Assembly: GCA_041664965.1 (NCBI GenBank)
Contig: JBAYJT010000002.1
Location: forward strand, 2,877-66,876
Direction: 5' to 3'
Length of the DNA stretch: 64,000 nt
From: Gammaproteobacteria bacterium
Lineage (GTDB): Bacteria > Pseudomonadota > Gammaproteobacteria > UBA9339
Shown: positions 1 to 64,000 of the stretch, in pieces
Layout of the letters: every line of letters begins with the position of its first letter
How positions within the stretch are numbered: position 1 is the first letter of the stretch
Notes under the pieces: generated by a model
Database searches by the model: none
Told to the model about the DNA's origin: nothing
The model's input: only the letters and a program-made list of their open reading frames with translations
Made by a program: the position numbers and the translations under genes

Positions 1-1
1 T

Positions 2-289
2 ATCCACACAAAGGCCAAGGAACTGCGTAGCTACTTAGAAAAAGCTCTTAATTATCTCAAAGAAAGAAATGACAAAGCTTATCAGGAATATCACGAGCGC
101 CGCCTAGTCGAAATGGGCAACGACGTTATAATGAGCTATCTTCTGTGCATCGACGCTTTAAAACTAGATCGCAAAAAAATCATTGCACATCTCTTCATCA
201 GCAAAGCCATACCGAGAGTCAAAGCGAGTATGGAGTTCATTCTCTCTGGCGACCATAGCGTGGCGGAATTTCGAGAGAGTGTTATATGA
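2..289 (+). CDS. acyl-CoA dehydrogenase-like protein, C-terminal end only (5' part outside window)
   Basis: The frame is open from the window edge to TGA at 287-289. The tail ...DRKKIIAHLFISKAIPRVKASMEFILSGD... resembles the C-terminal helical extension of long acyl-CoA dehydrogenases. The stop overlaps the next ATG (ATGA). Confidence 0.35.
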   Translation: MHTKAKELRSYLEKALNYLKERNDKAYQEYHERRLVEMGNDVIMSYLLCIDALKLDRKKIIAHLFISKAIPRVKASMEFILSGDHSVAEFRESVI

Positions 290-1047
290 GAATTGGCATA
301 CTTGGAGCCATGAATGAAGAAATCGCCCTGCTTCAAGAGATCATGGTAGTCAAAAGTATAAAAGAGCTAGCAGGACGCATCTTTTACATAGGATCAATTA
401 ACAATATCGAAACAGTTTTGGTGTTAGCTAAAGTAGGCAAAGTAGCCGCAGCCATCACTACCACTCTTTTAATCCAAGAATTTGCTGTAGATGCCATTCT
501 TTTTACTGGACTTGCTGGAGCAGTTGCTCTTGACCTAAACATTGGAGACATCGTTGTGTCCAATACTTTAGTTCAACACGATTTAGATGCTAGTCCCATT
601 TTCCCACAATACGAAATTCCTTTACTCGGCATATCTTCTGTAGATGCCTCTCAGATTTTAAATCAGCAATTGCGCACAGCTATTCAGCATTTTCTACAGA
701 ATTCTTTTCACCAAAACATTGAACCTAAGATGCTATCTTCTTTGGGGATCACAGAACCAAAACTACATTTTGGAACCATTGCTAGCGGCGATCAATTTGT
801 GAAAGAGGCGGCAATAACGCATAAAATTCGCACTGACTTTACAGACGCCAAGTGCGTGGAAATGGAAGGGGCAGCTGTTGCACAAGTTTGTTACGAATGG
901 GGCTTGCCTTTTTCAGTTGTGCGTATTATCTCCGACAAAGCAGATCACTCAGCTGATATAGATTTCCCAAAATTTCTTGAAGTAGCTAGCATATATTCCA
1001 GAGAAATAATCAATTCTTTGCTGCAATCTAACCTCTCACTTAAATAG
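286..1047 (+). CDS. mtnN: 5'-methylthioadenosine/S-adenosylhomocysteine nucleosidase
   Basis: MRIGILGAMNEE...GKVAAA...GDIVVS...VEMEGAAVAQVC...RIISDKAD is collinear with E. coli MtnN/Pfs. Confidence 0.88.
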   Translation: MRIGILGAMNEEIALLQEIMVVKSIKELAGRIFYIGSINNIETVLVLAKVGKVAAAITTTLLIQEFAVDAILFTGLAGAVALDLNIGDIVVSNTLVQHDLDASPIFPQYEIPLLGISSVDASQILNQQLRTAIQHFLQNSFHQNIEPKMLSSLGITEPKLHFGTIASGDQFVKEAAITHKIRTDFTDAKCVEMEGAAVAQVCYEWGLPFSVVRIISDKADHSADIDFPKFLEVASIYSREIINSLLQSNLSLK

Positions 1048-1112
1048 GCAAATTGTCATGCAATAGATCAATTAATTTAGATGTAGAGTAACAAGAAGTT
1101 TTACTCTTTGCT

Positions 1113-1733
1113 CTAAATCAAATTCAGTTTCTTCAATTCCAAACTAAGATTTTCCGGAGAAGTAAAATGTAAACCATGCATACCAATGTCCTCCGCACCT
1201 TTGACATTGACTAATCTATCATCGATAAATACCGTTTCCCCAGCCTTCAATCCATTACGATTTAAAAGAATTTTATAAATTTCCGGATCAGGTTTTATGA
1301 CTTTCTCCTCCCCCGAAACGACAATATCTAAAAAATCCTCTAAAAAAGCAAATCTACTTTTGGCATGATGAAAGGTCTCGCAAGACCAATTGGTAAGAGC
1401 GTAAAGATTAATTTTATTTTGCTTAAGCTCTTTTAAAATCGCTACCGTCTCAAAGATTTCACTACCTAGCGTTTCTGGCCAACGTTTTTGATAAGCCTCG
1501 ATTAAATGCTCTTCGTGAGGATATTCTTTGGAAAACTCTCGTATCGTCTCATTCAAAGGCTGACCAATATCTTCTTTTTTACTCCATTCTTCATTGATGA
1601 CACGCCCTAAAAAATCTTCCATTTTAGCTTCATCGGGAATCAATTGTCGATAGAGATACCGCGGGTTCCAATCAATTAGTACTCCGCCTAAATCAAAAAC
1701 TACATTTTTAAAAATTAATTTATTATCTAACAT
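1113..1733 (-). CDS. HAD-superfamily hydrolase (subfamily IA-like)
   Basis: It has the N-terminal DxG motif (VVFDLGGVLIDW), a later LTNW motif and a C-terminal FIDD motif. Confidence 0.75.
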   Translation of the reverse strand: MLDNKLIFKNVVFDLGGVLIDWNPRYLYRQLIPDEAKMEDFLGRVINEEWSKKEDIGQPLNETIREFSKEYPHEEHLIEAYQKRWPETLGSEIFETVAILKELKQNKINLYALTNWSCETFHHAKSRFAFLEDFLDIVVSGEEKVIKPDPEIYKILLNRNGLKAGETVFIDDRLVNVKGAEDIGMHGLHFTSPENLSLELKKLNLI

Positions 1734-1734
1734 A

Positions 1735-2511
1735 TTAAATTTGCGGTAACTCCCAACGATCTTTAAATTCTTTGTAAATAGTTTCTGGTAATTGTACCAA
1801 AACTGGCTTATGAGATGGTTCTAGCCAAACACTAATTTCTTTCACTAAATTCACATCCAAGGAGGTGCAACCTAGCGTCGGAGCGTTAGCGGCCCCAGCA
1901 TGTACAAAAAAACAAGAACCAGATCCTGGTGTAGGATGTTCATAGTTATTATTAATCACAAAACCAGCTGTGTAGAAACCATCTTGCATAAGCTTATACA
2001 TATCTTCTGCGCTAGACCAATCTTTTTGCACAGATTTAGTATCGACTAGGCGATTATAAAACTTAGATTTTGGATCATCTGGACAAAAAGTTGTATTAGC
2101 TATTTGCACATAAGGCAATTTAACTTCTGCATCTTTGGCATTATCTTTGCCAAAAGCTAAATTAATAGCAAAAACCCCGACTGGCGTTTTCTTGGCTCCT
2201 TCCACAACCTGAGGCCCTTCGGTTAAAGCAGATCCATGTAGACCAATGCCCCAACCCATGCCATTAGCGCCTAAATTAACTGGAATAGCGTCGCCAACTT
2301 TGCGCCAAGGATATTTAAGCGACGCTCTTTCAAAACGTTGTAGATTGCCACTAGTTGCATTCCAATCTTTAGCTGTAACCAAAACCATCTGCGTCGAACC
2401 ATTGGTCGGATTAATCAACCAACCTTTTAAATTGGTTTTGACATAAAAAGCCGCTGCCGCTAGAGCCAATAAAACAACAACAATAACAGTCCAAATAATT
2501 TTTTTGCGCAT
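1735..2511 (-). CDS. L,D-transpeptidase catalytic-domain-like exported protein
   Basis: The start is trimmed to MRKKIIW, which has an AGGAGA RBS 6 nt upstream. An N-terminal membrane/signal helix is present. The C-terminal FFVHAG...LGCTSL resembles the His/Cys active-site motif of YkuD-type enzymes. Confidence 0.55.
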   Translation of the reverse strand: MRKKIIWTVIVVVLLALAAAAFYVKTNLKGWLINPTNGSTQMVLVTAKDWNATSGNLQRFERASLKYPWRKVGDAIPVNLGANGMGWGIGLHGSALTEGPQVVEGAKKTPVGVFAINLAFGKDNAKDAEVKLPYVQIANTTFCPDDPKSKFYNRLVDTKSVQKDWSSAEDMYKLMQDGFYTAGFVINNNYEHPTPGSGSCFFVHAGAANAPTLGCTSLDVNLVKEISVWLEPSHKPVLVQLPETIYKEFKDRWELPQI

Positions 2512-2621
2512 AAAAATTCTCCTAAAATATAAAGTTACAACAACAATAATCATAATCCAGGATAGAGTTAGAAAGCAATTGAAAGTATGGGCAGATCATA
2601 TCGTGACTTTTAGCTTATATA

Positions 2622-3851
2622 TTAAAACGTCCCATACGCAATAGTCGCGTCTAGTTCCGGAGCATAATACCGCGTCCTTCCTTCCTGTCTTGCTGTAACA
2701 AGAGTATATTGTGCCAGTATAGCCAAAACATTAGAAACATAATTGGTAGCTTTATTAACTTTTTTTGCCAATTTAGTGACCGACACTTCGCCCAACTCTA
2801 CCACTGCACGTAAAACTTGCTCCTCGCCATGCGATAGCTTATTGCGTTTGACTCTATCTTGCGCTAATTGAACTATCATCGGTTTTGCAATATCTAAAGT
2901 AATGCGATCAGTTAAATCGCCAACTGATAACGCATTGAACAACCGTCGTAATAGTCCAAATATGTAACGCAATCGTCCTTTGGTAATATCGTAAAGATAT
3001 GAAAAAACCACCTCATCAATTGGAAACTGAGCCTTAGGATTAACGCGATAGTAGTTTATCCTTTTGTGCACCAATTCCATAAACTCTGTTTTTTGTAACG
3101 CGTTGATTTCTATTTCATGGCCGATTATGTCGTCTAATCGATCGACTTGTTGGGCAATGAATGGTCTTAAACCTACATCCCCCACTAATAACCAACTGAT
3201 ACCGTTCGTTTGAAAGTAATCTCGCATTGCATTGAAAAGATATTTTAGATGGTCTTCGTTATGAATAGTTCCAACATCAAGATTATTTAACTGTATTATT
3301 GTTCCGTATTTGTACCCGGCGGACTGAATAAGTGCGGATAAATCTTCTAAATGATGTCCCAACACAGATGATGGAACTATCGTTGGCTGCGAAACAATAC
3401 CGCTAGATTTACCATAGTTAACGCCAAAACCGAAAGCAGAGATACCAAAAGAACGGTAAGCTTCAGCAATCCGTAACGATAAAGCTTTGGTTTCTTGAAA
3501 ACGTTTATCCTTAACTATTTTAGATGGTAAAGATAATTCTATTTCGCGCACGATGTTAGAAAGTATGACAGCGAGTAAAGTTTCTAAATTCCAATTTGGT
3601 TCAACACGAATTTCATTTTTAGGCGTAAAATATAATTCTTTTGCTTGTGCAGAAAACCGTAAATAATTTGCAAAAGAAGTAGTTCCTATACCTCTTGCTC
3701 CTTCAATAACAACTAGCACATTTTTTTCACCCAACACAGCATCGCATGTTTTAATATCAGCTTTATGCCCAACATATATTGGTAAAGTTACTTGAGAGAT
3801 TGGATCAGTTGAAAAAGGGTTTTCTTTAAACCCCAGAGACTCCCATTTCAT
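2622..3851 (-). CDS. ExeA/AAA_22-like ATPase with C-terminal winged-helix domain
   Basis: The start is trimmed to MKWESLGFKENPF (GAGGAA RBS). The N-terminus LGFKENPFSTDP plus GARGIGTTS resembles the ExeA-type 'FGLxExPF...GxxGxGKT' layout, but the Walker A Lys is replaced by Thr. The C-terminus (EEQVLRAVVELGEVSVTKLAKKVNKATNYVSNVL...) looks like a MarR/ArsR-type wHTH. Confidence 0.6.
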   Translation of the reverse strand: MKWESLGFKENPFSTDPISQVTLPIYVGHKADIKTCDAVLGEKNVLVVIEGARGIGTTSFANYLRFSAQAKELYFTPKNEIRVEPNWNLETLLAVILSNIVREIELSLPSKIVKDKRFQETKALSLRIAEAYRSFGISAFGFGVNYGKSSGIVSQPTIVPSSVLGHHLEDLSALIQSAGYKYGTIIQLNNLDVGTIHNEDHLKYLFNAMRDYFQTNGISWLLVGDVGLRPFIAQQVDRLDDIIGHEIEINALQKTEFMELVHKRINYYRVNPKAQFPIDEVVFSYLYDITKGRLRYIFGLLRRLFNALSVGDLTDRITLDIAKPMIVQLAQDRVKRNKLSHGEEQVLRAVVELGEVSVTKLAKKVNKATNYVSNVLAILAQYTLVTARQEGRTRYYAPELDATIAYGTF

Positions 3852-3872
3852 AATTTCCTCGCAATAATAGTC

Positions 3873-3892
3873 AATATTACACAATATTACAC
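3873..3892 (-). promoter_or_regulatory. perfect tandem 10-bp direct repeat (AATATTACAC x2; GTGTAATATT x2 on the gene strand) in the leader of the ATPase-wHTH gene
   Basis: Read directly from the sequence. It lies about 20 nt upstream of the RBS of 2622..3851. Confidence 0.5.
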
Positions 3893-3980
3893 TATTTATC
3901 TACATTATACAATTATTTAATTATATAATACATTTCCCGTGAGGTATTGTGTAGCATTTAGGAGAAAAATCGACATATTT

Positions 3981-4493
3981 TTACCATCCATTATGATGAA
4001 TCCGCGTTTTGTCAAAACGATCTGCTGCAACCTGCTCCACATCCGTATAGCCAAGTGGAATAATATTTAATGGAAAAATGTGGTCTGGCAAATTCAGCAT
4101 TTTGCGAAGGCCTGCCACCCTATCTTCACGCGGAAAAGCGCTAACCCAAACAGCACCAAGACCCAAAGCTCGCACAGCAAGTAAAATATTTTGTGTCGCT
4201 GCTGCCATGTCTTGCTGCCAAAAAGCCGGATTTTTAGCAGTCGAAGAAATATCGGCACAGGGAACTATCGCCATGGGCGCCCCTAAAAACATCTGTGCAT
4301 AAGGGTGAAATTCTGGCACTGAATCTAACTTAGCGCGATCATCGATAACAACAAAATGCCAAGGCCGACCATCGCTTGCCGACGGCGCGCTCATAGCCGC
4401 CCGCAAAATCTTTTCAATAATCTCCGCCGGAACTGGCGTAGGTAAAAACTTACGCACGCTGCGGCGTGTAAACATAGCTTCAAAAAGTTCCAT
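3981..4493 (-). CDS. nitroreductase family protein
   Basis: MELFEAMFTRRSVRKF... has the typical nitroreductase N-terminus. Length is 170 aa. Confidence 0.85.
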   Translation of the reverse strand: MELFEAMFTRRSVRKFLPTPVPAEIIEKILRAAMSAPSASDGRPWHFVVIDDRAKLDSVPEFHPYAQMFLGAPMAIVPCADISSTAKNPAFWQQDMAAATQNILLAVRALGLGAVWVSAFPREDRVAGLRKMLNLPDHIFPLNIIPLGYTDVEQVAADRFDKTRIHHNGW

Positions 4494-4592
4494 AGTTTTC
4501 TCCTAATGAAAATTAATATATAAACTTATTCTAACACCTCATTTTTTGGTAAGATACTCAAAATAAAAAAACCAATCATAAGGAAGGACTAT

Positions 4593-6347
4593 ATGCCAAA
4601 ACAATTGAACAACGATGAAATCATCCGAGCTGTAATTCCAGAACACATTTGCCAGCTAATTGGCCAAAAATATTATAACAAAATACCCACAGCTGTTGAT
4701 TTTGAACACATCATTCACAGTAAAACATTTTTAGAAAATCCTACTGACGACATCGCCCTCTTTAGCGATCACGGCTTAAACCATGTAAAAAACGTAGCTG
4801 CACAAGTACCCACAATTTTGCGATGCGTACAGGGAATTCACATACCAAAACGTAGTCCAACCCGACTGAAATTCATGGAGCAATATGGCATTATTTTAGG
4901 TTTTATTCACGACATAGGCATGTCGAATGTTTCAGCCTTTGGACGAGCTATGCATGGAGAATTTGTAGCACAAGAAGTTTTCATGCCCAATTTTGAGCCT
5001 ATTTTTAAGCTTCTTTGGGAAGAAAATATAGGAAATATCCCTTGGCTTCTATCTAATTTACATAGCGAAAAACACTTGGTAGAAAAACCTAAAGTTGTCT
5101 TTAGAGAACTTCTCGCCCTCGCCTGTTGCCATCGTAAACAGCTAGTCCCTGTTAGTGTTTTAAACAGCGCCTCCGCTTTACAAGCTAAAGTACAATTTTT
5201 CATATCGAACACTTTAGAACATCAATATGAAGATAAAAAAAATCCAAAAAACACACCCAAAACTGACAAATCAAATAATAAAATTTTAAAACGTCTTGGT
5301 CTATTCTATAAAAATTTCCCTGAAGCATCCTTTAGTTGGTTAAAAAGCAACGACAACAAAATTCAAGAGTTAATTTTCGATATTGTAGACACAATAAGAA
5401 TTGTGCGTTGCGCTGACGGGTTGCGCCAACGCGGTACAGAACTGAAAACGTCAGCACAATTTCAAATTTTTATTAATCAATTTACAGCAAGCGCTGTTTA
5501 CTCTTTAACAAGCAAAGATGGTCGCATGTATTTTCTGGAATCAGAAAAGTCAGTAAATAGCGGCGAATCTAATGTTGCTAATATGTATTTCACCAAAGAA
5601 GGCGATTTGCGCTTTTCCTTCCATCGCGGCTATTTTCATTCAGAAGAAGCCACTGAACGTGGCCTTTTGTCTCTACAAAAATTAATCATTCAACTGGACA
5701 ATGACATATCCGACACATTTAGCCGTATTGGACTTACTAATGACAAAGAAAAATTTAAAGCACATAAACGCCCCTCGCTGCTTCTAGAAACAACCGAAGA
5801 TAGACCTAAATTCACTAAGCGTTTGGTTGAAAACATAGTAAAAGCCAAACCTGAACTCGCTAAATTCATAGTTCAAGTACCATCTTTGAAATTAGCCTCA
5901 CCTACAGAATATTCTGCGTATATGAATGCTGATTCCGTTACTTGGAATACGAAAGAAAAACGCTCTTTTCTGAAAAAAATTGCAGCAAACGGCCATAAAA
6001 TCACACAGATTGACATAGAAAAAGCTTTTACCCACAGCAAAATAATTCAAATTAAAGCCAACGCTTCTGTGTTTGACGCTAAAACATCACCTGCATTCGT
6101 CTATTTCCCATTTTCTTACGGCTTAGAGGGCTACCCTACTGGTAGCTATAGTCCATTCAAAGTCGCTCCCTGGACGCCATTAGGAAGCACTGGGGCTATT
6201 CGCGGCGACATCCGCAATGCCACTGTTGTAGCCAAAAAAAATGTGAAATTATTAATGATACCCCAAGAAGATTATTTGCAATACTGGCATGCAATGTATT
6301 CGGTAGACGAGTTCGTAAAGGCAATCAAAGAAAAGAAAATAATGTAG
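4593..6347 (+). CDS. HD-domain protein with a C-terminal cyclic-nucleotide-binding-like region
   Basis: It contains the metal-ligand pattern DHGLNH...GFIHDIGM...CADGLRQRG (H...HD...D). The C-terminal GSTGAIRGDIRNATVVAKKNVKLLMIPQEDY resembles the phosphate-binding cassette of cNMP-binding domains. A GGAAGG RBS is present. Confidence 0.5.
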   Translation: MPKQLNNDEIIRAVIPEHICQLIGQKYYNKIPTAVDFEHIIHSKTFLENPTDDIALFSDHGLNHVKNVAAQVPTILRCVQGIHIPKRSPTRLKFMEQYGIILGFIHDIGMSNVSAFGRAMHGEFVAQEVFMPNFEPIFKLLWEENIGNIPWLLSNLHSEKHLVEKPKVVFRELLALACCHRKQLVPVSVLNSASALQAKVQFFISNTLEHQYEDKKNPKNTPKTDKSNNKILKRLGLFYKNFPEASFSWLKSNDNKIQELIFDIVDTIRIVRCADGLRQRGTELKTSAQFQIFINQFTASAVYSLTSKDGRMYFLESEKSVNSGESNVANMYFTKEGDLRFSFHRGYFHSEEATERGLLSLQKLIIQLDNDISDTFSRIGLTNDKEKFKAHKRPSLLLETTEDRPKFTKRLVENIVKAKPELAKFIVQVPSLKLASPTEYSAYMNADSVTWNTKEKRSFLKKIAANGHKITQIDIEKAFTHSKIIQIKANASVFDAKTSPAFVYFPFSYGLEGYPTGSYSPFKVAPWTPLGSTGAIRGDIRNATVVAKKNVKLLMIPQEDYLQYWHAMYSVDEFVKAIKEKKIM

Positions 6348-6367
6348 GGAATAGGCATTCCTACTCC

Positions 6368-8266
6368 CTACTCGTCATTATGGGTTTGATCGGTTGAAAA
6401 AATCTTGATTTTCGCCTTCTGCATCCAGCCATTTATCAAAGTGGAATATTCGTATTGCCCTATTTTGCTCTTTAACCCTTCGGCAAAAGAGGAGCGTTCT
6501 GCAGATGGCACAGTTTTCGTATCGCCAAGATAAACTTTATCCAAAATTAAAACAGCCAAGTCGCCATTAGATAGCGGTAGGGAATAAGCATGCATATTCC
6601 CTACCATAGTTAATTTAAACGCGGCTTTTAGCATTTCGCTAGACAATCTCTTGTCTTGTCTAGTTACCCCAGCTGCGCTTTGCAAAGTTAAATTATATTT
6701 CTTAGCTACTTCCACTGGTTTAGAACCGCTATTTAGCGCTGCCAAAATATTTTTCGCAGTATCTTCTGCCATTTTTTGAGCTTCTTCTGAACGTAATTTT
6801 TGTTCTATAACGCTTCGCACTTCAGCCATAGACCTTACTTTAGCAGGAATGTGTTCTTTAAGACGTAAAACCACTACATCGCCCGATGCAATTTCTATTG
6901 GGTTGCTGTTGTAACCCTGCTTCAGAACAGCATCGCCAAAAGCAATTTTGAAAATCTTGGGGTTCGCAGCAAGACCAGATTTTCCGCCTGTGCGGGTAAA
7001 AGATTCTGTCTGACGAATGGGCAAATTTAGCTCTTTGGATGCGGGGAGCAAAGAATCAGAGTTTGTGTAGGTCAAATCAGTTAATTTGTCATTAGCTGCA
7101 GTAAAAAGCTCTAAAATTTTGCCTTGCATATAGGCTTTTTCAACTTTGGCTTGAACTTTGCTCAAAGGCTCTGTTTGAGCAGCATCAACTGCTAAAATTT
7201 TCACAACGTTGTAGCCTTCTTGCGTACGAAATGCTTCTGAAACTTGTCCGGTTTGCAGTTTTTCCACTTCTGGGGCAAGGTCAGATGCCATTTGGTTGTG
7301 TGCTAACTTTGTAATGCTATAATTACTTGGCATCAATGTAGCAAAATCACCACCAGAACGCGCATCTTTTGCTACGCCATCCAGTTTAGACTTAGCATTT
7401 GCAATGTCGCTTTCTTTAGAACCTTCTGGAAGTTTTATTAAAATTCGCGCCACTTGCCAACGTTTGGGCTGCGTATAAATATCGATGTTTTTTTCATAAA
7501 ATTTATTAAGGTCACTTAAACTTGGCTTCTTCACTGTTTTGGCTAACTCGCTTCCGAGCAGTTCAAGATATTCAATACTAACGCTTTCTTCCGTCATAAA
7601 TTCTTCTTGATGTTTTTTATAATACTCTTGTATTGCTGCATCAGTAATTTTAATCTGTGGTAAAAATTTATTTTGCAGAAGAACAAAATAACTAACATCG
7701 CGTTTCTCACGATCAAATGCTAAAGCTTCTTCAACCTCGCTCGGTAAAACAAAAGCGCTATCTGAGACAGCAGCATTGAGCTGGGCAGAAATCATCGTCT
7801 TACGCGTTTGGTCGAAAAAAGCTTCTTCGGAGTAAGACATGTTAGTAAGGATATTTTGAAATTTTTCGTAGGAAAACTGCCCATCTACTTGAAAATAAGG
7901 CATGTGTGTAACAATAGCACTGACTTGCTGATTACCAACATAAAGACCTAAATCTTCAAAATCACTAGATAGGACAGTATTGCGAATTAAATCTTGTAAA
8001 ACCTGCTGCTTTAAAGATTTTTGAGCTTCTTGATCGAGATAAAACTTGCTACCTTGTTTAGCGACCATGGCTTGACGAGCTCTTTCATAAGCCGCCTTAA
8101 ATTCTTGCTCTGTGATTTTTGTGCCGTCCACTTTAGCAACACCATCTTCAGCAGAATTTCCTCTAAGATAGTTTTGAATTCCCCACAATGCAAAAGTTAT
8201 ACAAATTAAGGCTACGATTACACCAGCAATAATGCCCTGAGTGCGTTCTCGCATACTTTGCAACAT
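6368..8266 (-). CDS. ppiD: periplasmic chaperone / peptidyl-prolyl isomerase PpiD
   Basis: It has the N-terminal anchor MLQSMRERTQGIIAGVIVALI... and is 632 aa. It sits in the conserved position next to hupB. Confidence 0.88.
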   Translation of the reverse strand: MLQSMRERTQGIIAGVIVALICITFALWGIQNYLRGNSAEDGVAKVDGTKITEQEFKAAYERARQAMVAKQGSKFYLDQEAQKSLKQQVLQDLIRNTVLSSDFEDLGLYVGNQQVSAIVTHMPYFQVDGQFSYEKFQNILTNMSYSEEAFFDQTRKTMISAQLNAAVSDSAFVLPSEVEEALAFDREKRDVSYFVLLQNKFLPQIKITDAAIQEYYKKHQEEFMTEESVSIEYLELLGSELAKTVKKPSLSDLNKFYEKNIDIYTQPKRWQVARILIKLPEGSKESDIANAKSKLDGVAKDARSGGDFATLMPSNYSITKLAHNQMASDLAPEVEKLQTGQVSEAFRTQEGYNVVKILAVDAAQTEPLSKVQAKVEKAYMQGKILELFTAANDKLTDLTYTNSDSLLPASKELNLPIRQTESFTRTGGKSGLAANPKIFKIAFGDAVLKQGYNSNPIEIASGDVVVLRLKEHIPAKVRSMAEVRSVIEQKLRSEEAQKMAEDTAKNILAALNSGSKPVEVAKKYNLTLQSAAGVTRQDKRLSSEMLKAAFKLTMVGNMHAYSLPLSNGDLAVLILDKVYLGDTKTVPSAERSSFAEGLKSKIGQYEYSTLINGWMQKAKIKIFSTDQTHNDE

Positions 8267-8287
8267 AGGATAATCCTCTGAAGAAAA

Positions 8288-8364
8288 TGGCGGAGCGGAC
8301 GGGGATCGAACCCGCGACCTCCTACGTGACAGGCAGGCGTTCTAACCAGCTGAACTACCGCTCC
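8288..8364 (-). tRNA. tRNA-Asp (GTC)
   Basis: The reverse complement GGAGCGGTAGTTCAGCTGGTTAGAACGCCTGCCTGTCACGTAGGAGGTCGCGGGTTCGATCCCCGTCCGCTCCGCCA folds as a cloverleaf with an encoded CCA. Confidence 0.95.
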
Positions 8365-8374
8365 ATTTCTATTT

Positions 8375-8450
8375 TGGTGGGTGCTGAGGGGCTTGAACCC
8401 ACGACCCTCGCCGTGTAAAGGCGATACTCTACCAACTGAGCTAAGCACCC
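8375..8450 (-). tRNA. tRNA-Val (TAC)
   Basis: The reverse complement is GGGTGCTTAGCTCAGTTGGTAGAGTATCGCCTTTACACGGCGAGGGTCGTGGGTTCAAGCCCCTCAGCACCCACCA. Confidence 0.95.
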
Positions 8451-8473
8451 TCAAACTTACAAACTTAAATCTG

Positions 8474-8505
8474 CAAAAAAAACCTCGGTATTGCTACCGA
8501 GGTTT
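8474..8505 (-). terminator. rho-independent terminator downstream of hupB
   Basis: The stem is AACCTCGGTA/TACCGAGGTT with a 4-nt loop, followed by a T-run on the minus strand. Confidence 0.75.
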
Positions 8506-8536
8506 GATTTTAATAAAAATCGATTCGATTGCAATC

Positions 8537-8812
8537 TTACTTGTCAACCGCATCTTTTAGCTGTTTGCCAGCTTTAAACTTCGGTACCATTTTAGCACGG
8601 ATGCTGATGGTCTTACCAGTACGTGGATCGCGGCCCATACGAGCTTTGCGTTTACCAACGCTGAAAGTACCAAAACCGACTAAAACGACAGGATCTTTCT
8701 TGGAAAGCGCTTTGGTTATGGCGGCAATTACCGCATCAACGCAACGAGCAGCTCCAGCTTTTGGAAGATCTGCATTTTTAGCTACAATTTCGATAAGTTC
8801 TGTTTTGTTCAT
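8537..8812 (-). CDS. hupB: DNA-binding protein HU-beta
   Basis: MNKTELIEIVAKNADLPKAGAARCVDAVI...GFGTFSVGKRKARMGRDPRTGK is canonical HU. Confidence 0.95.
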   Translation of the reverse strand: MNKTELIEIVAKNADLPKAGAARCVDAVIAAITKALSKKDPVVLVGFGTFSVGKRKARMGRDPRTGKTISIRAKMVPKFKAGKQLKDAVDK

Positions 8813-8955
8813 TGTTTAGACCTCAATTTATCCATTAAACGATTGTTTATAAAAAAATCCTACGAACGCTGCGCGCCCGGGGAATCAGTTGCCCGTATAA
8901 CATACCAATAGCTAAACCTGGCGTCAAGCGTGATCAAAAGAAATTTTTTATTTTT

Positions 8956-10422
8956 TTATGTAGACGTGCCACCAACCGTCAAAATATCTACTTTCAAAGT
9001 AGGTTGTCCTACATTTACAGGAACGCCCTGTCCTTCTTTGCCACAAGTCCCTACGCCAGGATCAAAAACTAAATCGTTGCCTACCATAGAAACTTTCGTC
9101 AAAACTTCCGGACCATTACCGATCAAAGCTACGTTTTTCAACGGACAGGTTATTTCTCCTTTTTCGATGAGGTAAGCTTCATTAGTAGAAAAAACAAAAT
9201 TTCCCGAAGTAATATCAACTTGTCCACCGCTAAAATTTACTGCATAAATACCGTGATCCACCGATGCAATAATTTCTTCTGGCGTAGATTCACCTGGTAA
9301 AAGATAAGTAGCTGTCATGCGTGGCAGAGGAAGCGAAGCATAAGATTCGCGTCGACCATTTCCAGTAGAAACAGTCTTCATAAGGCGAGCATTCATTTTA
9401 TCTTGCATGTAACCACGTAAAATTCCATTTTCTATTAAAACTGTTTTTTGTGTCGGCGTTCCTTCATCATCCATGTTAAGAGACCCCCTAAGTCCGCCTG
9501 GAATATTACCTTGATCCACTACTGTACAAACTGAACTTGCAACACGTTCCCCTATTCTTCCAGAAAAAACCGAACTACCTTTGCGATTAAAATCGCCTTC
9601 TAAACCATGTCCAACTGCTTCATGTAATAAAATTCCCGGCCAACCCGATCCTAATATGACAGGCATATTTCCTGCAGGAGCTGGTTTTGCACGAAGCGCT
9701 ATATCCGCAACACGCACGGCTTCCCTGGCATACTTTAATGCTGTTTCATCTTTTAGTAAAAAATCATAACCAACACGACCACCACAACTACTACTACCGC
9801 TTTCACGTTTATCTTTATCTTGCAAAATAACGCTTACATTAAAACGCAGGCTTGGACGAATATCTGCACGCAGCGGCTGATTCATAGCTGCCACCAATAT
9901 AACTGCATATTGCGCAGTTATACTCACTGCCGCATGCAGCACACGTGAATCAGCACGTAAAATTTCCGCATAAACATCTTTTAGCAATTTAACTTTGGCG
10001 GGTGTATTCAGTGTATTTAGCGGATTAAGTGGTGGATACAGTTGAGGGATAGTTGTTTTATTTTTATCGCTTGACACAGCACAAGAAAAACTCTCCCCAC
10101 TAACTAGAACGCTGCGTGCAACTTGAATAGTCTTTTTCAAGTCTTCATTACTAATTTCATCACTATAAGCAAACCCAGTCTCTGCGCCTTTTATTGCTCG
10201 AATACCAACACCTTGCCTTATAGAAAACAAATTATCTTTAACAATTCCATCTTCTAAACCCCAAGATTCAGTTTGCAAATATTGAAAATACAAATCCGCA
10301 TCATCGAGATCTTTATGCGATAAGGTTTGTAGCAGTTTTTCTACTTCTGTTAAATCTAAATCATTAGGATGCAACAAAGTTTTTGCAGCTAGGAGCAGAT
10401 TAGTGTCGTCAGTTGCCATCAA
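8956..10422 (-). CDS. tldD: metalloprotease TldD
   Basis: It has the [18 protein letters not shown] signature and collinear TldD length. Confidence 0.9.
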
Positions 10423-11609
10423 GCAATCACTTGTAACTCTCGACCAACCTTAGCGAAAGCTGCCAAAGCTTTGTCGAGATGTTCTGTTTCATGAGCGGCA
10501 GAAACTTGCGTGCGAATACGAGCTTTGCCTTGCGGAACAACTGGAAAAGAAAATCCAATCACATAAATTCCTTCAGATAAAAGCTTATCAGCCATAAGCT
10601 TAGCCAGCTTGGCATCGCCTAGCATGACAGGAATAATTGGGTGTTCGCCCGGAGGAATAGTAAAACCTAATTTTTGCAAACCAGTGCGAAAATATTTGGC
10701 ATTAGAATGGACTTTGCGACGCAATTCATCACCACTTTCTAATAAATCCAAAACTTTTATAGAAGCTGCAGCAATCATTGGCGCTAATGTGTTAGAAAAC
10801 AAATATGGACGTGACCTTTGACGTAACCAATCGATAACTTCTTTACGAGCACTAGTGTAACCACCAGAAGCACCGCCCATAGCTTTTCCTAAAGTTCCTG
10901 TAATAATATCAATACGGCCCATAACACCGCGATACTCATGCGTTCCGCGACCCTTCTCCCCGATAAAACCAACTGCGTGGGAATCGTCAACTGCGACCAA
11001 AGCTTCATATTTATCTGCCAAATCACAGATAGCCGACAAATTAGCAATGGTTCCATCCATAGAAAATACGCCATCAGTCATAATTAATTTAAATCGACAG
11101 CTTTGCGCTTCTTTTAATTTCAATTCCAAATCTGCCATATCATTATTGTTATAACGATATCGCTGTGCTTTACAAAGACGAATACCGTCGATAATGCTAG
11201 CATGATTAAGAGAATCACTAATAATAGCATCTGGCTCTTCTAACAAAGCCTCAAACAAGCCTCCATTGGCATCAAAACAAGATGAATAGAGAATAGTATC
11301 TTCCATACCTAAGAATTGACTTAAGCGCTTTTCTAATTCTTTATGAATAGTTTGAGTGCCACAAATAAATCTTACAGAAGACAAACCAAAACCATAGGTA
11401 TTTAAAGCTTCTTGAGCAGTGGCAATTAAAGCTGGATGATTAGCTAAGCCTAGATAATTGTTGGCGCAAAGATTAATAACCTCAGCACCGGCTTTAACTT
11501 TGATCTCTGCACCCTGCGGAGATTCTATAACTCGTTCGTTTTTATACAAACCGTTTTCCTGTAGACCTTGCAAGGATGTGGCTAGATTATCGTAGAATTG
11601 TTTACGCAT
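10419..11609 (-). CDS. kbl: glycine C-acetyltransferase (2-amino-3-ketobutyrate CoA ligase)
   Basis: It has [18 protein letters not shown]...[10 protein letters not shown]...[16 protein letters not shown] and a PLP-Lys region (FSMDG). No tdh gene is adjacent. Confidence 0.8.
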
Positions 11610-11641
11610 GGTTTTATCCTGAAGAAAAAAGAAAGAAAAAA

Positions 11642-11730
11642 TGGTGCCCGGGGCCGGAATCGAACCGGCACGACCCTTACGGATCGAGGGATTTTAAGTC
11701 CCTTGCGTCTACCTGTTTCGCCACCCGGGC
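11642..11730 (-). tRNA. tRNA-Leu (TAA), long variable arm
   Basis: The reverse complement is GCCCGGGTGGCGAAACAGGTAGACGCAAGGGACTTAAAATCCCTCG...GGTTCGATTCCGGCCCCGGGCACCA. Confidence 0.93.
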
Positions 11731-11737
11731 GTTTCAA

Positions 11738-11811
11738 TGGAGGCTGGAGACGGAATCGAACCGACGTCTACGGCTTTGCAGGCCGCTGCATAACCACTCT
11801 GCTATCCAGCC
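11738..11811 (-). tRNA. tRNA-Cys (GCA)
   Basis: The reverse complement is GGCTGGATAGCAGAGTGGTTATGCAGCGGCCTGCAAAGCCGTAGACGTCGGTTCGATTCCGTCTCCAGCCTCCA. Confidence 0.93.
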
Positions 11812-11865
11812 AAAACAAATTAGGCGACCCTAAGCCGCCTAATCGTTTTTATTTTTATTTTAAAA

Positions 11866-11941
<76 letters not shown>

Positions 11942-11971
11942 GTTATATACCCTTCGTCTTAGGGACCCTTA

Positions 11972-12574
11972 TTATTCCTTTTCTTTTGCCATTGTCAAGT
12001 CTGGCCATGCAGTTTTTAAATACATATACATCGACCAAAGTGTCAAAAAAACTGCCGCATAAAGCAAAATAACGCCAGCAGCAAACCAATATCTCGATCC
12101 CGCCGGCTGGTACATAAGCAGGCACACTAGCGCGAGCATTTGCATAAAAGTTTTGATTTTTGCCACAAATCCCACTGCAACACTCGTCCTTTTGCCAATT
12201 TCCGCCATCCATTCGCGCAATGCTGAAACCACAATTTCTCTACCAACAATCACTGCTGCTGGTAATGTTATCCAAACTGAACCAAATTGCCCCACCAAAA
12301 GTACTAGTGCCACAGCAACAACCAATTTATCAGCTACCGGATCTAAAAAAGCGCCGAATTTAGTAATTTGTTTTAGGCTACGAGCCAAATATCCATCAAA
12401 CCAGTCGGTAATAGCAACAATAAAAAATATAAAAGCGGCCAAAAAATGCGTAAAACGCCATGGCAAATAAAAGCAAAGCACAAACGCCGGTAGCAAGAAA
12501 ATGCGGATTAACGTCAGCAAATTCGGTAAATTAATTTTATTTTTTCGATCCTTCATAATTTTTATTGGGCGCAC
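11972..12574 (-). CDS. pgsA: CDP-diacylglycerol--glycerol-3-phosphate 3-phosphatidyltransferase
   Basis: It has NLPNLLTLIRI...DWFDGYLAR...FGAFLDPVADK, the CDP-alcohol phosphatidyltransferase motif. Confidence 0.9.
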   Translation of the reverse strand: MRPIKIMKDRKNKINLPNLLTLIRIFLLPAFVLCFYLPWRFTHFLAAFIFFIVAITDWFDGYLARSLKQITKFGAFLDPVADKLVVAVALVLLVGQFGSVWITLPAAVIVGREIVVSALREWMAEIGKRTSVAVGFVAKIKTFMQMLALVCLLMYQPAGSRYWFAAGVILLYAAVFLTLWSMYMYLKTAWPDLTMAKEKE

Positions 12575-12587
12575 ACAAGATGCGCCC

Positions 12588-13007
12588 CTACTCGTTTGTT
12601 CTGATTTCTTTGGCGGCTTTATCTAACACGCCATTCACATATTTAAAGCCGTCTTGCGAACCAAAAGTTTTGGCTAATTCCAAAGCCTCGTTTATTACAA
12701 CTTTGTAAGGCGTTTCTAGATTATACATCAATTCGTAAAGAGCTAAACGTAAAACCGCTAATTCGATTGGATTTAGATCGGCAAGTGGTCGATCTAGAAA
12801 TGGCGTCATTTTAGCGTCTAATTCCTTACAATTCTTCAGGATTCCTTGCAAAAGCTCCATAAAAAAAGCTTCGTCGTATTTAGTGCTTTTAGCAAAATCT
12901 GAAAACTGTGCGATTAAGCCACTTTCTGTATCTGCATTAAATTGCCACTGATAAACAGCTTGTAGTGCTAATTCTCGCGCTTTATGTCGTAACTTTGGAT
13001 TCATCAT
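12588..13007 (-). CDS. nusB: transcription antitermination factor NusB
   Basis: The start is trimmed to MMNPKLRHKARELALQAVYQW. This avoids an overlap with the glyA stop. Confidence 0.88.
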   Translation of the reverse strand: MMNPKLRHKARELALQAVYQWQFNADTESGLIAQFSDFAKSTKYDEAFFMELLQGILKNCKELDAKMTPFLDRPLADLNPIELAVLRLALYELMYNLETPYKVVINEALELAKTFGSQDGFKYVNGVLDKAAKEIRTNE

Positions 13008-13012
13008 TTTAT

Positions 13013-14266
13013 TTATCCATACACTGGGAATTTTTTGCATAAATCCAAAACTTGCTTACGAACACGCTCTTGCACACTCACATTTTTTACATCATCCAAA
13101 ATATCGCAAATCCAATTAGCCAATAGAACAGATTCGACTTCTTTCATACCACGAGTCGTAATCGCAGGCGTGCCGAGTCTCATACCACTTGTCACAAAGG
13201 GCGATCTTGGATCATTGGGAACAGAATTTTTGTTGACGGTAATGTAGGCGTTGCCCAGCGCATCGGCAGCATCTTTGCCTGTGATATCTTTTTTCACTAA
13301 ATTCACGAGAAAAAGATGATTATCCGTGCCTCCTGAAACTAAGTCTATACCGCGCTTTAACAAAACTTCTGCCATAGCTTTCGCATTCAATAAAATTTGC
13401 TTTTGATAATCTTTAAATTCCGGCTGTAAGGCTTCTTCAAAAGCCACAGCTTTGGCCGCAATAACATGCATTAATGGCCCACCCTGCATACCAGGAAAAA
13501 CGGCAGAATTTAGCTTTTTTTCTATATCGGGATTAGCTTTAGCCAAAATCAAACCACCACGCGGACCACGCAAAGTTTTGTGCGTTGTCGAGGTAGTAAC
13601 ATCGGCAATTTGCACCGGCGACGGATAAAGTCCAACGGCTACAAGACCTGCCACATGGGCCATATCCGCCACTAAGTAGGCGCCAACCTCATCAGCAATG
13701 GCGCGAAAGCGCTGCCAATCTACTATGCGAGAATAAGCCGAAAAACCCGCTATAATCATTTTGGGCTTATGTTCGCGAGCTAGCTTTAAAACTTGATCGT
13801 AGTCGATCTCACCTGTCTCAAGCTTCAATCCATATAGAACTGAATTATAAATCTTGCCCGAGAAATTAACTTTGGATCCATGTGTTAAATGACCACCGTC
13901 AGCCAAACTCATGCCAAGCACCGTATCACCATGATTAAGAAGCGCCATATACACAGCCGCATTGGCTTGCGAACCAGAATGTGGCTGCACGTTAGCATAA
14001 GCTGCGCCAAAAAGCTTTTTAACTCGCTCTATGGCTAAGTTTTCCGCTATATCCACATATTCACAGCCACCATAGTAACGCTTACCCGGATAGCCTTCGG
14101 CATATTTATTGGTTAAAACAGAACCTTGTGCCTCTAAAACTCTGGGACTTACATAGTTTTCCGAAGCTATAAGCTCAATATGCTCTTCTTGGCGCTTGGC
14201 CTCTTGTTGCATTGCCGACCATAAAGCCGCATCGAAATCCGCAATATTCATATTATTTTTGTACAT
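13013..14266 (-). CDS. glyA: serine hydroxymethyltransferase
   Basis: It has [19 protein letters not shown]...[13 protein letters not shown], the PLP site. Confidence 0.95.
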
Positions 14267-14283
14267 ACTTCCCCCGAAAAACG

Positions 14284-14337
14284 CACTTCAGAATACAACT
14301 TATTGATTTATAAAGAAAACCCATAGACATGTTTTTT
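14284..14337 (-). repeat. family-A dispersed intergenic repeat, copy 1
   Basis: The reverse complement AAAAAACATGTCTATGGGTTTTCTTTATAAATCAATAAGTTGTATTCTGAAGT matches the consensus AAAACATGTCTACnnGTTTTCTTTATAAATCAATAAGTTATAnTTTAAAGTT. Confidence 0.8.
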
Positions 14338-14545
14338 TACAAGCGCTAGTTTAATGGAGGTTTGCATAGAGCGCAATGGGTTAAGTTCTTTTCTCAAGAT
14401 AGAGTTTGAGCAGTAACTGTTTGCGAGTTTTCTGATGGCGGTTGAAAGGTAAACTTGTCATTCATAAAAAACACTGTATTGCCGGGTAAGGTCAGCGGGT
14501 TTATAATGAATTAAGGGAGGGGGAAGGGATCCGAACACAAAAATC

Positions 14546-14598
14546 AGCGGACCTTAACTTTAAATTATAACTCTTTGATTTTTAAGAAATTCTTATAG
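14546..14598 (-). repeat. family-A repeat, copy 2
   Basis: The reverse complement is AAAAATATGTCTATAAGAATTTCTTAAAAATCAAAGAGTTATAATTTAAAGTT. Confidence 0.8.
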
Positions 14599-14652
14599 AC
14601 ATATTTTTGATAATTATGTACAACACGAACAAAGACAAAAAAATTCCCAAAC

Positions 14653-16721
<2,069 letters not shown>

Positions 16722-16881
16722 CCATCTTGCGTAAGATAATTCCCTAAAGTCTCGCGCAACACAATAATCCAAATAAATAATTTAAAAACACGGTATAGAC
16801 TTTATTTTTAAATCAGCAAAAATATGCCGTATTTTCATAAAACAGTTTTTGTTTTAATTAACCAAATTGAGCAATATCCGC

Positions 16882-17898
16882 ATGAAGATTACAAAAGCAC
16901 AAAACTATACCGAACTTTTGCAAAATATTAAGCAACGAATTCATTCCGCTCAATATGACGCCTTAAAGGTTGTAAACCAACAACTAATCGAGCTTTATTG
17001 GGATATAGGAAAAATGATAGCAGAACGGCAAGAAAAAGATGGCTGGGGCATGTCTATTGTAGAACGTTTATCCCAAGACTTACAGAAAGAACTTGTTGGG
17101 GTAAAAGGATTCTCAGCTCGCAATTTGTGGTACATGCGTAATTTTTTCACGCTTTACAGCAAAAACACAAAACTGCAACCGATGGTTGCAGAAATAGGAT
17201 GGTCACATAACGTAATAATCTTAACACGCTGCAAAGATAACCTAGAACGGGAATTTTATATTCGTATGACACGTAAATTTGGTTGGTCTAAAAGTGTCTT
17301 GATTCATAAAATTGCAAGCAAAAATTATGAAAAAATGCTTACAGGTCAAAATAATTTTGACAAAACTGTTCCAGAAATAATTCAGAAACAAGCGAAATTG
17401 GCAATTAAAGATGAGTATACTTTCGGCTTCTTAGACCTTGACATAGAACATAGTGAAAAAGATCTTGAACAAGCTATTCTTTCTCGCATGGATAAGTTTC
17501 TGCGTGAAATGGGCGGAGCTTTAGCTTTCGTGGGCAGCCAATACAAGCTAGAAGTTAGCAATACAGAATATTTTATCGATATTCTTCTCTATCACAGGCA
17601 TCTAAAAGCATTAATAGCATTAGAGCTGAAGGTTGGGGAATTTTTACCAGAATATGTTGGAAAAATGCAGTTCTATTTAGCCGTGCTTGATGATAAAGTA
17701 CGGGCTGAAGGAGAAAACCCTTCCATCGGCATAATAATTTGTAAAGAAAAAGATCGAGCAATAGTGGAATATACTTTAAAAACGAGTAATAAACCGATAG
17801 GGGTAGCTGAATATACTGTCTTGTCTAATGTTCCCCAAAATTTAAAAAAACAACTGCCAACTCCAAAGCAAATTGCAATTTTATTACAAGAGGTCTAA
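16882..17898 (+). CDS. DUF1016/YhcG-family PD-(D/E)XK nuclease domain protein
   Basis: ELYWDIGKMI...GFSARNLWYMRNFF... and the C-terminal IDILLYH...ALELKVGEF core are typical of YhcG-like proteins. The ATG at 16882 is preferred over the TTG at 16867. Confidence 0.75.
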   Translation: MKITKAQNYTELLQNIKQRIHSAQYDALKVVNQQLIELYWDIGKMIAERQEKDGWGMSIVERLSQDLQKELVGVKGFSARNLWYMRNFFTLYSKNTKLQPMVAEIGWSHNVIILTRCKDNLEREFYIRMTRKFGWSKSVLIHKIASKNYEKMLTGQNNFDKTVPEIIQKQAKLAIKDEYTFGFLDLDIEHSEKDLEQAILSRMDKFLREMGGALAFVGSQYKLEVSNTEYFIDILLYHRHLKALIALELKVGEFLPEYVGKMQFYLAVLDDKVRAEGENPSIGIIICKEKDRAIVEYTLKTSNKPIGVAEYTVLSNVPQNLKKQLPTPKQIAILLQEV

Positions 17899-17921
17899 AA
17901 AATACCCGAAAGTTAAAAGTT

Positions 17922-18221
17922 ATGATTATTCAATTCCCAAAAAAGAAAAAAGACTTTTCTTTATCTACAGAACTAGCAAGTGAACTGGATCGACTGGCAA
18001 CACTTTCAAATAAAGAAATAGATCTTTCTGATATTCCAGAACTGGATTTTGACAAATTGGGTAATCCCGTAATTGGAAAATTTTACCGCCCCACAAAAAA
18101 ATTAATCTCAATTCGCATAGACAGCGATGTTTTACATTGGTTTAAACAGTTCCCGCAATATCAAAAACTAATCAATCGCGTTTGCAGAATGTATATGGAG
18201 AAAGCGCGAGCCGCAAGATAA
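17922..18221 (+). CDS. brnA: BrnA-family (COG3514) antitoxin-like protein
   Basis: DLSDIPELD...KKLISIRIDSDVLHWFKQ...YQKLINRVCRMYME matches the BrnA pattern. No BrnT-like toxin ORF is adjacent. Confidence 0.7.
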   Translation: MIIQFPKKKKDFSLSTELASELDRLATLSNKEIDLSDIPELDFDKLGNPVIGKFYRPTKKLISIRIDSDVLHWFKQFPQYQKLINRVCRMYMEKARAAR

Positions 18222-18227
18222 TGGGCT

Positions 18228-19046
18228 CTAACCAGCTACTGTCTCATCAATAAACCCCAAAATCACTTTACTAAAAAGCTCTGGCTCTTCAATACAAGGC
18301 ACGTGCCCTACCCCGCCTTCAAAACAAAAATACTTGGCATTAGGAATGAGCTTACTCAAATTGCGAATAAGGTTTTCCGGGAATATTTTATCTTCGTCAG
18401 AACCAATAACCAGACAAGGTTTATTAATCTTATGCACCCACGAACTTGCATCGAAATTTAAACAAGCATGCATTTGATTTTTAAAGCCGATAGCTGTGGC
18501 GGGATATTTGTTTTCAAATTCAGATTTAACTATAAACTCTATCAATCCGGGCCTACTTAAAAACTTATCTGAAAAACACCAACCAAGTCCGGCTTTTACT
18601 ATAGCGTCCAATGGCGCTCTGGTTTCTATAAGTTTCAATTGAGATTCTAAAAGCAACTTAAACCCAACACCACTATACTTTTCTACAGAATTAGAAATTA
18701 TGGCTGCTTTGGTAAGATCAGGATATTTGTAGGCCAACGTTTGGGTGATAAATCCACCCATAGAATTTCCAATAAAAGTGGCTTTATGTACATTTAACTC
18801 TTTGCACAACGCAGCTGTATCATCCGCCATCATGTCTACTGTATACGGATAATCAGGTCTGTCAGATTGCCCAACACCGCGATTATCAAAAACTATCACC
18901 CGATGATTACGTGTACATTCCTTAAGAAGCCCGCTCCACATCAAATGATCCCCACTAAATCCAGAAATAAACACTATTGGATCACCCTTCTCTCCGCTAT
19001 ATTCCTCGTAATAAAGACTTATATCTTTCACTTTTATTTTGGGCAT
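18228..19046 (-). CDS. alpha/beta-fold hydrolase
   Basis: It has the nucleophile elbow GNSMGG and the oxyanion region ISGFSG. Length is 272 aa. Confidence 0.85.
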   Translation of the reverse strand: MPKIKVKDISLYYEEYSGEKGDPIVFISGFSGDHLMWSGLLKECTRNHRVIVFDNRGVGQSDRPDYPYTVDMMADDTAALCKELNVHKATFIGNSMGGFITQTLAYKYPDLTKAAIISNSVEKYSGVGFKLLLESQLKLIETRAPLDAIVKAGLGWCFSDKFLSRPGLIEFIVKSEFENKYPATAIGFKNQMHACLNFDASSWVHKINKPCLVIGSDEDKIFPENLIRNLSKLIPNAKYFCFEGGVGHVPCIEEPELFSKVILGFIDETVAG

Positions 19047-19116
19047 TATGTTCTCTCCTAATTGGTTAGTGGTTCTTGTGTACCACAGAAATATAGCATG
19101 GAAGTAAGAGAAAATC

Positions 19117-19311
19117 TTACTTCGGTTTCACATTCTGTACCATAACAACTTCCTCTACCTGGCTTATTGAGTTGTCAATGACTCCTGATTCTTGATTCTG
19201 GTAGATATTTGAAGATGGCAAACTTAAAATATTCAAGAGCTCCGTTAGTGAATAACATGTAAAAGTCGCGGACTCTGGAACTCTAATAACTTTCGGCGAT
19301 GTTGTGCCCAT
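19117..19311 (-). CDS. hypothetical small protein (weak call)
   Basis: The ORF is trimmed to MGTTSPKV with an AGGAAA RBS. No similarity was recognised. Confidence 0.25.
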   Translation of the reverse strand: MGTTSPKVIRVPESATFTCYSLTELLNILSLPSSNIYQNQESGVIDNSISQVEEVVMVQNVKPK

Positions 19312-19402
19312 AGTTAATTTCCTAAATAAAAAAACTATCAATATAATTTTAGGCTCTTATAAAATAGCATACGAAACTTATCTCAGTACACTAAAAATGC
19401 AA

Positions 19403-19454
19403 AAAACATGTCTACAACAATTTGTTATAAATCAATAACTTATACTTTAAAGTT
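19403..19454 (+). repeat. family-A repeat, copy 3
   Basis: The sequence is AAAACATGTCTACAACAATTTGTTATAAATCAATAACTTATACTTTAAAGTT. Confidence 0.85.
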
Positions 19455-19587
19455 ATGATCTTTCAGAAACCTCAGGCGGAATCTAGAAATATCTAAGTCT
19501 AATTTTTGGATTGATTATTTGTTATTTTTTGCAAGCAATTTCCGTCAAAAATGCCGTTTTTTACCACGAAAGATCTCTAAGCACCCC

Positions 19588-19617
19588 GTCATCCCGCGAC
19601 CTGATCGCGGTATCCAG
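19588..19617. repeat. family-C GC-rich hairpin repeat (single unit)
   Basis: GTCATCCCGCGACCTGATCGCGGTATCCAG has the internal stem CCGCGA/TCGCGG. It is related to the double unit at 24441-24520. Confidence 0.7.
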
Positions 19618-19631
19618 AAAATTCTAGCAGC

Positions 19632-19663
19632 CTAAGAAAGCGTTAAGTTTGGTGTGATAGAAT
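19632..19663 (+). promoter_or_regulatory. PmrA-box-like motif plus -10 (CTAAGAAAGCGTTAAGTTT - N - TAGAAT)
   Basis: It is CTAA-N7-TTAA followed 11 nt later by TAGAAT, about 45 nt upstream of the ATG at 19707. A near-identical 19-mer lies upstream of the 507-aa gene. Confidence 0.45.
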
Positions 19664-19706
19664 GGCGGCAATTTAGCAACTTAACGAAAAATATGAGAAG
19701 AAGTTT

Positions 19707-19931
19707 ATGGCTTGGCAAACCAAAGATCCTGAAATTGTTGATAAGGGCATTTTGCCAACGACTATTGCACCCTCTACAAAAGCACATACTTCTCCCAATA
19801 CCAAAGTACAAAAGGTAAACCGAGCAACTTTTAATCTTTTTGGATTTACACCACCCCCTCCTACTTCGCCCCAAAGTAGCCCTAACACTACTTCGCCTAC
19901 CAGTACTTCACCCACAGCAGCAAAATCATAA
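19707..19931 (+). CDS. small Pro/Ser/Thr-rich hypothetical protein
   Basis: The 74-aa ORF is bracketed by a promoter-like motif upstream and a bidirectional terminator immediately downstream. The C-terminal half is low-complexity (PPPPTSPQSSPNTTSPTSTSP). Confidence 0.5.
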   Translation: MAWQTKDPEIVDKGILPTTIAPSTKAHTSPNTKVQKVNRATFNLFGFTPPPPTSPQSSPNTTSPTSTSPTAAKS

Positions 19932-19933
19932 GT

Positions 19934-19974
19934 AAAAAAAAAGCCAAACCCGAGGTTAGTGGGTTTGGCTTTTG
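19934..19974. terminator. bidirectional rho-independent terminator between convergent genes
   Basis: The stem AAGCCAAACCC / GGGTTTGGCTT is flanked by an A-run and a T-run. Confidence 0.8.
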
Positions 19975-19995
19975 AGAAACTAACGTCAGACTAAT

Positions 19996-20937
19996 TTAAA
20001 TCGCAGAAACTGGAGTAGCAGTTCGATCTATACTTTCTGTCGCATTCTGCTGTGGATTTGGTGTCGCTTTAATACCTTTCTCAAGATTTTGAAACAACGA
20101 GTGCATTCCATAAAATGAGGTACCTAAGGGACTTTCATCCATATGCTGCTTAACAACCTTCAACACTTTCTCCATCTTAGCCACATCTGGTGGAAAATGC
20201 ACAGATAGCTTACTCTTAACAATATGCTTTACAGCTGCGTTCAGAAGAGTTGCGTTTGTGTCAGCGTAGGATGCTAGCCTATCACCGCGGCCTTTCGCAT
20301 CAAGCTTGTCAAACTCTTTAGGTGAAAACTCTTGCGTAGCATTTTTCTTACCAAAGAATCCAGCAAAAAAGTTACCAACAGCTGATTTAATTTGCGACCA
20401 AATACTTGGTTTTGCTTGGGAAGCATGCTCTTGTGTGACAACAGGCGCTGCATTTGGAACAGCAGCAGGCACAGTAGGAGCAACTGCAACTGGTACTGGA
20501 GCAGTAGGAGCAGGTGCACTGTCAATGTGTTGGATAGGTGCAACCGGATTTGTTGGCGTTGTTTGAGCAGTCGACGCTGCAGGTACACCTAGATCATCAT
20601 GAAATTTTTTATGAGCATGTTTCGCTTTCGCCACAGCAACTTGTTGCTGAATAGAAGATGTTTGAGTTGCATGTGGAACGACCATGTTAACTGGTCTGGC
20701 AGATTCCGATGACGCCGGCGATTCCTCACTAAATTTCAGATGCCTATACTTCTCTTTCTTTTGATAAACTGTCTCTGCGAACTGATCAAACTTACCGACA
20801 CCAGATCTGGGTGGGGTGCTAAGGTGGCCACCCTCTGGACTATTGTCAAGAACAACCCTTCGGTGACGATGCCGTTCCTTGGCCGCTGCAACACTGGCTT
20901 GGAAAGCGCTTGCAGAACGATCGGGTGTATATGGCAT
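19996..20937 (-). CDS. hypothetical Ala/Pro-rich protein
   Basis: The 313-aa ORF has a GGAGG RBS. It contains an internal duplicated basic motif (AAAKERHRHRR / AVAKAKHAHKK), a central AP-rich tract and a C-terminal globular-looking ~130 aa. Confidence 0.6.
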   Translation of the reverse strand: MPYTPDRSASAFQASVAAAKERHRHRRVVLDNSPEGGHLSTPPRSGVGKFDQFAETVYQKKEKYRHLKFSEESPASSESARPVNMVVPHATQTSSIQQQVAVAKAKHAHKKFHDDLGVPAASTAQTTPTNPVAPIQHIDSAPAPTAPVPVAVAPTVPAAVPNAAPVVTQEHASQAKPSIWSQIKSAVGNFFAGFFGKKNATQEFSPKEFDKLDAKGRGDRLASYADTNATLLNAAVKHIVKSKLSVHFPPDVAKMEKVLKVVKQHMDESPLGTSFYGMHSLFQNLEKGIKATPNPQQNATESIDRTATPVSAI

Positions 20938-21027
20938 AAAAACCTCCTTTAAATGGAAATAATATTAAAATAATATAACATTCTTATATCGTAAATAAAA
21001 ATAAAACATAATAAAATCTATAAGTAA

Positions 21028-29762: not shown

Positions 29763-29931
29763 GTCTTTGGAAATAAAATTTTCGTTGCCTAAAAAAATAA
29801 AAGCATTTCCAAATTGCCCCAACCCCCACTACATGTATTTTATTACCCTATTTTTTTGCAACATCTTATAATTCTGTTTAATATACCACTTCCTTATTAA
29901 AATGATAGTGCTTTAAAAGAATACGGTCCCT

Positions 29932-29984
29932 AAAAACATGTCTACAGGATTTCTTTATAAATCAAAGAGTTACATTTTAAAGTT
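29932..29984 (+). repeat. family-A repeat, copy 5 (contains the only upstream in-frame ATG of the ArnT-like gene)
   Basis: The sequence is AAAAACATGTCTACAGGATTTCTTTATAAATCAAAGAGTTACATTTTAAAGTT. Confidence 0.85.
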
Positions 29985-31662
29985 GGGGTCTGAATATTTT
30001 TACCCACCTTCGAGAAGCACACTTGCCTGGCAATTCATCTCTCTTAGCCTGTTATGTTTAGCAACATTTTTCTACGGTATGACAAGTTATCCAATCGTGG
30101 ATATGAACGAAGGACTATATGCCGAAATCGCTCGTGAAATGCTAGTAACGCGAGATTACATAATTCCACACTTAAATTACATTCCCTATCTAGAAAAACC
30201 GCCTCTTTTTTATTGGTTAGTAGCTTTAAGTTATAAATTTTTCGGCGTTTCAACTTTCGCCGCCCGCCTTATTCCATCGCTAAGCGCTACTGTTCTTTCT
30301 TTCTGGTTTTGGCATTTTGGCCACAAATTAGGCAAAAATCGCCTTGGGTGGCTTACAGGAATGATCCTAGCTTCGGGTTTTGGCTATGTCTTAATAAGCC
30401 GTATTGTGCTATTCGATATGTTGCTTACCACTACACTAAGCATAGCGCTTTGCTGTTTTTATCTTTGGTATAAAAAAGAACAAAAATACTATTTATACCA
30501 AGCCTCAACTGCCCTCGCCCTCGCTTTTTTAACTAAAGGATTGCTTCCCATTGCTGTCTCTGTTTTTGTGTCGGTCTTATTTTTAATCATAATGCGTACA
30601 CCAAAACAAAAAATTCTAAAATTCTTTAACCTTGGCGCCATTCTGTTGTTTTTCGCCTTAACCTTACCTTGGTGCCTCTTGGCTGCCCACAAAATGCCAC
30701 ATTTCGGTTGGGATTATTTTATAAACGAACAATTCCTGCGCCTCTTAAATCAACGCCTGCCGCATGATTATCACACCGGTCCTTTTTACTTTTATCTACC
30801 TTACATTGTCGCCTATCTTTTTCCTTGGGGCCTGCTTATACCGACGCTGTTCAAACGCTGGCATGGAAAGATTTCGGATCAAGATTCTCTCAAGGTTTTA
30901 TGTTGGATTTGGTTTACTGTTGCTTTAATTACGCTTTCTTTATCGTGCGCCAAAGGGGCTTATTACATGGTAATTGGAACCCCGCCGCTGGCCATGCTCA
31001 TTGCACATCGCGTAGACAAAAATTTAGAAGATTCCCACCATAAGCCGCTACTGACCTTATTCATAATATCTAGCATAATTCTCGCAATAATCACAGCCTA
31101 TATCTTACATCATCATGTTCTGCCAGATGCTATGCATAAAAGATTCGTTTTGATAATGGCTGCTACCTTCCTTTTTTCCCTTCTGGGAATGTTTTTGATT
31201 TGGCGTTATCGTAAACCTATGCTTAGTTTTATACTCTGCTGCTGCCTCACACTACCTCTAATATTCTTTGGCATTCAGTTAGAAAAAAAAATGCAAACTG
31301 AATATAATCAGTCCGCTTTATCTAACTACATAAAAATCCACAACACAGAGCGTCCAGTCTATCTTTTCCAAGATTACGAAGAAATTTCTACTTTGCTTCT
31401 TTATCTGCAAAAACGCTTGCCCATAGTTGATTCTAAAAGTCGCGATTTATATCTAGGCCCTACCAGCCAAGAAGGAATCTCTTGGTTTATAGACAATAAT
31501 GAATTTATGCAGCGCATAGAAAAAGAAAAAGTTTATGTAGCGGTATTGCTAATAAAAATAGATCTCTTTAAAAAATTAATTCAAGATAAATATCAATTCT
31601 GCCCAGTTGCCAAAAGCAGTAATGCTATGATTTTTACGAATGATTTAACTGAATGCCAATAA
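29938..31662 (+). CDS. ArnT/PMT-like (GT39/GT83-type) membrane glycosyltransferase
   Basis: It is multi-spanning. DMNEGLYAEIAREML...YLEKPPLFYW is typical of the ArnT/PMT_2 family. The start is uncertain: the ATG at 29938 lies inside the repeat, and an alternative TTG lies at 29983. Confidence 0.75.
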   Translation: MSTGFLYKSKSYILKLGSEYFYPPSRSTLAWQFISLSLLCLATFFYGMTSYPIVDMNEGLYAEIAREMLVTRDYIIPHLNYIPYLEKPPLFYWLVALSYKFFGVSTFAARLIPSLSATVLSFWFWHFGHKLGKNRLGWLTGMILASGFGYVLISRIVLFDMLLTTTLSIALCCFYLWYKKEQKYYLYQASTALALAFLTKGLLPIAVSVFVSVLFLIIMRTPKQKILKFFNLGAILLFFALTLPWCLLAAHKMPHFGWDYFINEQFLRLLNQRLPHDYHTGPFYFYLPYIVAYLFPWGLLIPTLFKRWHGKISDQDSLKVLCWIWFTVALITLSLSCAKGAYYMVIGTPPLAMLIAHRVDKNLEDSHHKPLLTLFIISSIILAIITAYILHHHVLPDAMHKRFVLIMAATFLFSLLGMFLIWRYRKPMLSFILCCCLTLPLIFFGIQLEKKMQTEYNQSALSNYIKIHNTERPVYLFQDYEEISTLLLYLQKRLPIVDSKSRDLYLGPTSQEGISWFIDNNEFMQRIEKEKVYVAVLLIKIDLFKKLIQDKYQFCPVAKSSNAMIFTNDLTECQ

Positions 31663-31689
31663 ACGCAAGAGTAGGCACAAGGCCAGCCC

Positions 31690-32700
<1,011 letters not shown>

Positions 32701-33003
32701 TTAGGAGCGTTTACGTGTATCGCCGCCTTTGCTCTTATGTTTACTGAGCTGGCGAACCAATTTATCGACTAGCATATCAATGGTTTTGTACATATCTTCT
32801 GACTCGGCACTAGCATAGATTTCTGTGCCTGGTAAATGAATCTTTCCTTCAGCAATTTGACGCTGACTATCCACTGTAAAAACAACATGAACGCTAGTTA
32901 TTTGCTGAGCATAGCGCTCGAGCTTTTTAAATTTAGTATGAGTAAATTCACGCAGTGTTGGCGTGACAACGATATGATGGCCAGTGAATTGAATTTGTTG
33001 CAT
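32701..33003 (-). CDS. hpf: ribosome hibernation promoting factor (short HPF/YhbH type)
   Basis: The start is trimmed to MQQIQFTGHHIVVTPTLREF...ESEDMYKTIDMLVDKL. Confidence 0.88.
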   Translation of the reverse strand: MQQIQFTGHHIVVTPTLREFTHTKFKKLERYAQQITSVHVVFTVDSQRQIAEGKIHLPGTEIYASAESEDMYKTIDMLVDKLVRQLSKHKSKGGDTRKRS

Positions 33004-33022
33004 ACAGGACTCCTTCTTAAAG

Positions 33023-33748
33023 TTAAAGTAAAAATTCATCGCCTAAGTAAACTTCGCGCGCTTGTTTATTCGCCATAATCTCTTGCGGTGTACCATGTGC
33101 GATAATATTCCCATCATTGACGATATAAGCACGATGACAGATCGTCAAAGTCTCGCGCACATTGTGGTCAGTAATCAAAATACCAATTCCCTTTTCATGT
33201 AACTGCGTAATAATTTTTTTAATATCTATAACCGAAAGAGGATCTATCCCAGCAAATGGCTCGTCTAATAATATAAATTTCGGCTCCACAGCTAAAGCCC
33301 TAGCAATTTCAACTCGACGTCTTTCTCCACCTGATAAACTAATTCCTATATTGCTCCGCAAATGTTCGATATGAAATTCTTTGAGCAATTTTTCTAATCG
33401 ACGCGCTCTAGCTTCCTTACTCAAATTTGGTATAAGTTCCAAAATTCCCATAATATTATCAGCAACGCTAAGCTTACGAAATACTGATGCTTCTTGAGGA
33501 AGATAACCAACTCCCAACCGGGCTCGCTCATGCATAGCTAAATTAGTAATGTTTTGCTTATCTAAAAAAATCTCTCCATTTGAAGGAGGAACAAGCCCCA
33601 CAATCATATAAAAGCTAGTAGTTTTTCCAGCACCGTTTGGACCAAGCAAGCCAACGATTTCTGTGCTTTTAATTTGCAGAGAAATATCTTGCACTACTTT
33701 GCGCTTTTTGTAGATTTTTTCTAAATGTTCTGCTTTTAAAATATGCAT
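33023..33748 (-). CDS. lptB: LPS export ABC transporter ATPase LptB
   Basis: It has Walker [10 protein letters not shown], signature LSGGERRR and Walker B ILLDEP. It sits downstream of lptA. Confidence 0.93.
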
Positions 33749-33751
33749 AAG

Positions 33752-34258
33752 TTAAGCCTTGGGCTGTAAAACAATAGTTGTAAGGCTATTGGCTGATGGT
33801 TCGGAAAAAATAATCTGCCTTGCCAAATCATACTTTATGTGTTCACTATTAAATTTATTTTGATTTTGGTCAATTTCAGCAAGACCCGTCAGAAATATTA
33901 GATTTTTCATAGGGTCAAATTCAATTTTTTTAGCTTGGGCATCAACCGGGGTCTTATTTTCTTCCGAAATAGTGTGATATTTAGCTGGCTCCCCAAATGC
34001 TACCATGTTTTTTATTCCGTCATTACCTCTGTAAATAAACAGCGTTGGGGCCTCTAAATGGCTACTACCCTGGTCGAATTTAACATTACCAGAATAGATA
34101 CATACCAAATCTTTTTGCCGACATTCAGCTTTATCAGAATTTAAGTATGCAATTTGGGCACGATCACTATCCAGCGCCAAAGACGTATTAGTTACTAATA
34201 AAAACAAAGGGAAACAAAGAAAAAACCATCTGGCCACTTTTTGTTTGGTCATGATCAA
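33752..34258 (-). CDS. lptA: LPS transport periplasmic protein LptA
   Basis: It has a signal peptide and an OstA_N-like repeat pattern (YSGNVKFDQGSSHLEA...). It sits between lptC and lptB. Confidence 0.8.
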   Translation of the reverse strand: MIMTKQKVARWFFLCFPLFLLVTNTSLALDSDRAQIAYLNSDKAECRQKDLVCIYSGNVKFDQGSSHLEAPTLFIYRGNDGIKNMVAFGEPAKYHTISEENKTPVDAQAKKIEFDPMKNLIFLTGLAEIDQNQNKFNSEHIKYDLARQIIFSEPSANSLTTIVLQPKA

Positions 34259-34842
34259 TCGCCAACCTTTTTTTCCGGAGCATATTGCCCTTTTACTTTG
34301 GATAGAAGGTACAAAACACCGCTCTTCATATCTAACTTAGCTCCCACAGAGTCTACCACATTACTAGGCTGAGTGATAGTAATAGGCTCTGTGGTTTCCG
34401 CAAATTTGGTATCGGGATAAACAGTAAGAAATGTCGTCTTAATGTCTAATTCGGAAGCGCCTAAATTAGCGTCCGCAAACTCTGAAATGTTAACATTATC
34501 CTTAAGTTCAATAATGCTTTGTCCTTGTTTACTTATTCCATTTAACGCTCGAATATGCCAAATTTTCTTAGAATCATCTATAATTTTTAGCTCTGGAGCT
34601 TGCAAAACATAACGATCATCTTGCTGATAATGCGTAACATTTGGCGTAAAAAGCTGATGAACAATTTCTCCTGTTTCATCCATTTGCCTAAAAGTTACGC
34701 CTTGCATAAACATGTCAGGCTCTGTTGGCTGATCTTCGCCACTGTATATTTGACTGCGAATAATGTTAAAAGCCACAAACCAGCCAGTGCTTAAAGCAAA
34801 AAAGGCTAAGACGCAAAGTAAAGAAGAAAACTTGGTATTCAA
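34255..34842 (-). CDS. lptC: LPS export system protein LptC
   Basis: It has a single N-terminal anchor, is 195 aa, overlaps the lptA start by 4 nt, and sits in the conserved position. Confidence 0.72.
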   Translation of the reverse strand: MNTKFSSLLCVLAFFALSTGWFVAFNIIRSQIYSGEDQPTEPDMFMQGVTFRQMDETGEIVHQLFTPNVTHYQQDDRYVLQAPELKIIDDSKKIWHIRALNGISKQGQSIIELKDNVNISEFADANLGASELDIKTTFLTVYPDTKFAETTEPITITQPSNVVDSVGAKLDMKSGVLYLLSKVKGQYAPEKKVGD

Positions 34843-34864
34843 TTTTTTTACCTGAATTAGTATA

Positions 34865-35266
34865 TCAAGACGCGGTTGATCCTAGAATAGCCGGCTTTCT
34901 CCCTTTTTTTTGGTCTGCTCGCAGCAAACCCATACACATATAATTAACGCTAACGCTTTTGTCGACAACATTTACCACGCAAGTTGGTGAACAATTCTGC
35001 ATCTTAACGCTAATGGGAATCCACCAAGTTCCAGTGGTTTCATTGCACCAATGGCTATTTTTTAGTTTGCCAACTTTGGTACAAATTTGGCTATTTTTCG
35101 CTAAAGAAATAGCTTCAGTCAGACTCAGCTTAGATGTTGTATCTTTTTTTGTGCAATATTCTTCGGCTCTGGCTATCTGATTAATAAAAATCAAACAAAC
35201 ACTCAAAAGAACCAAACTCAACTTAAATTTACAACTCTTTGATTTTGAAGAAATTCTTGTAGACAT
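34865..35266 (-). CDS. small secreted Cys-rich hypothetical protein
   Basis: It has a signal-peptide-like LSLVLLSVCLIFINQIARA and 8 Cys in the mature part. It occupies the slot where kdsC usually lies. The first 12 codons come from family-A repeat copy 6. Confidence 0.5.
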   Translation of the reverse strand: MSTRISSKSKSCKFKLSLVLLSVCLIFINQIARAEEYCTKKDTTSKLSLTEAISLAKNSQICTKVGKLKNSHWCNETTGTWWIPISVKMQNCSPTCVVNVVDKSVSVNYMCMGLLRADQKKGRKPAILGSTAS

Positions 35267-35271
35267 GTTTT
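35220..35271 (-). repeat. family-A repeat, copy 6
   Basis: The reverse complement is AAAACATGTCTACAAGAATTTCTTCAAAATCAAAGAGTTGTAAATTTAAGTT. Confidence 0.85.
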
Positions 35272-35280
35272 CCTCTCACT

Positions 35281-36255
35281 TTAGGATAATCCAGCCCTTA
35301 AAATATCATGCATATGCACAACTCCTGCCAAACTGCCATCTTGTTTTAAAACAACCAACGATGTGATCGCATGTTTTTCCATCAAACGCAAAGCATCCAG
35401 CGCCAAAGCATTTTCCCGGATTGTTTTATATTTTTTGATCATCACATTCTGAATTTTTATTTCACGAAGATCACAAGACTTTTCAAGCACACGACGCAAG
35501 TCACCATCAGTAAAAATACCCACAGGAGCGTCTTTCAGGTCAACTACTAAAGTCATGCCTAGATGCTTACGCGTCATTTCCATTAAAGCTTCATTGATAG
35601 TAGATGTATCAGACACTTTAGGAACTTCTTTTCCTGTATGTATAAGATCGCCGACTTTCAGCAACAATCTCTTGCCTAAAGTTCCACCAGGATGTGATAG
35701 AGCAAAATCTTCAGCTGTAAATCCTCGAGCCTCAATAAGCGTAACCGCCAAGGCATCTCCCATAGCTAAAGCCGCTGTGGTACTTGCTGTTGGAGCAAGA
35801 CCAATTGGACAAGCTTCTTTGACAACGCTTACATCCAGATTAATAGTAGCTTCACGCGCTAGCGCTGAATTTGGGCTTCCAGTCAGAGCAATCAGGGGTA
35901 ATTGTAAGCGCTTTATTGCCGGCAAAATGGCTAGTATTTCTTGCGTATTTCCAGAATAAGAAATCGCTAAAACCACATCCTTAGGACTTAAAACGCCAAT
36001 ATCACCGTGGCTTGCCTCCCCTGGATGAACAAAAAAAGCGGGACTTCCAGTACTAGACAAAGTCGCAGCGATTTTACTTGCAACATGACTAGATTTCCCC
36101 ATACCAGTGACAACAATTCTGCCTTCACAAGCCAATAAATATTCACAAGCCTTAACAAAATTGGCATCAATACGAGAACTAAGCGCCAACACAGCGTCTG
36201 ACTCAATTTGCAGCACTTTCTTGGCCAATTGATAGATCTTTTGAGAATTTAGCAT
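35281..36255 (-). CDS. kdsD: arabinose-5-phosphate isomerase (SIS + tandem CBS)
   Basis: It has GRIVVTGMGKSSHVASKIAATLSSTGSPAFFVHPGEASHGD and C-terminal CBS pairs. Confidence 0.9.
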   Translation of the reverse strand: MLNSQKIYQLAKKVLQIESDAVLALSSRIDANFVKACEYLLACEGRIVVTGMGKSSHVASKIAATLSSTGSPAFFVHPGEASHGDIGVLSPKDVVLAISYSGNTQEILAILPAIKRLQLPLIALTGSPNSALAREATINLDVSVVKEACPIGLAPTASTTAALAMGDALAVTLIEARGFTAEDFALSHPGGTLGKRLLLKVGDLIHTGKEVPKVSDTSTINEALMEMTRKHLGMTLVVDLKDAPVGIFTDGDLRRVLEKSCDLREIKIQNVMIKKYKTIRENALALDALRLMEKHAITSLVVLKQDGSLAGVVHMHDILRAGLS

Positions 36256-36261
36256 TTTCGT

Positions 36262-38214
36262 CTAGATATTCTTAACTTTGGCAATCTGTTCTTGAAATAC
36301 TTTCACTTCTGCCAAAGCTTGTTTATAGAATTTGCTAATTATGACAGGGTCTTTCCCTTCCAGCAAATAATCATCTAATCGGGCACAAGCTTCTTGTGTA
36401 CGCTTCGCTCCACAATAGCTAGCCAAACCACGTATTTTATGCGTCATAACACGTAGGGCTTTAAAATCTTTGTTTTTATATATTAAAGTGAAAGATTTGA
36501 TTTTTCGCGGCAAATCTTTTTTAACGGAAGCAATTATAGTACGAATCATCTGTTCGTTATTTCCATAATTTTTACGCATCAGTACAAGGTTAATAATTTT
36601 ACCTGTAGTTGTGCTTTTCTTATCTGTCAAGACCTTGTTTGTTTTAGTTGGTTCTCTCCATCCCGAAATAAAAGTAACACAAAGATCCCTGGCTTTTTCT
36701 TCCGTTAAAGGCTTACTCAGCACAGCATTCATACCAACTTCCACACAATGTTTGGAATATCCTGCACTGCTATGAGCTGAAAGCGCAACTATCGGCACAA
36801 GATTATCTTTATTAACTTCTTGCTCACGAATACGCCTAGTTACTTCGTAGCCATCCATATCTGGCAATCCAATATCCATCAAAATAAGATCATAACTATT
36901 TGCTCTGGCTAGCTTTATAGCTTTAACACCATTGGATGCTATATCCACCGCGCATTTCATACGCCCTAAAATAATCCTACTCAGCTTCCCCATGAAAGCG
37001 TCATCTTCAACCAATAAAATCTTCCACTTTTTTCTTTTACTATTGGGCTTAGTTCTTTCCAGCACTGGCAAGTTATGAAGATTAGATATATCTCCTTGGG
37101 TTCCATGCTCTATACCAGAATCATCCTGTAATTTAGCCTCTTGCAAAGGAATCAAGCATATAAAAGCAGAACCTTTGCCCTTTTTACTCTCTACAGAAAT
37201 TGTACCGCCTAATTCTTCCACAAATTGCTTTACTATACTTAAACCTAAACCCGAACCAGGACAAGTCCCATTGTAGGAAGGAACTAGGCGCACAAAGCGC
37301 TCAAATATCTCCTCATTCTTTTCATCCGGTATCCCAATCCCTGTATCCCGCACAATGAGTCGAACGGTTATTTTATCAGCCTCTTTTTTAGCTAATTCTA
37401 CAGAAACCCTAACCTTACCCACAGAAGTAAATTTTAAAGCATTGTTAGTTAGTTCTAAGAGTATTCTCTGCAGCCTCATGCGATCCCCAAGAACATAACA
37501 TGGCAGATCCTTAGAATAACCGTATATAAATTCTAGCTTCTTCTCAGCAGCTTTAGCCCCATTCAATAAAACAATTTTATTTAGAGCATCTTTCAAATTA
37601 AATTTTTTATTAAGAAGCGGTAATTCACCAGACGTAGTTCGAATTGTATCCAAAATTTCATCCAGAAAATCAAAGAGAGTGCGGCCTGATGCTACAAGAT
37701 TATCGGCATATTCACGAGTTTTTTGCGGTTTATCAGCTTCTGCTTTAATAAGTTCTGCAAAGCCCACAATACCCGAAAGCGGAGTGCGAATATCATGACG
37801 CATGTTTTCTAAGAATTGAGATTTTGCCTCGTTGGCAGCCTCTGCTTGCTTTAATGCTTTCTCAAGCTTTTGTTCGGCAAGCTTGCGATCGGTGATGTCG
37901 AAACTTAATACTCTTATACCAACGCATTTTCCTTTATCAAAAAGAGGTTGTTTTATGGATAAATAATACCGCCCTTTAAATGGCTCTTCCTTTATAACTT
38001 TTGTTCCCACCCTCATTACTTCTTTGCAATGTTCCCAAGATGGAAGATCGATGTTTGCAGCATTTACAGAACCACGAGATATAGATGCAACCATTCGATT
38101 GTTTTGTACGAGATAGTCCCCATTAACGTCAATCACACTGTAATTAAAGTCTACTGAATCTAGGAAAAGCGAAAGTACATCGCCATTAGTTGTATCAAAA
38201 AGTTGATTGTCCAA
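36262..38214 (-). CDS. soluble hybrid sensor histidine kinase (PAS-HisKA-HATPase_c-REC-Hpt), copy 1
   Basis: It has a TTG start 6 nt after AAGGGAGGA. Motifs are the H-box NMRHDIRTPLSG, the N/G boxes DTGIGIP and GSGLGLSIV, the REC LILMDIGLPDMDG and the Hpt MTHKIRGLASYCGA. No hydrophobic segment is present. Confidence 0.88.
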   Translation of the reverse strand: MDNQLFDTTNGDVLSLFLDSVDFNYSVIDVNGDYLVQNNRMVASISRGSVNAANIDLPSWEHCKEVMRVGTKVIKEEPFKGRYYLSIKQPLFDKGKCVGIRVLSFDITDRKLAEQKLEKALKQAEAANEAKSQFLENMRHDIRTPLSGIVGFAELIKAEADKPQKTREYADNLVASGRTLFDFLDEILDTIRTTSGELPLLNKKFNLKDALNKIVLLNGAKAAEKKLEFIYGYSKDLPCYVLGDRMRLQRILLELTNNALKFTSVGKVRVSVELAKKEADKITVRLIVRDTGIGIPDEKNEEIFERFVRLVPSYNGTCPGSGLGLSIVKQFVEELGGTISVESKKGKGSAFICLIPLQEAKLQDDSGIEHGTQGDISNLHNLPVLERTKPNSKRKKWKILLVEDDAFMGKLSRIILGRMKCAVDIASNGVKAIKLARANSYDLILMDIGLPDMDGYEVTRRIREQEVNKDNLVPIVALSAHSSAGYSKHCVEVGMNAVLSKPLTEEKARDLCVTFISGWREPTKTNKVLTDKKSTTTGKIINLVLMRKNYGNNEQMIRTIIASVKKDLPRKIKSFTLIYKNKDFKALRVMTHKIRGLASYCGAKRTQEACARLDDYLLEGKDPVIISKFYKQALAEVKVFQEQIAKVKNI

Positions 38215-38253
38215 TTGATTTCCTCCCTTAAAAATTGTTTCACTTAAACAACG

Positions 38254-39462
38254 CTAGTTGCTTGGAACAACTTTTTGTGGCTGAGCAAATGTTGTACTAC
38301 CAGTAACTGCCATCTCTTGTTGCTGCGCCCTCTCCGCTTCCACAGCACGAATTAATACACTAAAGGGATCAACCTTCAGAGCACTAGGATCACTTATGTG
38401 TATTCTATATGAAATGTGAAATCCAATGAATTTTTGCGAATACTCCAGTGTAACAGGAGCAAACGATTTACTTACCTCTCCTTCGTAATTTTTTCTAGCT
38501 GCATCTATACTGGTTACTAATGTTGCTATAGCCTCCGCCCTTTTTGGTTCGTTAAATTGGATAACACATTCCCCCTTCCACACATGATTTTCTTTTGTAA
38601 AGGACATCTTTTCAGAAAAATCCGGAACCGGAGGAGAAGGCGATCGACCATTAAAAAAAGAACTTTTCCCTAGCAAACGCGGAGGACTACTTGGGACGGG
38701 GGGCCTACTAGAATTACTTCCTGATCCAGGTCTTACTGTTGGTGAAGGTGGTTTAAATTCATACCCCAAGTATAACGCACCAGGATATGGAGGATTACCC
38801 GTACCCACCAGCTTTTGTAACACATATCCGCTAGCGCTATTAAAACTAGGCGCAGGGTAGCAAACCACCTTGCCACAACATAAAAAAGCAGCACTTTCTG
38901 TAAAAAGGTATTCCTTAGCAGCTTCTACCGCTGCCCCTTTGTTTTGTTTATCTATTTGGTATCTATGAGAGTGTTCAAGAATAAGATCATCAACAATCTT
39001 CTTAAAAACTGGATCGGCACCATATAGCTTTGCTACATCTTCCTTCGCTCTAGGATATAGTTCATTATTTGTGATGTCTCGCCAATATAAAATATCTTCC
39101 TTCGATTTAAAGCCAAATGCTGGATCCAAATTATCTAACCTGCTAGCATTTTTGGCTATCCATTCATCATCTGCTTTTTTAGCTTCACCAGGCCCAACAT
39201 ATACTTCGAACAATCCCTCTCCGCTTAGCACTACTCGTACTTTCGAAATGGCCAATCGGGGCTGTCCTCCCTTTTCAATTGGCGCCAAAAGCCTATTCCT
39301 ATTAACTAGACCAATAAAATCATCAAGTTTTGCTCCAACCTGAACATTTTCACCTTTTCTATTTAGCCCCATGCTTAAAAACAAGTATAGCTCCACCGGT
39401 TGACCACCATTTTTTGTGTCAACAAAGGTAGACAAACTATCTGTAAATTTAGCTGTAAACAT
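38254..39462 (-). CDS. cyclodipeptide synthase (CDPS)-like protein with Pro/Ser-rich linker and unknown C-terminal domain (tentative)
   Basis: LFLS30MGL, E-Y185-LFT-E189-SAAF and VC-Y202-P203 match the positions and spacing of the AlbC catalytic S37, Y178, E182 and Y202(-P in XYP-type CDPSs). Residues ~228-283 are P/S-rich, followed by a ~120-aa unknown domain. Confidence 0.5.
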   Translation of the reverse strand: MFTAKFTDSLSTFVDTKNGGQPVELYLFLSMGLNRKGENVQVGAKLDDFIGLVNRNRLLAPIEKGGQPRLAISKVRVVLSGEGLFEVYVGPGEAKKADDEWIAKNASRLDNLDPAFGFKSKEDILYWRDITNNELYPRAKEDVAKLYGADPVFKKIVDDLILEHSHRYQIDKQNKGAAVEAAKEYLFTESAAFLCCGKVVCYPAPSFNSASGYVLQKLVGTGNPPYPGALYLGYEFKPPSPTVRPGSGSNSSRPPVPSSPPRLLGKSSFFNGRSPSPPVPDFSEKMSFTKENHVWKGECVIQFNEPKRAEAIATLVTSIDAARKNYEGEVSKSFAPVTLEYSQKFIGFHISYRIHISDPSALKVDPFSVLIRAVEAERAQQQEMAVTGSTTFAQPQKVVPSN

Positions 39463-39643
39463 GGTATTTATATCACTAAAGTTATACGAAATATTTTTAA
39501 ACCGTTGTTAGTCCAATCTAATTTAGGATTGAAATTAAAAGGGGAATCAATACAAAACTAGACACTTAAAACCACTCTTAGGCCTTAAGGAAAATGCCAT
39601 TATCCCTTATAATCTTATCCCTAAACAAACCTCTCACGCGCAC

Positions 39644-39706
39644 ATTATAACACAAAAACAAAGTAAGCATTAAACAGCCAAGTCTTACTCTTAAGATTAT
39701 TTTAAG
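39644..39706 (-). promoter_or_regulatory. conserved promoter region of CDPS-like gene 1: TTAA-N7-TTAA box, candidate -10 elements
   Basis: The minus strand reads cgcTTAAAATAATCTTAAGAGTaagacttggctgTTTAATgcttactttgtttttgTGTTATAATg. The same block is conserved at 43536-43597. Confidence 0.45.
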
Positions 39707-39733
39707 CGAATATTTAGCGTTGATGAAACACCT

Positions 39734-39784
39734 AAAAACATGTCTACATGTTTTCCTTATAAATCAAAAAGTTATAAAAATAAG
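39734..39784 (+). repeat. family-A repeat, copy 7
   Basis: The sequence is AAAAACATGTCTACATGTTTTCCTTATAAATCAAAAAGTTATAAAAATAAG. It contains the 8-bp inverted repeat AAAACATG/CATGTTTT. Confidence 0.8.
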
Positions 39785-39810
39785 ATCGAAAAAGGTCAAA
39801 AAATCGACTT

Positions 39811-41847
39811 CTAGATCTTTCTCACCCTCAAAATAGCTTTTTGAAAATCGCGGATTTCGACCAGACATTTTTTGTAGAGCTTTCCGATAGTCGAAAATTC
39901 ATTCCCTTCCAGCAAATAATCATCTAGTTTAGCACAAGCTCCTTGAGTACGAGCAGCTCCACAGTAGCTAGCCGAACCGCGTATTTTGTGTGTCATAATC
40001 TGTAAAGTCTTCAAATCTTTATTTTGATATGCACAAATGAAAGAATTTATTTTATTTGGTAAATCTTTTTTGATAGAAGCAAGTAAAGTCCGAACTGTCT
40101 TTTCATTATTTCCATAATTTTTACGCATCAGTGCAAGATCAATAATTTTACCTGTAACTTTGTGTGATTGGCCTCGAGGAGGTTTTTTTTCTTTTGTGGA
40201 TTCTGTCCATCCCGGAATAAAAGCACTACAAATATCTCTCGCTTTTTCTTCCGTGAAAGGCTTACTTAGCACTGCATTCATACCAACTTTCATACAATGC
40301 TGCGAGTATTCAGCGCTAGTGTGGGCCGAAAGCGCCACTATTGGCACAATATGGTCTTTCTTAACTTCTTGCTCACGGATATGCCTAGCTACCTCGTAGC
40401 CATCTATATCCGGCAATCCTATATCCATCAAAATAAGATCGTATCTATTTTCCCTAGCGAGATTTACGGCTTTAGCACCATCCACTGCTATATCTACCGC
40501 ACATTTCATACGCTCTAAAATAATTCTGCCTAGTTTCCCCATAAAAGCATCATCTTCAACTAACAAAACATTCCAATTTTTTCCTTTACGAGTTGTTTTT
40601 TCTTTTTGTTTTAGAGGCAAAATGGGCCTCATCAAAAAAGCTTTTTCTACATATCCTTCCACCTCCGCCGGCATATCAGAAGCATCCTGCAGCATGGCTT
40701 CCTGCAAAGAAATTACGCAAGTAAAAATCGAACCCTTACCCTCCTCACTCCTAACAGAAATTTCGCCCTTTAAATCCTCAAGAAATTGCTTAACAATAGT
40801 AAGCCCCAAGCCGGAACCTTGAGATATCCCTTTGAAAGATGGGGTTAAACGCGTAAAGCGTGTAAAAATGTCTTGCTTTCTCTTTTCAGAAAAACCCATG
40901 CCCGTATCTGCAACAATAAGTTTAATAGCTATGTCCGTTCCTTCTTTTTTAGCCAACTTTACGGAAATTTTAACTTCACCTTTGGAAGTAAATTTCAAAG
41001 CATTGCTCGTTAATTCTAAAAGGATCCGCTGTAACCTAACTGGATCTCCCACTATATACTCTGCTAACTTTTTATCGTAATCGTAGACAAGATTTAGTTT
41101 CTTGGTAGCTGCTTTAGCTTTCTGCAATAAAATAACTTTATTGAAAGCATCTTTCATATTAAATTTTTTCTTGAGAAGCGGAATCTCGCCTGATGTAGCT
41201 TTAATGGCATCTAGAATTTCATTGAGAAACTCAAATAATGTACGACTTGAGGCAATAAGATTATCTATGTATTCGCGCGTTTTTTCTGGTTTATCAGCCT
41301 CTGCTTTAATAAGTTCCGCAAAACCTAAAATCCCCGACAGGGGTGTACGCAAGTCATGTCGCATGTTTTCTAAAAACTGCGTTTTTGCTTCGTTGGCAGC
41401 TTCAGATTTCTTTAGAGCTTCTGCAAGCTTTTGCTCAGCAATTTTTCGGTCGGTGATGTCGATAGATACACCAAGAAGTCCAATTACATCTCCCTCGGAA
41501 TTGCGCAAGGGTTTTTTGATGCTAAAAAAATAAGTTTTAGTGCCATCAGGATTGAGATGAACTTCTTCCAATAATTCGGACTTATTGCTCTCCATAACTT
41601 TTTTGGAATTTTCCCAAGCTGGGTCAGCGCATAAATCAGAAGTGTGCTTGCCTATAAGTTCCTTAATGGAAGACAAACCTAAAATAGCCAACTCCTTGTC
41701 ATTTCCCCCAAGAAAAATCCCCTCTTTATCCACCCAATAGAAGGCAATTGGAAAATCTTGTAGCAAACTATCCATGGCCGCTTCTTTAGCTATGGACACG
41801 GCTTTTTGAGCAGTTAAATCTCGTATTGAATTGAAAGAATTTGGCAT
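39811..41847 (-). CDS. soluble hybrid sensor histidine kinase (PAS-HisKA-HATPase_c-REC-Hpt), copy 2
   Basis: It has an AAGGAG RBS. Motifs are the H-box NMRHDLRTPLSG, DTGMGFS and GSGLGLTIV, the REC LILMDIGLPDIDG and the Hpt MTHKIRGSASYCGA. No hydrophobic segment is present. It is a paralogue of 36262..38214. Confidence 0.88.
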   Translation of the reverse strand: MPNSFNSIRDLTAQKAVSIAKEAAMDSLLQDFPIAFYWVDKEGIFLGGNDKELAILGLSSIKELIGKHTSDLCADPAWENSKKVMESNKSELLEEVHLNPDGTKTYFFSIKKPLRNSEGDVIGLLGVSIDITDRKIAEQKLAEALKKSEAANEAKTQFLENMRHDLRTPLSGILGFAELIKAEADKPEKTREYIDNLIASSRTLFEFLNEILDAIKATSGEIPLLKKKFNMKDAFNKVILLQKAKAATKKLNLVYDYDKKLAEYIVGDPVRLQRILLELTSNALKFTSKGEVKISVKLAKKEGTDIAIKLIVADTGMGFSEKRKQDIFTRFTRLTPSFKGISQGSGLGLTIVKQFLEDLKGEISVRSEEGKGSIFTCVISLQEAMLQDASDMPAEVEGYVEKAFLMRPILPLKQKEKTTRKGKNWNVLLVEDDAFMGKLGRIILERMKCAVDIAVDGAKAVNLARENRYDLILMDIGLPDIDGYEVARHIREQEVKKDHIVPIVALSAHTSAEYSQHCMKVGMNAVLSKPFTEEKARDICSAFIPGWTESTKEKKPPRGQSHKVTGKIIDLALMRKNYGNNEKTVRTLLASIKKDLPNKINSFICAYQNKDLKTLQIMTHKIRGSASYCGAARTQGACAKLDDYLLEGNEFSTIGKLYKKCLVEIRDFQKAILRVRKI

Positions 41848-41891
41848 GATCAGCTCCTTGCTTGGAAGGTTATCTATATTATCTTAACAAT

Positions 41892-43373
41892 CTACTTGGA
41901 TGTTGGTCTAGTATTATTTTCAGCACCTCTAGTTGGAGAAGTAGGAGGAGATTTTGACTTAGATTTTTCCTGGGGAATGGGGGCGCGCCCACTTTCCTCT
42001 CTGCTAACAGCAGCAGCAGCTGCTGCAGCTGCTGCTACGGTAAAAAATAAAAACTTTCCACCACCACTAAGACAAAGTTCGGCCACAGGAGAACGAGTGC
42101 TACTAGAACTCGAGGTAACTGCGTCTTGTTGCGAGACTTCTTCAAGAACTGGGGCTAAATTACTGTTACCATGACTAGTTCCTGCACCGGATGGTGTGTC
42201 TGATAACAGTGTTGGATCGCTTGGTGGTGAAGTACTGAAACTACTGTTAACTTTACTTGCTGAAATACTTTCACTAACACTAGTAGACGGTGATTCAGCT
42301 CTTGAGGATGAAGAATTGGAAGACGTGGTGCCGGTAGAAGTACTGGAAAGTGCAGTACCTTCCTCATGACTTCGAGGAGTACTAGACCCGCTAGAAGATG
42401 GTGGTGATTGGCGACCAGATGGTAAACTATGGCTAATACCTGCTAATAATTGTTCTATCTTTAGTTTTCGCAGCTCGAGTTCTCCTGGGGTACCAACATC
42501 CAGCAATTCGTTGGTCAGTTTAAAATCCTTATAAACCTCTCCAATTCTTGCCCTTGCTATATACATTGGAGATCCTAATACCCCCCGATAAACTTCTATA
42601 GGAAATTTTTTCCATTGCTCACCATGTAAAAATATTTGAAAAGCACTCTCCTCCTGCATGTAATGTCCACAACAATCACTGATATTCTCCCAAGTTACAG
42701 TGTGATCTTCTATTTTTTTCCGCACGGCTGTCTTCTTAGCTGCTATTTTTTCGGAAAATCTACCTTTAACTTTGCCTAAGTTTTTTCTAAAACCGCTTAC
42801 ATCGTTCTGATTGGGAGTTGACCAGCTCCTAACTACGCCCAAGCACCTCTTAAATTCAGGCTCGCCAATAACATCTGACCAGTCAAGACACCATTCCTTC
42901 TCTCTACCTTGTCCTTTGGCAAAATCCTGCAATAACTTAACAACTACTTGGTTTTGTTTTTGCCATTCACTCCAATACAGTTTAGATATTCCAGCAGCTC
43001 TTATCTCAGCTGCCCCTAAGGTATCACCTTTTTCCCAGATACGTGGCATAACATTAAATCTATGTAAATGAGTGGTATTTAAAAGCGTAATGATTCCTTT
43101 TCTATTGGGATATTTCTTAAGTTCATTAATAAGAGTGTTCACAATTGCCAAAAGGGGGGTTCCAGTCTGATCCTCAGGAGTAAATTTTACCGCTAACTCA
43201 TTAGAACTGGAACTTGAAGAGGAAGAGGATGAAGTTGGTACAGAAGTCGTTGTACTTGAACTTTGAGGATTGTCGCTTTCCAATGCTGGACAAAATCCGC
43301 CCATGCTAATAGAAAGCAAAATATCTCCATCTTTTTCAAAAGGTTTTGTAGAGCTAAATTGCAACATAAACAA
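41892..43373 (-). CDS. CDPS-like protein with poly-Ser insertion and long Ser/Thr/Pro/Ala-rich C-terminal tail (tentative)
   Basis: It has LLSIS23MGG, H-Y238-MQE-E242-SAF and EV-Y262 (20 residues after the Glu, as in AlbC). A poly-Ser insertion covers aa ~31-58. Residues ~316-493 are low complexity and include an A9 run. Confidence 0.45.
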   Translation of the reverse strand: MFMLQFSSTKPFEKDGDILLSISMGGFCPALESDNPQSSSTTTSVPTSSSSSSSSSSNELAVKFTPEDQTGTPLLAIVNTLINELKKYPNRKGIITLLNTTHLHRFNVMPRIWEKGDTLGAAEIRAAGISKLYWSEWQKQNQVVVKLLQDFAKGQGREKEWCLDWSDVIGEPEFKRCLGVVRSWSTPNQNDVSGFRKNLGKVKGRFSEKIAAKKTAVRKKIEDHTVTWENISDCCGHYMQEESAFQIFLHGEQWKKFPIEVYRGVLGSPMYIARARIGEVYKDFKLTNELLDVGTPGELELRKLKIEQLLAGISHSLPSGRQSPPSSSGSSTPRSHEEGTALSSTSTGTTSSNSSSSRAESPSTSVSESISASKVNSSFSTSPPSDPTLLSDTPSGAGTSHGNSNLAPVLEEVSQQDAVTSSSSSTRSPVAELCLSGGGKFLFFTVAAAAAAAAAVSREESGRAPIPQEKSKSKSPPTSPTRGAENNTRPTSK

Positions 43374-43535
43374 ACATCACAAACAGGGTCATACGTCCAA
43401 ATTTCAATTAGCACCAAGGTTAAAAAGGGGAATCAAAACAAACCAGGTACTGAAAAATCCACTGCTAGCTTTTCAGTAAAGTGCTGTTATTTATCCCTTG
43501 GCAGCTATGTCCCTAAATGAATTTATTAATTTAGC

Positions 43536-43597
43536 ATTGTAACACAAAAATAAAACAAGCATTAAGCAGTCAGGTCTTACTCTTAAGATTATTTTAA
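43536..43597 (-). promoter_or_regulatory. conserved promoter region of CDPS-like gene 2 (TTAA-N7-TTAA box; TGTTACAAT)
   Basis: The minus strand reads ctaTTAAAATAATCTTAAGAGTaagacctgactgCTTAATgcttgttttatttttgTGTTACAATg. Confidence 0.45.
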
Positions 43598-43626
43598 TAG
43601 GATATTTAATCGTTGATGAGAGTCCT

Positions 43627-43677
43627 AAAAACATGTCTACGTGTTTTCTTTATTTTTCAATAAGTTATATTTTCTTT
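43627..43677 (+). repeat. family-A repeat, copy 8
   Basis: The sequence is AAAAACATGTCTACGTGTTTTCTTTATTTTTCAATAAGTTATATTTTCTTT. Confidence 0.8.
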
Positions 43678-43800
43678 AGGGTACAGACGCGATTAATCGC
43701 ATCTGTACTTATGATCAAAGAGTTTTCTAGGCAAAAACAAATTTTCTGGTTATTATAATCGCCTGTGCTTTTAGTTTTAATTTTTTAACATGACGATGTT

Positions 43801-44604
43801 ATGGCTGCTACTCTCGATAACTTAGTAAAAATTCAAGGACTGAACTTTCAGCGCGGTGAGCGTTATATCTTCAAAAACGTTAATGTCGACATACCTCGCG
43901 GCAAAATCGTCGCTATCATGGGACCATCTGGTTCCGGTAAAACCACACTACTGCGCTTAATCAGCGCGCAGCTAACGCCCAAATCTGGCACTATTTTGGT
44001 CGACGATACCAACATGTTTAAATTGCGTCGCCGAGCTCTCTATAAAATGCGCGAAAGCATTGGTTTTCTTTTTCAAAGCGGCGCTCTTTTTACAAATCTA
44101 AACGTCTTCGAAAACGTAGCTTTTCCACTCCGCGAACATACTAAATTACCAGAAGAAATGATTCACGATTTGGTCTTAATGCAACTAGAAACTGTGGGAC
44201 TACGAGGTGCACGCGATCTCATGCCTAGCGAACTTTCTGGCGGAATGTCGCGCCGAGTAGCCTTAGCAAGAGCTTTGGCACTAAACCCAAAACTCATGCT
44301 TTATGACGAGCCGTTTACTGGCCAAGATCCGATAACCATGGGCGTTTTGGTAAAATTAATTAAACACCTAAATGACATTTTGGGCTTAACTTCCATTATT
44401 GTATCTCATGACGTAGCCGAAACCGCTAGTATTGCCGATTATATTTATTTAATTTCTGAGGGACAAATCGTCTCTTCCGGATCGCCCAAAGAAATTTTTA
44501 CTGACAAAACACCTTGGGTAAACCAGTTTGTACACGGACTAGCCGATGGCGTAGTACCTTTTCACTTTCCAGCTGTTCCCTTTGCCGAGGATTTACACCT
44601 GTGA
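43801..44604 (+). CDS. mlaF: phospholipid ABC transporter ATPase MlaF
   Basis: It has Walker A GPSGSGKTT, signature LSGGMSRR and Walker B MLYDEP. It is the first gene of the mla cluster. Confidence 0.9.
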   Translation: MAATLDNLVKIQGLNFQRGERYIFKNVNVDIPRGKIVAIMGPSGSGKTTLLRLISAQLTPKSGTILVDDTNMFKLRRRALYKMRESIGFLFQSGALFTNLNVFENVAFPLREHTKLPEEMIHDLVLMQLETVGLRGARDLMPSELSGGMSRRVALARALALNPKLMLYDEPFTGQDPITMGVLVKLIKHLNDILGLTSIIVSHDVAETASIADYIYLISEGQIVSSGSPKEIFTDKTPWVNQFVHGLADGVVPFHFPAVPFAEDLHL

Positions 44605-45383
44605 TGAAGTATATTCAAAAATTTGGTCAGCTTGGTTTGAATTTTTGCTACCGCATTGGCTCATCTGGCATATTTTTAGTGCAAACTATTTTCCGTCGAC
44701 CTCGCATCATTCGCTTTACACCGCTTTTGATCGAGCAACTTTACATGGTCGGCATCCTATCGCTTGTAATTATCATGCTTTCCGGATTATTCATCGGCAT
44801 GGTTTTGGGTCTACAAGGATTTAATATCTTACAAAAATTTGGAGCGACCGAACAACTTGGCCAAATGGTTGCCTTAAGTGTTGTACGTGAACTCGGTCCC
44901 GTGATTTCAGCCCTATTATTCGCCGGACGCGCTGGCTCTGCTTTAACAGCTGAAATAGGCCTTATGCAATCCACTGAACAAATTGCCAGCATGGAAATGA
45001 TGGCGGTTGATCCCCTTTGGCGCGTCATTGCTCCACGCTTTTGGGCGGGGTTAATTTCCATGCCCGTTTTGGCAATTATTTTCAGCGCTGTCGCAGTTTT
45101 TGGTGGCTATTTGGTTGGCGTGGAATGGCTCGGCGTTGACGTTGGACAATTCTGGTCTAACATGCAAGCTTCTGTCGATTTTCGTTTAGATGTTGTAAAT
45201 GGAATTATTAAGAGCGTAGTATTTGGCTTTGTCTGTACATGGATTGCGATTTACCAAGGTTATCACACCGTGCCAACCGCCGAAGGCATTGGCCGCGCTA
45301 CCACAAAAACAGTTGTCTATAGTTCACTCGCAACTTTAGGTTTAGATTTTATTTTAACTGCCATGATGTTAGGAGGATGGTAA
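44604..45383 (+). CDS. mlaE: phospholipid ABC transporter permease MlaE
   Basis: The start is trimmed to the ATG overlapping the mlaF stop (TGATG). It is a multi-spanning permease with the conserved ...VRELGPVISALLFAGRAGSA... Confidence 0.9.
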   Translation: MKYIQKFGQLGLNFCYRIGSSGIFLVQTIFRRPRIIRFTPLLIEQLYMVGILSLVIIMLSGLFIGMVLGLQGFNILQKFGATEQLGQMVALSVVRELGPVISALLFAGRAGSALTAEIGLMQSTEQIASMEMMAVDPLWRVIAPRFWAGLISMPVLAIIFSAVAVFGGYLVGVEWLGVDVGQFWSNMQASVDFRLDVVNGIIKSVVFGFVCTWIAIYQGYHTVPTAEGIGRATTKTVVYSSLATLGLDFILTAMMLGGW

Positions 45384-45865
45384 TGTTTAACAAACGCTTT
45401 GTAGAAATTGCCGTCGGTTTGTTTATGATAGCGGGCCTTTTGGCGCTCTTCATGCTCGCTTTTAAAGTCAGCAACTTAAGCCAATATTCCAGCAGCGACA
45501 CATTTAAAGTCACTGCTCTTTTTGATAATATTGGCGATCTAAAAATTCGCGCGCCAGTAACGATCGCGGGCGTACGCGTGGGCGAGGTTTCTTCCATCAT
45601 TTTAGATACTGCCTCTTTAAAAGCAGACGTCACTTTAATGATCGACAAAAGACAAGACAAACTTCCAGTTGACACTGCTGCCAAAATTCTCACTGCCGGG
45701 CTCATCGGCGCTAATTATATTAGTCTAGTTCCAGGTTATGCGGATGAAATGCTAAAAAATGGCGGGGTTATAACCGAAACACATCCAGCGTTAATTTTGG
45801 AAAATTTGATCGGACAGCTTATTTATAAGTTGGAAGGAGATAAGAAAAAAGAGGAGAAGAAATAG
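45377..45865 (+). CDS. mlaD: MCE-domain protein MlaD
   Basis: It has an N-terminal anchor and the MCE core ...IRAPVTIAGVRVGEV... Confidence 0.88.
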   Translation: MVMFNKRFVEIAVGLFMIAGLLALFMLAFKVSNLSQYSSSDTFKVTALFDNIGDLKIRAPVTIAGVRVGEVSSIILDTASLKADVTLMIDKRQDKLPVDTAAKILTAGLIGANYISLVPGYADEMLKNGGVITETHPALILENLIGQLIYKLEGDKKKEEKK

Positions 45866-45870
45866 TATAC

Positions 45871-45902
45871 AATTATAAATTGTGAATGATGAATTATGAA
45901 TT
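45871..45902 (-). repeat. family-B AT-rich repeat (inverted orientation)
   Basis: The sequence AATTATAAATTGTGAATGATGAATTATGAATT lies immediately 5' of family-A copy 9. Confidence 0.65.
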
Positions 45903-45907
45903 AACAA

Positions 45908-45960
45908 GAAAACATGTCTATAGGTTTTCTTTATATATCAATAAGTTATGTTTTTAAGTT
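45908..45960 (+). repeat. family-A repeat, copy 9
   Basis: The sequence is GAAAACATGTCTATAGGTTTTCTTTATATATCAATAAGTTATGTTTTTAAGTT. Confidence 0.85.
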
Positions 45961-46056
45961 GATGGGGCGTTTTTGGAATCTTGTCAGTAACTAAAAAACA
46001 CAGTATATTTCAACTACAAGTTAATATAATTAAGATTTTTCAAACCGAGGTTTAGC

Positions 46057-46590
46057 ATGGAAACGTTTTGGACTATACTATCTTCAGCTCTTGTAAGCCT
46101 GATTATCAGTGCTGTTTCGATTGCTTTATTTTTAGGTAAGTATAAACAAAAAGTTGATACACATGAAAAAAGCCTAGAAAAACATGATAATAGAATAATC
46201 GAATTAAGCGATCGTATCTCCAAAGTAGAAGGTGGCCTTGATAGGGACAGAGCTCACAGTGATTATATACAAAAAAAGAGTCCTCTAGGCCTCACTGAAA
46301 AAGGCAAGGCCTTGCTGTTAGATAGTACCGGAAAAGATTATGTAGACAAACATAAAGCTCAACTGATTGAAAGCATAAAATCCACGAATCCTAGAACAGC
46401 CTACGATGTCCAAGAACTCTCCAAAAAAGTTATACAAAAAGAATCCAATACTGACGATTTTAGTCCACTAAAAAACTATATCTTTAACCAGGGACTAGAT
46501 CTAAATTTACTTATTGATATTTTGGGAATATACCTGAGAGACATTGCGTTAAAAGAACTGGGATTTAATATCAATGACATTAAGGATTAA
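46057..46590 (+). CDS. hypothetical membrane-anchored protein inserted between mlaD and mlaC
   Basis: It has an N-terminal TM helix (ILSSALVSLIISAVSIALFLG), a coiled-coil-like stretch and a ~100-aa C-terminal domain. No family was recognised. Confidence 0.55.
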   Translation: METFWTILSSALVSLIISAVSIALFLGKYKQKVDTHEKSLEKHDNRIIELSDRISKVEGGLDRDRAHSDYIQKKSPLGLTEKGKALLLDSTGKDYVDKHKAQLIESIKSTNPRTAYDVQELSKKVIQKESNTDDFSPLKNYIFNQGLDLNLLIDILGIYLRDIALKELGFNINDIKD

Positions 46591-46594
46591 CATC

Positions 46595-47236
46595 ATGCAA
46601 ATTAAAATCATCAAAAACTTAATTATTTCTCTATGCACTGCAAGTTGCCTTTTATTAGGCATTGCAGCCAAAGCCGCATCTAGCAACGATCCTCCGCCCT
46701 TAGCTATGTTAAAAGCCACGGCGGATAAAATAATTGTTGAATTAGATAAACACCGTCAAACTTTAAAAAGCGATGATGCTTTAGTGAACGGCATAGTACG
46801 TCGTCTGGCCCTTCCACACTTTGACGCCAACGCCATGGCTCGCTCTGTAGTTGGGCGTCAATTCTGGCAAACATCCACCCCAAATGTTCAAAAACAATTC
46901 ACCAATGAATTTACCCAATACGTCATTCGCACTTACGCAGCCGCTCTAGCTAATTACAATGGCCAAAAAATTAGATTTTTCCCCATGCGCGGCTATGACG
47001 CAAGCCAAAGTCGAGCTCAAGTAAATAGCGAAATTTTGCAAAATGATGGCCCACCAATCCCAGTTAGCTATCGTCTTATCAGAACCGGTAGCGGCAATTG
47101 GTTAGTCTATGATTTTAGCGTAGAAGGCGTTAGCATCATACAAAATTACCGCTCACAGTTCGCATCTACTTTATCTAAAAGCGGCTTAGCCGGTTTAGTA
47201 GCCGAAGTACATGCACACAACCAAAAATTACGCTAA
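46595..47236 (+). CDS. mlaC: phospholipid-binding periplasmic protein MlaC (Ttg2D family)
   Basis: The start is trimmed to MQIKIIKNLI (signal peptide). FDANAMARSVVGRQFW... is a typical MlaC motif. Confidence 0.82.
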   Translation: MQIKIIKNLIISLCTASCLLLGIAAKAASSNDPPPLAMLKATADKIIVELDKHRQTLKSDDALVNGIVRRLALPHFDANAMARSVVGRQFWQTSTPNVQKQFTNEFTQYVIRTYAAALANYNGQKIRFFPMRGYDASQSRAQVNSEILQNDGPPIPVSYRLIRTGSGNWLVYDFSVEGVSIIQNYRSQFASTLSKSGLAGLVAEVHAHNQKLR

Positions 47237-47245
47237 AGACCAGCC

Positions 47246-47539
47246 ATGGAAAATAAATTTACTAAAACAAAAGATGGTATTTTTGCTTTACATGGGGATT
47301 TAAGTTTCGCCAATGTTGCGGCCGTAGCGCGCGGTGGCTATGACCTAATCAACAAAATTCCAAGCATTAAATTCGATTTCGCAGAAGTAAATATCCTCGA
47401 CAATGCCATTTTAGCTCTACTTCCTGCGCTAATGCGTTATGCTAAGAAAAAGCGCAAAGACATTCGTTTCGTAAAGCTCTCCAAACAAGCTCTAGATATG
47501 GCAAGAGTGAGCGATTTAGCTGCGCTCTTGCCAAGATAG
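47246..47539 (+). CDS. mlaB: STAS-domain protein MlaB
   Basis: It is 97 aa with a STAS-like pattern and is the last gene of the mla cluster. Confidence 0.7.
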   Translation: MENKFTKTKDGIFALHGDLSFANVAAVARGGYDLINKIPSIKFDFAEVNILDNAILALLPALMRYAKKKRKDIRFVKLSKQALDMARVSDLAALLPR

Positions 47540-47557
47540 CTCGAGTAGATATGCTTA

Positions 47558-48793
47558 TCAAACCAAACAAGCCAAAAACTGCGAGGCACTGATAGTTAGT
47601 ATTTTGCCAAAATGAGTGTTTTTTATATTTCGTACGTTTTCATTTTTTACGAGCTGTACACCGTGATTGCAATCTAGATATTTCATAAATACTGACCAAT
47701 TATCAGACAAGCTTTCATCGTTTAGTTTAACTTCTACTGGAAGCCAAGGCTTATTGTCTTTAACGATTAAGAAATCGATCTCTTTTTTCTGTTTGTTTCT
47801 AAGGTAACATAGCTGAAAATCGCCCTCTCCTGTATCAGTCAAATAATCGCAGTATTTTAATAAATGGGAAGCAACTAGATTTTCAAAACGATGCCCAGGA
47901 TCTTCGATTTCGCTCCAATCCCACAAATAAAGCTTGCCTTCTTTTTTGAGAGAACGAGGTAAAGATTTAAAATAAGGTTGAATTTTAAAAGCATAATAAA
48001 GCGCATACAAATAACCCATCCAGCGCTTGAGAGTTGTGTAAGCGACCTCTAAGTCTTCGCTTAAAGCCTGTAAACTTAGTACATTAGCTGCCCGCTCAGG
48101 CAATAGTGATACCAACATTTCTATTTGACTAAGCTCCGGCAATCGACTCAAATCACGCAGATCTTCTCTCACGATTTTTTCCACCCTACCCCTATGCCAC
48201 AAATTTAATGTCCTCGAGTCTTCCGATAACAGCGGCTCCGGAAAAGGACCAAACTTATCTAAAAGCTGCAAGTATTTTGCAGAATTTTTCACTTCTACAA
48301 AATCGGAATCAAATAAGTGTTCTAATAATTTCTCGTGAGATATAGACTGCTTCGGAGAAGCCAACTCTGCTAATGAAAATGGATGTAAACGGAAATGATG
48401 GTAACGCCCCAATAAACTATCACTTCCTCTACGATAAACATTTAGTTTGGCACTACCAGTTACTAAAATATCGCACGCCTCAGGAGAGGAATCATATACA
48501 CCTTTTAAGCTACGCTTCCAGAGTTTTGCCTTGTGAATTTCATCTAACACAATTAATGGCTTAATCCCAGAAGAACCATTAGAGGATGGAATAATTTGCG
48601 TAGGATCTTTAGTCCACAAACGTCGAAATTTAGTTTCATCCCAGTTGTAATACTGACCAATACCTCGCTGTTTAAGCAAAGTTCGTGCCATAGTTGTCTT
48701 TCCGCACTGCCTTGGCCCCGAAACAAAAGCCATTTTCCCTACAGAAAAACAAACTTCTTCAATAGCATTTTCTAGGTATCTACTTTTACTCAT
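47558..48793 (-). CDS. AAA_14/DUF4143-family ATPase (second paralogue)
   Basis: It has Walker A GPRQCGKTT and Walker B IVLDEIHK. The C-terminal ...EIDFLIV...PVEVKL... is the DUF4143 region. Confidence 0.8.
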   Translation of the reverse strand: MSKSRYLENAIEEVCFSVGKMAFVSGPRQCGKTTMARTLLKQRGIGQYYNWDETKFRRLWTKDPTQIIPSSNGSSGIKPLIVLDEIHKAKLWKRSLKGVYDSSPEACDILVTGSAKLNVYRRGSDSLLGRYHHFRLHPFSLAELASPKQSISHEKLLEHLFDSDFVEVKNSAKYLQLLDKFGPFPEPLLSEDSRTLNLWHRGRVEKIVREDLRDLSRLPELSQIEMLVSLLPERAANVLSLQALSEDLEVAYTTLKRWMGYLYALYYAFKIQPYFKSLPRSLKKEGKLYLWDWSEIEDPGHRFENLVASHLLKYCDYLTDTGEGDFQLCYLRNKQKKEIDFLIVKDNKPWLPVEVKLNDESLSDNWSVFMKYLDCNHGVQLVKNENVRNIKNTHFGKILTISASQFLACLV

Positions 48794-48864
48794 GTGACTA
48801 TTTTAGCGTCTAGCGATAAAAAAGTCAAATTGTGACTATTTTAGCGACTGACGCTAAAAAAGTC
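48794..48864. promoter_or_regulatory. two tandem ~34-bp imperfect palindromes in the divergent ATPase/recD2 promoter region
   Basis: GTGACTATTTTAGCGTCTAGCGATAAAAAAGTCA is followed by aat and then GTGACTATTTTAGCGACTGACGCTAAAAAAGTCA. The first unit begins directly after the ATPase start codon. Confidence 0.55.
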
Positions 48865-48915
48865 ATTTTCGTATCCCATCATGACTCCTCCTAAAATTTA
48901 AGGTAAACTCTTGCC

Positions 48916-51090
48916 ATGCCACCGCAAGAAACCCTTGAAAAACTCTCTGGACACATAGAACGCATCACTTTTCATAGCGAAGATACGGGGTTTTGCGTAC
49001 TGCGCGTAAAAGTGCGAGGTAAAACCGACCTTGTAACAATAATTGGCAACGCTGCAACTGTAACGAGCGGTGAATATTTAGAATGCCAAGGAACCTGGTT
49101 TAACGACAAAAACCATGGCCTGCAATTCAAAGCACAGGAACTAAAATTAGTCCCACCCACAACTAGCGAAGGCATCGAAAAATATTTAGCTTCCGGCCTA
49201 ATTCGCGGCGTCGGCGCTCACTTTGCCAAAGTTTTAGTTAAAGCCTTTGGCGCCGAAATTTTTGATGTTTTAGAAAATGCTCCAAACCGCTTAGATAAAC
49301 TTCCCGGTATTGGCGAAAAACGTAAAGAACAGATTTTAACTTCTTGGGTAGAACAAAAAGCTATTCGCGACATTATGATTTTTCTGCAAGGAAACGGCAT
49401 TGGAACGGCCAGAGCTGTGCGCATTTACAAAACTTATGGCGCCAACGCTATCGACAAAATCCGCGCCAATCCTTATTGTCTAGCTCTAGATGTTTATGGT
49501 ATTGGCTTTAAAACTGCCGATGAGTTTGCTCTCAAAATTGGCATAGGCAAAACGTCTATTCTTCGCGCCCAAGCTGGCATACGCCACGTTTTACAAGAAT
49601 TCGCATCGGGCGGCCACTCAGCCGTTTTAGAAGAAAAAGTTTTAGCCTCTGCAATAGAAATCTTAGAAATCCCCGCAGAAATCATTAAAAAAGCTATAGA
49701 CTTAGAAATCAAAGAAGAAAACATTACGGCAGAAGAGTTTGATAATGAAAATTTTTTATTTTTAACCACGCTCTACAAGGCTGAAGATTTAAGCACTAAG
49801 CACATCTTTCGCCTTAAAACCGGAAAACCAATTTGGGGAAATATAGACAGCGAAAAAGCTCTAAGTTGGGTAGAAAGCACCACTGGCTTGGCCTTATCTA
49901 ATTCACAACGCGCTGCCATTGACTTAGCCTTACGCGAAAAAGTTTTAATTATCACTGGCGGACCTGGCGTTGGTAAAACTACTATTATCAATAGTTTTCT
50001 TAAAATAGTCCGAGCTAAAGGCGTAAGCGTAGCGCTATGCGCACCTACGGGACGAGCCGCCAAGCGTCTATCAGAAACAACGCATCTACAAGCTAAAACA
50101 ATCCATAGACTCTTGGAATATGACGCTCAAACGCGCAATTTCACACGCCACCAGTTTAATCCGCTAGTCACTGATCTTGTTGTCGTCGACGAAGCGTCAA
50201 TGTTGGATATAGTACTTTTTTATAATTTACTCAAAGCTATACCAAATCATGCCGCGCTAATTTTAGTGGGCGACGTAGACCAGCTGCCTTCTGTGGGACC
50301 TGGCTCCGTGTTATCTGACTTAATTAAATCAGAATGTATACCGACTGTACGTTTGACAGAAATTTTTCGCCAAGCTGCATCTTCGCAAATCATCGTCAAT
50401 GCGCATCGCGTCAACCAAGGCCAGCTACCCTTTTCTAATCAAGATGAAGATAGAAAAACCGACTTTTATTTAATTCAAGCGGAAACTCCGGAAGAAATCC
50501 AAGAAAAATTGCTCTACGTTGTCACAGAAAGAATTCCCGAACGCTTTGGCTTTCATCCGCTACGCGATATTCAAGTTTTAACGCCGATGAACCGCGGCGG
50601 CTTAGGAGCGCGCGCACTCAATCAATTTCTGCAAACAGCGCTAAACCCTCGCGGAGAGCCGAAAATCACTCGCTTTGGCACAACTTTTGCAGTTGGCGAT
50701 AAAGTTATGCAAGTCGTAAATAATTACGACAAAGATGTTTTTAACGGCGATATCGGCTGTATTAAAATTATCGATTTAGAAAATCAAGAAGTGCATATCG
50801 ATTTTGACGGCAGAATGACGGCTTATTCTTATAACGACTTAGACGAACTAATGCTCGCCTATGCCACAACGATTCACAAAAGCCAAGGCTCAGAATATCC
50901 TTGTGTCGTCATTCCACTTGCCACACAACACTACATGCTTCTGGCGCGAAATCTCCTCTACACAGCCATAACCCGCGGCCGTAAACTCGTCGTTTTAATC
51001 GGCCAAATGAAAGCCATCGGCATGGCTGTCAAAAATGAAAAAACCTCGCAGCGTGTGACGAAGCTTGTACAACGTTTACAAAATATGTAA
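48916..51090 (+). CDS. RecD2-type SF1 helicase (RecD/TraA family)
   Basis: It has an N-terminal HhH region, Walker A GGPGVGKTT, VVVDEASM and GDVDQLPSVGPG, and the C-terminal AYATTIHKSQGSE. Confidence 0.88.
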   Translation: MPPQETLEKLSGHIERITFHSEDTGFCVLRVKVRGKTDLVTIIGNAATVTSGEYLECQGTWFNDKNHGLQFKAQELKLVPPTTSEGIEKYLASGLIRGVGAHFAKVLVKAFGAEIFDVLENAPNRLDKLPGIGEKRKEQILTSWVEQKAIRDIMIFLQGNGIGTARAVRIYKTYGANAIDKIRANPYCLALDVYGIGFKTADEFALKIGIGKTSILRAQAGIRHVLQEFASGGHSAVLEEKVLASAIEILEIPAEIIKKAIDLEIKEENITAEEFDNENFLFLTTLYKAEDLSTKHIFRLKTGKPIWGNIDSEKALSWVESTTGLALSNSQRAAIDLALREKVLIITGGPGVGKTTIINSFLKIVRAKGVSVALCAPTGRAAKRLSETTHLQAKTIHRLLEYDAQTRNFTRHQFNPLVTDLVVVDEASMLDIVLFYNLLKAIPNHAALILVGDVDQLPSVGPGSVLSDLIKSECIPTVRLTEIFRQAASSQIIVNAHRVNQGQLPFSNQDEDRKTDFYLIQAETPEEIQEKLLYVVTERIPERFGFHPLRDIQVLTPMNRGGLGARALNQFLQTALNPRGEPKITRFGTTFAVGDKVMQVVNNYDKDVFNGDIGCIKIIDLENQEVHIDFDGRMTAYSYNDLDELMLAYATTIHKSQGSEYPCVVIPLATQHYMLLARNLLYTAITRGRKLVVLIGQMKAIGMAVKNEKTSQRVTKLVQRLQNM

Positions 51091-51205
51091 TTTTTTCGCT
51101 TCCCCTTTGCATTTCACCCAAATACTAAGTAGAATGCTCGCGAGTTTGAAAGGGCAGACACGAGATCTGCCCCTACTTAAAAATGTAAGTCACGCCTTGG
51201 CGTGA

Positions 51206-51239
51206 TTGATTTATAAAGAATTATTGTAGACATGTTTTT
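51206..51239 (-). repeat. family-A repeat, copy 10 (truncated)
   Basis: The reverse complement is AAAAACATGTCTACAATAATTCTTTATAAATCAA. Confidence 0.65.
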
Positions 51240-51266
51240 AAATTAAAAAAGAGGTGTGCTTTTCTT

Positions 51267-51497
51267 ATGCCCGGTATACGAATTAAAGAGCAAGAATCAT
51301 TTGACGTAGCCTTACGTCGTTTTAAACGTATTTGCGAAAAAGCAGGTGTTTTAAGCAAATTACGTCAACTAGAATATTTCGAAAAACCTACGACCAAGCG
51401 CAAACGTAAAAAAGCCGCTGCGGTCAAAAGGCATATGAAGCGCCTTTCCAAAGAAAGTGATATTATGCGCGGCATTTATAACCGCGATCACGACTAA
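51267..51497 (+). CDS. rpsU: 30S ribosomal protein S21
   Basis: The sequence is [42 protein letters not shown]... Confidence 0.95.
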
Positions 51498-51502
51498 TTT
51501 TT

Positions 51503-51961
51503 ATGAGCGAAAGTCTCTTAAAAACCAAAGTTCAAAAAGATATGACAGACGCTATGCGTGCCAAAGACACAGCGCGCCTGGCCACTATTCGCATGCTTTG
51601 GTCCGCAATTCGCCAACGTGAAATCGATGAGCGTATTACTCTCGACGACTCGCAAGTTATGTCTGTCATTGAAAAAGCCATTAAACAGCGCCGTGATTCC
51701 ATCGAACAATATCGCGCTGGAAATAGAGCCGATCTAGTCGCAAGCGAAACTTCCGAAATGGAAATTTTGCAATCTTACCTTCCAAAACCTCTTTCTGACA
51801 CTGAAATCGAAAGCCTACTCAAAGAAGCTATCGCCGAAACTGGTGCCGCCTCCATTAAAGATATGGGCAAAGTCATGAACATTGTCAAAACCAAGGCTCA
51901 AGGCCGCGTTGACATGGGCCAGATCGGCGCTCGTATTAAGGCGATACTAGGAAACACTTAA
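51503..51961 (+). CDS. GatB/YqeY-domain protein
   Basis: It has ...DMTDAMRAKDTARLATIRML...AIKQRRDSIEQYRAGNR.DL...KDMGKVM. It sits in the conserved position after rpsU. Confidence 0.88.
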   Translation: MSESLLKTKVQKDMTDAMRAKDTARLATIRMLWSAIRQREIDERITLDDSQVMSVIEKAIKQRRDSIEQYRAGNRADLVASETSEMEILQSYLPKPLSDTEIESLLKEAIAETGAASIKDMGKVMNIVKTKAQGRVDMGQIGARIKAILGNT

Positions 51962-51964
51962 AGT

Positions 51965-51989
51965 CAATACCGTGAAAAATACGGTATTG
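51965..51989 (+). terminator. hairpin downstream of the yqeY-like gene (possible terminator)
   Basis: It is CAATACCG-tgaaaaata-CGGTATTG followed by TTGT. The T-tract is weak. Confidence 0.4.
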
Positions 51990-52022
51990 TTGTAAAAGTA
52001 TTGATTGCTAGAATTCTCTAGC

Positions 52023-52664
52023 ATGAACAAACAACTTCCAACGCCACACGATCGATTTTTTCGCGCCACCATGACGCATCCAATTGACATAATAGATCAG
52101 CATCTAACAAAACATGGAGGAACGAAGTTGCCAGTTGTTTATCCCATGGTTTTTTATAATGGCCCAAAGCCTTATAAATACTCGACTGATCTTTTTGATC
52201 TCTTTGAAGAAGACAAAGATTTAGCATTGAAAATTTTCTGGAAACCCTTCGATTTGATTGACCTTACTCAAATTCCAGACGAAAAATTCAAAGATCATCT
52301 CATGTTTGGCGTTGCCGCAAAAGTCATGAAACACATTTATGACAAAGATTTTTTGTTATTTTTGAAAATACTTATTCAGGAATTAAGGAGAGTTGAATAT
52401 ACCGATAAAGAGCGGTATATTTGTGCTATATTTTCATACATACTAGCAGCCAGCGAAGTTTCTATAGAAGCATTCACTGAAACAGTTAGGGCTGGTTTAG
52501 TAGATCCAAGCGGGGAAAAGATCATGACACTAGCAGAACAGTTTAGACAAGAAGGCGTAAAAACCGTAGCTAAAAACCTGATTAAAAAAGGCCGTCCATT
52601 AGAGGAAATTGCGCAAGTAACCAATCTCTCTAAGCGCGAACTTAAAAAGCTGCGTAACACATAG
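52023..52664 (+). pseudogene. Rpn/YhgA-like recombination-promoting nuclease, internally deleted (nuclease core missing)
   Basis: The N-terminus LPTPHDRFFRATMTHP and the region from KLPVVYPMVFYNG to IMTLAEQFRQEG are collinear with E. coli RpnA. The ~90 aa carrying the PD-(D/E)XK core (D...EHQS) are absent, and the deletion is in frame. Confidence 0.62.
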
Positions 52665-52683
52665 CAGTTCTTGCAAAGTTCAA

Positions 52684-52794
52684 ATGACCCAAACCGAAAT
52701 CATCCGATCTACCGAAGAATTCGTCAAAGAAAAACTTGGCAATAACATCGCTAAAAAAGAGCAATTTAGCCAAGAATGGAACTTCAAAGTTTAA
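52684..52794 (+). pseudogene. 36-codon fragment resembling the N-terminus of an HD-domain hydrolase (weak)
   Basis: MTQTEIIRSTEEFVKEKLGNN... then stops. It runs into family-A repeat copy 11. Confidence 0.25.
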
Positions 52795-52797
52795 CCC

Positions 52798-52833
52798 ATT
52801 GATTTTAAAAGAAAACATGTAGACATGTTTTTT
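52798..52833 (-). repeat. family-A repeat, copy 11 (truncated)
   Basis: The reverse complement is AAAAAACATGTCTACATGTTTTCTTTTAAAATCAAT. Confidence 0.7.
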
Positions 52834-52840
52834 GGTAGAA

Positions 52841-52858
52841 ACAGGTTTAAAACCTGTC
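52841..52858. promoter_or_regulatory. perfect 18-bp palindrome ACAGGTTTTAAAACCTGT about 45 nt upstream of dnaG
   Basis: Read directly from the sequence. The function is unknown; it could be an operator or a hairpin. Confidence 0.4.
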
Positions 52859-52901
52859 TTTACAGTTGAATATCGAAGCGAAGCCAAGTATATTGCATAG
52901 C

Positions 52902-54674
52902 ATGCCAGGCCTAATACCACGCAATTTCATTAATGATTTGCTCGCCCGAATTGACATCGTCGACGTTATTTCGCCACGCATAAAATTACGCAAAACCGGT
53001 GGCAATTACTCGGCCCTCTGCCCTTTTCATAAAGAAAAAACGCCGTCTTTTTCGGTAAATCCAGCTAAACAGTTTTTTTACTGCTTTGGCTGCGGCGCAC
53101 ATGGCGATGCTATTAAATTCGTCATGCAATTTGATCGCCTAGATTTTCTAGATGCAGTCGAGCTCTTGGCCGGCCAAATCGGCTTAGAAGTACCTCATGA
53201 AACGCTTTCGCCCGAAAAGCAGGTCGCTTTGGAACAACATAAAAAATCTTATGATTTGCTCGCAAAAGTCGCTAATTTTTACGAAAAATCTCTAACAGAA
53301 TCGAGTAAAGCCGAAGATTATTTGCGTACCAGGGGCTTAAACGCCGAAGTTCGGAAACGCTATGCTTTAGGTTATGCGCCGGGTATGCGCGGCGGATTAG
53401 TTAATTATTTACAAAAAAATAATTTTAGTAATAAAGAAACTAGCGAAATTCTTTTACAAAATGGACTTTTACTCAAAAACGATTCCGGAACAATGCACGA
53501 GCGCTTTCGCGATCGCATTATGTTTCCGATTCGCGATAGACGCGGCAGAGTTATAGCCTTTGGTGGCAGAGCTTTTGGCGACGAAATGCCAAAATATTTA
53601 AATTCCCCTGAAACGCCGATTTTTCATAAGGGCTCCGAGCTTTATGGGCTCTACGAAGCACGCCAAGCCACGCCACATCTAGAGAAAGTTTTAGTTGTGG
53701 AAGGCTACATGGATGTTATTGCTTTAGCGCAATATGGTATTGACTTTGCCGTCGCTACCATGGGCACGGCCATTACTGATAAACATGTCCAAAAGTTGCT
53801 GCGCGAAACCAAAGAAATCATCTTTTCTTTCGATGGCGATAATGCTGGCCAAAATGCAGCCTGGCGTGCCTTAGAAAACATTTTGCCACTCATGCGCGAT
53901 GATATGCAGGTAAAATTTCTCTTTTTACCAACTAAAGACGATCCGGACAGCTATATTCGCAAGGAAGGCCAGCTAGCTTTTTTACGTAGCATAGAAAGCT
54001 CTGTTCCGCTTTCCGATTTCCTCTTTCAAAAGCTAAGTAGCGATTTAGACTTGAATAAGCCAGACGGCAGAGCTGTTTTTGTGCAAAAAACTCGTATTTT
54101 GCTCGACAAAATGCCCCAAGGAGTTTTCCAAGAAATGCTTTGGCAAAAGCTAGCACAATTGGTACATAGCGACGTAAACACCTTAAGAAAGACTCAGACC
54201 AGTGCGGAGCCTAGCCATCAACCTCCAGCAGAAATATACACTAGAAATAACTCTTTCCAACAACATAGCCTCCCACAACCCGCCAAAACTGCTTTGAGCC
54301 TGCTTTTGTATCATCCAGCCCTCGTGAAAGAAATTGTAGATTTAGAGGCAGTGCGATCTTTAAATTTACCGTCTTTATCCCTGCTTTTTTGGCTTTTTGA
54401 GCTACTCCAAAAGCGTCCAGACTTAACTTTGACAGAAATTCTAGAAAGCTGCCAAGATCCTGCCAAAATGCAGTTTTTAGCTGAAATTGCTATTAATCCA
54501 CCGCTTATCCCCCAATCTGGCCTAAAAAGCGAATTTTTAGGCGCTATAGACAAGCTACATGGCTTAAGTTTAGACCAAACTATCGATGAATTGATGCAAA
54601 AAAGCAGCCAAGGGACTATAACCAATGAAGAAAAAGCTTTGCTTTGCCAGCTTATAACTCAAAGCAAAAAATAA
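52902..54674 (+). CDS. dnaG: DNA primase
   Basis: The start is trimmed to MPGLIPRNFINDLLARIDIVDVIS. It has the Zn ribbon CPFHKEKTPSFSVNPAKQFFYCFGCG and the TOPRIM VVEGYMDV...DGDNAG. Confidence 0.93.
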   Translation: MPGLIPRNFINDLLARIDIVDVISPRIKLRKTGGNYSALCPFHKEKTPSFSVNPAKQFFYCFGCGAHGDAIKFVMQFDRLDFLDAVELLAGQIGLEVPHETLSPEKQVALEQHKKSYDLLAKVANFYEKSLTESSKAEDYLRTRGLNAEVRKRYALGYAPGMRGGLVNYLQKNNFSNKETSEILLQNGLLLKNDSGTMHERFRDRIMFPIRDRRGRVIAFGGRAFGDEMPKYLNSPETPIFHKGSELYGLYEARQATPHLEKVLVVEGYMDVIALAQYGIDFAVATMGTAITDKHVQKLLRETKEIIFSFDGDNAGQNAAWRALENILPLMRDDMQVKFLFLPTKDDPDSYIRKEGQLAFLRSIESSVPLSDFLFQKLSSDLDLNKPDGRAVFVQKTRILLDKMPQGVFQEMLWQKLAQLVHSDVNTLRKTQTSAEPSHQPPAEIYTRNNSFQQHSLPQPAKTALSLLLYHPALVKEIVDLEAVRSLNLPSLSLLFWLFELLQKRPDLTLTEILESCQDPAKMQFLAEIAINPPLIPQSGLKSEFLGAIDKLHGLSLDQTIDELMQKSSQGTITNEEKALLCQLITQSKK

Positions 54675-54687
54675 TCCCTAATTTGCT

Positions 54688-54726
54688 GTTTTTCTTTAAA
54701 ATCAATAGGTTATAATTTTAAATTTA
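54688..54726 (+). repeat. family-A repeat, copy 12 (lacks the ACATGTCTAC head)
   Basis: The sequence is GTTTTTCTTTAAAATCAATAGGTTATAATTTTAAATTT. Confidence 0.6.
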
Positions 54727-54847
54727 AGAATGGAAAAATGGAATGCCTGGCACCAGATGTACAAAAATTAAATTTTTTCACATTTTTTCTTTTCTTGTGC
54801 TATAACTCTCTGACGTTTAACAACTTTTATAGGGAATATCCAGTTTT

Positions 54848-57091
54848 ATGTCTACAAAAAATAAAAAGAAAAAGGCCAAGCCAGTGAAAAAAGTAGTCAA
54901 GAAAAAACCTGCTGCAAAAAAGTTAATATCTAAGAAATTAATAGTTAAAAAACCTAAAATCAAAAAAAAAGCAGCTAAAAAACCTGCCGTTAAAAAGCGA
55001 GCCCAAACACCTAAAAAAATCATCAAACCAGAAAAACCGACTCCAAAACTCAAAACCAAGACTGCGACCGCGACCCAAGCAGTTGCTCCAGCTACAGCGA
55101 CACAAGAACAGTCGGGTCTGCAAAAATTAATTTCAGAAGGCAAAAGAGACGGCTCTGTCTCGGTAAATGCTGTAAACGCTTATCTTTCTACTGACTTTGA
55201 TGTCGACCGCGTTGAAGAAGTAATTAACATGCTAAATGGCATGGGAATTGATGTTTGCAACGAACAAGATGATTCAGATGGAGCAGCAAAAGAAGCCGCT
55301 CCTATAGCGGCCCCGGTCGCTCCTGTTGTTGCTGCTACTTTAGGCGATGAAGAAGTTGGCTCAACGACCGATCCAGTACGCATGTATATGCGCGAAATGG
55401 GCAGCATTCCTCTTTTAGATCGTAAAGGAGAAATCGCTATAGCTAAACGCATCGAAGAAGGAACTCGCTACATGCTATCTGCTTTAACAGAATTTCCCGG
55501 CATTATCGAATCCATTATAAGTGACTATGAAAAAACTTTAACTGGGGAAAAACGCCTCTCTGACATTGTCACTGGATTCGTCGAAGATGACAAAGAAGCA
55601 GTTATTGATGAAAAATTAGCTATGCAATCCGAAGCTGATTTACTAGAAAATTTAGATGGTGAAGAAGATCTACCTCCTGACGCTATTGTAATGCCGAAAA
55701 AAACTCCAGAGCCTATCAAAGAGCCACCCAAAGTTGAAGTTAAAGAAAAAGATAAGAAAAAAAAGAAAAAAGATGATGAGGAAGGCGGGGACGAAAGCGG
55801 CGGAGAAGAAGCCGAAGAAGACACTAGCGAAGACGGAAACAGCTCTGATGACTTGGATTTATTTGACGGACCAGATCCAGAAGTAGCAAAAGAACACTTT
55901 GAAGAGTTAAAAAATTTAGACACCAAATATGCCAAAACCCTGAAAAAATATGGTCGCAAACACAAAAATACCGAAAAAGCGCAAAAGAATCTTACTGAAT
56001 GCTTTTTAAAATTCAAACTAACTGCTAAAGAGTTTCATAAACAAGGCACTAAACTGCGTCATCTCTTAGAAAATATTCGTGCACAAGAATTCCTAATCAT
56101 TGATGCTTGCGTAAAAAAAGCCAAAACCTTGCGCAAAAACTTTATCGCCTCTTTTGTCGGTAACGAGAGCGATTTAACATGGTTAGATCGATACATCTCT
56201 AAAAACAAAGACCGCGCTGCAATACTCCGCGAAAACGCAGCTAATATTCACCGCGCACAGAAAAAACTTTTAGCCATAGAGCAAGCAAATCGACTCAAAA
56301 TTCAAGAAATCAAAGAAGTGAATCGCCAAATGTCTATAGGCGAAACACAAGCTAGACGCGCCAAAAAAGAGATGATCGAAGCAAACTTACGCTTAGTAAT
56401 TTCTATCGCCAAAAAATACACTAACCGTGGTTTACAATTTCTAGATCTAATTCAAGAAGGCAATATAGGCCTAATGAAAGCGGTAGATAAATTTGAATAT
56501 CGCCGCGGTTATAAGTTTTCCACGTATGCAACTTGGTGGATCAGACAAGCCATAACGCGCTCTATTGCCGATCAAGCACGTACAATTCGTATTCCCGTTC
56601 ATATGATTGAAACCATTAACAAACTAAATCGAATTTCGCGTCAAATCCTACAAGAAACAGGATCGGAGCCAACTCCAGAGGAACTGAGCAAACTCATGCT
56701 TCTTAGCGAAGAAAAAATCCGAAAGATCCTAAAAATTGCCAAAGAACCAATTTCCATGGAAACGCCAATCGGCGATGATGAAGACTCTCACCTAGGCGAT
56801 TTTATTGAGGATAACAACACTCCTCCGCCTGTTGATTCTGCTACCGCATCAGGCTTAAGAGAAGCTATCGGTGAAGTATTGGCCTCTTTGTCTCCACGCG
56901 AAGCAAAAGTACTCCGCATGCGCTTTGGCATTAGCATGAACACTGATCATACTTTAGAAGAAGTTGGTAAACAATTCGACGTAACACGCGAACGTATTCG
57001 TCAGATCGAGGCTAAAGCACTCCGCAAATTACGCCATCCCAGCCGTGCCGAAAAAATGCTAAGTTTCCTAGATCGAGAAGATGATGAATAG
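54848..57091 (+). CDS. rpoD: RNA polymerase sigma-70 factor RpoD with ~87-aa Lys-rich N-terminal extension
   Basis: Regions 1.1 to 4.2 are recognisable ([12 protein letters not shown]...; [39 protein letters not shown]; [28 protein letters not shown]). The first 87 aa are K/A/P-rich. No alternative in-frame start lies upstream of region 1.1. Confidence 0.92.
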
Positions 57092-57284
57092 AACCTTGCA
57101 ATTTACCACATAAAGCTGTGGCAAAATAAGCTATACTGTGTTATCATGTCCTCAATAAAGGTGGTGTAAAACCTGAATAATCTGCGACACCGAAAGGTAT
57201 CGTAAGCGTCATGTAATGGCGTCAGACTCAGGGTACTGCCTTTTTTTATACCTACGATTCAACCAAAAAACAGGTAATATTTAA

Positions 57285-64000: not shown

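Follow-up and report, generated by a model that had tools for sequence, protein, structure and literature searches.

The present analysis asks why, in a 64,000-nt window of a gammaproteobacterial genome, two consecutive units on the minus strand between mlaF and kdsD each place an unannotated ORF ahead of a soluble hybrid histidine kinase, and what ORF and kinase might do together. Each unit consists of a conserved leader, the ORF, and a kinase with the domain order PAS-HisKA-HATPase-REC-Hpt (Table 1). A sequence-only reading had proposed that the ORFs are cyclodipeptide synthase (CDPS)-like enzymes whose products are read by the PAS domains. ORF calling on the window reproduced its four-ORF layout in all coordinates and on the minus strand, as well as the short gaps between ORF and kinase (44 nt carrying AAGGAG and 39 nt carrying AAGGGAGGA, both RBSs lying 6 nt ahead of the start codon), and the CDPS-like gene is probably co-transcribed with its kinase. 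The kdsD start lies 6 nt past the kinase stop codon, a spacing that is identical in locus L001, and kdsD may be co-transcribed with the upstream kinase. Genes for MlaF/E/D/C flank the block on one side and those for KdsD, LptC, LptA, LptB, and HPF on the other. The suggestion that the block is an accessory insertion is weak, given that its G+C content is not deviant and that a related genome has a block with different content at the same site.

Table 1. Positions, within the 64,000-nt window, of the two units and their flanking genes
Feature	Position (nt)	Strand	Basis or remark
mlaF	43801..44604	+	Divergently transcribed; flank
Unit A leader and putative promoter (mlaF/ORF2 intergenic region)	43374..43800	-	Sequence reading
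Unit A GTAGACATGTTTTTAGG box	43640-43624	-	
Unit A TTAAAATAATCTTAAGA box	43597-43581	-	Includes palindrome TCTTAAGA
Unit A extended -10, TGtTACAAT	43544-43536	-	Followed by 5' UTR of ~165 nt
ORF2, type-2 CDPS-like, 493 aa	41892..43373	-	Profile against 5mlp, AlphaFold, Foldseek
ORF2 CDPS-fold domain, ~aa 1-311	about 42435-43367	-	With poly-Ser insertion
Hybrid histidine kinase, 678 aa, soluble	39811..41847	-	PAS-HisKA-HATPase_c-REC-Hpt
PAS of 678-aa kinase, VqmA-like, ~aa 25-135	41443..41775	-	Pfam PAS_4, PAS_9, PAS
Unit B leader and putative promoter	39463..39810	-	
Unit B GTAGACATGTTTTTAGG box	39747-39731	-	
Unit B TTAAAATAATCTTAAGA box	39705-39689	-	
Unit B extended -10, TGtTATAAT	39652-39644	-	
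Unit B terminator-like hairpin	39589-39565	-	Within UTR
ORF1, type-1 CDPS-like, 402 aa	38254..39462	-	TIGR04539 E 6e-5, profiles, Foldseek
ORF1 CDPS-fold domain, aa 1-239	38746-39462	-	
Hybrid histidine kinase, 650 aa, soluble	36262..38214	-	PAS-like-HisKA-HATPase_c-REC-Hpt
Divergent PAS of 650-aa kinase, ~aa 10-115	37870..38187	-	hhalign
kdsD (SIS plus CBS domains)	35281..36255	-	Flank, outside module

The leaders, which from their sequence elements probably function as promoters, are indeed conserved between copies, with 65% identity across 328 aligned nt and 82–88% across 39770-39650, the stretch that holds the extended -10 element and the two conserved boxes. The unit A leader is also conserved with leaders of homologous genes in loci L001, L006, and L008.

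Judged by profiles and predicted structures, both ORFs are real, very divergent CDPS homologues of the XYP subfamily. This assignment, originally drawn from visual inspection of three short motifs, proved correct in that profiles match CDPS structures, the models match only CDPSs, and the motifs fall on the catalytic tetrad. A type-2 profile built from eight sequences without any CDPS matched Rgry-CDPS (5mlp, E 2.4e-12) and Fdum-CDPS (5ocd, 1.3e-7), and the type-1 profile matched 5mlp (1.1e-8), 5mlq (3.8e-8), and 5ocd (4.4e-8). Foldseek comparison of AlphaFold models, which had been suggested as a check, returned only CDPS structures at a target-normalized TM of 0.70–0.75, which account for all of the top 48 matches of ORF1 (E 7.5e-10; N-terminal domain pLDDT about 90) and the top 34 of ORF2 (pLDDT 88), the models being based on shallow alignments with two true CDPSs among their sequences. 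The two ORFs are as hard to align as had been reported, lacking BLASTP similarity to each other, and an HMM from ORF2-type sequences alone picked out ORF1 among all window ORFs (E 7e-7). Exhaustive mixed-profile search of 1.84 billion proteins found only 15 proteins, including two ordinary-length CDPSs at ~1e-6, and when 5.8 billion protein clusters were searched by word index, each query found one relative beyond the window's own protein. Pfam/TIGRFAM cut-offs were not reached by the CDPS-like ORFs, nor by most of the 12 members scanned, a set to which the orthologue of Rgry-CDPS belongs.

The CDPS catalytic tetrad is S37/Y178/E182/Y202 (PMC13062777), and in profile alignments the ORF motifs are in register with it, the residues being exactly those first quoted: S30, Y185, E189, Y202, and P203 in ORF1 and S23, Y238, E242, and Y262 in ORF2. 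Conservation among homologues is complete for S30, E189, and Y202, which are invariant in plain CDPSs as well as in types 1 and 2, but not for the Y178-equivalent. Both window proteins keep this Tyr (Y185/Y238); the deeper type-2 members and the L014 fusion have Ile, Phe, or Cys instead, so that some members may lack activity. The invariance of Ser, Glu, and Y202 suggests that catalysis is retained. ORF1 and ORF2 are proposed to produce a cyclodipeptide. Both ORFs are XYP homologues, but only ORF1 has Y-P, the corresponding residues in ORF2 being Y-R. Two residues ahead of the catalytic Ser, plain CDPSs have a Gly (G-I-S), a position taken by Phe or Ser in the present proteins. In XYP CDPSs, basic beta2/beta7 strands grip the tRNA acceptor stem (PMC7566563, PMC13062777); by charge comparison, these strands are not conserved in the window's CDPS-like domains, which are near neutral (net 0 and +4, with a non-basic N-terminal strand) compared with +11 for an Rgry-like enzyme. 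Beyond the CDPS fold, ORF1 has a disordered, Pro/Ser-rich linker including SSFF (aa 243-280) and a C-terminal region modeled by AlphaFold at low confidence (aa 282-387), while ORF2 ends in a 180-aa Ser/Thr/Pro-rich tail with GGKFLFF and a poly-Ala run. Extreme C-termini are alike across paralogues (...RPTSK, RPKSN, RPTSS, VVPSN, AKTN, PPKN). The 493-aa length of ORF2 assumes a TTG start; NCBI uses the ATG at 43367, giving 491 aa.

In both kinases Pfam recovered HisKA, HATPase_c, Response_reg, and Hpt as described, but PAS only in the 678-aa kinase. Pfam search of the 650-aa kinase N-terminus gave no PAS match, and hhalign identified this region as a homologue of the HK678-type PAS (probability 98.6%, E 7e-16). 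It shares 71% identity with the domain found downstream of P0002, the ORF1 orthologue, and in the fusion protein P0006 the CDPS domain is followed by a recognizably related one (55% identity, alignment A12). The H-box His, REC Asp region, and Hpt His motif are all retained, hydrophobic segments are absent from both kinases (19-residue Kyte-Doolittle maximum <1.3), and the impression of cores about two-thirds identical with more diverged PAS domains agrees with measured identities of 65% for the core, 37% for the N-terminal PAS part, and 59% overall. The 678-aa kinase PAS carries the invariant motifs AWENS, HPNPDG, and S-I-K-K-P, and a PDB search with the PAS profile (A10) gave significant matches to VqmA alone (6UGL, 6KJU, and 6IDE at E ~8e-5, hhalign probability 95.9%; next PAS 0.018). 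VqmA depends on K101, an essential residue that forms a hydrogen bond to the carbonyl of its ligand (10.1101/2019.12.19.881847). This residue aligns with the invariant K111 in S-I-K-K-P and the HPxPDG motif is common to both, whereas conservation does not extend to the stacking residues F67 and F99, whose aligned partners are A77 and S109. Direct comparison of the HK650-type PAS with VqmA gave no significant similarity. The PAS domains may bind the proposed cyclodipeptide.

A search of gene neighborhoods for the same adjacency found a PAS kinase directly after the CDPS-like gene in 12 independent pairs, always in that order and with spacing that ranges between a 32-nt overlap and a 96-nt gap. 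Type 1 always lies beside the HK650-type PAS, which also occurs on another kinase core (L004, P0006), and type 2 beside the HK678-type PAS. HK678 and HK677 share 79% identity in the core, 56% in the PAS, and 31% between partner enzymes, while the values for HK678 and HK661 are 59%, 73%, and 48%. By these sequence comparisons the PAS follows the CDPS subtype, independent of kinase core, and the functional unit would be the CDPS-like gene plus the adjacent PAS, a cassette shuffled among kinase cores and fused in two lineages. The fusions are P0006, with the order PAS-CDPS(type 1)-PAS(HK650 type)-HisKA-HATPase, and a 938-aa ORF of L014, with CDPS-like(type 2)-PAS(HK678 type)-HisKA-HATPase-REC; both are without the long tail and the PAS comes right after the CDPS-like domain. 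Joining producer and receptor covalently is uncommon for a signal that diffuses freely, and counts against one. P0013 is ~80% identical to Rgry-CDPS, the crystallized and biochemically proven enzyme of Rickettsiella, whose product is cFF/cFL (PMC7566563); the P0013 gene and the start of a PAS-HisKA-HATPase-REC kinase overlap, with a second CDPS-plus-kinase pair 2.6 kb upstream. A small PQ-loop (SemiSWEET-like) transporter gene is directly upstream in two distant loci (L014, L015-17). Neither a response regulator nor, within this window, a transporter was identified, and gene calls at the loci examined included no tailoring enzymes. In a related genome, IcmW is encoded 4 kb away from the fusion gene, with an ankyrin-repeat protein nearby.

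Patterns detected considerably strengthen the producer/sensor idea, through the 12 pairs, the two fusions, the co-variation of PAS and CDPS independent of the core, and the VqmA-like PAS, and we hold with moderate confidence that the units are two paralogous cassettes in which the product of the CDPS-like enzyme is sensed by the PAS of the partner kinase. The divergent XYP-type CDPS homologue would make a small cyclodipeptide-type molecule from aminoacyl-tRNAs, the VqmA-like N-terminal PAS of the co-transcribed soluble kinase would bind it, and ligand occupancy would set the output of the HisKA-HATPase-REC-Hpt phosphorelay towards a response regulator. That regulator may feed back on the promoter boxes common to both leaders, which would amount to autoregulation, and the signal might either exit the cell, as in quorum sensing, or stay internal as a readout of aminoacyl-tRNA supply. 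The locus points to an uncharacterized small-molecule signaling system in Legionella-like intracellular bacteria. The claim of novelty holds insofar as a characterized CDPS-kinase system was not found in the searched literature, but the association of CDPS with PAS was mentioned in passing by Skinnider et al. in 2018, who listed PAS domains among the commonest non-biosynthetic neighbors of CDPS genes and suggested quorum sensing (PMC5767969).

An alternative explanation, which we consider unlikely, is an aminoacyl-tRNA or tRNA sensor without a free signal, in which the CDPS-like input domain binds charged or uncharged tRNA, or is aminoacylated on Ser, and relays that state to the kinase by touching the PAS directly, the Ser/Pro-rich tail with its FF motif serving as a tether that is replaced by a covalent link in the fusions. 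The two independent single-polypeptide fusions, with the PAS directly after a domain that has no long tail, are consistent with this, and PAS/CDPS subtype co-variation is what would be expected of a protein-protein interface; however, a small-molecule receptor is what the PAS resembles, with its ligand-anchoring Lys kept. Loss of the Y178-equivalent in several type-2 members also fits a sensor, but the invariant Ser, Glu, and Y202 suggest retained catalysis and the same arrangement is seen for an orthologue of a CDPS whose catalysis is proven. The eroded basic strands argue equally against tight tRNA binding and against catalysis. Every component is cytoplasmic, and amino-acid starvation is a classic differentiation cue in Legionella-type bacteria, both in favor of a tRNA sensor, while the PQ-loop transporter genes of some loci speak against it.

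It is less probable still that the kinases are ordinary regulators, the PAS reading some unrelated cue (redox state, oxygen, or a metabolite, for example) and the kinase switching on a cyclodipeptide gene whose product acts elsewhere, e.g. on the host or competitors. An unrelated cue gives no reason for the PAS to co-diversify with the enzyme while swapping cores, or to fuse to it twice, and the PAS is closest to an autoinducer receptor, even though linkage of biosynthetic genes to their regulators is frequent, the conserved promoter boxes suggest regulated expression, and host manipulation was proposed for CDPSs of intracellular bacteria by Aravind and colleagues (PMC2922099). No tailoring enzymes were seen at the loci examined, and the PQ-loop genes (L014, L015-17) are the only candidate transporter genes. 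Very improbable is the possibility that the CDPS-like proteins are Dot/Icm-translocated effectors acting on host aminoacyl-tRNAs, with regulatory or incidental linkage to the kinase. The lineage is Legionellales-like, IcmW and ankyrin-repeat genes occur near the fusion gene, and the long tails are eukaryote-like and Ser/Thr/Pro-rich with similar extreme C-termini across paralogues, but two lineages carry the domain as a fusion with cytoplasmic kinases, and gene order and short gaps with an RBS indicate translation alongside the kinase.

Among the closest known systems, the XYP CDPSs (Rgry 5MLP, Nbra 5MLQ/9I5M, Fdum 5OCD) share the Rossmann-type fold, significant profile similarity, a tetrad in register, and Y-P in ORF1, and the Rgry-CDPS orthologue adjoins a PAS kinase, but the window ORFs are only 12–20% identical to them, with an N-terminal strand that is neutral where theirs is basic, insertions (a poly-Ser loop among them), Y-R in ORF2, and mostly disordered C-terminal extensions of 85–180 aa. 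Legionellaceae cAA-type CDPSs, XYP enzymes of Legionella relatives, likewise have insertions and an extra C-terminal domain whose function is unknown (Gondry et al. 2018, PMC5816076), but the window sequences are far more divergent and a kinase partner was not reported for the cAA type (PMC5816076). GCN2, the eukaryotic eIF2-alpha kinase with a HisRS-like tRNA-sensing domain, would be the counterpart of the tRNA-sensor alternative. It also joins an aaRS-like domain to a kinase, as do P0006 and L014, but the aaRS class and kinase superfamily differ without homology and catalytic residues are retained here, so that this is analogy only. The comparison drawn earlier with CqsA/CqsS and LqsA/LqsS is apt for linked synthase and sensor-kinase genes feeding a phosphorelay, but loose because the kinases here are cytoplasmic. 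CqsS and LqsS are membrane receptors for extracellular alpha-hydroxyketones, and their PLP-dependent synthases CqsA and LqsA are unrelated to the window enzymes. DPO-VqmA of Vibrio cholerae is the closer precedent. DPO is formed by the enzyme Tdh. It is a pyrazinol autoinducer, a small dipeptide-derived N-heterocycle, and derives from threonine and alanine (10.1101/2019.12.19.881847). VqmA differs in its LuxR-type helix-turn-helix output, in place of a hybrid kinase phosphorelay, in the Phe pair that is not conserved here, and in that the presumed synthase here is a CDPS homologue encoded next door; it is nonetheless a cytoplasmic PAS receptor and the best solved match of the PAS described here, with the carbonyl-binding Lys and HPxPDG conserved.

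Sequence and model comparisons place ORF1 (type 1) and ORF2 (type 2), the two CDPS-like genes between mlaF and kdsD, as new, very divergent members on the XYP side of the cyclodipeptide synthase (CDPS) superfamily, with putative enzymatic activity. Both are "hypothetical protein" of a gammaproteobacterial MAG in NCBI. The four minus-strand ORFs of the block, each CDPS-like gene followed by a kinase gene, were all confirmed where the sequence-only reading had put them (table). That reading also had the two CDPS-like proteins barely alignable to each other, and indeed BLASTP between them gives no match. Single-sequence searches were uninformative: with phmmer against the PDB ORF2 had no match and ORF1 reached CDPS structures only at E ~0.9, neither window ORF matched PF16715 of Pfam, and ORF1 alone reached TIGR04539 at E 6e-5 with 22.6 bits, below the cut-off of 45. 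A 3-sequence type-2 profile likewise returned no match. Homology to CDPSs emerged only after an exhaustive HMMER search, in which a four-sequence profile was run against 1.84 billion representative proteins, had added family members. Just 15 proteins matched, falling into a type-1 group with ORF1, a type-2 group with ORF2 and two CDPSs of ordinary length; P0010, a 2153-aa repeat protein, was rejected as spurious. When type-1 and type-2 profiles were then built separately, with known CDPSs left out, the type-2 profile matched the Rgry-CDPS structure 5mlp at E 2.4e-12 and Fdum-CDPS 5ocd at 1.3e-7, and the type-1 profile matched 5mlp, 5mlq (Nbra-CDPS) and 5ocd at E about 1e-8 to 4e-8. The type-2 HMM retrieves ORF1 in the window (E 7e-7), so the two proteins are homologous to each other.

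Features of the locus and of related contigs, with positions in the window unless another contig is named
Feature	Position	Strand	Description
ORF2	41892-43373	minus	493 aa from TTG; NCBI start is ATG at 43367, 491 aa
HK678 kinase gene	39811-41847	minus	678 aa
ORF1	38254-39462	minus	402 aa
HK650 kinase gene	36262-38214	minus	650 aa
Hairpin and U-rich tail, ORF1 5' UTR	39565-39589	minus	~100 nt before ORF1 start
Equivalent hairpin position, ORF2 leader	about 43455-43480		
FF motif of ORF1	~38650-38667		aa ~266-271
FF motif of ORF2			aa ~436-442
GCN repeat in ORF2 tail	42008-42036		nine-Ala run
Poly-Ser run of ORF2			aa 47-56
Cys-rich ORF between kdsD and lptC	34865-35266	minus	133 aa
ORF between mlaD and mlaC	46057-46590	plus	177 aa
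Protein between mlaF and first CDPS-like gene	L001 4960-5931		323 aa
Receiver-domain protein upstream of P0006	L005 8893-9909		338 aa
IcmW gene	L005 16121-16573		4 kb downstream of P0006
PQ-loop gene	L014 1823-2125		
PQ-loop gene	L015 423-734		also in L016 and L017
ORF between two CDPS/kinase pairs	L020 5155-5658		167 aa
P0011 and cyclase-domain gene	L022 6001-8465		convergent

The structural comparison leads to the same place. AlphaFold models of both N-terminal domains, made from alignments of 10-12 sequences including two true CDPSs, were confident, and in Foldseek searches of the PDB the top 48 matches of the ORF1 model were all CDPSs (best E 7.5e-10, target-normalised TM 0.70-0.75), as were the top 34 of the ORF2 model (E 6.9e-6, TM about 0.7), with XYP-subfamily structures ranking first. 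The predicted fold is thus the Rossmann-type fold of CDPSs, related to class Ic aminoacyl-tRNA synthetases. CDPS catalytic residues are S37, Y178, E182 and Y202 in AlbC/Snou numbering (PMC13062777), and the proposed counterparts, S30/Y185/E189/Y202 in ORF1 and S23/Y238/E242/Y262 in ORF2, were found in register with the Rgry and Nbra residues in HMM alignments and in a 10-sequence alignment. Homology, fold and catalytic residues therefore all agree with the earlier reading of the motifs. The tetrad is complete in both window proteins; the Y178 equivalent is lost in deeper type-2 relatives. The Tyr-Pro signature claimed for the XYP subfamily (X40/P203) holds for ORF1 (C-Y202-P203) but not for ORF2, which has V-Y-R; Y-P is present in P0004, an orthologue of ORF2. 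XYP enzymes hold the tRNA acceptor stem with basic beta2 and beta7 strands (PMC7566563, PMC13062777), and by a crude residue count, as opposed to structure-based electrostatics, the window proteins lack this feature, the net charge of the first 25 residues being -1 in ORF1 and ORF2 versus +5 in a Rgry-like enzyme and that of the whole domain 0 and +4 versus +11. In a scan of 12 members including the Rgry-like CDPS, PF16715 was reached by one (E 0.083) and TIGR04539 by four. Because these models also miss most of the 12, among them the orthologue of a proven CDPS, the failure of the window proteins to reach them says little.

The kinases were as described from the sequence: HisKA, HATPase_c, Response_reg and Hpt domains matched Pfam above gathering cut-offs in both, with the motifs MRHD(I/L)RTPL, DLILMDIGLPD and HKIRG visible, and the two appear soluble, having no hydrophobic segment and hydropathy maxima of 0.9-1.0. 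HK678, downstream of ORF2, and HK650, downstream of ORF1, share 59% identity overall, 65% in the core and 37% in the PAS part, in line with the stronger divergence of PAS that had been noted. Pfam recognizes PAS_4, PAS_9 and PAS at the N-terminus of HK678; the PAS of HK650 was detected by hhalign to the HK678-type profile only (probability 98.6%). A profile of six HK678-type PAS domains, searched against the PDB, had matches below E 0.01 only to 6UGL, 6KJU and 6IDE (~8e-5), the next PAS domain being at 0.018. Entries 6UGL and 6IDE are Vibrio cholerae VqmA with its autoinducer DPO, 3,5-dimethylpyrazin-2-ol (10.1101/2019.12.19.881847), and 6KJU has near-identical sequence and gives the same alignment. 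With hhalign the match to VqmA has a probability of 95.9% over 112 columns, the whole domain; this homology is shown for the HK678-type PAS only, the similarity of the HK650 type being not significant. A word-indexed search with the PAS profile returned short PAS fragments only. Ligand contacts in VqmA are made by F67, F99 and K101, the last hydrogen-bonding the ligand carbonyl at a position where even Arg is not tolerated (10.1101/2019.12.19.881847). K101 aligns with the invariant K111 of an S-I-K-K-P motif, and an HPxPDG motif is common to VqmA and the HK678-type PAS, but the stacking residues are not kept, F67 corresponding to A77 (beside the invariant W78) and F99 to S109. With the Lys and HPxPDG retained and F67 and F99 lost, the pocket seems to be made for a carbonyl-bearing heterocycle that is related but not the same, and a diketopiperazine would answer to that description.

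Neighbourhood comparison extended the pairing beyond the window. Apart from the plain CDPS P0011 (below) and one contig too short to judge, every family member with available downstream DNA has a PAS kinase gene directly after it, which makes 12 pairs of the same order: two in the window, two in the syntenic related genome L001, two in L020, and those of P0002 (L004), P0005 (L006), P0007 (L007-9), P0009 (L010), P0012 (L015-17) and P0014 (L018-19). Spacing varies between an overlap of 32 nt and a gap of 96 nt. In addition, fusion protein P0006, whose metagenome also yielded L002, a copy of the L001-type locus, reads PAS-CDPS(type 1)-PAS-HisKA-HATPase, with its parts in gene-pair order. A 938-aa ORF of L014 opens with a divergent domain of type-2-like character (17 bits; single-target test, p about 2e-7) and continues, likewise in gene-pair order, with PAS, HisKA, HATPase and REC. 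Type-1 enzymes pair with an HK650-type PAS even on a different kinase core (L004, P0006), and type-2 enzymes with an HK678-type PAS. Among kinases compared across two syntenic genomes, HK678 and HK677 share 79% identity in the core, 56% in the PAS and 31% in the partner enzymes, and HK678 and HK661 share 59%, 73% and 48%, respectively. As the PAS tracks the enzyme subtype and not the core, the enzyme gene and the PAS segment can be regarded as one cassette moving between kinase cores, and from this co-variation we infer that the partners of a pair are cognate.

Nor are such pairs restricted to the divergent members. Aligned end to end, P0013 shares about 80% identity with the CDPS of Rickettsiella grylli, which has been crystallised and produces cFF and cFL (PMC7566563). 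The P0013 gene runs into the 5' end of one for a 498-aa kinase (L020 6755-8251) with PAS, HisKA, HATPase and REC domains, and a second CDPS and kinase pair is found just upstream. One plain CDPS, P0011 of L022, has no adjoining kinase. It adjoins a class II aminoacyl-tRNA synthetase gene (Pfam tRNA-synt_2) and is convergent with a 602-aa adenylate/guanylate cyclase-domain protein, an arrangement that could possibly be another link between CDPS and signalling. Between the two pairs of L020, a Rickettsiella-like contig, is a short ORF in which a fragment resembling a LuxR-type HTH (SPRTIKYHRANITKKL) is joined to a shortened version of the kinase PAS; it looks like the remnant of a further duplication, and its pairing of HTH with PAS recalls VqmA. 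Searches for further relatives added little. Neither profile scans (CDPS-like and PAS) nor pattern-based scans of GTDB species-representative contigs turned up a relative, so that collection apparently lacks the lineage. When P0011 and P0013 were run by tblastn against plasmids in order to reach a CDPS neighbourhood annotated in Legionella, the only match was a plasmid from a sponge symbiont, or there was no match at all.

Several other genes were observed nearby. In two distant loci the CDPS-like gene or fusion is immediately preceded by a gene for a PQ-loop (SemiSWEET-like) membrane protein of 100-103 aa. These two proteins share 50% identity and are candidate transporters of the enzyme product; the window has no PQ-loop transporter gene. 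A candidate partner regulator, its receiver domain only partial, is encoded directly upstream of P0006. The IcmW gene on the same contig shows a type IVB (Dot/Icm) secretion system to be present in the lineage. In the flanks of the window, a Cys-rich ORF, which begins with a hydrophobic segment and is unmatched in Pfam, has a 125-aa counterpart in the same place in L001; in E. coli, kdsC occupies the position between kdsD and lptC. The ORF between mlaD and mlaC also has no Pfam match, and L001 has no gene there.

Past the CDPS domain both window proteins continue into Ser/Pro/Thr-rich tails predicted to be disordered, with ORF1 aa 282-387 modelled at pLDDT about 50-60 only. Within these Ser/Pro-rich, otherwise disordered linkers, nearly all members of both types carry a Gly/Ser-Phe-Phe motif (SSFF, LPFF, GSFF, HGFF, GSFFF, KFLFF), seen also in P0002, P0004, P0005, P0007, P0008, P0014, P0015 and the 303-aa CDPS of L020; in several type-2 proteins a helix (VFYFFNTETAVEAARV) comes next. 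The motif may serve for docking, or may correspond to the C-terminal helix of Rgry-CDPS that packs on catalytic loop 1. A protein of L001 with no Pfam match, no CDPS domain and no window counterpart contains two VF(Y/W)FF-plus-helix copies like those of the tails, again in a Ser/Pro-rich context. The imperfect GCN trinucleotide repeat of the ORF2 tail falls where orthologues have an ordinary amphipathic helix, and this Ala run, like the Ser run within the CDPS domain, could change length by slippage.

The two units also resemble each other in their transcription signals. Enzyme and kinase genes are separated by 44 and 39 nt, as had been reported, with AAGGAG or AAGGGAGGA 6 nt ahead of the start codon and no terminator-like site in either gap. 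Identity between the leaders is 65% across 328 nt and rises to 82-88% in the 120 nt nearest the promoter, bearing out their described conservation, and the coding regions downstream of them are not alignable by BLASTP. Within the conserved part are two boxes, TTAAAATAATCTTAAGA and GTAGACATGTTTTTAGG, and an extended -10 element (TGtTATAAT / TGtTACAAT); the latter also precedes homologous genes in three other contigs, most of which have the TTAAAATAATCTTAAGA box too. A hairpin with a U-rich tail in the 5' UTR, with compensatory changes in the stem (CUUAA...UUAAG in ORF1, CUGAAAA...UUUUCAG in ORF2, UGAAAA...UUUUCA in L006), may be an attenuator; an Rfam scan of window 36000-44000 gave no match, and RNAalifold over the whole 5' UTR found no consensus structure, with unremarkable single-sequence z-scores. 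mlaF is divergent from the block and starts at 43801. At the other end kdsD starts 6 nt past the HK650 stop codon (36255-36262), with identical spacing in L001, and with so short an interval kdsD-lptCAB may be read through from the signalling operon. The suggestion that the block is an accessory insertion finds no support in the sense of a recent horizontal origin, G+C being 0.36-0.43 throughout block and flanks.

The best-supported reading, to which we give somewhat better than an even chance, is that the CDPS-like enzyme makes a ligand, the PAS binds it, the kinase relays the signal and shared boxes co-regulate the genes. The interpretation offered from the sequence is largely right. In such a pathway aminoacyl-tRNAs would be converted to a cyclodipeptide-type ligand, the VqmA-like PAS of the partner kinase would bind it, the soluble hybrid kinase would pass phosphate through REC and Hpt to some downstream regulator, and the shared promoter boxes would provide common, possibly auto-regulated expression. 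Where the ligand would act is a separate question: the PQ-loop genes upstream in two distant loci favour signal export, and the fusions and the wholly cytoplasmic set-up favour an internal role, i.e. a readout of tRNA charging. An alternative explanation, which we consider rather unlikely, is that CDPS-like protein and VqmA-like PAS form an intracellular tRNA-charging sensor whose phosphorelay reports amino-acid sufficiency. Specific aminoacyl-tRNAs would yield a cyclodipeptide, or an acyl or dipeptidyl group kept on the enzyme Ser, and the adjoining or fused PAS would read enzyme state or product on the spot. If true, bacteria would have their own equivalent of GCN2, in which a tRNA-synthetase-like enzyme works together with a histidine kinase, and the cyclodipeptide would be a second messenger, not a secreted natural product.

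A GCN2-like scheme, with tRNA sensed directly and the partners coupled by protein-protein contact, is about equally doubtful, and it is less probable still that the kinases are ordinary pathway regulators reading another cue. That the CDPS-like proteins are Dot/Icm effectors would be consistent with the setting, Legionellales-like in that the related genome has both IcmW and ankyrin genes, and with the eukaryote-like tails, but is contradicted by the fusions to cytoplasmic kinases and seems very improbable.

To our knowledge, nearly all work on CDPSs has treated them as enzymes of natural-product synthesis. Those of intracellular bacteria, all stand-alone, have been proposed to act in host manipulation (Aravind and colleagues, PMC2922099), and Legionellaceae CDPSs have insertions and an unexplained C-terminal domain (Gondry et al., PMC5816076). 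Of the Pfam domains without a biosynthetic role that occur in CDPS gene neighbourhoods, PAS is one of the most frequent, and quorum sensing has been suggested in one sentence (Skinnider et al., PMC5767969). Full-text searches found no characterised CDPS/kinase pair, fusion of the two or link to VqmA, and no cognate receptor for any CDPS product is described in the literature searched. The locus and its relatives offer a concrete candidate that can be put to the test: a cytoplasmic kinase, encoded beside a CDPS-like enzyme or fused to it, that would be its dedicated receptor. Since one pair includes an orthologue of an enzyme with known cFF and cFL products and a structure, ligand-binding and phosphorylation assays are feasible at once. 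Two unannotated protein families are defined, extending recognisable CDPS sequence space, and a VqmA-type PAS domain is seen in use outside Vibrio with a kinase output. Among known systems DPO-VqmA is closest in working, although here there is a kinase output and a linked synthase. With PAS followed by HisKA-HATPase-REC-Hpt, the kinases are relatives of the VqmA sensor domain only and not members of the VqmA family. The analogy drawn earlier to CqsA/CqsS and LqsA/LqsS stands for the linked genes (12 pairs and two fusions) but fails for the receptor, which is not a membrane protein, the kinases having no hydrophobic segment; the likeness is therefore in genetic logic only. We rate the system as a variant of the synthase/receptor signalling pair rather than as categorically new.

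Follow-up and report, generated by a model that had tools for sequence, protein, structure and literature searches.

Organization of the locus

The window, by which we mean the whole 64,000-nucleotide stretch of DNA that was analysed, carries on its minus strand a cyclodipeptide synthase (CDPS) gene followed by a gene for a PAS histidine kinase, and this pair is tandemly duplicated. The relevant features are as follows.

36262..38214, minus strand: HK650, a soluble hybrid histidine kinase of 650 aa (PAS-HisKA-HATPase-REC-Hpt) with no transmembrane segment
38254..39462, minus strand: 402-aa ORF with an ATG start, comprising a CDPS domain, a linker and a C-terminal domain without a family match
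38755..39462, minus strand: XYP-type CDPS domain (residues 1-236), assigned by fold, profile and residue conservation
39373-39375, 38908-38910, 38896-38898 and 38854-38859, minus strand: key CDPS codons for Ser30, Tyr185, Glu189 and Tyr202-Pro203, respectively
38614..38754, minus strand: Pro/Ser-rich linker (residues 237-283), poorly conserved, pLDDT below 50
38653-38658, minus strand: FF pair (F269-F270) within the linker
38299..38613, minus strand: C-terminal domain (residues 284-388) with no family match, modelled with AF2 on a 6-sequence alignment
39463..39810, minus strand: region before the CDPS gene, sharing 75-79% identity with its counterpart in the paralogous cassette; the leader measures about 175 nt
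39644-39652, minus strand: predicted extended -10 element, TGTTATAAT, in this upstream region
39682-39695, minus strand: conserved block, CTTAAGAGTAAGAC, in this upstream region
39698-39717, minus strand: A/T direct repeat or 'PmrA-like box', CTAAATATTCGCTTAAAATA, in this upstream region
39738-39751, minus strand: conserved block, ACATGTAGACATGT, in this upstream region
39811..41847, minus strand: HK678, a paralogous soluble hybrid PAS histidine kinase of 678 aa
41892..43373, minus strand: 493-aa paralogue, a highly divergent CDPS-like protein, placed by an independent HMM and by its position in the duplicated cassette
43374..43720, minus strand: corresponding region before the paralogous cassette, in which the conserved blocks recur
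43536-43544, minus strand: predicted extended -10 element, TGTTACAAT, in the upstream region of the paralogous cassette

The HK650 gene begins 39 nt past the stop codon of the CDPS gene and is preceded by a Shine-Dalgarno sequence of its own, AAGGGAGGA; the corresponding gap in the second cassette is 44 nt, and there too a Shine-Dalgarno sequence precedes the kinase gene. From this layout, the CDPS and HK650 genes form a predicted two-gene operon with the CDPS gene first. Neither a PQ-loop gene nor a stand-alone response regulator was found beside the cassettes in the window.

The two cassettes have diverged unevenly. Their upstream non-coding regions are 75-79% identical, while the CDPS genes have no detectable DNA similarity and BLASTP gave no match between the 402-aa and 493-aa proteins. 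Likewise, the PAS regions of HK650 and HK678 are 21-35% identical, compared with 50-88% for HisKA-HATPase-REC-Hpt. The 493-aa paralogue has a Ser in an SISMG motif, an HYMQEES motif and VYR in place of YP; it also contains an LFF motif, an inserted poly-Ser stretch, a tail rich in Ser and a poly-Ala run. Scored against an HMM built independently from 44 relatives, it reached 21-28 bits (with Z=1, E 8e-9 to 7e-11), and hhalign support for it as a CDPS was weak. Its homology is argued from the independent HMM match and its place in the duplicated cassette.

An Rfam search of the conserved leader returned no family. The preliminary description had counted a PmrA-box-like promoter as support for an effector function, which the match statistics do not clearly back. 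The box CTAAATATTCGCTTAAAATA matches the consensus reported by Zusman et al. 2007 at 15/18 positions and is the only hit in the window, where 0.35 hits are expected by chance; at least one hit occurs in 29% of shuffles. Instead of adjoining the best -10 element, it is situated about 45 nt upstream.

Assignment of the N-terminal domain to the XYP-type CDPSs

The 402-aa ORF is annotated as 'hypothetical protein' in the NCBI MAG (locus WCW01_00550). Translation bears out both the ORF and the motifs first noted in it, with S30 in LFLSMGLN, Y185-LFT-E189-SAAF and C-Y202-P203-AP, and the proposed XYP-type CDPS assignment is supported from several directions. The N-terminal domain of the AF2 model (pLDDT 60-85) adopts the CDPS fold and not a different one: the best 46 Foldseek matches in the PDB were all CDPSs (top E 1.3e-7, target TM 0.68-0.71), and the class-I aminoacyl-tRNA-synthetase-like Rossmann fold of CDPSs is present in the model. 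The family profile matched 5mlp, 5ocd, 6y4b and 5mlq, which are CDPS structures from Rickettsiella, Fluoribacter, Glomeribacter and Nocardia, at E-values of 4.7e-37 to 2.2e-25, and the Ser, Y..E and YP motifs were all in register. Against 5mlp, the family 'iSm' lies opposite the 'ISM' of the Rickettsiella protein (Rgry) that holds the catalytic Ser, and the Y185/E189 region aligns with YFLEE of Rgry and YLIEE of the Fluoribacter protein (Fdum).

The Ser/Tyr/Glu/Tyr set is kept in homologues. Across 18 relatives there is no variation at S30, W127, E189 or Y202 and almost none at Y185 and P203; Ser30 is invariant among 18-22 relatives, and among 18-44 relatives the catalytic residues vary little or not at all. 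Ser30, Y185 and E189 correspond to Ser37, Tyr178 and Glu182 of AlbC, the latter two forming the Y-x-x-x-E motif. The NYH subfamily of CDPSs is defined by Asn40 and His203 and the XYP subfamily by Tyr202-Pro203 with a non-conserved position 40. The 402-aa protein carries the Tyr202-Pro203 signature, with Leu33 at Ser+3 and Asn34 at Ser+4, which leaves the loop register slightly ambiguous. The protein falls below curated thresholds, reaching only 22.6 bits against the 45-bit cut-off of TIGR04539 (E 6.3e-5, residues 118-195 only) and matching neither PF16715 nor any other Pfam family; it is a divergent member. Collectively, fold, profile and residue conservation support residues 1-236 as a divergent XYP-type CDPS. 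Its pocket residues fit none of the characterised specificity groups, so its product cannot be predicted.

The linker and the C-terminal domain

A Pro/Ser-rich stretch had been placed at residues 228-283. The stretch is real, with 13 Pro and 12 Ser in the 47 residues from 237 to 283, but it begins only at about residue 237, as residues 228-236 (GALYLGYEF) are the conserved final strand of the CDPS domain. Its proposed resemblance to SH3/WW ligands did not survive comparison with homologues, in which no positionally conserved PxxP or PPxY motif was found. The 402-aa protein has five PxxP motifs and its 46%-identical homologue P0002 has one, with no position common to both; PPxY is absent from the linker comparison of these two proteins, and a single PxxPxR motif (PSSPPR) occurs in the 402-aa protein. 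The FF pair is the sole invariant feature of the linker.

The C-terminal domain had been described as belonging to no recognisable family, and this stands. It has no Pfam, NCBIfam or PADLOC match (and hence no PADLOC defence-system match) and no sequence match in the PDB, and a fold search of the PDB and BFVD gave nothing with E < 1e-3. The top PDB fold matches, Arp2/3 p34 and ACT-like domains, had query TM values below 0.3 and were discarded as noise. AF2 predicts the order beta-beta-alpha-beta-beta-alpha, with a pLDDT of 77 overall and 86-92 in the core, and the conserved motifs are NHVW, SYRI and PF..LI. The domain occurs in no more than six protein clusters, is conserved among them, and all six proteins are kinase-linked. 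The C-terminal tails are disordered and polar. The 493-aa paralogue and short relatives lack the domain yet are still paired with kinases, which speaks against a docking role for it.

Conserved linkage to soluble PAS kinases

Relatives of the 402-aa protein are sparse in standard searches. A single-sequence homologue search returned the protein itself and one homologue, and two alignment queries returned, besides the protein, just P0002, P0006 and the paralogue. GTDB genomes scanned with two alignments yielded no relative, PLSDB plasmids contained none, and a metagenome scan recovered the contig of P0003 alone. The relatives analysed here, which are metagenomic proteins, were recovered by exhaustive search of representative sequences, as a word pre-filter misses this CDPS family.

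In 13 of the 15 contexts examined, across taxa, a CDPS or CDPS-like gene is adjacent or fused to a PAS kinase. A CDPS(-like) gene followed directly by a soluble PAS/HisKA/HATPase kinase occurs twice in the window and at loci L001, L003, L007/L008, L009, L010, L012, L013, L015 and L016. CDPS and kinase are covalently joined in P0003, with the order PAS-CDPS-PAS-HK, and in the P0035 cluster, with the order CDPS-PAS-HK; the CDPS portion of the latter cluster hits Fdum-CDPS (5ocd) with E 3.9e-48. In one relative the fused kinase takes the place of the C-terminal domain. Fusion of a synthase to its own receptor would be odd for a cell-cell signal. Outside the catalytic core, none of the partner kinases has transmembrane-like hydropathy (maximum KD19 0.9-1.7). 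A 409-aa ORF upstream of the PAS kinase at locus L004 was considered as CDPS-like, which comparison could not demonstrate, and was left unclassified.

The uneven divergence of the window cassettes recurs elsewhere, the kinases of L003 and L004 being 16-37% identical in PAS and 97-100% identical in the core. A Mantel test over 11 pairs shows CDPS identity to be correlated with that of the sensor (r 0.55, p 0.0014) and uncorrelated with that of the kinase core (r -0.08, p 0.69). Such co-variation is possible without function, as the two lie side by side and recombination with a breakpoint at the PAS/DHp junction would carry them along together. The clusters of relatives also encode a REC protein of some 335 aa and a small PQ-loop (SemiSWEET-like) membrane protein, which fit the transport and read-out of a small signal. 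No tailoring enzymes were found in any locus examined, and none of the papers searched connects CDPSs with histidine kinases.

A candidate synthase-sensor module

We put at about even chances the prediction that the 402-aa CDPS and its PAS histidine kinase constitute a cyclodipeptide synthase-sensor signalling module. The CDPS, which we infer to be enzymatically active, would use two aminoacyl-tRNAs as substrates and pass through an acyl-enzyme at Ser30, and Tyr185, Glu189 and Tyr202 would assist in the release of a 2,5-diketopiperazine. The PAS domain of HK650 would read this cyclodipeptide or, with lower probability, the CDPS protein as its signal, which would then pass through HisKA, REC and Hpt to a putative response regulator. 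The FF motif and the C-terminal domain that follows it may serve as a docking or regulatory element towards the kinase. Different CDPS and PAS parts on a conserved promoter and kinase core suggest that the duplicated cassettes could feed two orthogonal signals into one pathway.

A broader reading is more tentative, and we hold it with less than even confidence: that XYP CDPSs of Legionellales-like bacteria and their adjacent or fused soluble PAS kinases make up a previously undescribed signalling family, in which a tRNA-derived cyclodipeptide would be the dedicated PAS ligand, duplicated cassettes would act as orthogonal channels, the C-terminal domain and FF pair would mediate docking, and aminoacyl-tRNA supply and/or population density would be coupled to a phosphorelay.

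Two-component genes often flank biosynthetic clusters, and the kinase might simply be a cluster-situated regulator that reads an unrelated cue and controls expression of the operon, with the CDPS metabolite put to another use and no link between product and PAS domain. That general habit and the operator-like conserved blocks upstream of both cassettes would suit this account. We nevertheless consider it unlikely, since there are two distinct covalent CDPS-kinase fusion architectures, the CDPS co-varies with the PAS sensor and not with the kinase core, and the loci are devoid of tailoring enzymes.

The CDPS-like protein might instead itself be the sensor, for example of aminoacyl-tRNA availability, and gate the kinase by contacting its PAS domain through the C-terminal domain or FF pair, with any cyclodipeptide a by-product. 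Gating of PhoR by contact of PhoU with the PhoR PAS domain, (PMC13577022), is a precedent, and the joining of CDPS and PAS in one chain, the invariance of FF, the retention of the C-terminal domain in six kinase-linked proteins and the cytoplasmic location of the sensors are all compatible with it. This account is nonetheless rather improbable: the catalytic residues are all kept across the family, which argues that catalysis matters, the PQ-loop transporter genes of relatives suggest that a small molecule is moved, and the CDPS-kinase contact is itself a proposal.

The preliminary description had raised a translocated effector acting on host aminoacyl-tRNAs, and it is very improbable that the protein is a Dot/Icm substrate which consumes these or makes a cyclodipeptide in the host, using an SH3/WW-ligand linker and a PmrA-type box. 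In its favour, IcmW-/IcmX-like genes (recognised by eye from translation) lie within 5 kb on the contig of P0003, a eukaryotic-like kinase/LRR/Ank protein is encoded on that of another relative, the disordered C-terminal tails are polar, one PxxPxR motif is present and a host-directed role for CDPSs of intracellular bacteria was proposed by Aravind et al. 2010 (PMC2922099). Against it, the PxxP motifs are not kept in the closest homologue, the box match is non-significant and non-canonically positioned, the 402-aa protein matches no known effector family in NCBIfam or Pfam, its gene is in a predicted operon with a cytoplasmic PAS histidine kinase and relatives are fused to such kinases, no Dot/Icm genes were seen among the 20 window proteins scanned, and none of the papers searched links CDPSs to Dot/Icm. 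The conserved and sometimes fused CDPS-kinase unit points to bacterial signalling rather than to a secreted host-targeting effector.

A quorum-sensing role has long been suggested for cyclodipeptides, but the only receptors described for them are promiscuous ones of the LuxR type (PMC13220807, which also mentions CqsA). The coupling and fusion of synthase and kinase would give a testable answer, namely that cyclodipeptides are signals with dedicated receptors. If this is true, the cognate pair of synthase and kinase would give cyclodipeptides their first dedicated receptor system, it could provide orthogonal small-molecule/kinase pairs for synthetic biology, and its tRNA dependence would tie translation capacity directly to two-component signalling.

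Comparison with known systems

The solved XYP CDPSs, Rgry-CDPS (5MLP), Fdum-CDPS (5OCD), Ggig-CDPS (6Y4B) and Nbra-CDPS (5MLQ), come from intracellular or symbiotic bacteria and resemble the 402-aa protein in fold, catalytic Ser, Tyr-x3-Glu and Tyr-Pro. The 402-aa protein is only about 16-20% identical to them, has inserts at residues ~33-41 and 58-68, and adds the C-terminal domain and a kinase partner. XYP CDPSs with a long C-terminal extension exist (Gondry et al. 2018, PMC5816076), and the truncated sequences examined have, like the 402-aa protein, an FF pair after a low-complexity linker (KKMSFFSSS, GITFFSNS); unlike in the 402-aa protein, NHVW, SYRI and PF..LI are absent from the visible part of these extensions, though the two may yet prove to be the same domain. 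The earlier view that a C-terminal fusion is unusual for a CDPS was only partly right, as NYH CDPSs that carry a P450, methyltransferase or ABC domain are already known (Gondry et al. 2018, PMC5816076). In these proteins (see also Skinnider 2018, PMC5767969), as here, the CDPS is the N-terminal module of a larger protein. The parts joined to them serve tailoring or export in biosynthetic clusters, whereas here the partner is a small alpha/beta domain or, in relatives, a PAS histidine kinase.

Among signalling systems, the CDPS-kinase pair resembles the Cqs and Lqs systems in that the synthase gene adjoins a sensor kinase gene, here, with fusions included, in 13/15 contexts. In CqsA-CqsS of Vibrio and LqsA-LqsS of Legionella the genes for the autoinducer synthase and a hybrid-type sensor kinase are neighbours, and several such pairs working in parallel can feed a single phosphorelay. 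The synthase is in these cases a PLP-dependent acyl-CoA transferase, and the sensor is a membrane protein whose transmembrane region binds the ligand; we know of no synthase-sensor fusions among them. The present pair differs in having a tRNA-dependent synthase and a soluble PAS sensor in place of a membrane-embedded receptor, and this cytoplasmic location, unlike that of CqsS/LqsS-type receptors, is a point against a signalling module. In bphO-bphP operons, a heme oxygenase makes the biliverdin that is bound by a bacteriophytochrome histidine kinase. Their chemistry and domains are unrelated to those of the CDPS-kinase pair and the comparison is an analogy only, but in both cases a ligand-making enzyme, or a predicted one, and a cytoplasmic PAS-type kinase share one operon.

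An XYP-type cyclodipeptide synthase with a new C-terminal domain

From sequence motifs, the preliminary description had proposed that a 402-aa open reading frame encodes a tRNA-dependent cyclodipeptide synthase (CDPS) of the XYP subfamily, followed by a linker and a further domain. The features of this region are as follows.

36262-38214 (-), 650-aa histidine kinase
38254-39462 (-), 402-aa ORF under study (NCBI: hypothetical protein, Gammaproteobacteria MAG, WCW01_00550)
39463-39640 (-), leader of about 175 nt of the 402-aa gene
39698-39717, match to the PmrA consensus
39811-41847 (-), 678-aa histidine kinase
41892-43373 (-), 493-aa CDPS-like paralogue (491 aa at NCBI, P0047)
43374-43532 (-), leader of about 175 nt of the 493-aa gene

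Translation confirmed both the 402-residue frame and the proposed motif set, comprising S30 within LFLSMGLN, Y185-LFT-E189 and C-Y202-P203. Their counterparts in AlbC are the functional residues S37, Y178, E182 and Y202, and Pro203 is the signature of the XYP subfamily. The NYH/XYP naming is also used in PMC5816076. A Pfam search of the ORF gave zero matches, and the sole NCBIfam match was a sub-threshold hit to the tRNA-dependent cyclodipeptide synthase model TIGR04539 (22.6 bits, below the cut-off of 45; residues 118-195). An AF2 model from a two-sequence alignment was mediocre overall (pLDDT 54) and acceptable in the N-terminal domain (60-85); when it was compared with the PDB using Foldseek, each of the first 46 matches was a CDPS and XYP-type enzymes ranked top (Nbra-CDPS 5mlq, E 1.3e-7; Fdum-CDPS 5ocd, target TM 0.71). 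When a two-sequence profile was run exhaustively with HMMER against 1.84 billion cluster representatives, it returned 46 proteins, two of which were set aside as repeat-protein artefacts. TIGR04539 matched 16 of the 44 aligned relatives and the Pfam CDPS family matched one. A 22-sequence family profile matched solved CDPSs from Rickettsiella grylli (5mlp, E 4.7e-37), Fluoribacter dumoffii (5ocd, E 1.7e-30), Ca. Glomeribacter (6y4b, E 2.9e-27) and Nocardia brasiliensis (5mlq, E 2.2e-25), with the Ser, YxxxE and YP motifs in register in each alignment. In 18 relatives S30, W127, E189 and Y202 never vary, and Y185 and P203 hardly do. Fold matches, family profile and conserved residues thus agree on a CDPS, and the protein is a variant of this known enzyme family that carries a new C-terminal domain.

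Pocket residues were mapped by alignment to the pockets tabulated in the supplement of PMC5816076. The predicted P1 (Y26, F28, V78, S80, W127, A192, F193 and V200) and P2 (L160, E163, H164, R167, A204, S206/F207 and N208) match none of the specificity groups listed there, so the product is not predictable.

The closest homologue, P0002 (397 aa, 46% identical, from a 1.9-kb metagenomic contig), keeps both domains, but the linker is not conserved. The Pro/Ser-rich character of the linker is real (13 Pro and 12 Ser in the 47 positions of residues 237-283), although its proposed start was misplaced, as residues 228-236 (GALYLGYEF) belong to the N-terminal domain as one of its conserved strands. 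The suggested resemblance to SH3/WW ligands was not supported: the five PxxP motifs share no position with the single one in P0002, and a search of the linker for PPxY found none. Nothing in the linker is invariant except an FF pair (F269-F270). The pair is equally invariant in the four other carriers of the C-terminal domain (P0006 to P0009), and characterised CDPSs of Legionellales (20, 21, 22, 28, 29, 30 and 31 in the Gondry 2018 supplement, PMC5816076) have it again in their tails. In these tails, which come from many Legionellales, Rickettsiella and Diplorickettsia CDPSs, it follows a low-complexity linker, as it does here (residues 266-272, 38647-38667), and short metagenomic relatives carry it as FFKxF. 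The pair may be a short linear motif.

In residues 284-388, NHVW, the S of SYRI and PF..LI are invariant. An AF2 model from six sequences (pLDDT 77 overall, 86-92 in the core) has the order beta-beta-alpha-beta-beta-alpha. Sequence searches of the PDB found no relatives, and fold searches of the PDB and BFVD gave nothing at E < 1e-3 (query TM < 0.3), bearing out the earlier statement that this domain has no recognisable family. Among approximately 15 billion proteins, it was found in six 50%-identity clusters. NHVW, SYRI and PF..LI are absent from the partial CDPS sequences in the supplement of Gondry et al. (PMC5816076); as those sequences are partial, the domain may or may not be the same as the C-terminal extension of their CDPSs.

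Duplicated synthase-kinase cassettes

The 650-aa kinase gene starts 39 nt after the 402-aa ORF with its own Shine-Dalgarno sequence, and encodes PAS, HisKA, HATPase, REC and Hpt domains with no transmembrane segment. Directly upstream is a second copy of this arrangement, in which the 493-aa ORF is separated by 44 nt, including a Shine-Dalgarno sequence, from the 678-aa kinase gene, whose product repeats this domain order and additionally has a PAS domain that is recognised. The whole (36262-43720, -) is a tandem duplication of a promoter/leader, CDPS-like gene and hybrid PAS kinase with mosaic divergence: the upstream non-coding region and kinase core are kept, whereas the CDPS gene and PAS region have diverged beyond recognition at the DNA level. 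The kinases are 59% identical overall, unevenly spread between PAS regions (21-35%) and transmitter, REC and Hpt domains (50-88%). The 402-aa and 493-aa genes show no similarity by BLASTP or at the DNA level. An HMM of 44 relatives, excluding the paralogue, matched the 493-aa protein with 21-28 bits (single-target E 8e-9 to 7e-11), placing SISMG on the catalytic Ser and HYMQEES on YxxxE. In this paralogue YR replaces YP, a poly-Ser insertion (approximately 30 Ser/Thr-rich residues) lies just past the catalytic-Ser loop, and the C-terminal half is Ser-rich, with an LFF motif (KFLFF) preceding an A9 run.

The cassettes are flanked by kdsD-lptC-lptA-lptB and a divergent mlaFEDC operon, in chromosomal core surroundings (ligA, mutL, tldD, dnaG and rpoD). 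In this otherwise housekeeping region, a 584-aa ORF (4593-6347, +) and a 507-aa ORF (21028-22551, -) have no Pfam or NCBIfam match.

The upstream regions of the 402-aa and 493-aa genes are 75-79% identical over approximately 250 nt. Both contain an extended -10 element (TGTTAYAAT), ACAYGTAGACATGT, an A/T-rich direct repeat and CTTAAGAGTAAGAC, with shared blocks lying inside the leaders, where TTTAGGGA and GATTCCCCTTTT are common to both. RNAalifold predicted a leader stem-loop in which four pairs are changed on both sides, with a weak energy (-10 kcal/mol) and from two sequences only; Rfam had no match in either leader. A PmrA-box-like promoter had also been proposed, and a scan with the L. 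pneumophila consensus (≤3 mismatches) did find the match at 39698-39717, the sole one in the window. By chance 0.35 matches are expected per window, and 29% of shuffled sequences contain at least one. The site lies approximately 45 nt upstream of the -10 element. The paralogous cassette has similar sequence there, but no match at this threshold.

Pairing and fusion with PAS kinases in relatives

The P0002 gene likewise precedes a gene for a homologue of the 650-aa kinase, with a 71% identical PAS region. P0003 is a single 782-aa chain whose domain order mirrors the window gene order. It opens with a PAS domain resembling the one in the 678-aa kinase (E 8e-23), continues with a CDPS that retains Ser, YxxxE and YP and shares 44% identity with the 402-aa protein, and closes with a PAS-HisKA-HATPase part resembling the 650-aa kinase (E 4e-59). 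The sole hint that the C-terminal domain and the FF motif may serve to dock synthase and kinase is that this covalent fusion sits at their position. In the P0035 cluster (12 members), an Fdum-type CDPS (E 3.9e-48 to 5ocd) is fused to PAS-HisKA-HATPase. Elsewhere the CDPS gene is immediately followed by the kinase gene, and the two often overlap.

Loci with a kinase directly downstream of the CDPS, with neighbouring genes
L003: P0049/P0006
L007/L008: P0013; on L007, PQ-loop protein (9549-9839) and REC protein (12714-13724)
L009: P0008; 5.6-kb Rep3/ParA plasmid-like contig
L010: P0009
L012: P0043
L013: P0012; PQ-loop protein (4403-4678) and REC protein (7077-8072)
L015: P0021
L016: P0024

In total, adjacency or fusion was found in 13 of 15 contexts. 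The exceptions are P0007 (L004), where the PAS kinase sits two genes upstream, and P0020 (L014), which has no adjacent kinase. A 409-aa ORF without a family match (L004 5853-7082) occupies the usual CDPS position directly upstream of the L004 kinase; it has S...W...EE...YYP in the right order, yet its scores fall short of a CDPS assignment (single-target E 0.03 to 8e-5), and it is left unclassified.

On three unrelated contigs, a small PQ-loop (SemiSWEET-like) membrane protein of 86-96 aa is encoded directly upstream of the CDPS-kinase unit (L007, L013 and L011 7740-8000; 51% identity between L007 and L011), though none is found beside the window cassettes. In three loci (L007, L013 and L002 6389-7429), a REC protein of approximately 331-346 aa with an uncharacterised C-terminal half adjoins the kinase or CDPS-kinase unit, and may be the cognate response regulator, in which case its output domain would be new; those of L002 (346 aa) and L007 (336 aa) share 33% identity (E 2e-61). 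The L009 pair occupies a plasmid-like contig of 5585 bp, and the L015 pair has genes for a resolvase, SSB and CsrA around it, together with many small ORFs, so mobility of the module is a possibility. The CDPS/PAS-kinase pairing is conserved and apparently undescribed; no description of CDPS-kinase modules was found in the literature searched.

Co-variation of synthase and sensor

Two kinases from a single metagenomic sample (ERZ21862108; L003 11312-12451 and L004 7210-8472) have catalytic cores that are 97-100% identical, PAS regions that are only 16-37% identical and different upstream genes, which implies that domain swapping or gene conversion took place recently within a single population. 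Across a small set of 11 CDPS/kinase pairs, using pairwise identities from low-identity alignments, CDPS identity correlated with sensor-region identity (Mantel r 0.55, p 0.0014) but not with kinase-core identity (r -0.08, p 0.69). The CDPS and PAS domain thus behave as one evolving unit, shuffled relative to the kinase core. As the two are physically adjacent, recombination that breaks at the PAS/DHp junction would give the same pattern without a functional link.

A possible synthase-sensor module

The reading that we consider most likely, with moderate confidence, is that the 402-aa protein and its kinase form a synthase-sensor module. An active XYP CDPS would make a cyclodipeptide, the PAS domain of the co-transcribed kinase would read it and the signal would then run down the phosphorelay. 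With its shared promoter and kinase chassis, the tandem duplicate would add another channel, orthogonal to the first. Plain cluster-situated regulation is a distinctly less probable explanation, and we are a little more doubtful still of an accessory-protein model, where the PAS domain would receive information on aminoacyl-tRNA status from the CDPS itself.

The contig of P0003 encodes IcmW-like (150 aa) and IcmX-like proteins (L002 11694-14093, approximately 4 kb from the fusion gene), recognised by eye from translation, which indicates that at least some hosts are Legionellales-like. These Dot/Icm-like genes and the polar C-terminal tails would suit the translocated effector suggested previously, but this is very improbable given an operon shared with cytoplasmic histidine kinases and fusions to such kinases, a PmrA-like match of a kind that 29% of shuffled sequences also give, no match of the protein to effector families in Pfam or NCBIfam, and a literature search that found no paper linking CDPSs to Dot/Icm.

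The literature found on cyclodipeptides as quorum-sensing signals discusses LuxR-type receptors only; pairing with a PAS kinase opens an experimental route to what CDPSs do in intracellular bacteria.

Follow-up and report, generated by a model that had tools for sequence, protein, structure and literature searches.

The intergenic region at 39463–39810 of the window (the whole 64,000-nt stretch of DNA that was analysed) is best read, at a probability of about 0.6, as the activator-dependent promoter and long leader of an operon encoding a CDPS-like protein and a hybrid histidine kinase, regulated by a PmrA-type protein and influenced by CsrA. The proposed arrangement, read along the gene strand, runs from a copy of a dispersed repeat through a linker of ~28 nt to a CTTAAA-N5-CTTAAG box centred at about −58, a TTAAT element in the −35 region and the extended −10 TGTTATAAT (Table 1). 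A phosphorylated dimer of the sole OmpR-family regulator of the genome, a putative PmrA/QseB orthologue, would bind one helical face of the box and recruit RNA polymerase to an otherwise weak promoter, and it is proposed that this is why the box keeps a distance from the −10 of exactly 41 or 51 nt, two values that differ by one helical turn. The transcript would begin with a 5′ UTR of ~175 nt carrying two A(N)GGA motifs in its first 40 nt, a small hairpin and a UUCCCC block; through these elements the mRNA is probably subject to post-transcriptional control of the CsrA type, a part of the reading that is held with lower confidence. The presence of the module before every CDPS-like gene, here and in a relative, suggests that these putative signalling modules belong to a virulence-type regulon, and since the same module would drive all five CDPS-like paralogues, it is proposed that they are co-regulated with an effector-type regulon.

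Table 1. Features of the two promoter–leader regions and their downstream genes, in coordinates of the window.
Feature	Position	Strand	Remarks
Tandem box CTTAAAATAATCTTAAGA	39689..39706	−	two YTTAAK-type hexamers, 5 bp apart; TTAA-N7-TTAA at 39691-39705
Copy-2 box ATTAAAATAATCTTAAGA	43581..43598	−	ATTAAA-ATAAT-CTTAAG; TTAA-N7-TTAA at 43583-43597
Putative third half-site CTAAAT, degenerate	39712..39717	−	11 nt upstream of first TTAA; predicted from the alignment of seven promoters
−35-region element TTTAATGC (yTTAATGC)	39667..39674	−	further motif resembling a TTAA half-site
Copy-2 −35-region element CTTAATGC	43559-43566	−	copy-2 promoter
Extended −10 TGTTATAAT	39644..39652	−	exactly 41 nt downstream of box
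Copy-2 extended −10 TGTTACAAT	43536..43544	−	41 nt after copy-2 box
Dispersed repeat (AAAACATGTCTAC...AAATCAAnnnGTTA...AAG)	39735..39784	+	distal edge of shared block
Dispersed repeat, copy 2	43628..43677	+	copy-2 block
Putative IHF-consensus-like site AATCAAAAAGTTA = WATCAANNNNTTR	39762..39774	+	inside repeat; read from sequence
Predicted 5′ UTR, ~175 nt	39463..39637	−	start at ~39637, predicted from the −10
Two AGGGAU motifs	39603..39621	−	GGGA at 39618-39621 and 39603-39606, 15 nt apart, at ~+18 and ~+33 of the predicted start
Leader hairpin, 9 bp, then U-rich stretch	39565..39589	−	−9.2 kcal/mol, z −1.9
Leader block UUGAUUCCCCUUUU (AAAAGGGGAATCAA on + strand)	39537..39550	−	exact in both copies; putative function
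CDPS-like gene 1, P0001, 402 aa	38254..39462	−	followed by PAS hybrid histidine kinase HK1, 36262-38214
CDPS-like gene 2, P0002, 493 aa	41892..43373	−	likely ATG at 43367; followed by hybrid kinase HK2, 39811-41847

The non-coding DNA upstream of the first CDPS-like gene has a counterpart upstream of the second. Positions 39641–39745 and 43533–43640 were described in the first-pass annotation as aligning nearly base for base, and 89 of the 108 alignment columns (82%) are indeed identical, compared with 46% on average and 68% at most for 1000 random windows of equal length. By blastn, the alignment spans 248 nt (39537–39776 versus 43423–43669) with 75% identity (E = 1e-39), and conservation between the two copies falls sharply just 3′ of the extended −10. 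The products of the genes downstream, P0001 and P0002, show no BLASTP similarity to each other (best E = 0.15), and the 4-fold sites of the flanking kinase paralogues HK1 and HK2, which serve as a neutral yardstick, are 48% identical (31% by chance). The view that the leaders are better conserved than the genes thus holds strongly, even though profile comparison identifies both proteins as CDPS homologues. P0001 alone matches TIGR04539 at E = 6e-5, under the cut-off of the model, and a profile of eight family members matches the CDPS structures 5ocd (8.3e-11), 5mlp (2.4e-10) and 5mlq (1.4e-5); the two proteins are putative cyclodipeptide synthases. The CDPS homologues of four other genera in this family are encoded by stand-alone genes of about 240–370 aa, and no large, kinase-sized ORF follows the homologue at L013 or L014, the two loci with ORFs listed. 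A search of 40 other genomes of the family and class with the leader DNA returned zero matches. Searches for related loci that started from P0001, from the C49 protein or from an alignment yielded no usable hits.

The shared block is a composite. Its distal end is a dispersed repeat of ~52 nt with a sharp-ended consensus (aAAAACATGTCTAc..TT..TT..AAATCAA....GTT), of which 253 copies are present in the 1.53-Mb genome, 240 of them intergenic. Both copies in the window match this consensus over their full length, and in a blastn search of the intergenic region the repeat part matches more than 100 loci. Positions 39537–39730 are not part of the repeat, and the remainder of the block matches only the second copy within the genome. 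Membership of a longer repeat family therefore applies to the distal ~50 nt only, which include the final ~11–15 nt of the block as it was first delimited (39735–39745, AAAACATGTCT).

That both operons share one cis-regulatory module, as had been proposed from the window, is borne out by a comparison of seven promoters, in which the same box, −10 and spacing are found. The box and extended −10 lie upstream of all five CDPS-like paralogues in the genome (two in the window, two on C9 and one on C49) and also of two genes on a related metagenome contig, L009. The box TTAAAATA[AG]T[CA]TTAA and the extended −10 T[GA]TG[GT]TA[TCA]AAT are present in 7/7 family promoters, the latter exactly 41 nt (three promoters) or 51 nt (four promoters) after the former, a distance that runs from the final A in the second TTAA up to the T of TATAAT. 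In the 51-nt class the interval between them is merely 41–49% identical, and across the seven promoters the conserved columns are limited to the box, yTTAATGC and the −10. Selection on the box, the −35-region element, the extended −10 and their spacing is supported by this comparison, since the parts recur at five promoters beyond the window while the interval in the 51-nt class has diverged so far. The phylogenetic depth is modest because the related contig is close (91% amino acid identity for KdsD), and it shares the synteny mla / CDPS-kinase ×2 / kdsD-lpt. Promoter and repeat are separable: C9_383 lacks an intact repeat and L009_447 lacks the repeat, and both retain the box and promoter. 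Among the CDPS homologues of the four other genera, the TTAAAATA[AG]T box is absent from three upstream regions (L013, L014 and L018). A hybrid kinase locus on C55 was considered as a further family member and rejected, as it is preceded by a LOG-MazG fusion protein and has no box.

The two window copies are more alike, almost base for base, than selection on the sites can explain. Over the box-to-(−10) interval they are 85% identical to each other, whereas either is 68% identical to L009_447, the relative's promoter of the 41-nt class, which points to gene conversion between the tandem promoters. Within the reading preferred here, and with the same probability, selection on the sites and gene conversion would together account for the high identity.

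The copy-1 box is a direct repeat of two hexamers (CTTAAA-ATAAT-CTTAAG) and has the half-sites of a PmrA-type box. The TTAA-N7-TTAA element reported earlier for both leaders was found in each (Table 1) and is identical between the copies. Its spacer, AATA[AG]T, is almost invariant over the seven promoters, more conserved than canonical sites require; common descent could be explanation enough, or the binding protein could be a different one of higher specificity. The third half-site is weakly conserved (TTAAAT, ATTAGA, ATTAGG and others), with a tandem 11-nt register visible across the seven promoters. The −35-region element begins 25 nt upstream of the −10 hexamer in 7/7 promoters (cTTAAtGc in 4/7, cTTAAgG in 1/7 and TTAG variants in 2/7), and is separated from the proximal half-site of the box by 21 or 31 bp. 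Because TTAA is self-complementary, the box can be read equally well as the inverted repeat CTTAA-N7-TTAAG; its orientation is ambiguous, with similar matrix scores on both strands. TTTAAT/CTTAAT and TGTTATAAT/TGTTACAAT lie where the first-pass annotation had placed them, and its distance of 16 nt from the box to TTTAAT/CTTAAT is correct, but the one it gave as ~37 nt is really 41 nt.

A sigma-70 scan of the intergenic region detected no consensus −35/−10 pair, a result compatible with activator dependence, and the position expected for a sigma-70 −35 (16–18 nt upstream of TGnTATAAT) reads TAATGC/TTAATG, with no more than 3/6 positions matching. An extended −10 without a consensus −35 fits an activator-dependent promoter. 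Two other promoter types were considered and rejected. A sigma-54 promoter would have to rest on the TGGC-N-TGCT of copy 1, which is wrongly spaced and not kept in copy 2. The window copies also carry TCTTA-N4-TAAGA, a palindrome of the LetA/GacA type; C9_383 has it in an N3 version, and the other four promoters lack it.

The genome (92.6% complete) encodes exactly one response regulator of the OmpR/PhoB family (Trans_reg_C; C9:40160–40831), with an adjacent sensor kinase. Its best NCBIfam matches are QseB (239 bits) and PmrA (230 bits), both under the equivalog cut-offs, and its best PDB matches are BasR/PmrA structures (8jo2 and 4s04, 1e-48). Klebsiella PmrA has exactly the same recognition helix, LEVHIHNLR, and the regulator also retains Asn188, His193 and His195. 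Homologues found in the database search were from MAGs only, at 66% identity or less. As the single member of its family, with QseB/PmrA scores and a Klebsiella-identical helix, this PmrA-like protein is the best candidate for the regulator that binds the box. The earlier inference of shared, possibly PmrA-like control is thereby largely supported, but the position of the box is atypical and it is not a canonical Legionella/Coxiella site.

In a genome-wide scan for TTAA-N7-TTAA, the bare pattern is not enriched (116 sites versus ~110 expected from composition), so its significance lies in context only, that is, in the fixed distance to the −10 and in the recurrence at paralogues. When the pattern is followed by TGnTAnnnT, the distances of 11 nt and 22 nt stand out with 12 sites each over a background of ~0.6 per offset, and the ORFs downstream of these canonical sites are effector-like and rich in Ser, Thr and Pro. 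Scored with a matrix derived from the canonical sites, the boxes of the CDPS class reach 15–23 bits and rank among the best in the genome; for the box motif shared by the seven family promoters the range is 17–23 bits. They do not lie immediately upstream of the −10, however; the distance is 41/51 nt versus the canonical 11/22 nt, which puts the two sets of classes ~50–70 degrees out of helical phase. The genome encodes IcmL/DotI, and the Dot/Icm operon on C10 has no matrix match directly upstream of icmL.

PmrA boxes of Klebsiella and Salmonella have the form CTTAAT-N5-CCTAAG or CTTAAG-N5-xTTAAT (PMC3973317); that of the enterobacterial pbgP (arnB) promoter, bound by PmrA/BasR, is TCTTAATATTATCCTAAGC, and structures of PmrA–DNA complexes have been solved (PMC3973317; PDB 4s04/4s05). 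The hexamer-N5-hexamer direct repeat is common to both systems (CTTAAT-ATTAT-CCTAAG in pbgP, CTTAAA-ATAAT-CTTAAG here), as is the recognition helix, whereas overall regulator identity is moderate and the regulon is one of lipid A modification there and of signalling modules here. In Coxiella, the consensus cTTAA-N2-TT-N2-cTTAA is found just upstream of the −10 (bioRxiv 10.1101/679134), and at least 68 C. burnetii promoters carry a PmrA consensus (PMC4117601). Like the PmrA promoters of Legionella pneumophila and C. burnetii, those described here combine tandem TTAA half-sites, an 11-bp period and the absence of a consensus −35, and the wider setting is also shared: a PmrA/QseB-type regulator and its kinase in a small, AT-rich genome that carries Dot/Icm, and ~24 canonical sites upstream of effector-like genes. 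Unlike theirs, where the box is adjacent to the −10, the box here is 41 or 51 nt away, its targets are CDPS-like enzymes and hybrid kinases rather than secretion-system or effector genes, its spacer sequence hardly varies, and its recognition by PmrA is a prediction.

At class I activator-dependent promoters, upstream sites act in a manner dependent on helical phase, as with CRP at −61.5 and −71.5 and the upstream sites of OmpR. The likeness of the present promoters to these is one of architecture only, the site being centred at ~−58 or ~−68, one helical turn apart; an intervening sequence that appears free to vary and an apparently weak core promoter are further common traits. The 41/51-nt rule would offer a clean, testable case of helical-phase-dependent upstream activation by an OmpR-family regulator, for which the seven promoters form a natural mutational series. 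If the PmrA orthologue binds the box, the master regulator of a type IVB secretion regulon would also control a family of CDPS/sensor-kinase modules, and these would become candidate small-molecule signalling circuits of an obligate or facultative intracellular bacterium.

The first-pass annotation had proposed purifying selection on the promoter and 5′ UTR alike. This stands for the promoter elements and their spacing, but the 5′ UTR is conserved in islands only: the two copies are 59% identical, and the islands consist of the UUCCCCUUUU block, a single hairpin and the GGA motifs. GGA occurs 17 times within the first 70 nt of the seven leaders versus 4.7 expected, a count reached by 0 of 20,000 random sets, and each leader has 2–4 such motifs in its first 50 nt, many of them (A/C)NGGAUG-like. 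AAGGGATA is found too in the partial leader of L008, the P0001 orthologue. Together with the three csrA genes of the genome, the GGA enrichment suggests an additional control of the leaders by CsrA. There is no GGA at the ribosome-binding site or start codon, the motifs being ~140 nt upstream of the ATG. The second shared block, which had been placed 50–90 nt upstream of the start codons, is exact in both copies (AAAAGGGGAATCAA, again at 43423–43436), 75–88 nt upstream in copy 1 and 50–69 nt in copy 2, and the L009_489 leader holds a related block, TTCTCCTTTTAATTT..AATCCTA. RNAfold pairs UUGAUUCCCCUUUU with the second GGGA motif in both copies, and in the MFE folds the GGA motifs are partly in stems and partly in loops, in no consistent pattern. 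The hairpin receives weak support from copy 2 (43450–43476), where pairing is kept via one U-A to G-C double change and two G-U to A-U changes. A leader peptide was rejected, as the 17-codon ORF of leader 1 has no counterpart in leader 2.

CsrA-bound leaders and sponges, such as those of the Legionella LetAS-RsmYZ-CsrA cascade and the Coxiella CbsR12 RNA, likewise have A(N)GGA clusters near the 5′ end and occur with several csrA paralogues. CbsR12, a CsrA-binding sRNA, has in addition a PmrA-like site just upstream of its −10 (bioRxiv 10.1101/679134), and a PmrA-like site is also found at the promoters here. Here, by contrast, the motifs lie off the ribosome-binding site, and in a putative mRNA leader instead of a proven separate RNA. 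Rfam searches of the two intergenic regions (E up to 10) and of the whole window returned tRNAs and chance matches only, and the RsmY, RsmZ, CsrB and CsrC models gave no match in the two intergenic regions. The cascade of Legionella also differs in its LetA-type (REC+GerE) regulator, none of which was detected in this genome.

These data bear on three other explanations. The box may be an operator that serves another regulator, one dedicated to the CDPS/kinase modules, its resemblance to a PmrA site being a coincidence in an AT-rich genome; this is unlikely, but a dimeric helix-turn-helix protein on the inverted repeat CTTAA-N7-TTAAG, or the terminal regulator of a hybrid-kinase phosphorelay, would suit the symmetric ends and similar strand scores of the box, a spacer far less variable than in canonical sites, and the distance of 41/51 rather than 11/22 nt. 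HK1 and HK2 also have no cognate regulator nearby, and the genome encodes two GerE-type proteins. The PmrA-type protein is nevertheless favoured as the sole winged-helix response regulator, with a helix matching that of a protein which binds CTTAAT-N5-CCTAAG (PMC3973317). The box shares its half-sites and its 11-bp register with the canonical sites of this genome, and a direct-repeat binder would also suit the third half-site, which is in the same tandem register, and the fourth one in the −35 region. Far more improbable, and largely refuted, is a similarity devoid of regulatory meaning, left behind by gene conversion or by repeat-mediated recombination of two repeat-bearing tandem units. The ~250 copies of the repeat that forms the distal ~50 nt, and the homogenisation indicated by the 85% versus 68% identities, speak for it, but the part from box to −10 matches only the second copy in the genome, five further promoters retain the box, the −10 and their exact spacing amid otherwise randomised sequence, and C9_383 and L009_447 keep box and promoter with the repeat disrupted or absent.

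It is also rather improbable that the leader is mainly an independent small RNA, either an Rsm/CsrB-like CsrA sponge or an attenuated transcript of ~70–90 nt, starting downstream of the extended −10 and ending at the hairpin and U-rich stretch, with the CDPS gene expressed by read-through. The early GGA motifs, the three csrA genes and the parallel with CbsR12 would agree with this, and both P1 and P2 have a hairpin with a U-rich stretch behind it; in L008 a hairpin occupies a similar position, but its U-run is base-paired within the stem, so that a U-rich tail is lacking. Against it, the AU-rich stems have little stability (−9 to −11 kcal/mol, z −1.3 to −1.9), a single terminator-like match occurs in one copy only, Rfam matches to RsmY, RsmZ or CsrB are absent, and the stretch from the hairpin to the start codon holds no conserved second promoter. 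The preferred reading, an mRNA leader behind a PmrA-type promoter, can be extended to a quorum-sensing-like loop, although this is a long shot. A diketopiperazine made by the CDPS would be sensed by the PAS domain of the adjacent soluble hybrid kinase and signal via Hpt to the PmrA-type regulator, giving auto-induction of the synthase/kinase operons along with the effector regulon; the GGA-rich leader, possibly as a short RNA released at the hairpin, would titrate CsrA, link the loop to the post-transcriptional virulence switch and replace the apparently missing LetA-RsmYZ arm.

The putative IHF-like site lies inside the repeat, and conservation across the repeat family is among its highest at the ATCAA and GTT of this site. 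The region is also an example of a dispersed repeat sitting at a fixed distance of ~28 nt from a regulatory box.

The non-coding blocks upstream of the CDPS-like (cyclodipeptide-synthase-like) genes P0001 (copy 1, 39641-39745) and P0002 (copy 2, 43533-43640) are identical in 89 of 108 columns (82%), compared with a mean of 46% and a maximum of 68% for random windows of equal size (n=1000). A BLASTn comparison of the two intergenic regions joined 248 nt at 75% identity (E 1e-39), and AAAAGGGGAATCAA occurs exactly at both 39537-39550 and 43423-43436. BLASTP detected no similarity between P0001 and P0002 (best E 0.15), while the downstream kinases HK1 and HK2, each a PAS-HisKA-HATPase-REC-Hpt hybrid, are 59% identical, with 48% identity at their 4-fold degenerate sites (31% by chance). 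The block is conserved far above the level of neutral positions in this duplicated unit, confirming the observation in the first-pass annotation that the leaders are better conserved than the genes. Gene conversion between these tandem promoters is the best explanation for part of the near base-for-base identity, since the two copies are 85% identical over the interval from box to -10 and either is only 68% identical to L009_447, a promoter of the same spacing class (41 nt) on the related metagenome contig L009.

The conserved block is a composite of a repeat copy (its distal ~50 nt) and a unique remainder. The repeat, with sharp ends and the consensus aAAAACATGTCTAca.gatTTctTTatAAATCAAt.aGTTatatttT.AAg, has 253 copies in the 1.53-Mb assembly, of which 240 (95%) are intergenic, and a gene starts on the AAAACATG side of 61% of copies. 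There are 12 near-matches within the window, and ~52-nt copies lie at 14316, 24580, 29933, 35252, 39735, 43628, 45909, 52812 and 60869. The repeat contains a perfect match to the IHF consensus, WATCAANNNNTTR, which makes it a predicted IHF site, and the ~52-nt copies have a conserved core of this kind, AAATCAAnnnGTTR. The possibility that the block simply belongs to a longer repeat family thus holds for the distal ~50 nt but fails for the unique ~195 nt (39537-39730), which in a BLASTn search of the genome matched nothing except copy 2. The repeat is also found in L009 (about 2740-2800 and 7720-7775), and five of the seven CDPS promoters have it at a constant distance of 27-29 nt on the upstream side of the box. 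A 28-nt palindrome with perfect arms (GTACAGACGCGATTAATCGCATCTGTAC, 43681-43708) is located between mlaF and the copy-2 repeat. It represents a second dispersed repeat family, as BLASTn turned up comparable palindromes, on either strand, at about 20 further loci.

Features of the copy-1 leader and of the CDPS-like family (window positions unless a contig is named)
Feature	Position	Strand	Remark
P0001	38254-39462	minus	ORF downstream of copy 1, 402 aa
P0002	41892-43373	minus	ORF downstream of copy 2, 493 aa
Tandem box CTTAAAATAATCTTAAGA	39706 down to 39689	gene (minus)	TTAA-N7-TTAA = 39691-39705
-35-region element TTTAATGC	39674-39667	gene (minus)	
Extended -10 TGTTATAAT	39652-39644	gene (minus)	
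Dispersed-repeat copy AAAACATGTCTAC...AAATCAAAAAGTTATA...	39735-39784	plus	distal ~50 nt of block
CDPS-like paralogue	C9:907-2058		
CDPS-like paralogue	C9:2363-3616		
CDPS-like paralogue	C49:7764-9074		

Around the tandem box the two copies are identical at 24 of 24 positions, and identity drops abruptly 3 nt past the -10, to 59% over the remaining leader. A consensus -35 is absent, and a sigma-70 scan of the region returned no standard promoter; this is the picture expected of an activator-dependent promoter. Transcription would start near 39637, so that the 5' UTR would measure about 175 nt, and every position relative to +1 is an inferred value.

The genome encodes five CDPS-like paralogues (the two window genes, two on contig C9 and one on C49), and three of the modules visibly carry a paralogue of the same hybrid kinase behind the synthase gene. 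The label 'CDPS-like' is justified, as the family profile matches solved cyclodipeptide synthases (5ocd, 8.3e-11; 5mlp, 2.4e-10; 5mlq, 1.4e-5) and P0001 alone matches TIGR04539 at 6e-5. L009 has the synteny of the window (mla / synthase-kinase x2 / kdsD-lptCAB-hpf), with a KdsD 91% identical. This organism is the sole representative of its genus among the genomes compared, and its leader DNA had no match among the genomes of 40 relatives. Both window copies, the three C9 and C49 promoters, L009_447 and a second L009 promoter, L009_489, were compared. All seven share TTAAAATA[AG]T[CA]TTAA, a yTTAATGC-like element whose first base lies 25 nt ahead of the -10, and T[GA]TG[GT]TA[TCA]AAT. The box and the -10 hexamer are separated by exactly 41 nt in the two window copies and in L009_447, and by exactly 51 nt in the other four, within which the intervening sequence is only 41-49% identical. 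Because elements and exact distances recur while the interval diverges, selection acts on the two elements, box and -10, and on the spacing of the pair, with its two values one helical turn apart, and not on the DNA between; such fixed spacing across a variable interval is the signature of a protein-binding site obliged to face RNA polymerase.

Taken together, the comparison shows a real, selected cis-regulatory module (upstream tandem box, -35-region half-site, extended -10 and GGA-rich leader) that is common to all CDPS-like/hybrid-kinase modules of the lineage. The genome's only regulator of the PmrA/QseB type most likely serves it, acting from an upstream site that is helically phased but atypical in position. 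Its interest lies mainly in what the promoter controls and in the direct testability of the 41/51-nt rule.

The 92.6%-complete genome encodes exactly one OmpR/PhoB-family regulator, its gene adjoining that of a membrane sensor kinase. The best NCBIfam models for this protein are QseB and PmrA, both under the equivalog cut-offs, and its best solved relatives are BasR/PmrA (8jo2 and 4s04, 1e-48). The recognition helix, LEVHIHNLR, is identical to that of Klebsiella PmrA, and the residues Asn188, His193 and His195, described as base-contacting (PMC3973317), are kept. Klebsiella PmrA binds CTTAAT-N5-CCTAAG, and Salmonella boxes are CTTAAG-N5-xTTAAT (PMC3973317). At least 68 promoters of C. burnetii, the PmrA of which was first annotated as QseB, carry a PmrA site (PMC4117601). 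The quoted Coxiella consensus, cTTAA-N2-TT-N2-cTTAA, stands immediately upstream of the -10 (bioRxiv 10.1101/679134), whereas the CDPS-class box is 41 or 51 nt away. The bare TTAA-N7-TTAA pattern is at chance frequency (116 sites, about 110 expected), but boxes followed by an extended -10 are enriched at fixed distances, with 12 sites at 11 nt from the hexamer and 12 at 22 nt over a background of about 0.6 per offset, and the ORFs that follow these canonical sites code for Ser/Thr/Pro-rich proteins resembling effectors. Scored against a matrix derived from 31 canonical sites in this genome, the CDPS-class boxes reach 15-23 bits, which ranks them with the best sites genome-wide, and the two strands score about the same.

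It is unlikely, though worth weighing, that a different, dedicated regulator binds the CDPS-class box. In favour of such a protein are the distance from the -10 (41/51 nt, and not the 11/22 nt of canonical sites), the nearly invariant spacer, and the self-complementarity of TTAA, which gives the box a second reading as an inverted repeat. No cognate regulator is encoded close to the hybrid kinases, and the assembly yielded no REC+GerE (LetA/GacA-type) regulator. Judged from sequence, the PmrA-type protein is the best candidate, as the sole OmpR/PhoB-family regulator, with a recognition helix identical to that of Klebsiella PmrA and high-scoring boxes.

Canonical boxes have the form cTTAAg-N5-cTTAAg, and TGnTAnnnT follows them at exactly 11 or 22 nt (e.g., C10:40019-40033, C6:1436-1450, C66:1498-1535). 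Two in the window (19632-19665 and 22737-22768) are missed by a strict TTAA scan because their first half-site is CTAAG. IcmL/DotI is encoded in the genome, and the icm genes inspected have no box directly upstream. A TTAA-N7-TTAA at C9:40855-40869 falls within the short stretch that separates the pmrA-like gene from a divergent 110-aa ORF. A TAGAAT hexamer lies upstream of this box and the ATG of the regulator gene follows 24 nt after it; the box could reflect autoregulation or a divergent promoter.

No Rfam family matches the leader. Across the first 70 nt of all seven leaders there are 17 GGA triplets, where the intergenic DNA of this genome predicts 4.7, and none of 20000 random sets reached that count; paralogy weakens independence here, but motif positions differ between subfamilies. 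Each window copy has two AGGGAU motifs, near +18 and +33 relative to the inferred start and 15-16 nt from each other, and AAGGGATA recurs in the partial leader of L008, the locus with the only P0001 orthologue found (46% amino acid identity). These motifs look like CsrA sites. None of them, however, falls on the ribosome-binding site, and they do not sit consistently in loops. The genome has three csrA genes, and CsrA control of the leader, by stabilisation or by titration as proposed for Coxiella CbsR12, would be a plausible second layer. One csrA copy immediately follows a gene for a single-domain response regulator (C25:7338-7922). A 9-bp hairpin of modest energy (39589-39565) precedes a U-rich stretch; in copy 2 the pairing survives by a compensatory replacement of U-A with G-C and by two G-U pairs becoming A-U, and L008 has a hairpin at a comparable place, but with the U-run paired inside the stem. 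MFE folding of either copy pairs the second GGGA motif with the UUGAUUCCCCUUUU block, and a relative of this block occurs in the L009_489 leader.

Compared with housekeeping genes, the CDPS-like genes of the window, L008 and L009 change extremely quickly: P0002 shares 43% identity with its best homologue, against 91% for the KdsD proteins of the same organism pair, and each CDPS-like protein has only one or two homologues among 5.8 billion database proteins. A further hybrid kinase (C55:387-3368), 31% identical to HK1, lacks the box and is preceded by a LOG-family/MazG-like fusion protein, not a CDPS-like gene. When L009:5610-11479 was compared with window positions 36262-41847, the kdsD-proximal L009 kinase (661 aa) proved to be a mosaic, with an HK2-like PAS N-terminus and an HK1-like C-terminus, behind a P0002-like synthase (43%). 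Synthase type and PAS domain thus seem to travel together, as would be expected of a cognate producer/sensor pair.

Follow-up and report, generated by a model that had tools for sequence, protein, structure and literature searches.

A highly diverged cyclodipeptide synthase homologue with a disordered loop and tail, encoded ahead of a soluble PAS hybrid kinase in a gammaproteobacterium

Work on cyclodipeptide synthases (CDPSs) normally treats them as the enzymes that open diketopiperazine natural-product pathways, in clusters with tailoring enzymes. A role of cyclodipeptides as bacterial signals has been suggested for a long time, and to our knowledge no dedicated pair of a cyclodipeptide synthase and its receptor has been described. 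Small-molecule synthase genes that adjoin a hybrid histidine kinase gene are nevertheless familiar from the autoinducer systems CqsA-CqsS, LqsA-LqsS and LuxM-LuxN. Among CDPSs, the enzymes of the XYP branch (signature X40, Y202, P203) include Rgry-CDPS of Rickettsiella grylli (5MLP), Fdum-CDPS of Fluoribacter dumoffii (5OCD) and Nbra-CDPS (5MLQ/9I5M), all with known structures. A CDPS core with insertions and a C-terminal extension has been described in the same broad bacterial group as the one treated here (2018, PMC5816076), in a paper that leaves kinases unmentioned (the word "kinase" occurs 0 times).

The window, that is, the whole stretch of 64,000 nucleotides of gammaproteobacterial DNA that was analysed, carries on its minus strand an open reading frame (ORF) for a divergent CDPS-family protein (41892..43373, stop codon 41892-41894). 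The 493-aa ORF on which an earlier, sequence-only reading of this DNA had commented is real: the frame is open over 493 codons from TTG 43373, and all the motifs listed in that reading were found in their places. The start is more likely ATG 43367 (491 aa) than TTG 43373 (493 aa), because the public gene call and the starts of the orthologues (MLQF.../MQFF...) agree with the former; residue numbers throughout are those of the 493-aa numbering (TTG start) of the sequence-only reading. Four regions, all on the minus strand, make up the protein: the catalytic strand LLSISMGG with Ser23 (residues 19-26, 43296..43319), a family-specific 40-residue loop (residues 27-66, 43176..43295), the rest of the CDPS core (residues 67-314, 42432..43175), and a tail rich in Ser, Thr, Pro and Ala (residues 315-493, 41895..42431). 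The core residues 67-314 contain a QTG helix, an LLNTxxLxRF strand/helix, W..W motifs, YMQEESAF (residues 238-245, with Tyr238 and Glu242; 42639-42662 for the Y238-MQE-E242 segment) and EVYRG (residues 260-264, 42582-42596), the last with Tyr262, 20 residues past Glu242.

Taken as a single sequence, the protein shows little of its affinity. Searches of Pfam, NCBIfam and, by single sequence, the PDB yielded nothing; a word-indexed homologue search matched only the protein itself; no homologue was found in the genomes of 60 relatives; and hhalign against canonical CDPSs reached a probability of 40% at most. The curated CDPS models Pfam PF16715 and TIGR04539 matched neither the 493-aa protein nor its close relatives at E<=1, whereas the genome's canonical CDPS does score with them (55 bits); these models overlook the whole clade of the 493-aa protein. 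A related-locus search of genome contigs found nothing, and the word-indexed search repeated with the family alignment returned P0004, P0009 and P0010 only. Two candidates were set aside as spurious: P0008 as a family member, which is a Cys/Ser-rich repeat protein, and an 808-aa ORF (L010, contig C3) with a weak match to TIGR04539.

By contrast, a profile built from six family members and compared with 23 canonical gammaproteobacterial CDPSs gave an hhalign probability of 99.35% (E 5.9e-20, 225 columns), pairing SiS with ISvG, LEEcA with YLlEEcA, and YRG with YP. The link emerged only once the target was this 23-sequence alignment; with L008, the one canonical CDPS of the genome, as target, the same profile had a probability of 0.3%. 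Among PDB sequences the family profile matched CDPSs only (5mlp at E 1.2e-6, then 6y4b, 5ocd and 5mlq). The structural models point the same way: with an AlphaFold model of the core (pTM 0.71, mean pLDDT 70), the PDB entries ranked 1-35 by Foldseek are all CDPSs, followed by TyrRS and TrpRS, and the full-length model gives the same ranking. The best match is 5mlp from Rickettsiella grylli (E 1.9e-7, TMt 0.67), Nbra-CDPS has a TMt of 0.71, and the closest matches originate from Legionellales-type intracellular bacteria. By profile comparison and predicted structure, the 493-aa protein is a very diverged homologue of the tRNA-dependent CDPSs, its core modelled as a Rossmann-like CDPS fold related to class Ic aminoacyl-tRNA synthetases.

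The protein has the full catalytic set (Ser23, Tyr238, Glu242 and Tyr262), with the spacings of 4 and 20 residues seen in AlbC, and further CDPS motifs (LxR, W..W) are kept. The profile-profile alignment, the PDB-sequence matches and Foldseek together bear out the earlier proposal of a CDPS-like core with AlbC-type Ser/Tyr/Glu/Tyr residues and spacing. In the hhalign comparison with the 23 CDPSs, Ser23 aligns with the catalytic Ser (AlbC Ser37) of the canonical ISxG motif. HMMER and MAFFT, unlike hhalign, put the canonical Ser column on Lys63, past the insert; this placement was rejected in favour of Ser23 on the strength of the hhalign alignment, of the LLxS(M/V)G motif common to the 493-aa protein, the 402-aa protein and canonical CDPSs, and of the modelled strand (residues 16-19 in both the core and the full-length AlphaFold models). 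With respect to the XYP signature, the Pro203 position is occupied by Arg after Tyr262 in the 493-aa protein, while the family members P0005 and L015 retain YP, and the best structure and sequence matches are all XYP enzymes.

The 493-aa gene opens a conserved unit of two genes, in which a PAS hybrid kinase is the second cistron. HK1 (39811..41847, minus strand) is a soluble PAS-HisKA-HATPase-REC-Hpt hybrid histidine kinase by Pfam, with orthologous kinases behind every relative: an HK1-type PAS kinase lies ~25-50 nt behind each of P0004, P0005/L007, P0009, P0010 and L015. The gap between the two genes in the window (41848..41891, minus strand) measures 44 nt, contains AAGGAG and lacks a terminator-like hairpin, so that the genes are probably co-transcribed. 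Upstream lies a conserved leader (43374..43640, minus strand) with a TTAA-N7-TTAA element, an extended -10 element (TGTGTTACAAT) and a ~170-nt 5' UTR that holds a conserved hairpin and U-tract; no Rfam family was detected in the leaders or genes. The pairing extends beyond this clade. The normal-length CDPS in L016 is likewise paired with a kinase, and among the 23 CDPS loci drawn from 400 sampled Gammaproteobacteria, an HK1-like kinase lies within 1.5 kb of 20 and is downstream on the same strand in 15.

The window contains a second, remotely paralogous cassette (36262..39462, minus strand), in which a 402-aa CDPS-like gene (38254-39462) precedes the hybrid kinase HK2 (36262-38214); in P0003, the relative of the 402-aa gene, an HK2-type kinase follows after ~100 nt. 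The sequence-only reading had called the two synthase-like ORFs paralogues. BLASTP between their proteins (E 0.22) is not significant and was discarded as evidence, whereas hhalign of the profiles (91.8%, E 7e-7) and the identical gene position do speak for paralogy. Two further CDPS-kinase pairs are found in the source genome, on contigs C49 and C9. Like the 493-aa gene, the 402-aa ORF and those of C49 (436 aa) and C9 (383 aa) belong to the CDPS family and directly precede the gene of an HK1-like PAS kinase, and all four proteins have a Ser/Thr-rich linker and C-terminal extension, that of C49 ending in SSPPTSPQKS. The other three are much nearer to canonical CDPSs (as single sequences they reach 96-99% in hhalign, where the 493-aa protein reaches 40%), have only a short loop past the catalytic Ser, and have extensions that seem, by eye from the sequence, to hold a folded segment, whereas the 493-aa tail is almost wholly disordered.

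The conserved order, with the gene ahead of a soluble sensor kinase, is suggestive of a signalling pair dedicated to a small peptide. We hypothesize, with slightly more confidence than doubt, that the 493-aa protein is a highly diverged XYP-branch CDPS with a disordered loop and tail, which forms with the PAS kinase a putative cyclodipeptide producer/sensor pair. Its enzymatic activity and the sensing of a ligand by the PAS domain are predictions from sequences and models. The ping-pong reaction would begin with the transfer of an aminoacyl group from an aminoacyl-tRNA to Ser23, and Tyr238, Glu242 and Tyr262 would hold the dipeptidyl intermediate in position and cyclise it; the PAS domain of HK1 would then sense the cyclodipeptide so made, or the state of the synthase, and the REC-Hpt relay of the kinase would hand the signal on. 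Once duplicated, the window's two cassettes would have diverged in the synthase and the PAS domain and not in the transmitter (HK1 and HK2 share 29-36% identity in the PAS region and 43-78% elsewhere), a pattern that fits two ligand channels feeding similar outputs. More tentatively, and as a possibility that we think somewhat doubtful, CDPS-PAS-kinase pairs may constitute a dedicated cyclodipeptide signalling system (a synthase with a receptor kinase in the cytoplasm) that occurs widely among Legionellales-like Gammaproteobacteria and has four channels in this 1.5-Mb genome, the disordered regions of the 493-aa synthase linking its activity or its location to a further partner, perhaps with Dot/Icm export as well.

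Canonical CDPS-kinase pairs have no tail, and the pairing therefore leaves the tail of the 493-aa protein unexplained. Residues 316-493 consist of 28% Ser, 10% Thr, 10% Ala and 10% Pro, with low sequence entropy and 70% disorder-promoting residues. Both insert and tail are predicted to be disordered: pLDDT is <50 over 310-491, one helix (444-459) excepted, and in both AlphaFold models over loop residues 33-65. An alignment of P0004, P0005 and P0006 with the tail brings out conserved islands: GRxSP (~318-326), PVAELC..GGGKFLFF, KSKSKSPPTSP (SPPTSP at 41934-41951) and a C-terminal RPTSK (41895-41909). The Ala9 run (residues 447-455, 42009-42035) stands where the orthologues have a conserved helix; a membrane-anchor reading of FLFFTV-Ala9-V was rejected, since the orthologues carry a charged amphipathic helix there (ETAVEAARV). 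Tracts of variable length had been suspected, and between orthologues the lengths do vary (13-54 aa for the loop, 99-194 aa for the tail); the Ser tract, however, is not a pure codon repeat, being a mixture of six Ser codons, and a tandem DNA repeat was detected for the Ala tract only.

The composition of this tail had been likened to that of effectors of intracellular bacteria, and the protein might indeed be a Dot/Icm-translocated effector, with the tail as secretion signal or linker, the core acting on host aminoacyl-tRNAs in the host cytosol and the kinase merely regulating expression; we consider this unlikely. The genome does encode DotA (264 bits summed) and DotH/IcmK (286 bits), some ~55 of its ORFs have Ser/Thr-rich tracts, and Ser/Thr-rich tails are also found on its U-box and TPR proteins and a metallophosphatase, which are probable effectors. 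A small-small-PhiF-x(1-3)-P motif is enriched 2.3-fold at 15-59 aa from C-termini (26 observed against 11.3 expected, P ~1e-4). An RPxS(K/S/N) ending at the extreme C-terminus is conserved in P0001, P0004 and P0005 (L015 ends with the variant KRPCSR), and RP.S. endings occur on three other ORFs of the genome, against ~0.3 by chance on a rough amino-acid-frequency estimate. The TTAA-N7-TTAA element of the leader resembles a PmrA box, but it lies ~40 nt from the -10 element, a distance that exceeds the usual spacing of PmrA-regulated promoters in Legionella and Coxiella. Nor does the protein have a clear E-block within its last 30 residues or a eukaryote-like domain detectable by Pfam, and the FFG motif, retained in its relatives, has been lost from it. 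The CDPS-kinase pairing is ancestral and common to tail-less CDPSs of many genomes. The Dot/Icm genes and the Ser/Thr-rich proteins lend partial support to the effector-like reading of the composition. The operon, which is conserved, includes a bacterial sensor kinase and is shared with tail-less canonical CDPSs, indicates bacterial signalling first.

Alternatively, the protein could be a catalytically dead pseudoenzyme with a CDPS fold, serving the kinase as an accessory or regulatory subunit that, for example, binds (aminoacyl-)tRNA or docks through its tail and makes no cyclodipeptide, which we judge improbable. The hhalign alignment, in which the loop is an insertion state right after the equivalent of AlbC 40, agrees with the earlier claim of an insert beside the catalytic Ser. 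A Ser/Thr run, ESDNPQSSSTTTSVPTSSSSSSSSSSNE, occupies residues 32-59 (43197-43280); it had been described as following MGG directly, which needs correction as FCPAL intervenes, and the loop ends in a conserved xFxP segment. A 40-residue loop starting three residues past the nucleophile could disturb the aminoacyl pocket. Its size and position, together with the extreme divergence that escapes the curated models and conserved short tail motifs of a protein-docking kind, would suit a pseudoenzyme. So would the variation within the family at the equivalents of Tyr178 (Tyr238; Y/Y/Y/F/I/I across the six members), Glu182 (Glu242; K in P0006) and Pro203, so that some members of the family may have altered activity or none. 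The 493-aa protein itself, however, keeps all four catalytic residues and the other CDPS motifs; Ser23, Glu241 (just before Glu242) and Tyr262 are invariant in the six members, and Glu242 is E in five.

Assembly errors arise easily where a metagenome-assembled genome has low-complexity DNA, but it is scarcely credible that the tail or insert is missing from the real protein through a frameshift, assembly artefact or wrong gene call. In each of three independent assemblies (the window, Logan SRR21362600 and JGI Ga0265297) the frame stays open for 170-194 codons past the core and ends in KSKSxSPPxSP...RPxS motifs, and four sequences have the insert in frame, flanked by two conserved core motifs. 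Since three orthologues hold the frame and share the C-terminal motifs (SPPTSP, RPxS-end), the tail is taken to be translated; the translation of the low-complexity part without a frameshift, assumed in the sequence-only reading, is confirmed by P0004 and P0005, which keep a ~170-180-codon open tail with the same end motifs.

How, then, does the producer/sensor pair that we favour compare with known systems? With the XYP CDPSs the 493-aa protein shares its predicted fold (TM 0.65-0.71, normalised to the target) and the order of motifs: the ISxG nucleophile strand, LxR, W..W, Y-x-x-x-E and Y(P). It differs from them in its sequence (~13-18% identity), in the 40-aa disordered loop past position 40, in the replacement of Pro203 by Arg, and in its length, about twice that of a normal CDPS, with a disordered tail of 180 aa; it shows how far CDPSs can drift while the catalytic residues are kept. 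The extensions reported in PMC5816076, to which the tail is likened by description, are presented there as a domain, whereas the extension of the 493-aa protein is mostly low-complexity and disordered. The presence of a CDPS with a neighbouring soluble PAS kinase (in 20 of the 23 sampled loci, and four times in one reduced genome) provides a concrete, testable pair. Compared with the autoinducer systems, in which the synthase is an aminotransferase or an acyl-HSL synthase and the kinase has a membrane sensor, the putative pair would combine a synthase of the unrelated, tRNA-dependent CDPS family with a soluble kinase whose PAS domain is cytoplasmic. What it has in common with them, beyond the adjoining genes, is the manner of divergence: duplicated autoinducer pairs diverge in the synthase and the sensor domain, as do the two cassettes in the window.

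The open frame at 41892-43373 on the minus strand, 493 codons when counted from TTG, almost certainly encodes a homologue of the cyclodipeptide synthase (CDPS) fold with disordered additions and a genuine tail. The ATG at 43367, the start in the public gene call (491 aa), is the likelier one because the N-termini of orthologues read MLQF or MQFF; residues are numbered here in the 493-aa frame. Pfam and NCBIfam searches gave no CDPS match, phmmer against PDB sequences gave none at all, a word-indexed search of 5.8 billion proteins returned only the protein itself, and no homologue was found in 60 related genomes. Exhaustive phmmer against 1.84 billion cluster representatives recovered five true relatives: P0004 (Logan SRR21362600) and P0005 (JGI contig Ga0265297_10001260), of similar length and about 50% identity, P0006 at 28%, and P0007 and P0009 (about 350 aa) at 27%; P0010 joined the family at a later stage. 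From the PDB sequences the family profile retrieved CDPS chains only, 5mlp first (E 1.2e-6) and 6y4b, 5ocd and 5mlq after it, and it matched an alignment of 23 canonical CDPSs, drawn from 400 sampled Gammaproteobacteria and this order, at 99.35% and E 5.9e-20 over 225 columns (hhalign). The paralogy with the neighbouring 402-aa CDPS-like product (38254-39462, minus strand) proposed in the sequence-only reading is not apparent in BLASTP (E 0.22), but emerges when the profile is compared with the 402-aa family (hhalign 91.8%, E 7e-7).

Two AlphaFold models, one of the full length (7 input sequences; core pLDDT 60-94) and one of the core alone (10 sequences; pTM 0.71, mean pLDDT 70), agree in their predictions. 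Against the PDB, Foldseek placed CDPS structures at ranks 1-29 for the full-length model and 1-35 for the core model, with the Rickettsiella grylli CDPS 5MLP on top (E 1.9e-7, TM 0.67 on target) and Nbra-CDPS reaching TM 0.71 against the core; TyrRS and TrpRS came next, as expected for the CDPS fold. Profile matches and models therefore argue against a core lacking a CDPS-like fold, the outcome that would have undone the original assignment.

Y238-MQE-E242-SAF and EVY262RG lie in the core and the Ala9 run at residues 447-455 (42009-42035), all as first described; the S/T run (residues 32-59; 43197-43280), said to follow MGG directly, is in fact separated by FCPAL from LLSISMGG (residues 19-26). 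From residue 316 the tail contains 28% Ser and 10% each of Thr, Ala and Pro, with SPPTSP at 475-480. Six different Ser codons are used in the Ser tract, and the Ala tract is the only one registered by Tandem Repeats Finder. Sequence entropy is 3.5 bits in the tail versus 4.16 in the core, disorder-promoting residues make up 70% versus 49%, and from residue 310 onwards pLDDT stays below 50; the exception is a helix at 444-459, in 491-aa numbering, which takes in the Ala9 run.

This composition had been taken as a sign of an effector protein. The genome encodes DotA and DotH/IcmK, and Ser+Thr reaches at least 56-60% over some stretch of 25 residues in about 55 of its ORFs (minimum length 150 aa). 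At 15-59 residues from C-termini there is a 2.3-fold enrichment of a small-small-PhiF-x(1-3)-P motif (26 observed, 11.3 expected, P ~1e-4), among whose carriers are a protein with a U-box, TPR proteins and a metallophosphatase; S/T tracts occur in proteins of the same kinds (C37:935-2455; C25:22554-23732 and C29:12894-14660; C20:8488-10008). Taken together, these counts, the enrichment and the carriers indicate that S/T-rich tails are a trait of the organism's probable secreted proteins, and the PhiF-x(1-3)-P arrangement may be a signal for secretion or docking that is specific to this lineage. That much of the effector proposal stands and lends some support to a putative Dot/Icm role for the 493-aa protein, which nevertheless seems unlikely: CDPSs without a tail have the same type of kinase as a partner, and the protein has no eukaryote-like domain, no clear E-block and, at the distance from the C-terminus where it usually lies, no PhiF motif.

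Many of the S/T-rich ORFs end in an S/T run, Phi-F-x(1-3)-P and then 25-40 S/T/P-rich residues. A 507-aa S/T-rich ORF at 21028-22551 (minus strand), beginning MFCCC, closes with SLRPTKS, resembling the RPTSK end of the 493-aa protein, and RP.S. ends occur in three other ORFs of the genome. In another gammaproteobacterial family, a 378-aa CDPS (L036:1438-2571) has a C-terminal extension containing NSPPPVQNWGGIALFTQPQKPQIFQSPS, with PhiF-x-x-P and SPP motifs of the same kind as the tails in this genome.

The catalytic residues bear on a further alternative, that the protein is a catalytically dead regulatory partner. Ser23 probably corresponds to AlbC Ser37, since hhalign pairs the family's S-x-S-[MI] with the canonical I-S-V-G; Y238-x3-E242 pairs with Y-L-L-E-E, and Y262 with the YP tyrosine. 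Within the family the Tyr178 position holds Y, Y, Y, F, I and I, and the Glu182 position Glu in five members and Lys in one; Tyr202 is invariant, and the Pro203 position is mostly Arg (Pro in P0005 and L015, a 654-aa member). With the residues of the 493-aa protein itself so placed, we consider a dead enzyme improbable. HMMER and MAFFT set the gap on the opposite side and so bring Lys63 into the canonical Ser column; Ser23 is preferred because LLSISMG is close to LFLSMG (402-aa protein) and LLISVG (canonical enzymes), because this Ser is invariant across the family, and because residues 16-19 form a core strand in both models.

Residues 27-66 form the insertion, which has the ISxG turn on one side and the (Q/H)xG opening helix alpha2 on the other and starts immediately past the position called 'X40' in XYP enzymes. 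A loop particular to the family has here undergone a disordered, lineage-specific expansion: from the Ser to the conserved xFxPE(N/D)Q segment there are 40 aa here, against 54 (P0004), 53 (P0005), 31 (P0006) and, in short members, 13 aa, so that the loop with the Ser tract does vary in length among relatives, where such variation had been suspected between strains. The long loops are about 40-47% S/T, and the one short loop measured (P0007) is 0% S/T. With pLDDT below 50 in both models, the loop joins the tail, its helix apart, in predicted disorder.

The tail is almost certainly translated, and the chance that the low-complexity part is an artefact is negligible, since in three assemblies (this one, P0004 and P0005) the frame stays open for 169-194 codons and shares the islands GRxSP just past the core, PVAxxC..GGGxFxFF, KSKSxSPPxSP and C-terminal RPxS(K/S/N). 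The Ala9 run is a degenerate copy of a conserved helix, as it pairs with ETAVEAARV (P0004), ETAVRLGLL (P0005) and PEAIPFAL (P0006). The SFFG motif of P0004, P0005, P0006, L015 and the 402-aa family has been lost from the 493-aa protein.

Directly after the 493-aa gene, across a 44-nt gap that contains AAGGAG and no terminator-like hairpin, stands HK1 (39811-41847, minus strand), a soluble PAS-HisKA-HATPase-REC-Hpt kinase; the unit next to it on the downstream side comprises the 402-aa gene and its kinase HK2 (36262-38214, minus strand). The kinases are 59% identical overall, 29-36% in the PAS region and 43-78% elsewhere, with 65-78% across most of the transmitter, receiver and Hpt regions; their PAS divergence parallels the near-total divergence of the CDPS-like genes upstream. 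Leaders of the CDPS-like genes (43374-43640 and 39463-39745, minus strand; L003:1-195; L007:250-440) conserve TTAA-N7-TTAA, an extended -10 TGTGTTA(T/C)AAT and a 5' UTR of about 170 nt, in which a hairpin CUGAAAA...UUUUCAG, with one compensatory pair (G-C to U-A) among the four sequences, precedes a U-tract. Rfam gave no match to these leaders, which may act as an attenuator or regulator-binding site.

The same gene-then-kinase order recurs in every relative with a retrieved contig (P0003, P0004, P0005, P0009, P0010). The kinase after P0004 is 76% identical to HK1 and those after P0009 and P0010, also PAS kinases, 44-47%; an HK2-type kinase comes after P0003, which is related to the 402-aa gene, and after P0005 come a hybrid kinase and next kdsD, an order also seen in the window. 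This P0005 locus, in a related organism, has a single cassette before kdsD (L007:426-4900), whose kinase resembles HK1 in the PAS region (63-72% vs 25-45%) and HK2 at its C-terminal end (82% vs 62%), a mosaic that suggests recombination between the two kinase genes, with the 402-aa cassette lost there or gained here. Within this genome, tblastn with HK1 found more such kinases on contigs C49, C9 and C55. Two follow CDPS-family genes (C49:7764-9071, 436 aa, ending SSPPTSPQKS; C9:910-2058, 383 aa; hhalign 98.8-99.2% to canonical CDPSs), and in both pairs (C49:7764-10629, C9:3-2058) the CDPS-family protein has an S/T-rich linker and C-terminal extension. With a canonical CDPS on C13 (24152-24715) that has no kinase alongside, the CDPS-family genes of the 1.53-Mb genome thus number five, and four of these are paired with a kinase. 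At C55:390-3368 (minus strand) a fourth HK1-like hybrid kinase, of 663 aa, is preceded by a 326-aa protein (MDDNNKPQLIRSICVFAGSSSGS...) that is not a CDPS and that, by eye, looks LOG/lysine-decarboxylase-like.

We lean towards the 493-aa protein being a putative active synthase that would form a producer/sensor pair with the PAS kinase next to it. Such pairing, of which no description was found in the literature searched, reaches beyond the divergent family. A profile search across 22 genomes of this order added L015, whose N-terminal region is S/T-rich and which has large insertions, a GGGSFFG...KRPCSR tail and a following PAS kinase, and L016, a normal-length CDPS of 238 aa (TIGR04539, 40.7 bits against a cut-off of 45, E 1.9e-10), likewise followed by one. 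For 20 of the 23 canonical CDPS loci (a set that includes L019-L039 and L016), an HK1-like kinase is encoded within 1.5 kb; 15 of these loci have it downstream on the same strand, 12 of them with a gap of at most 100 nt.
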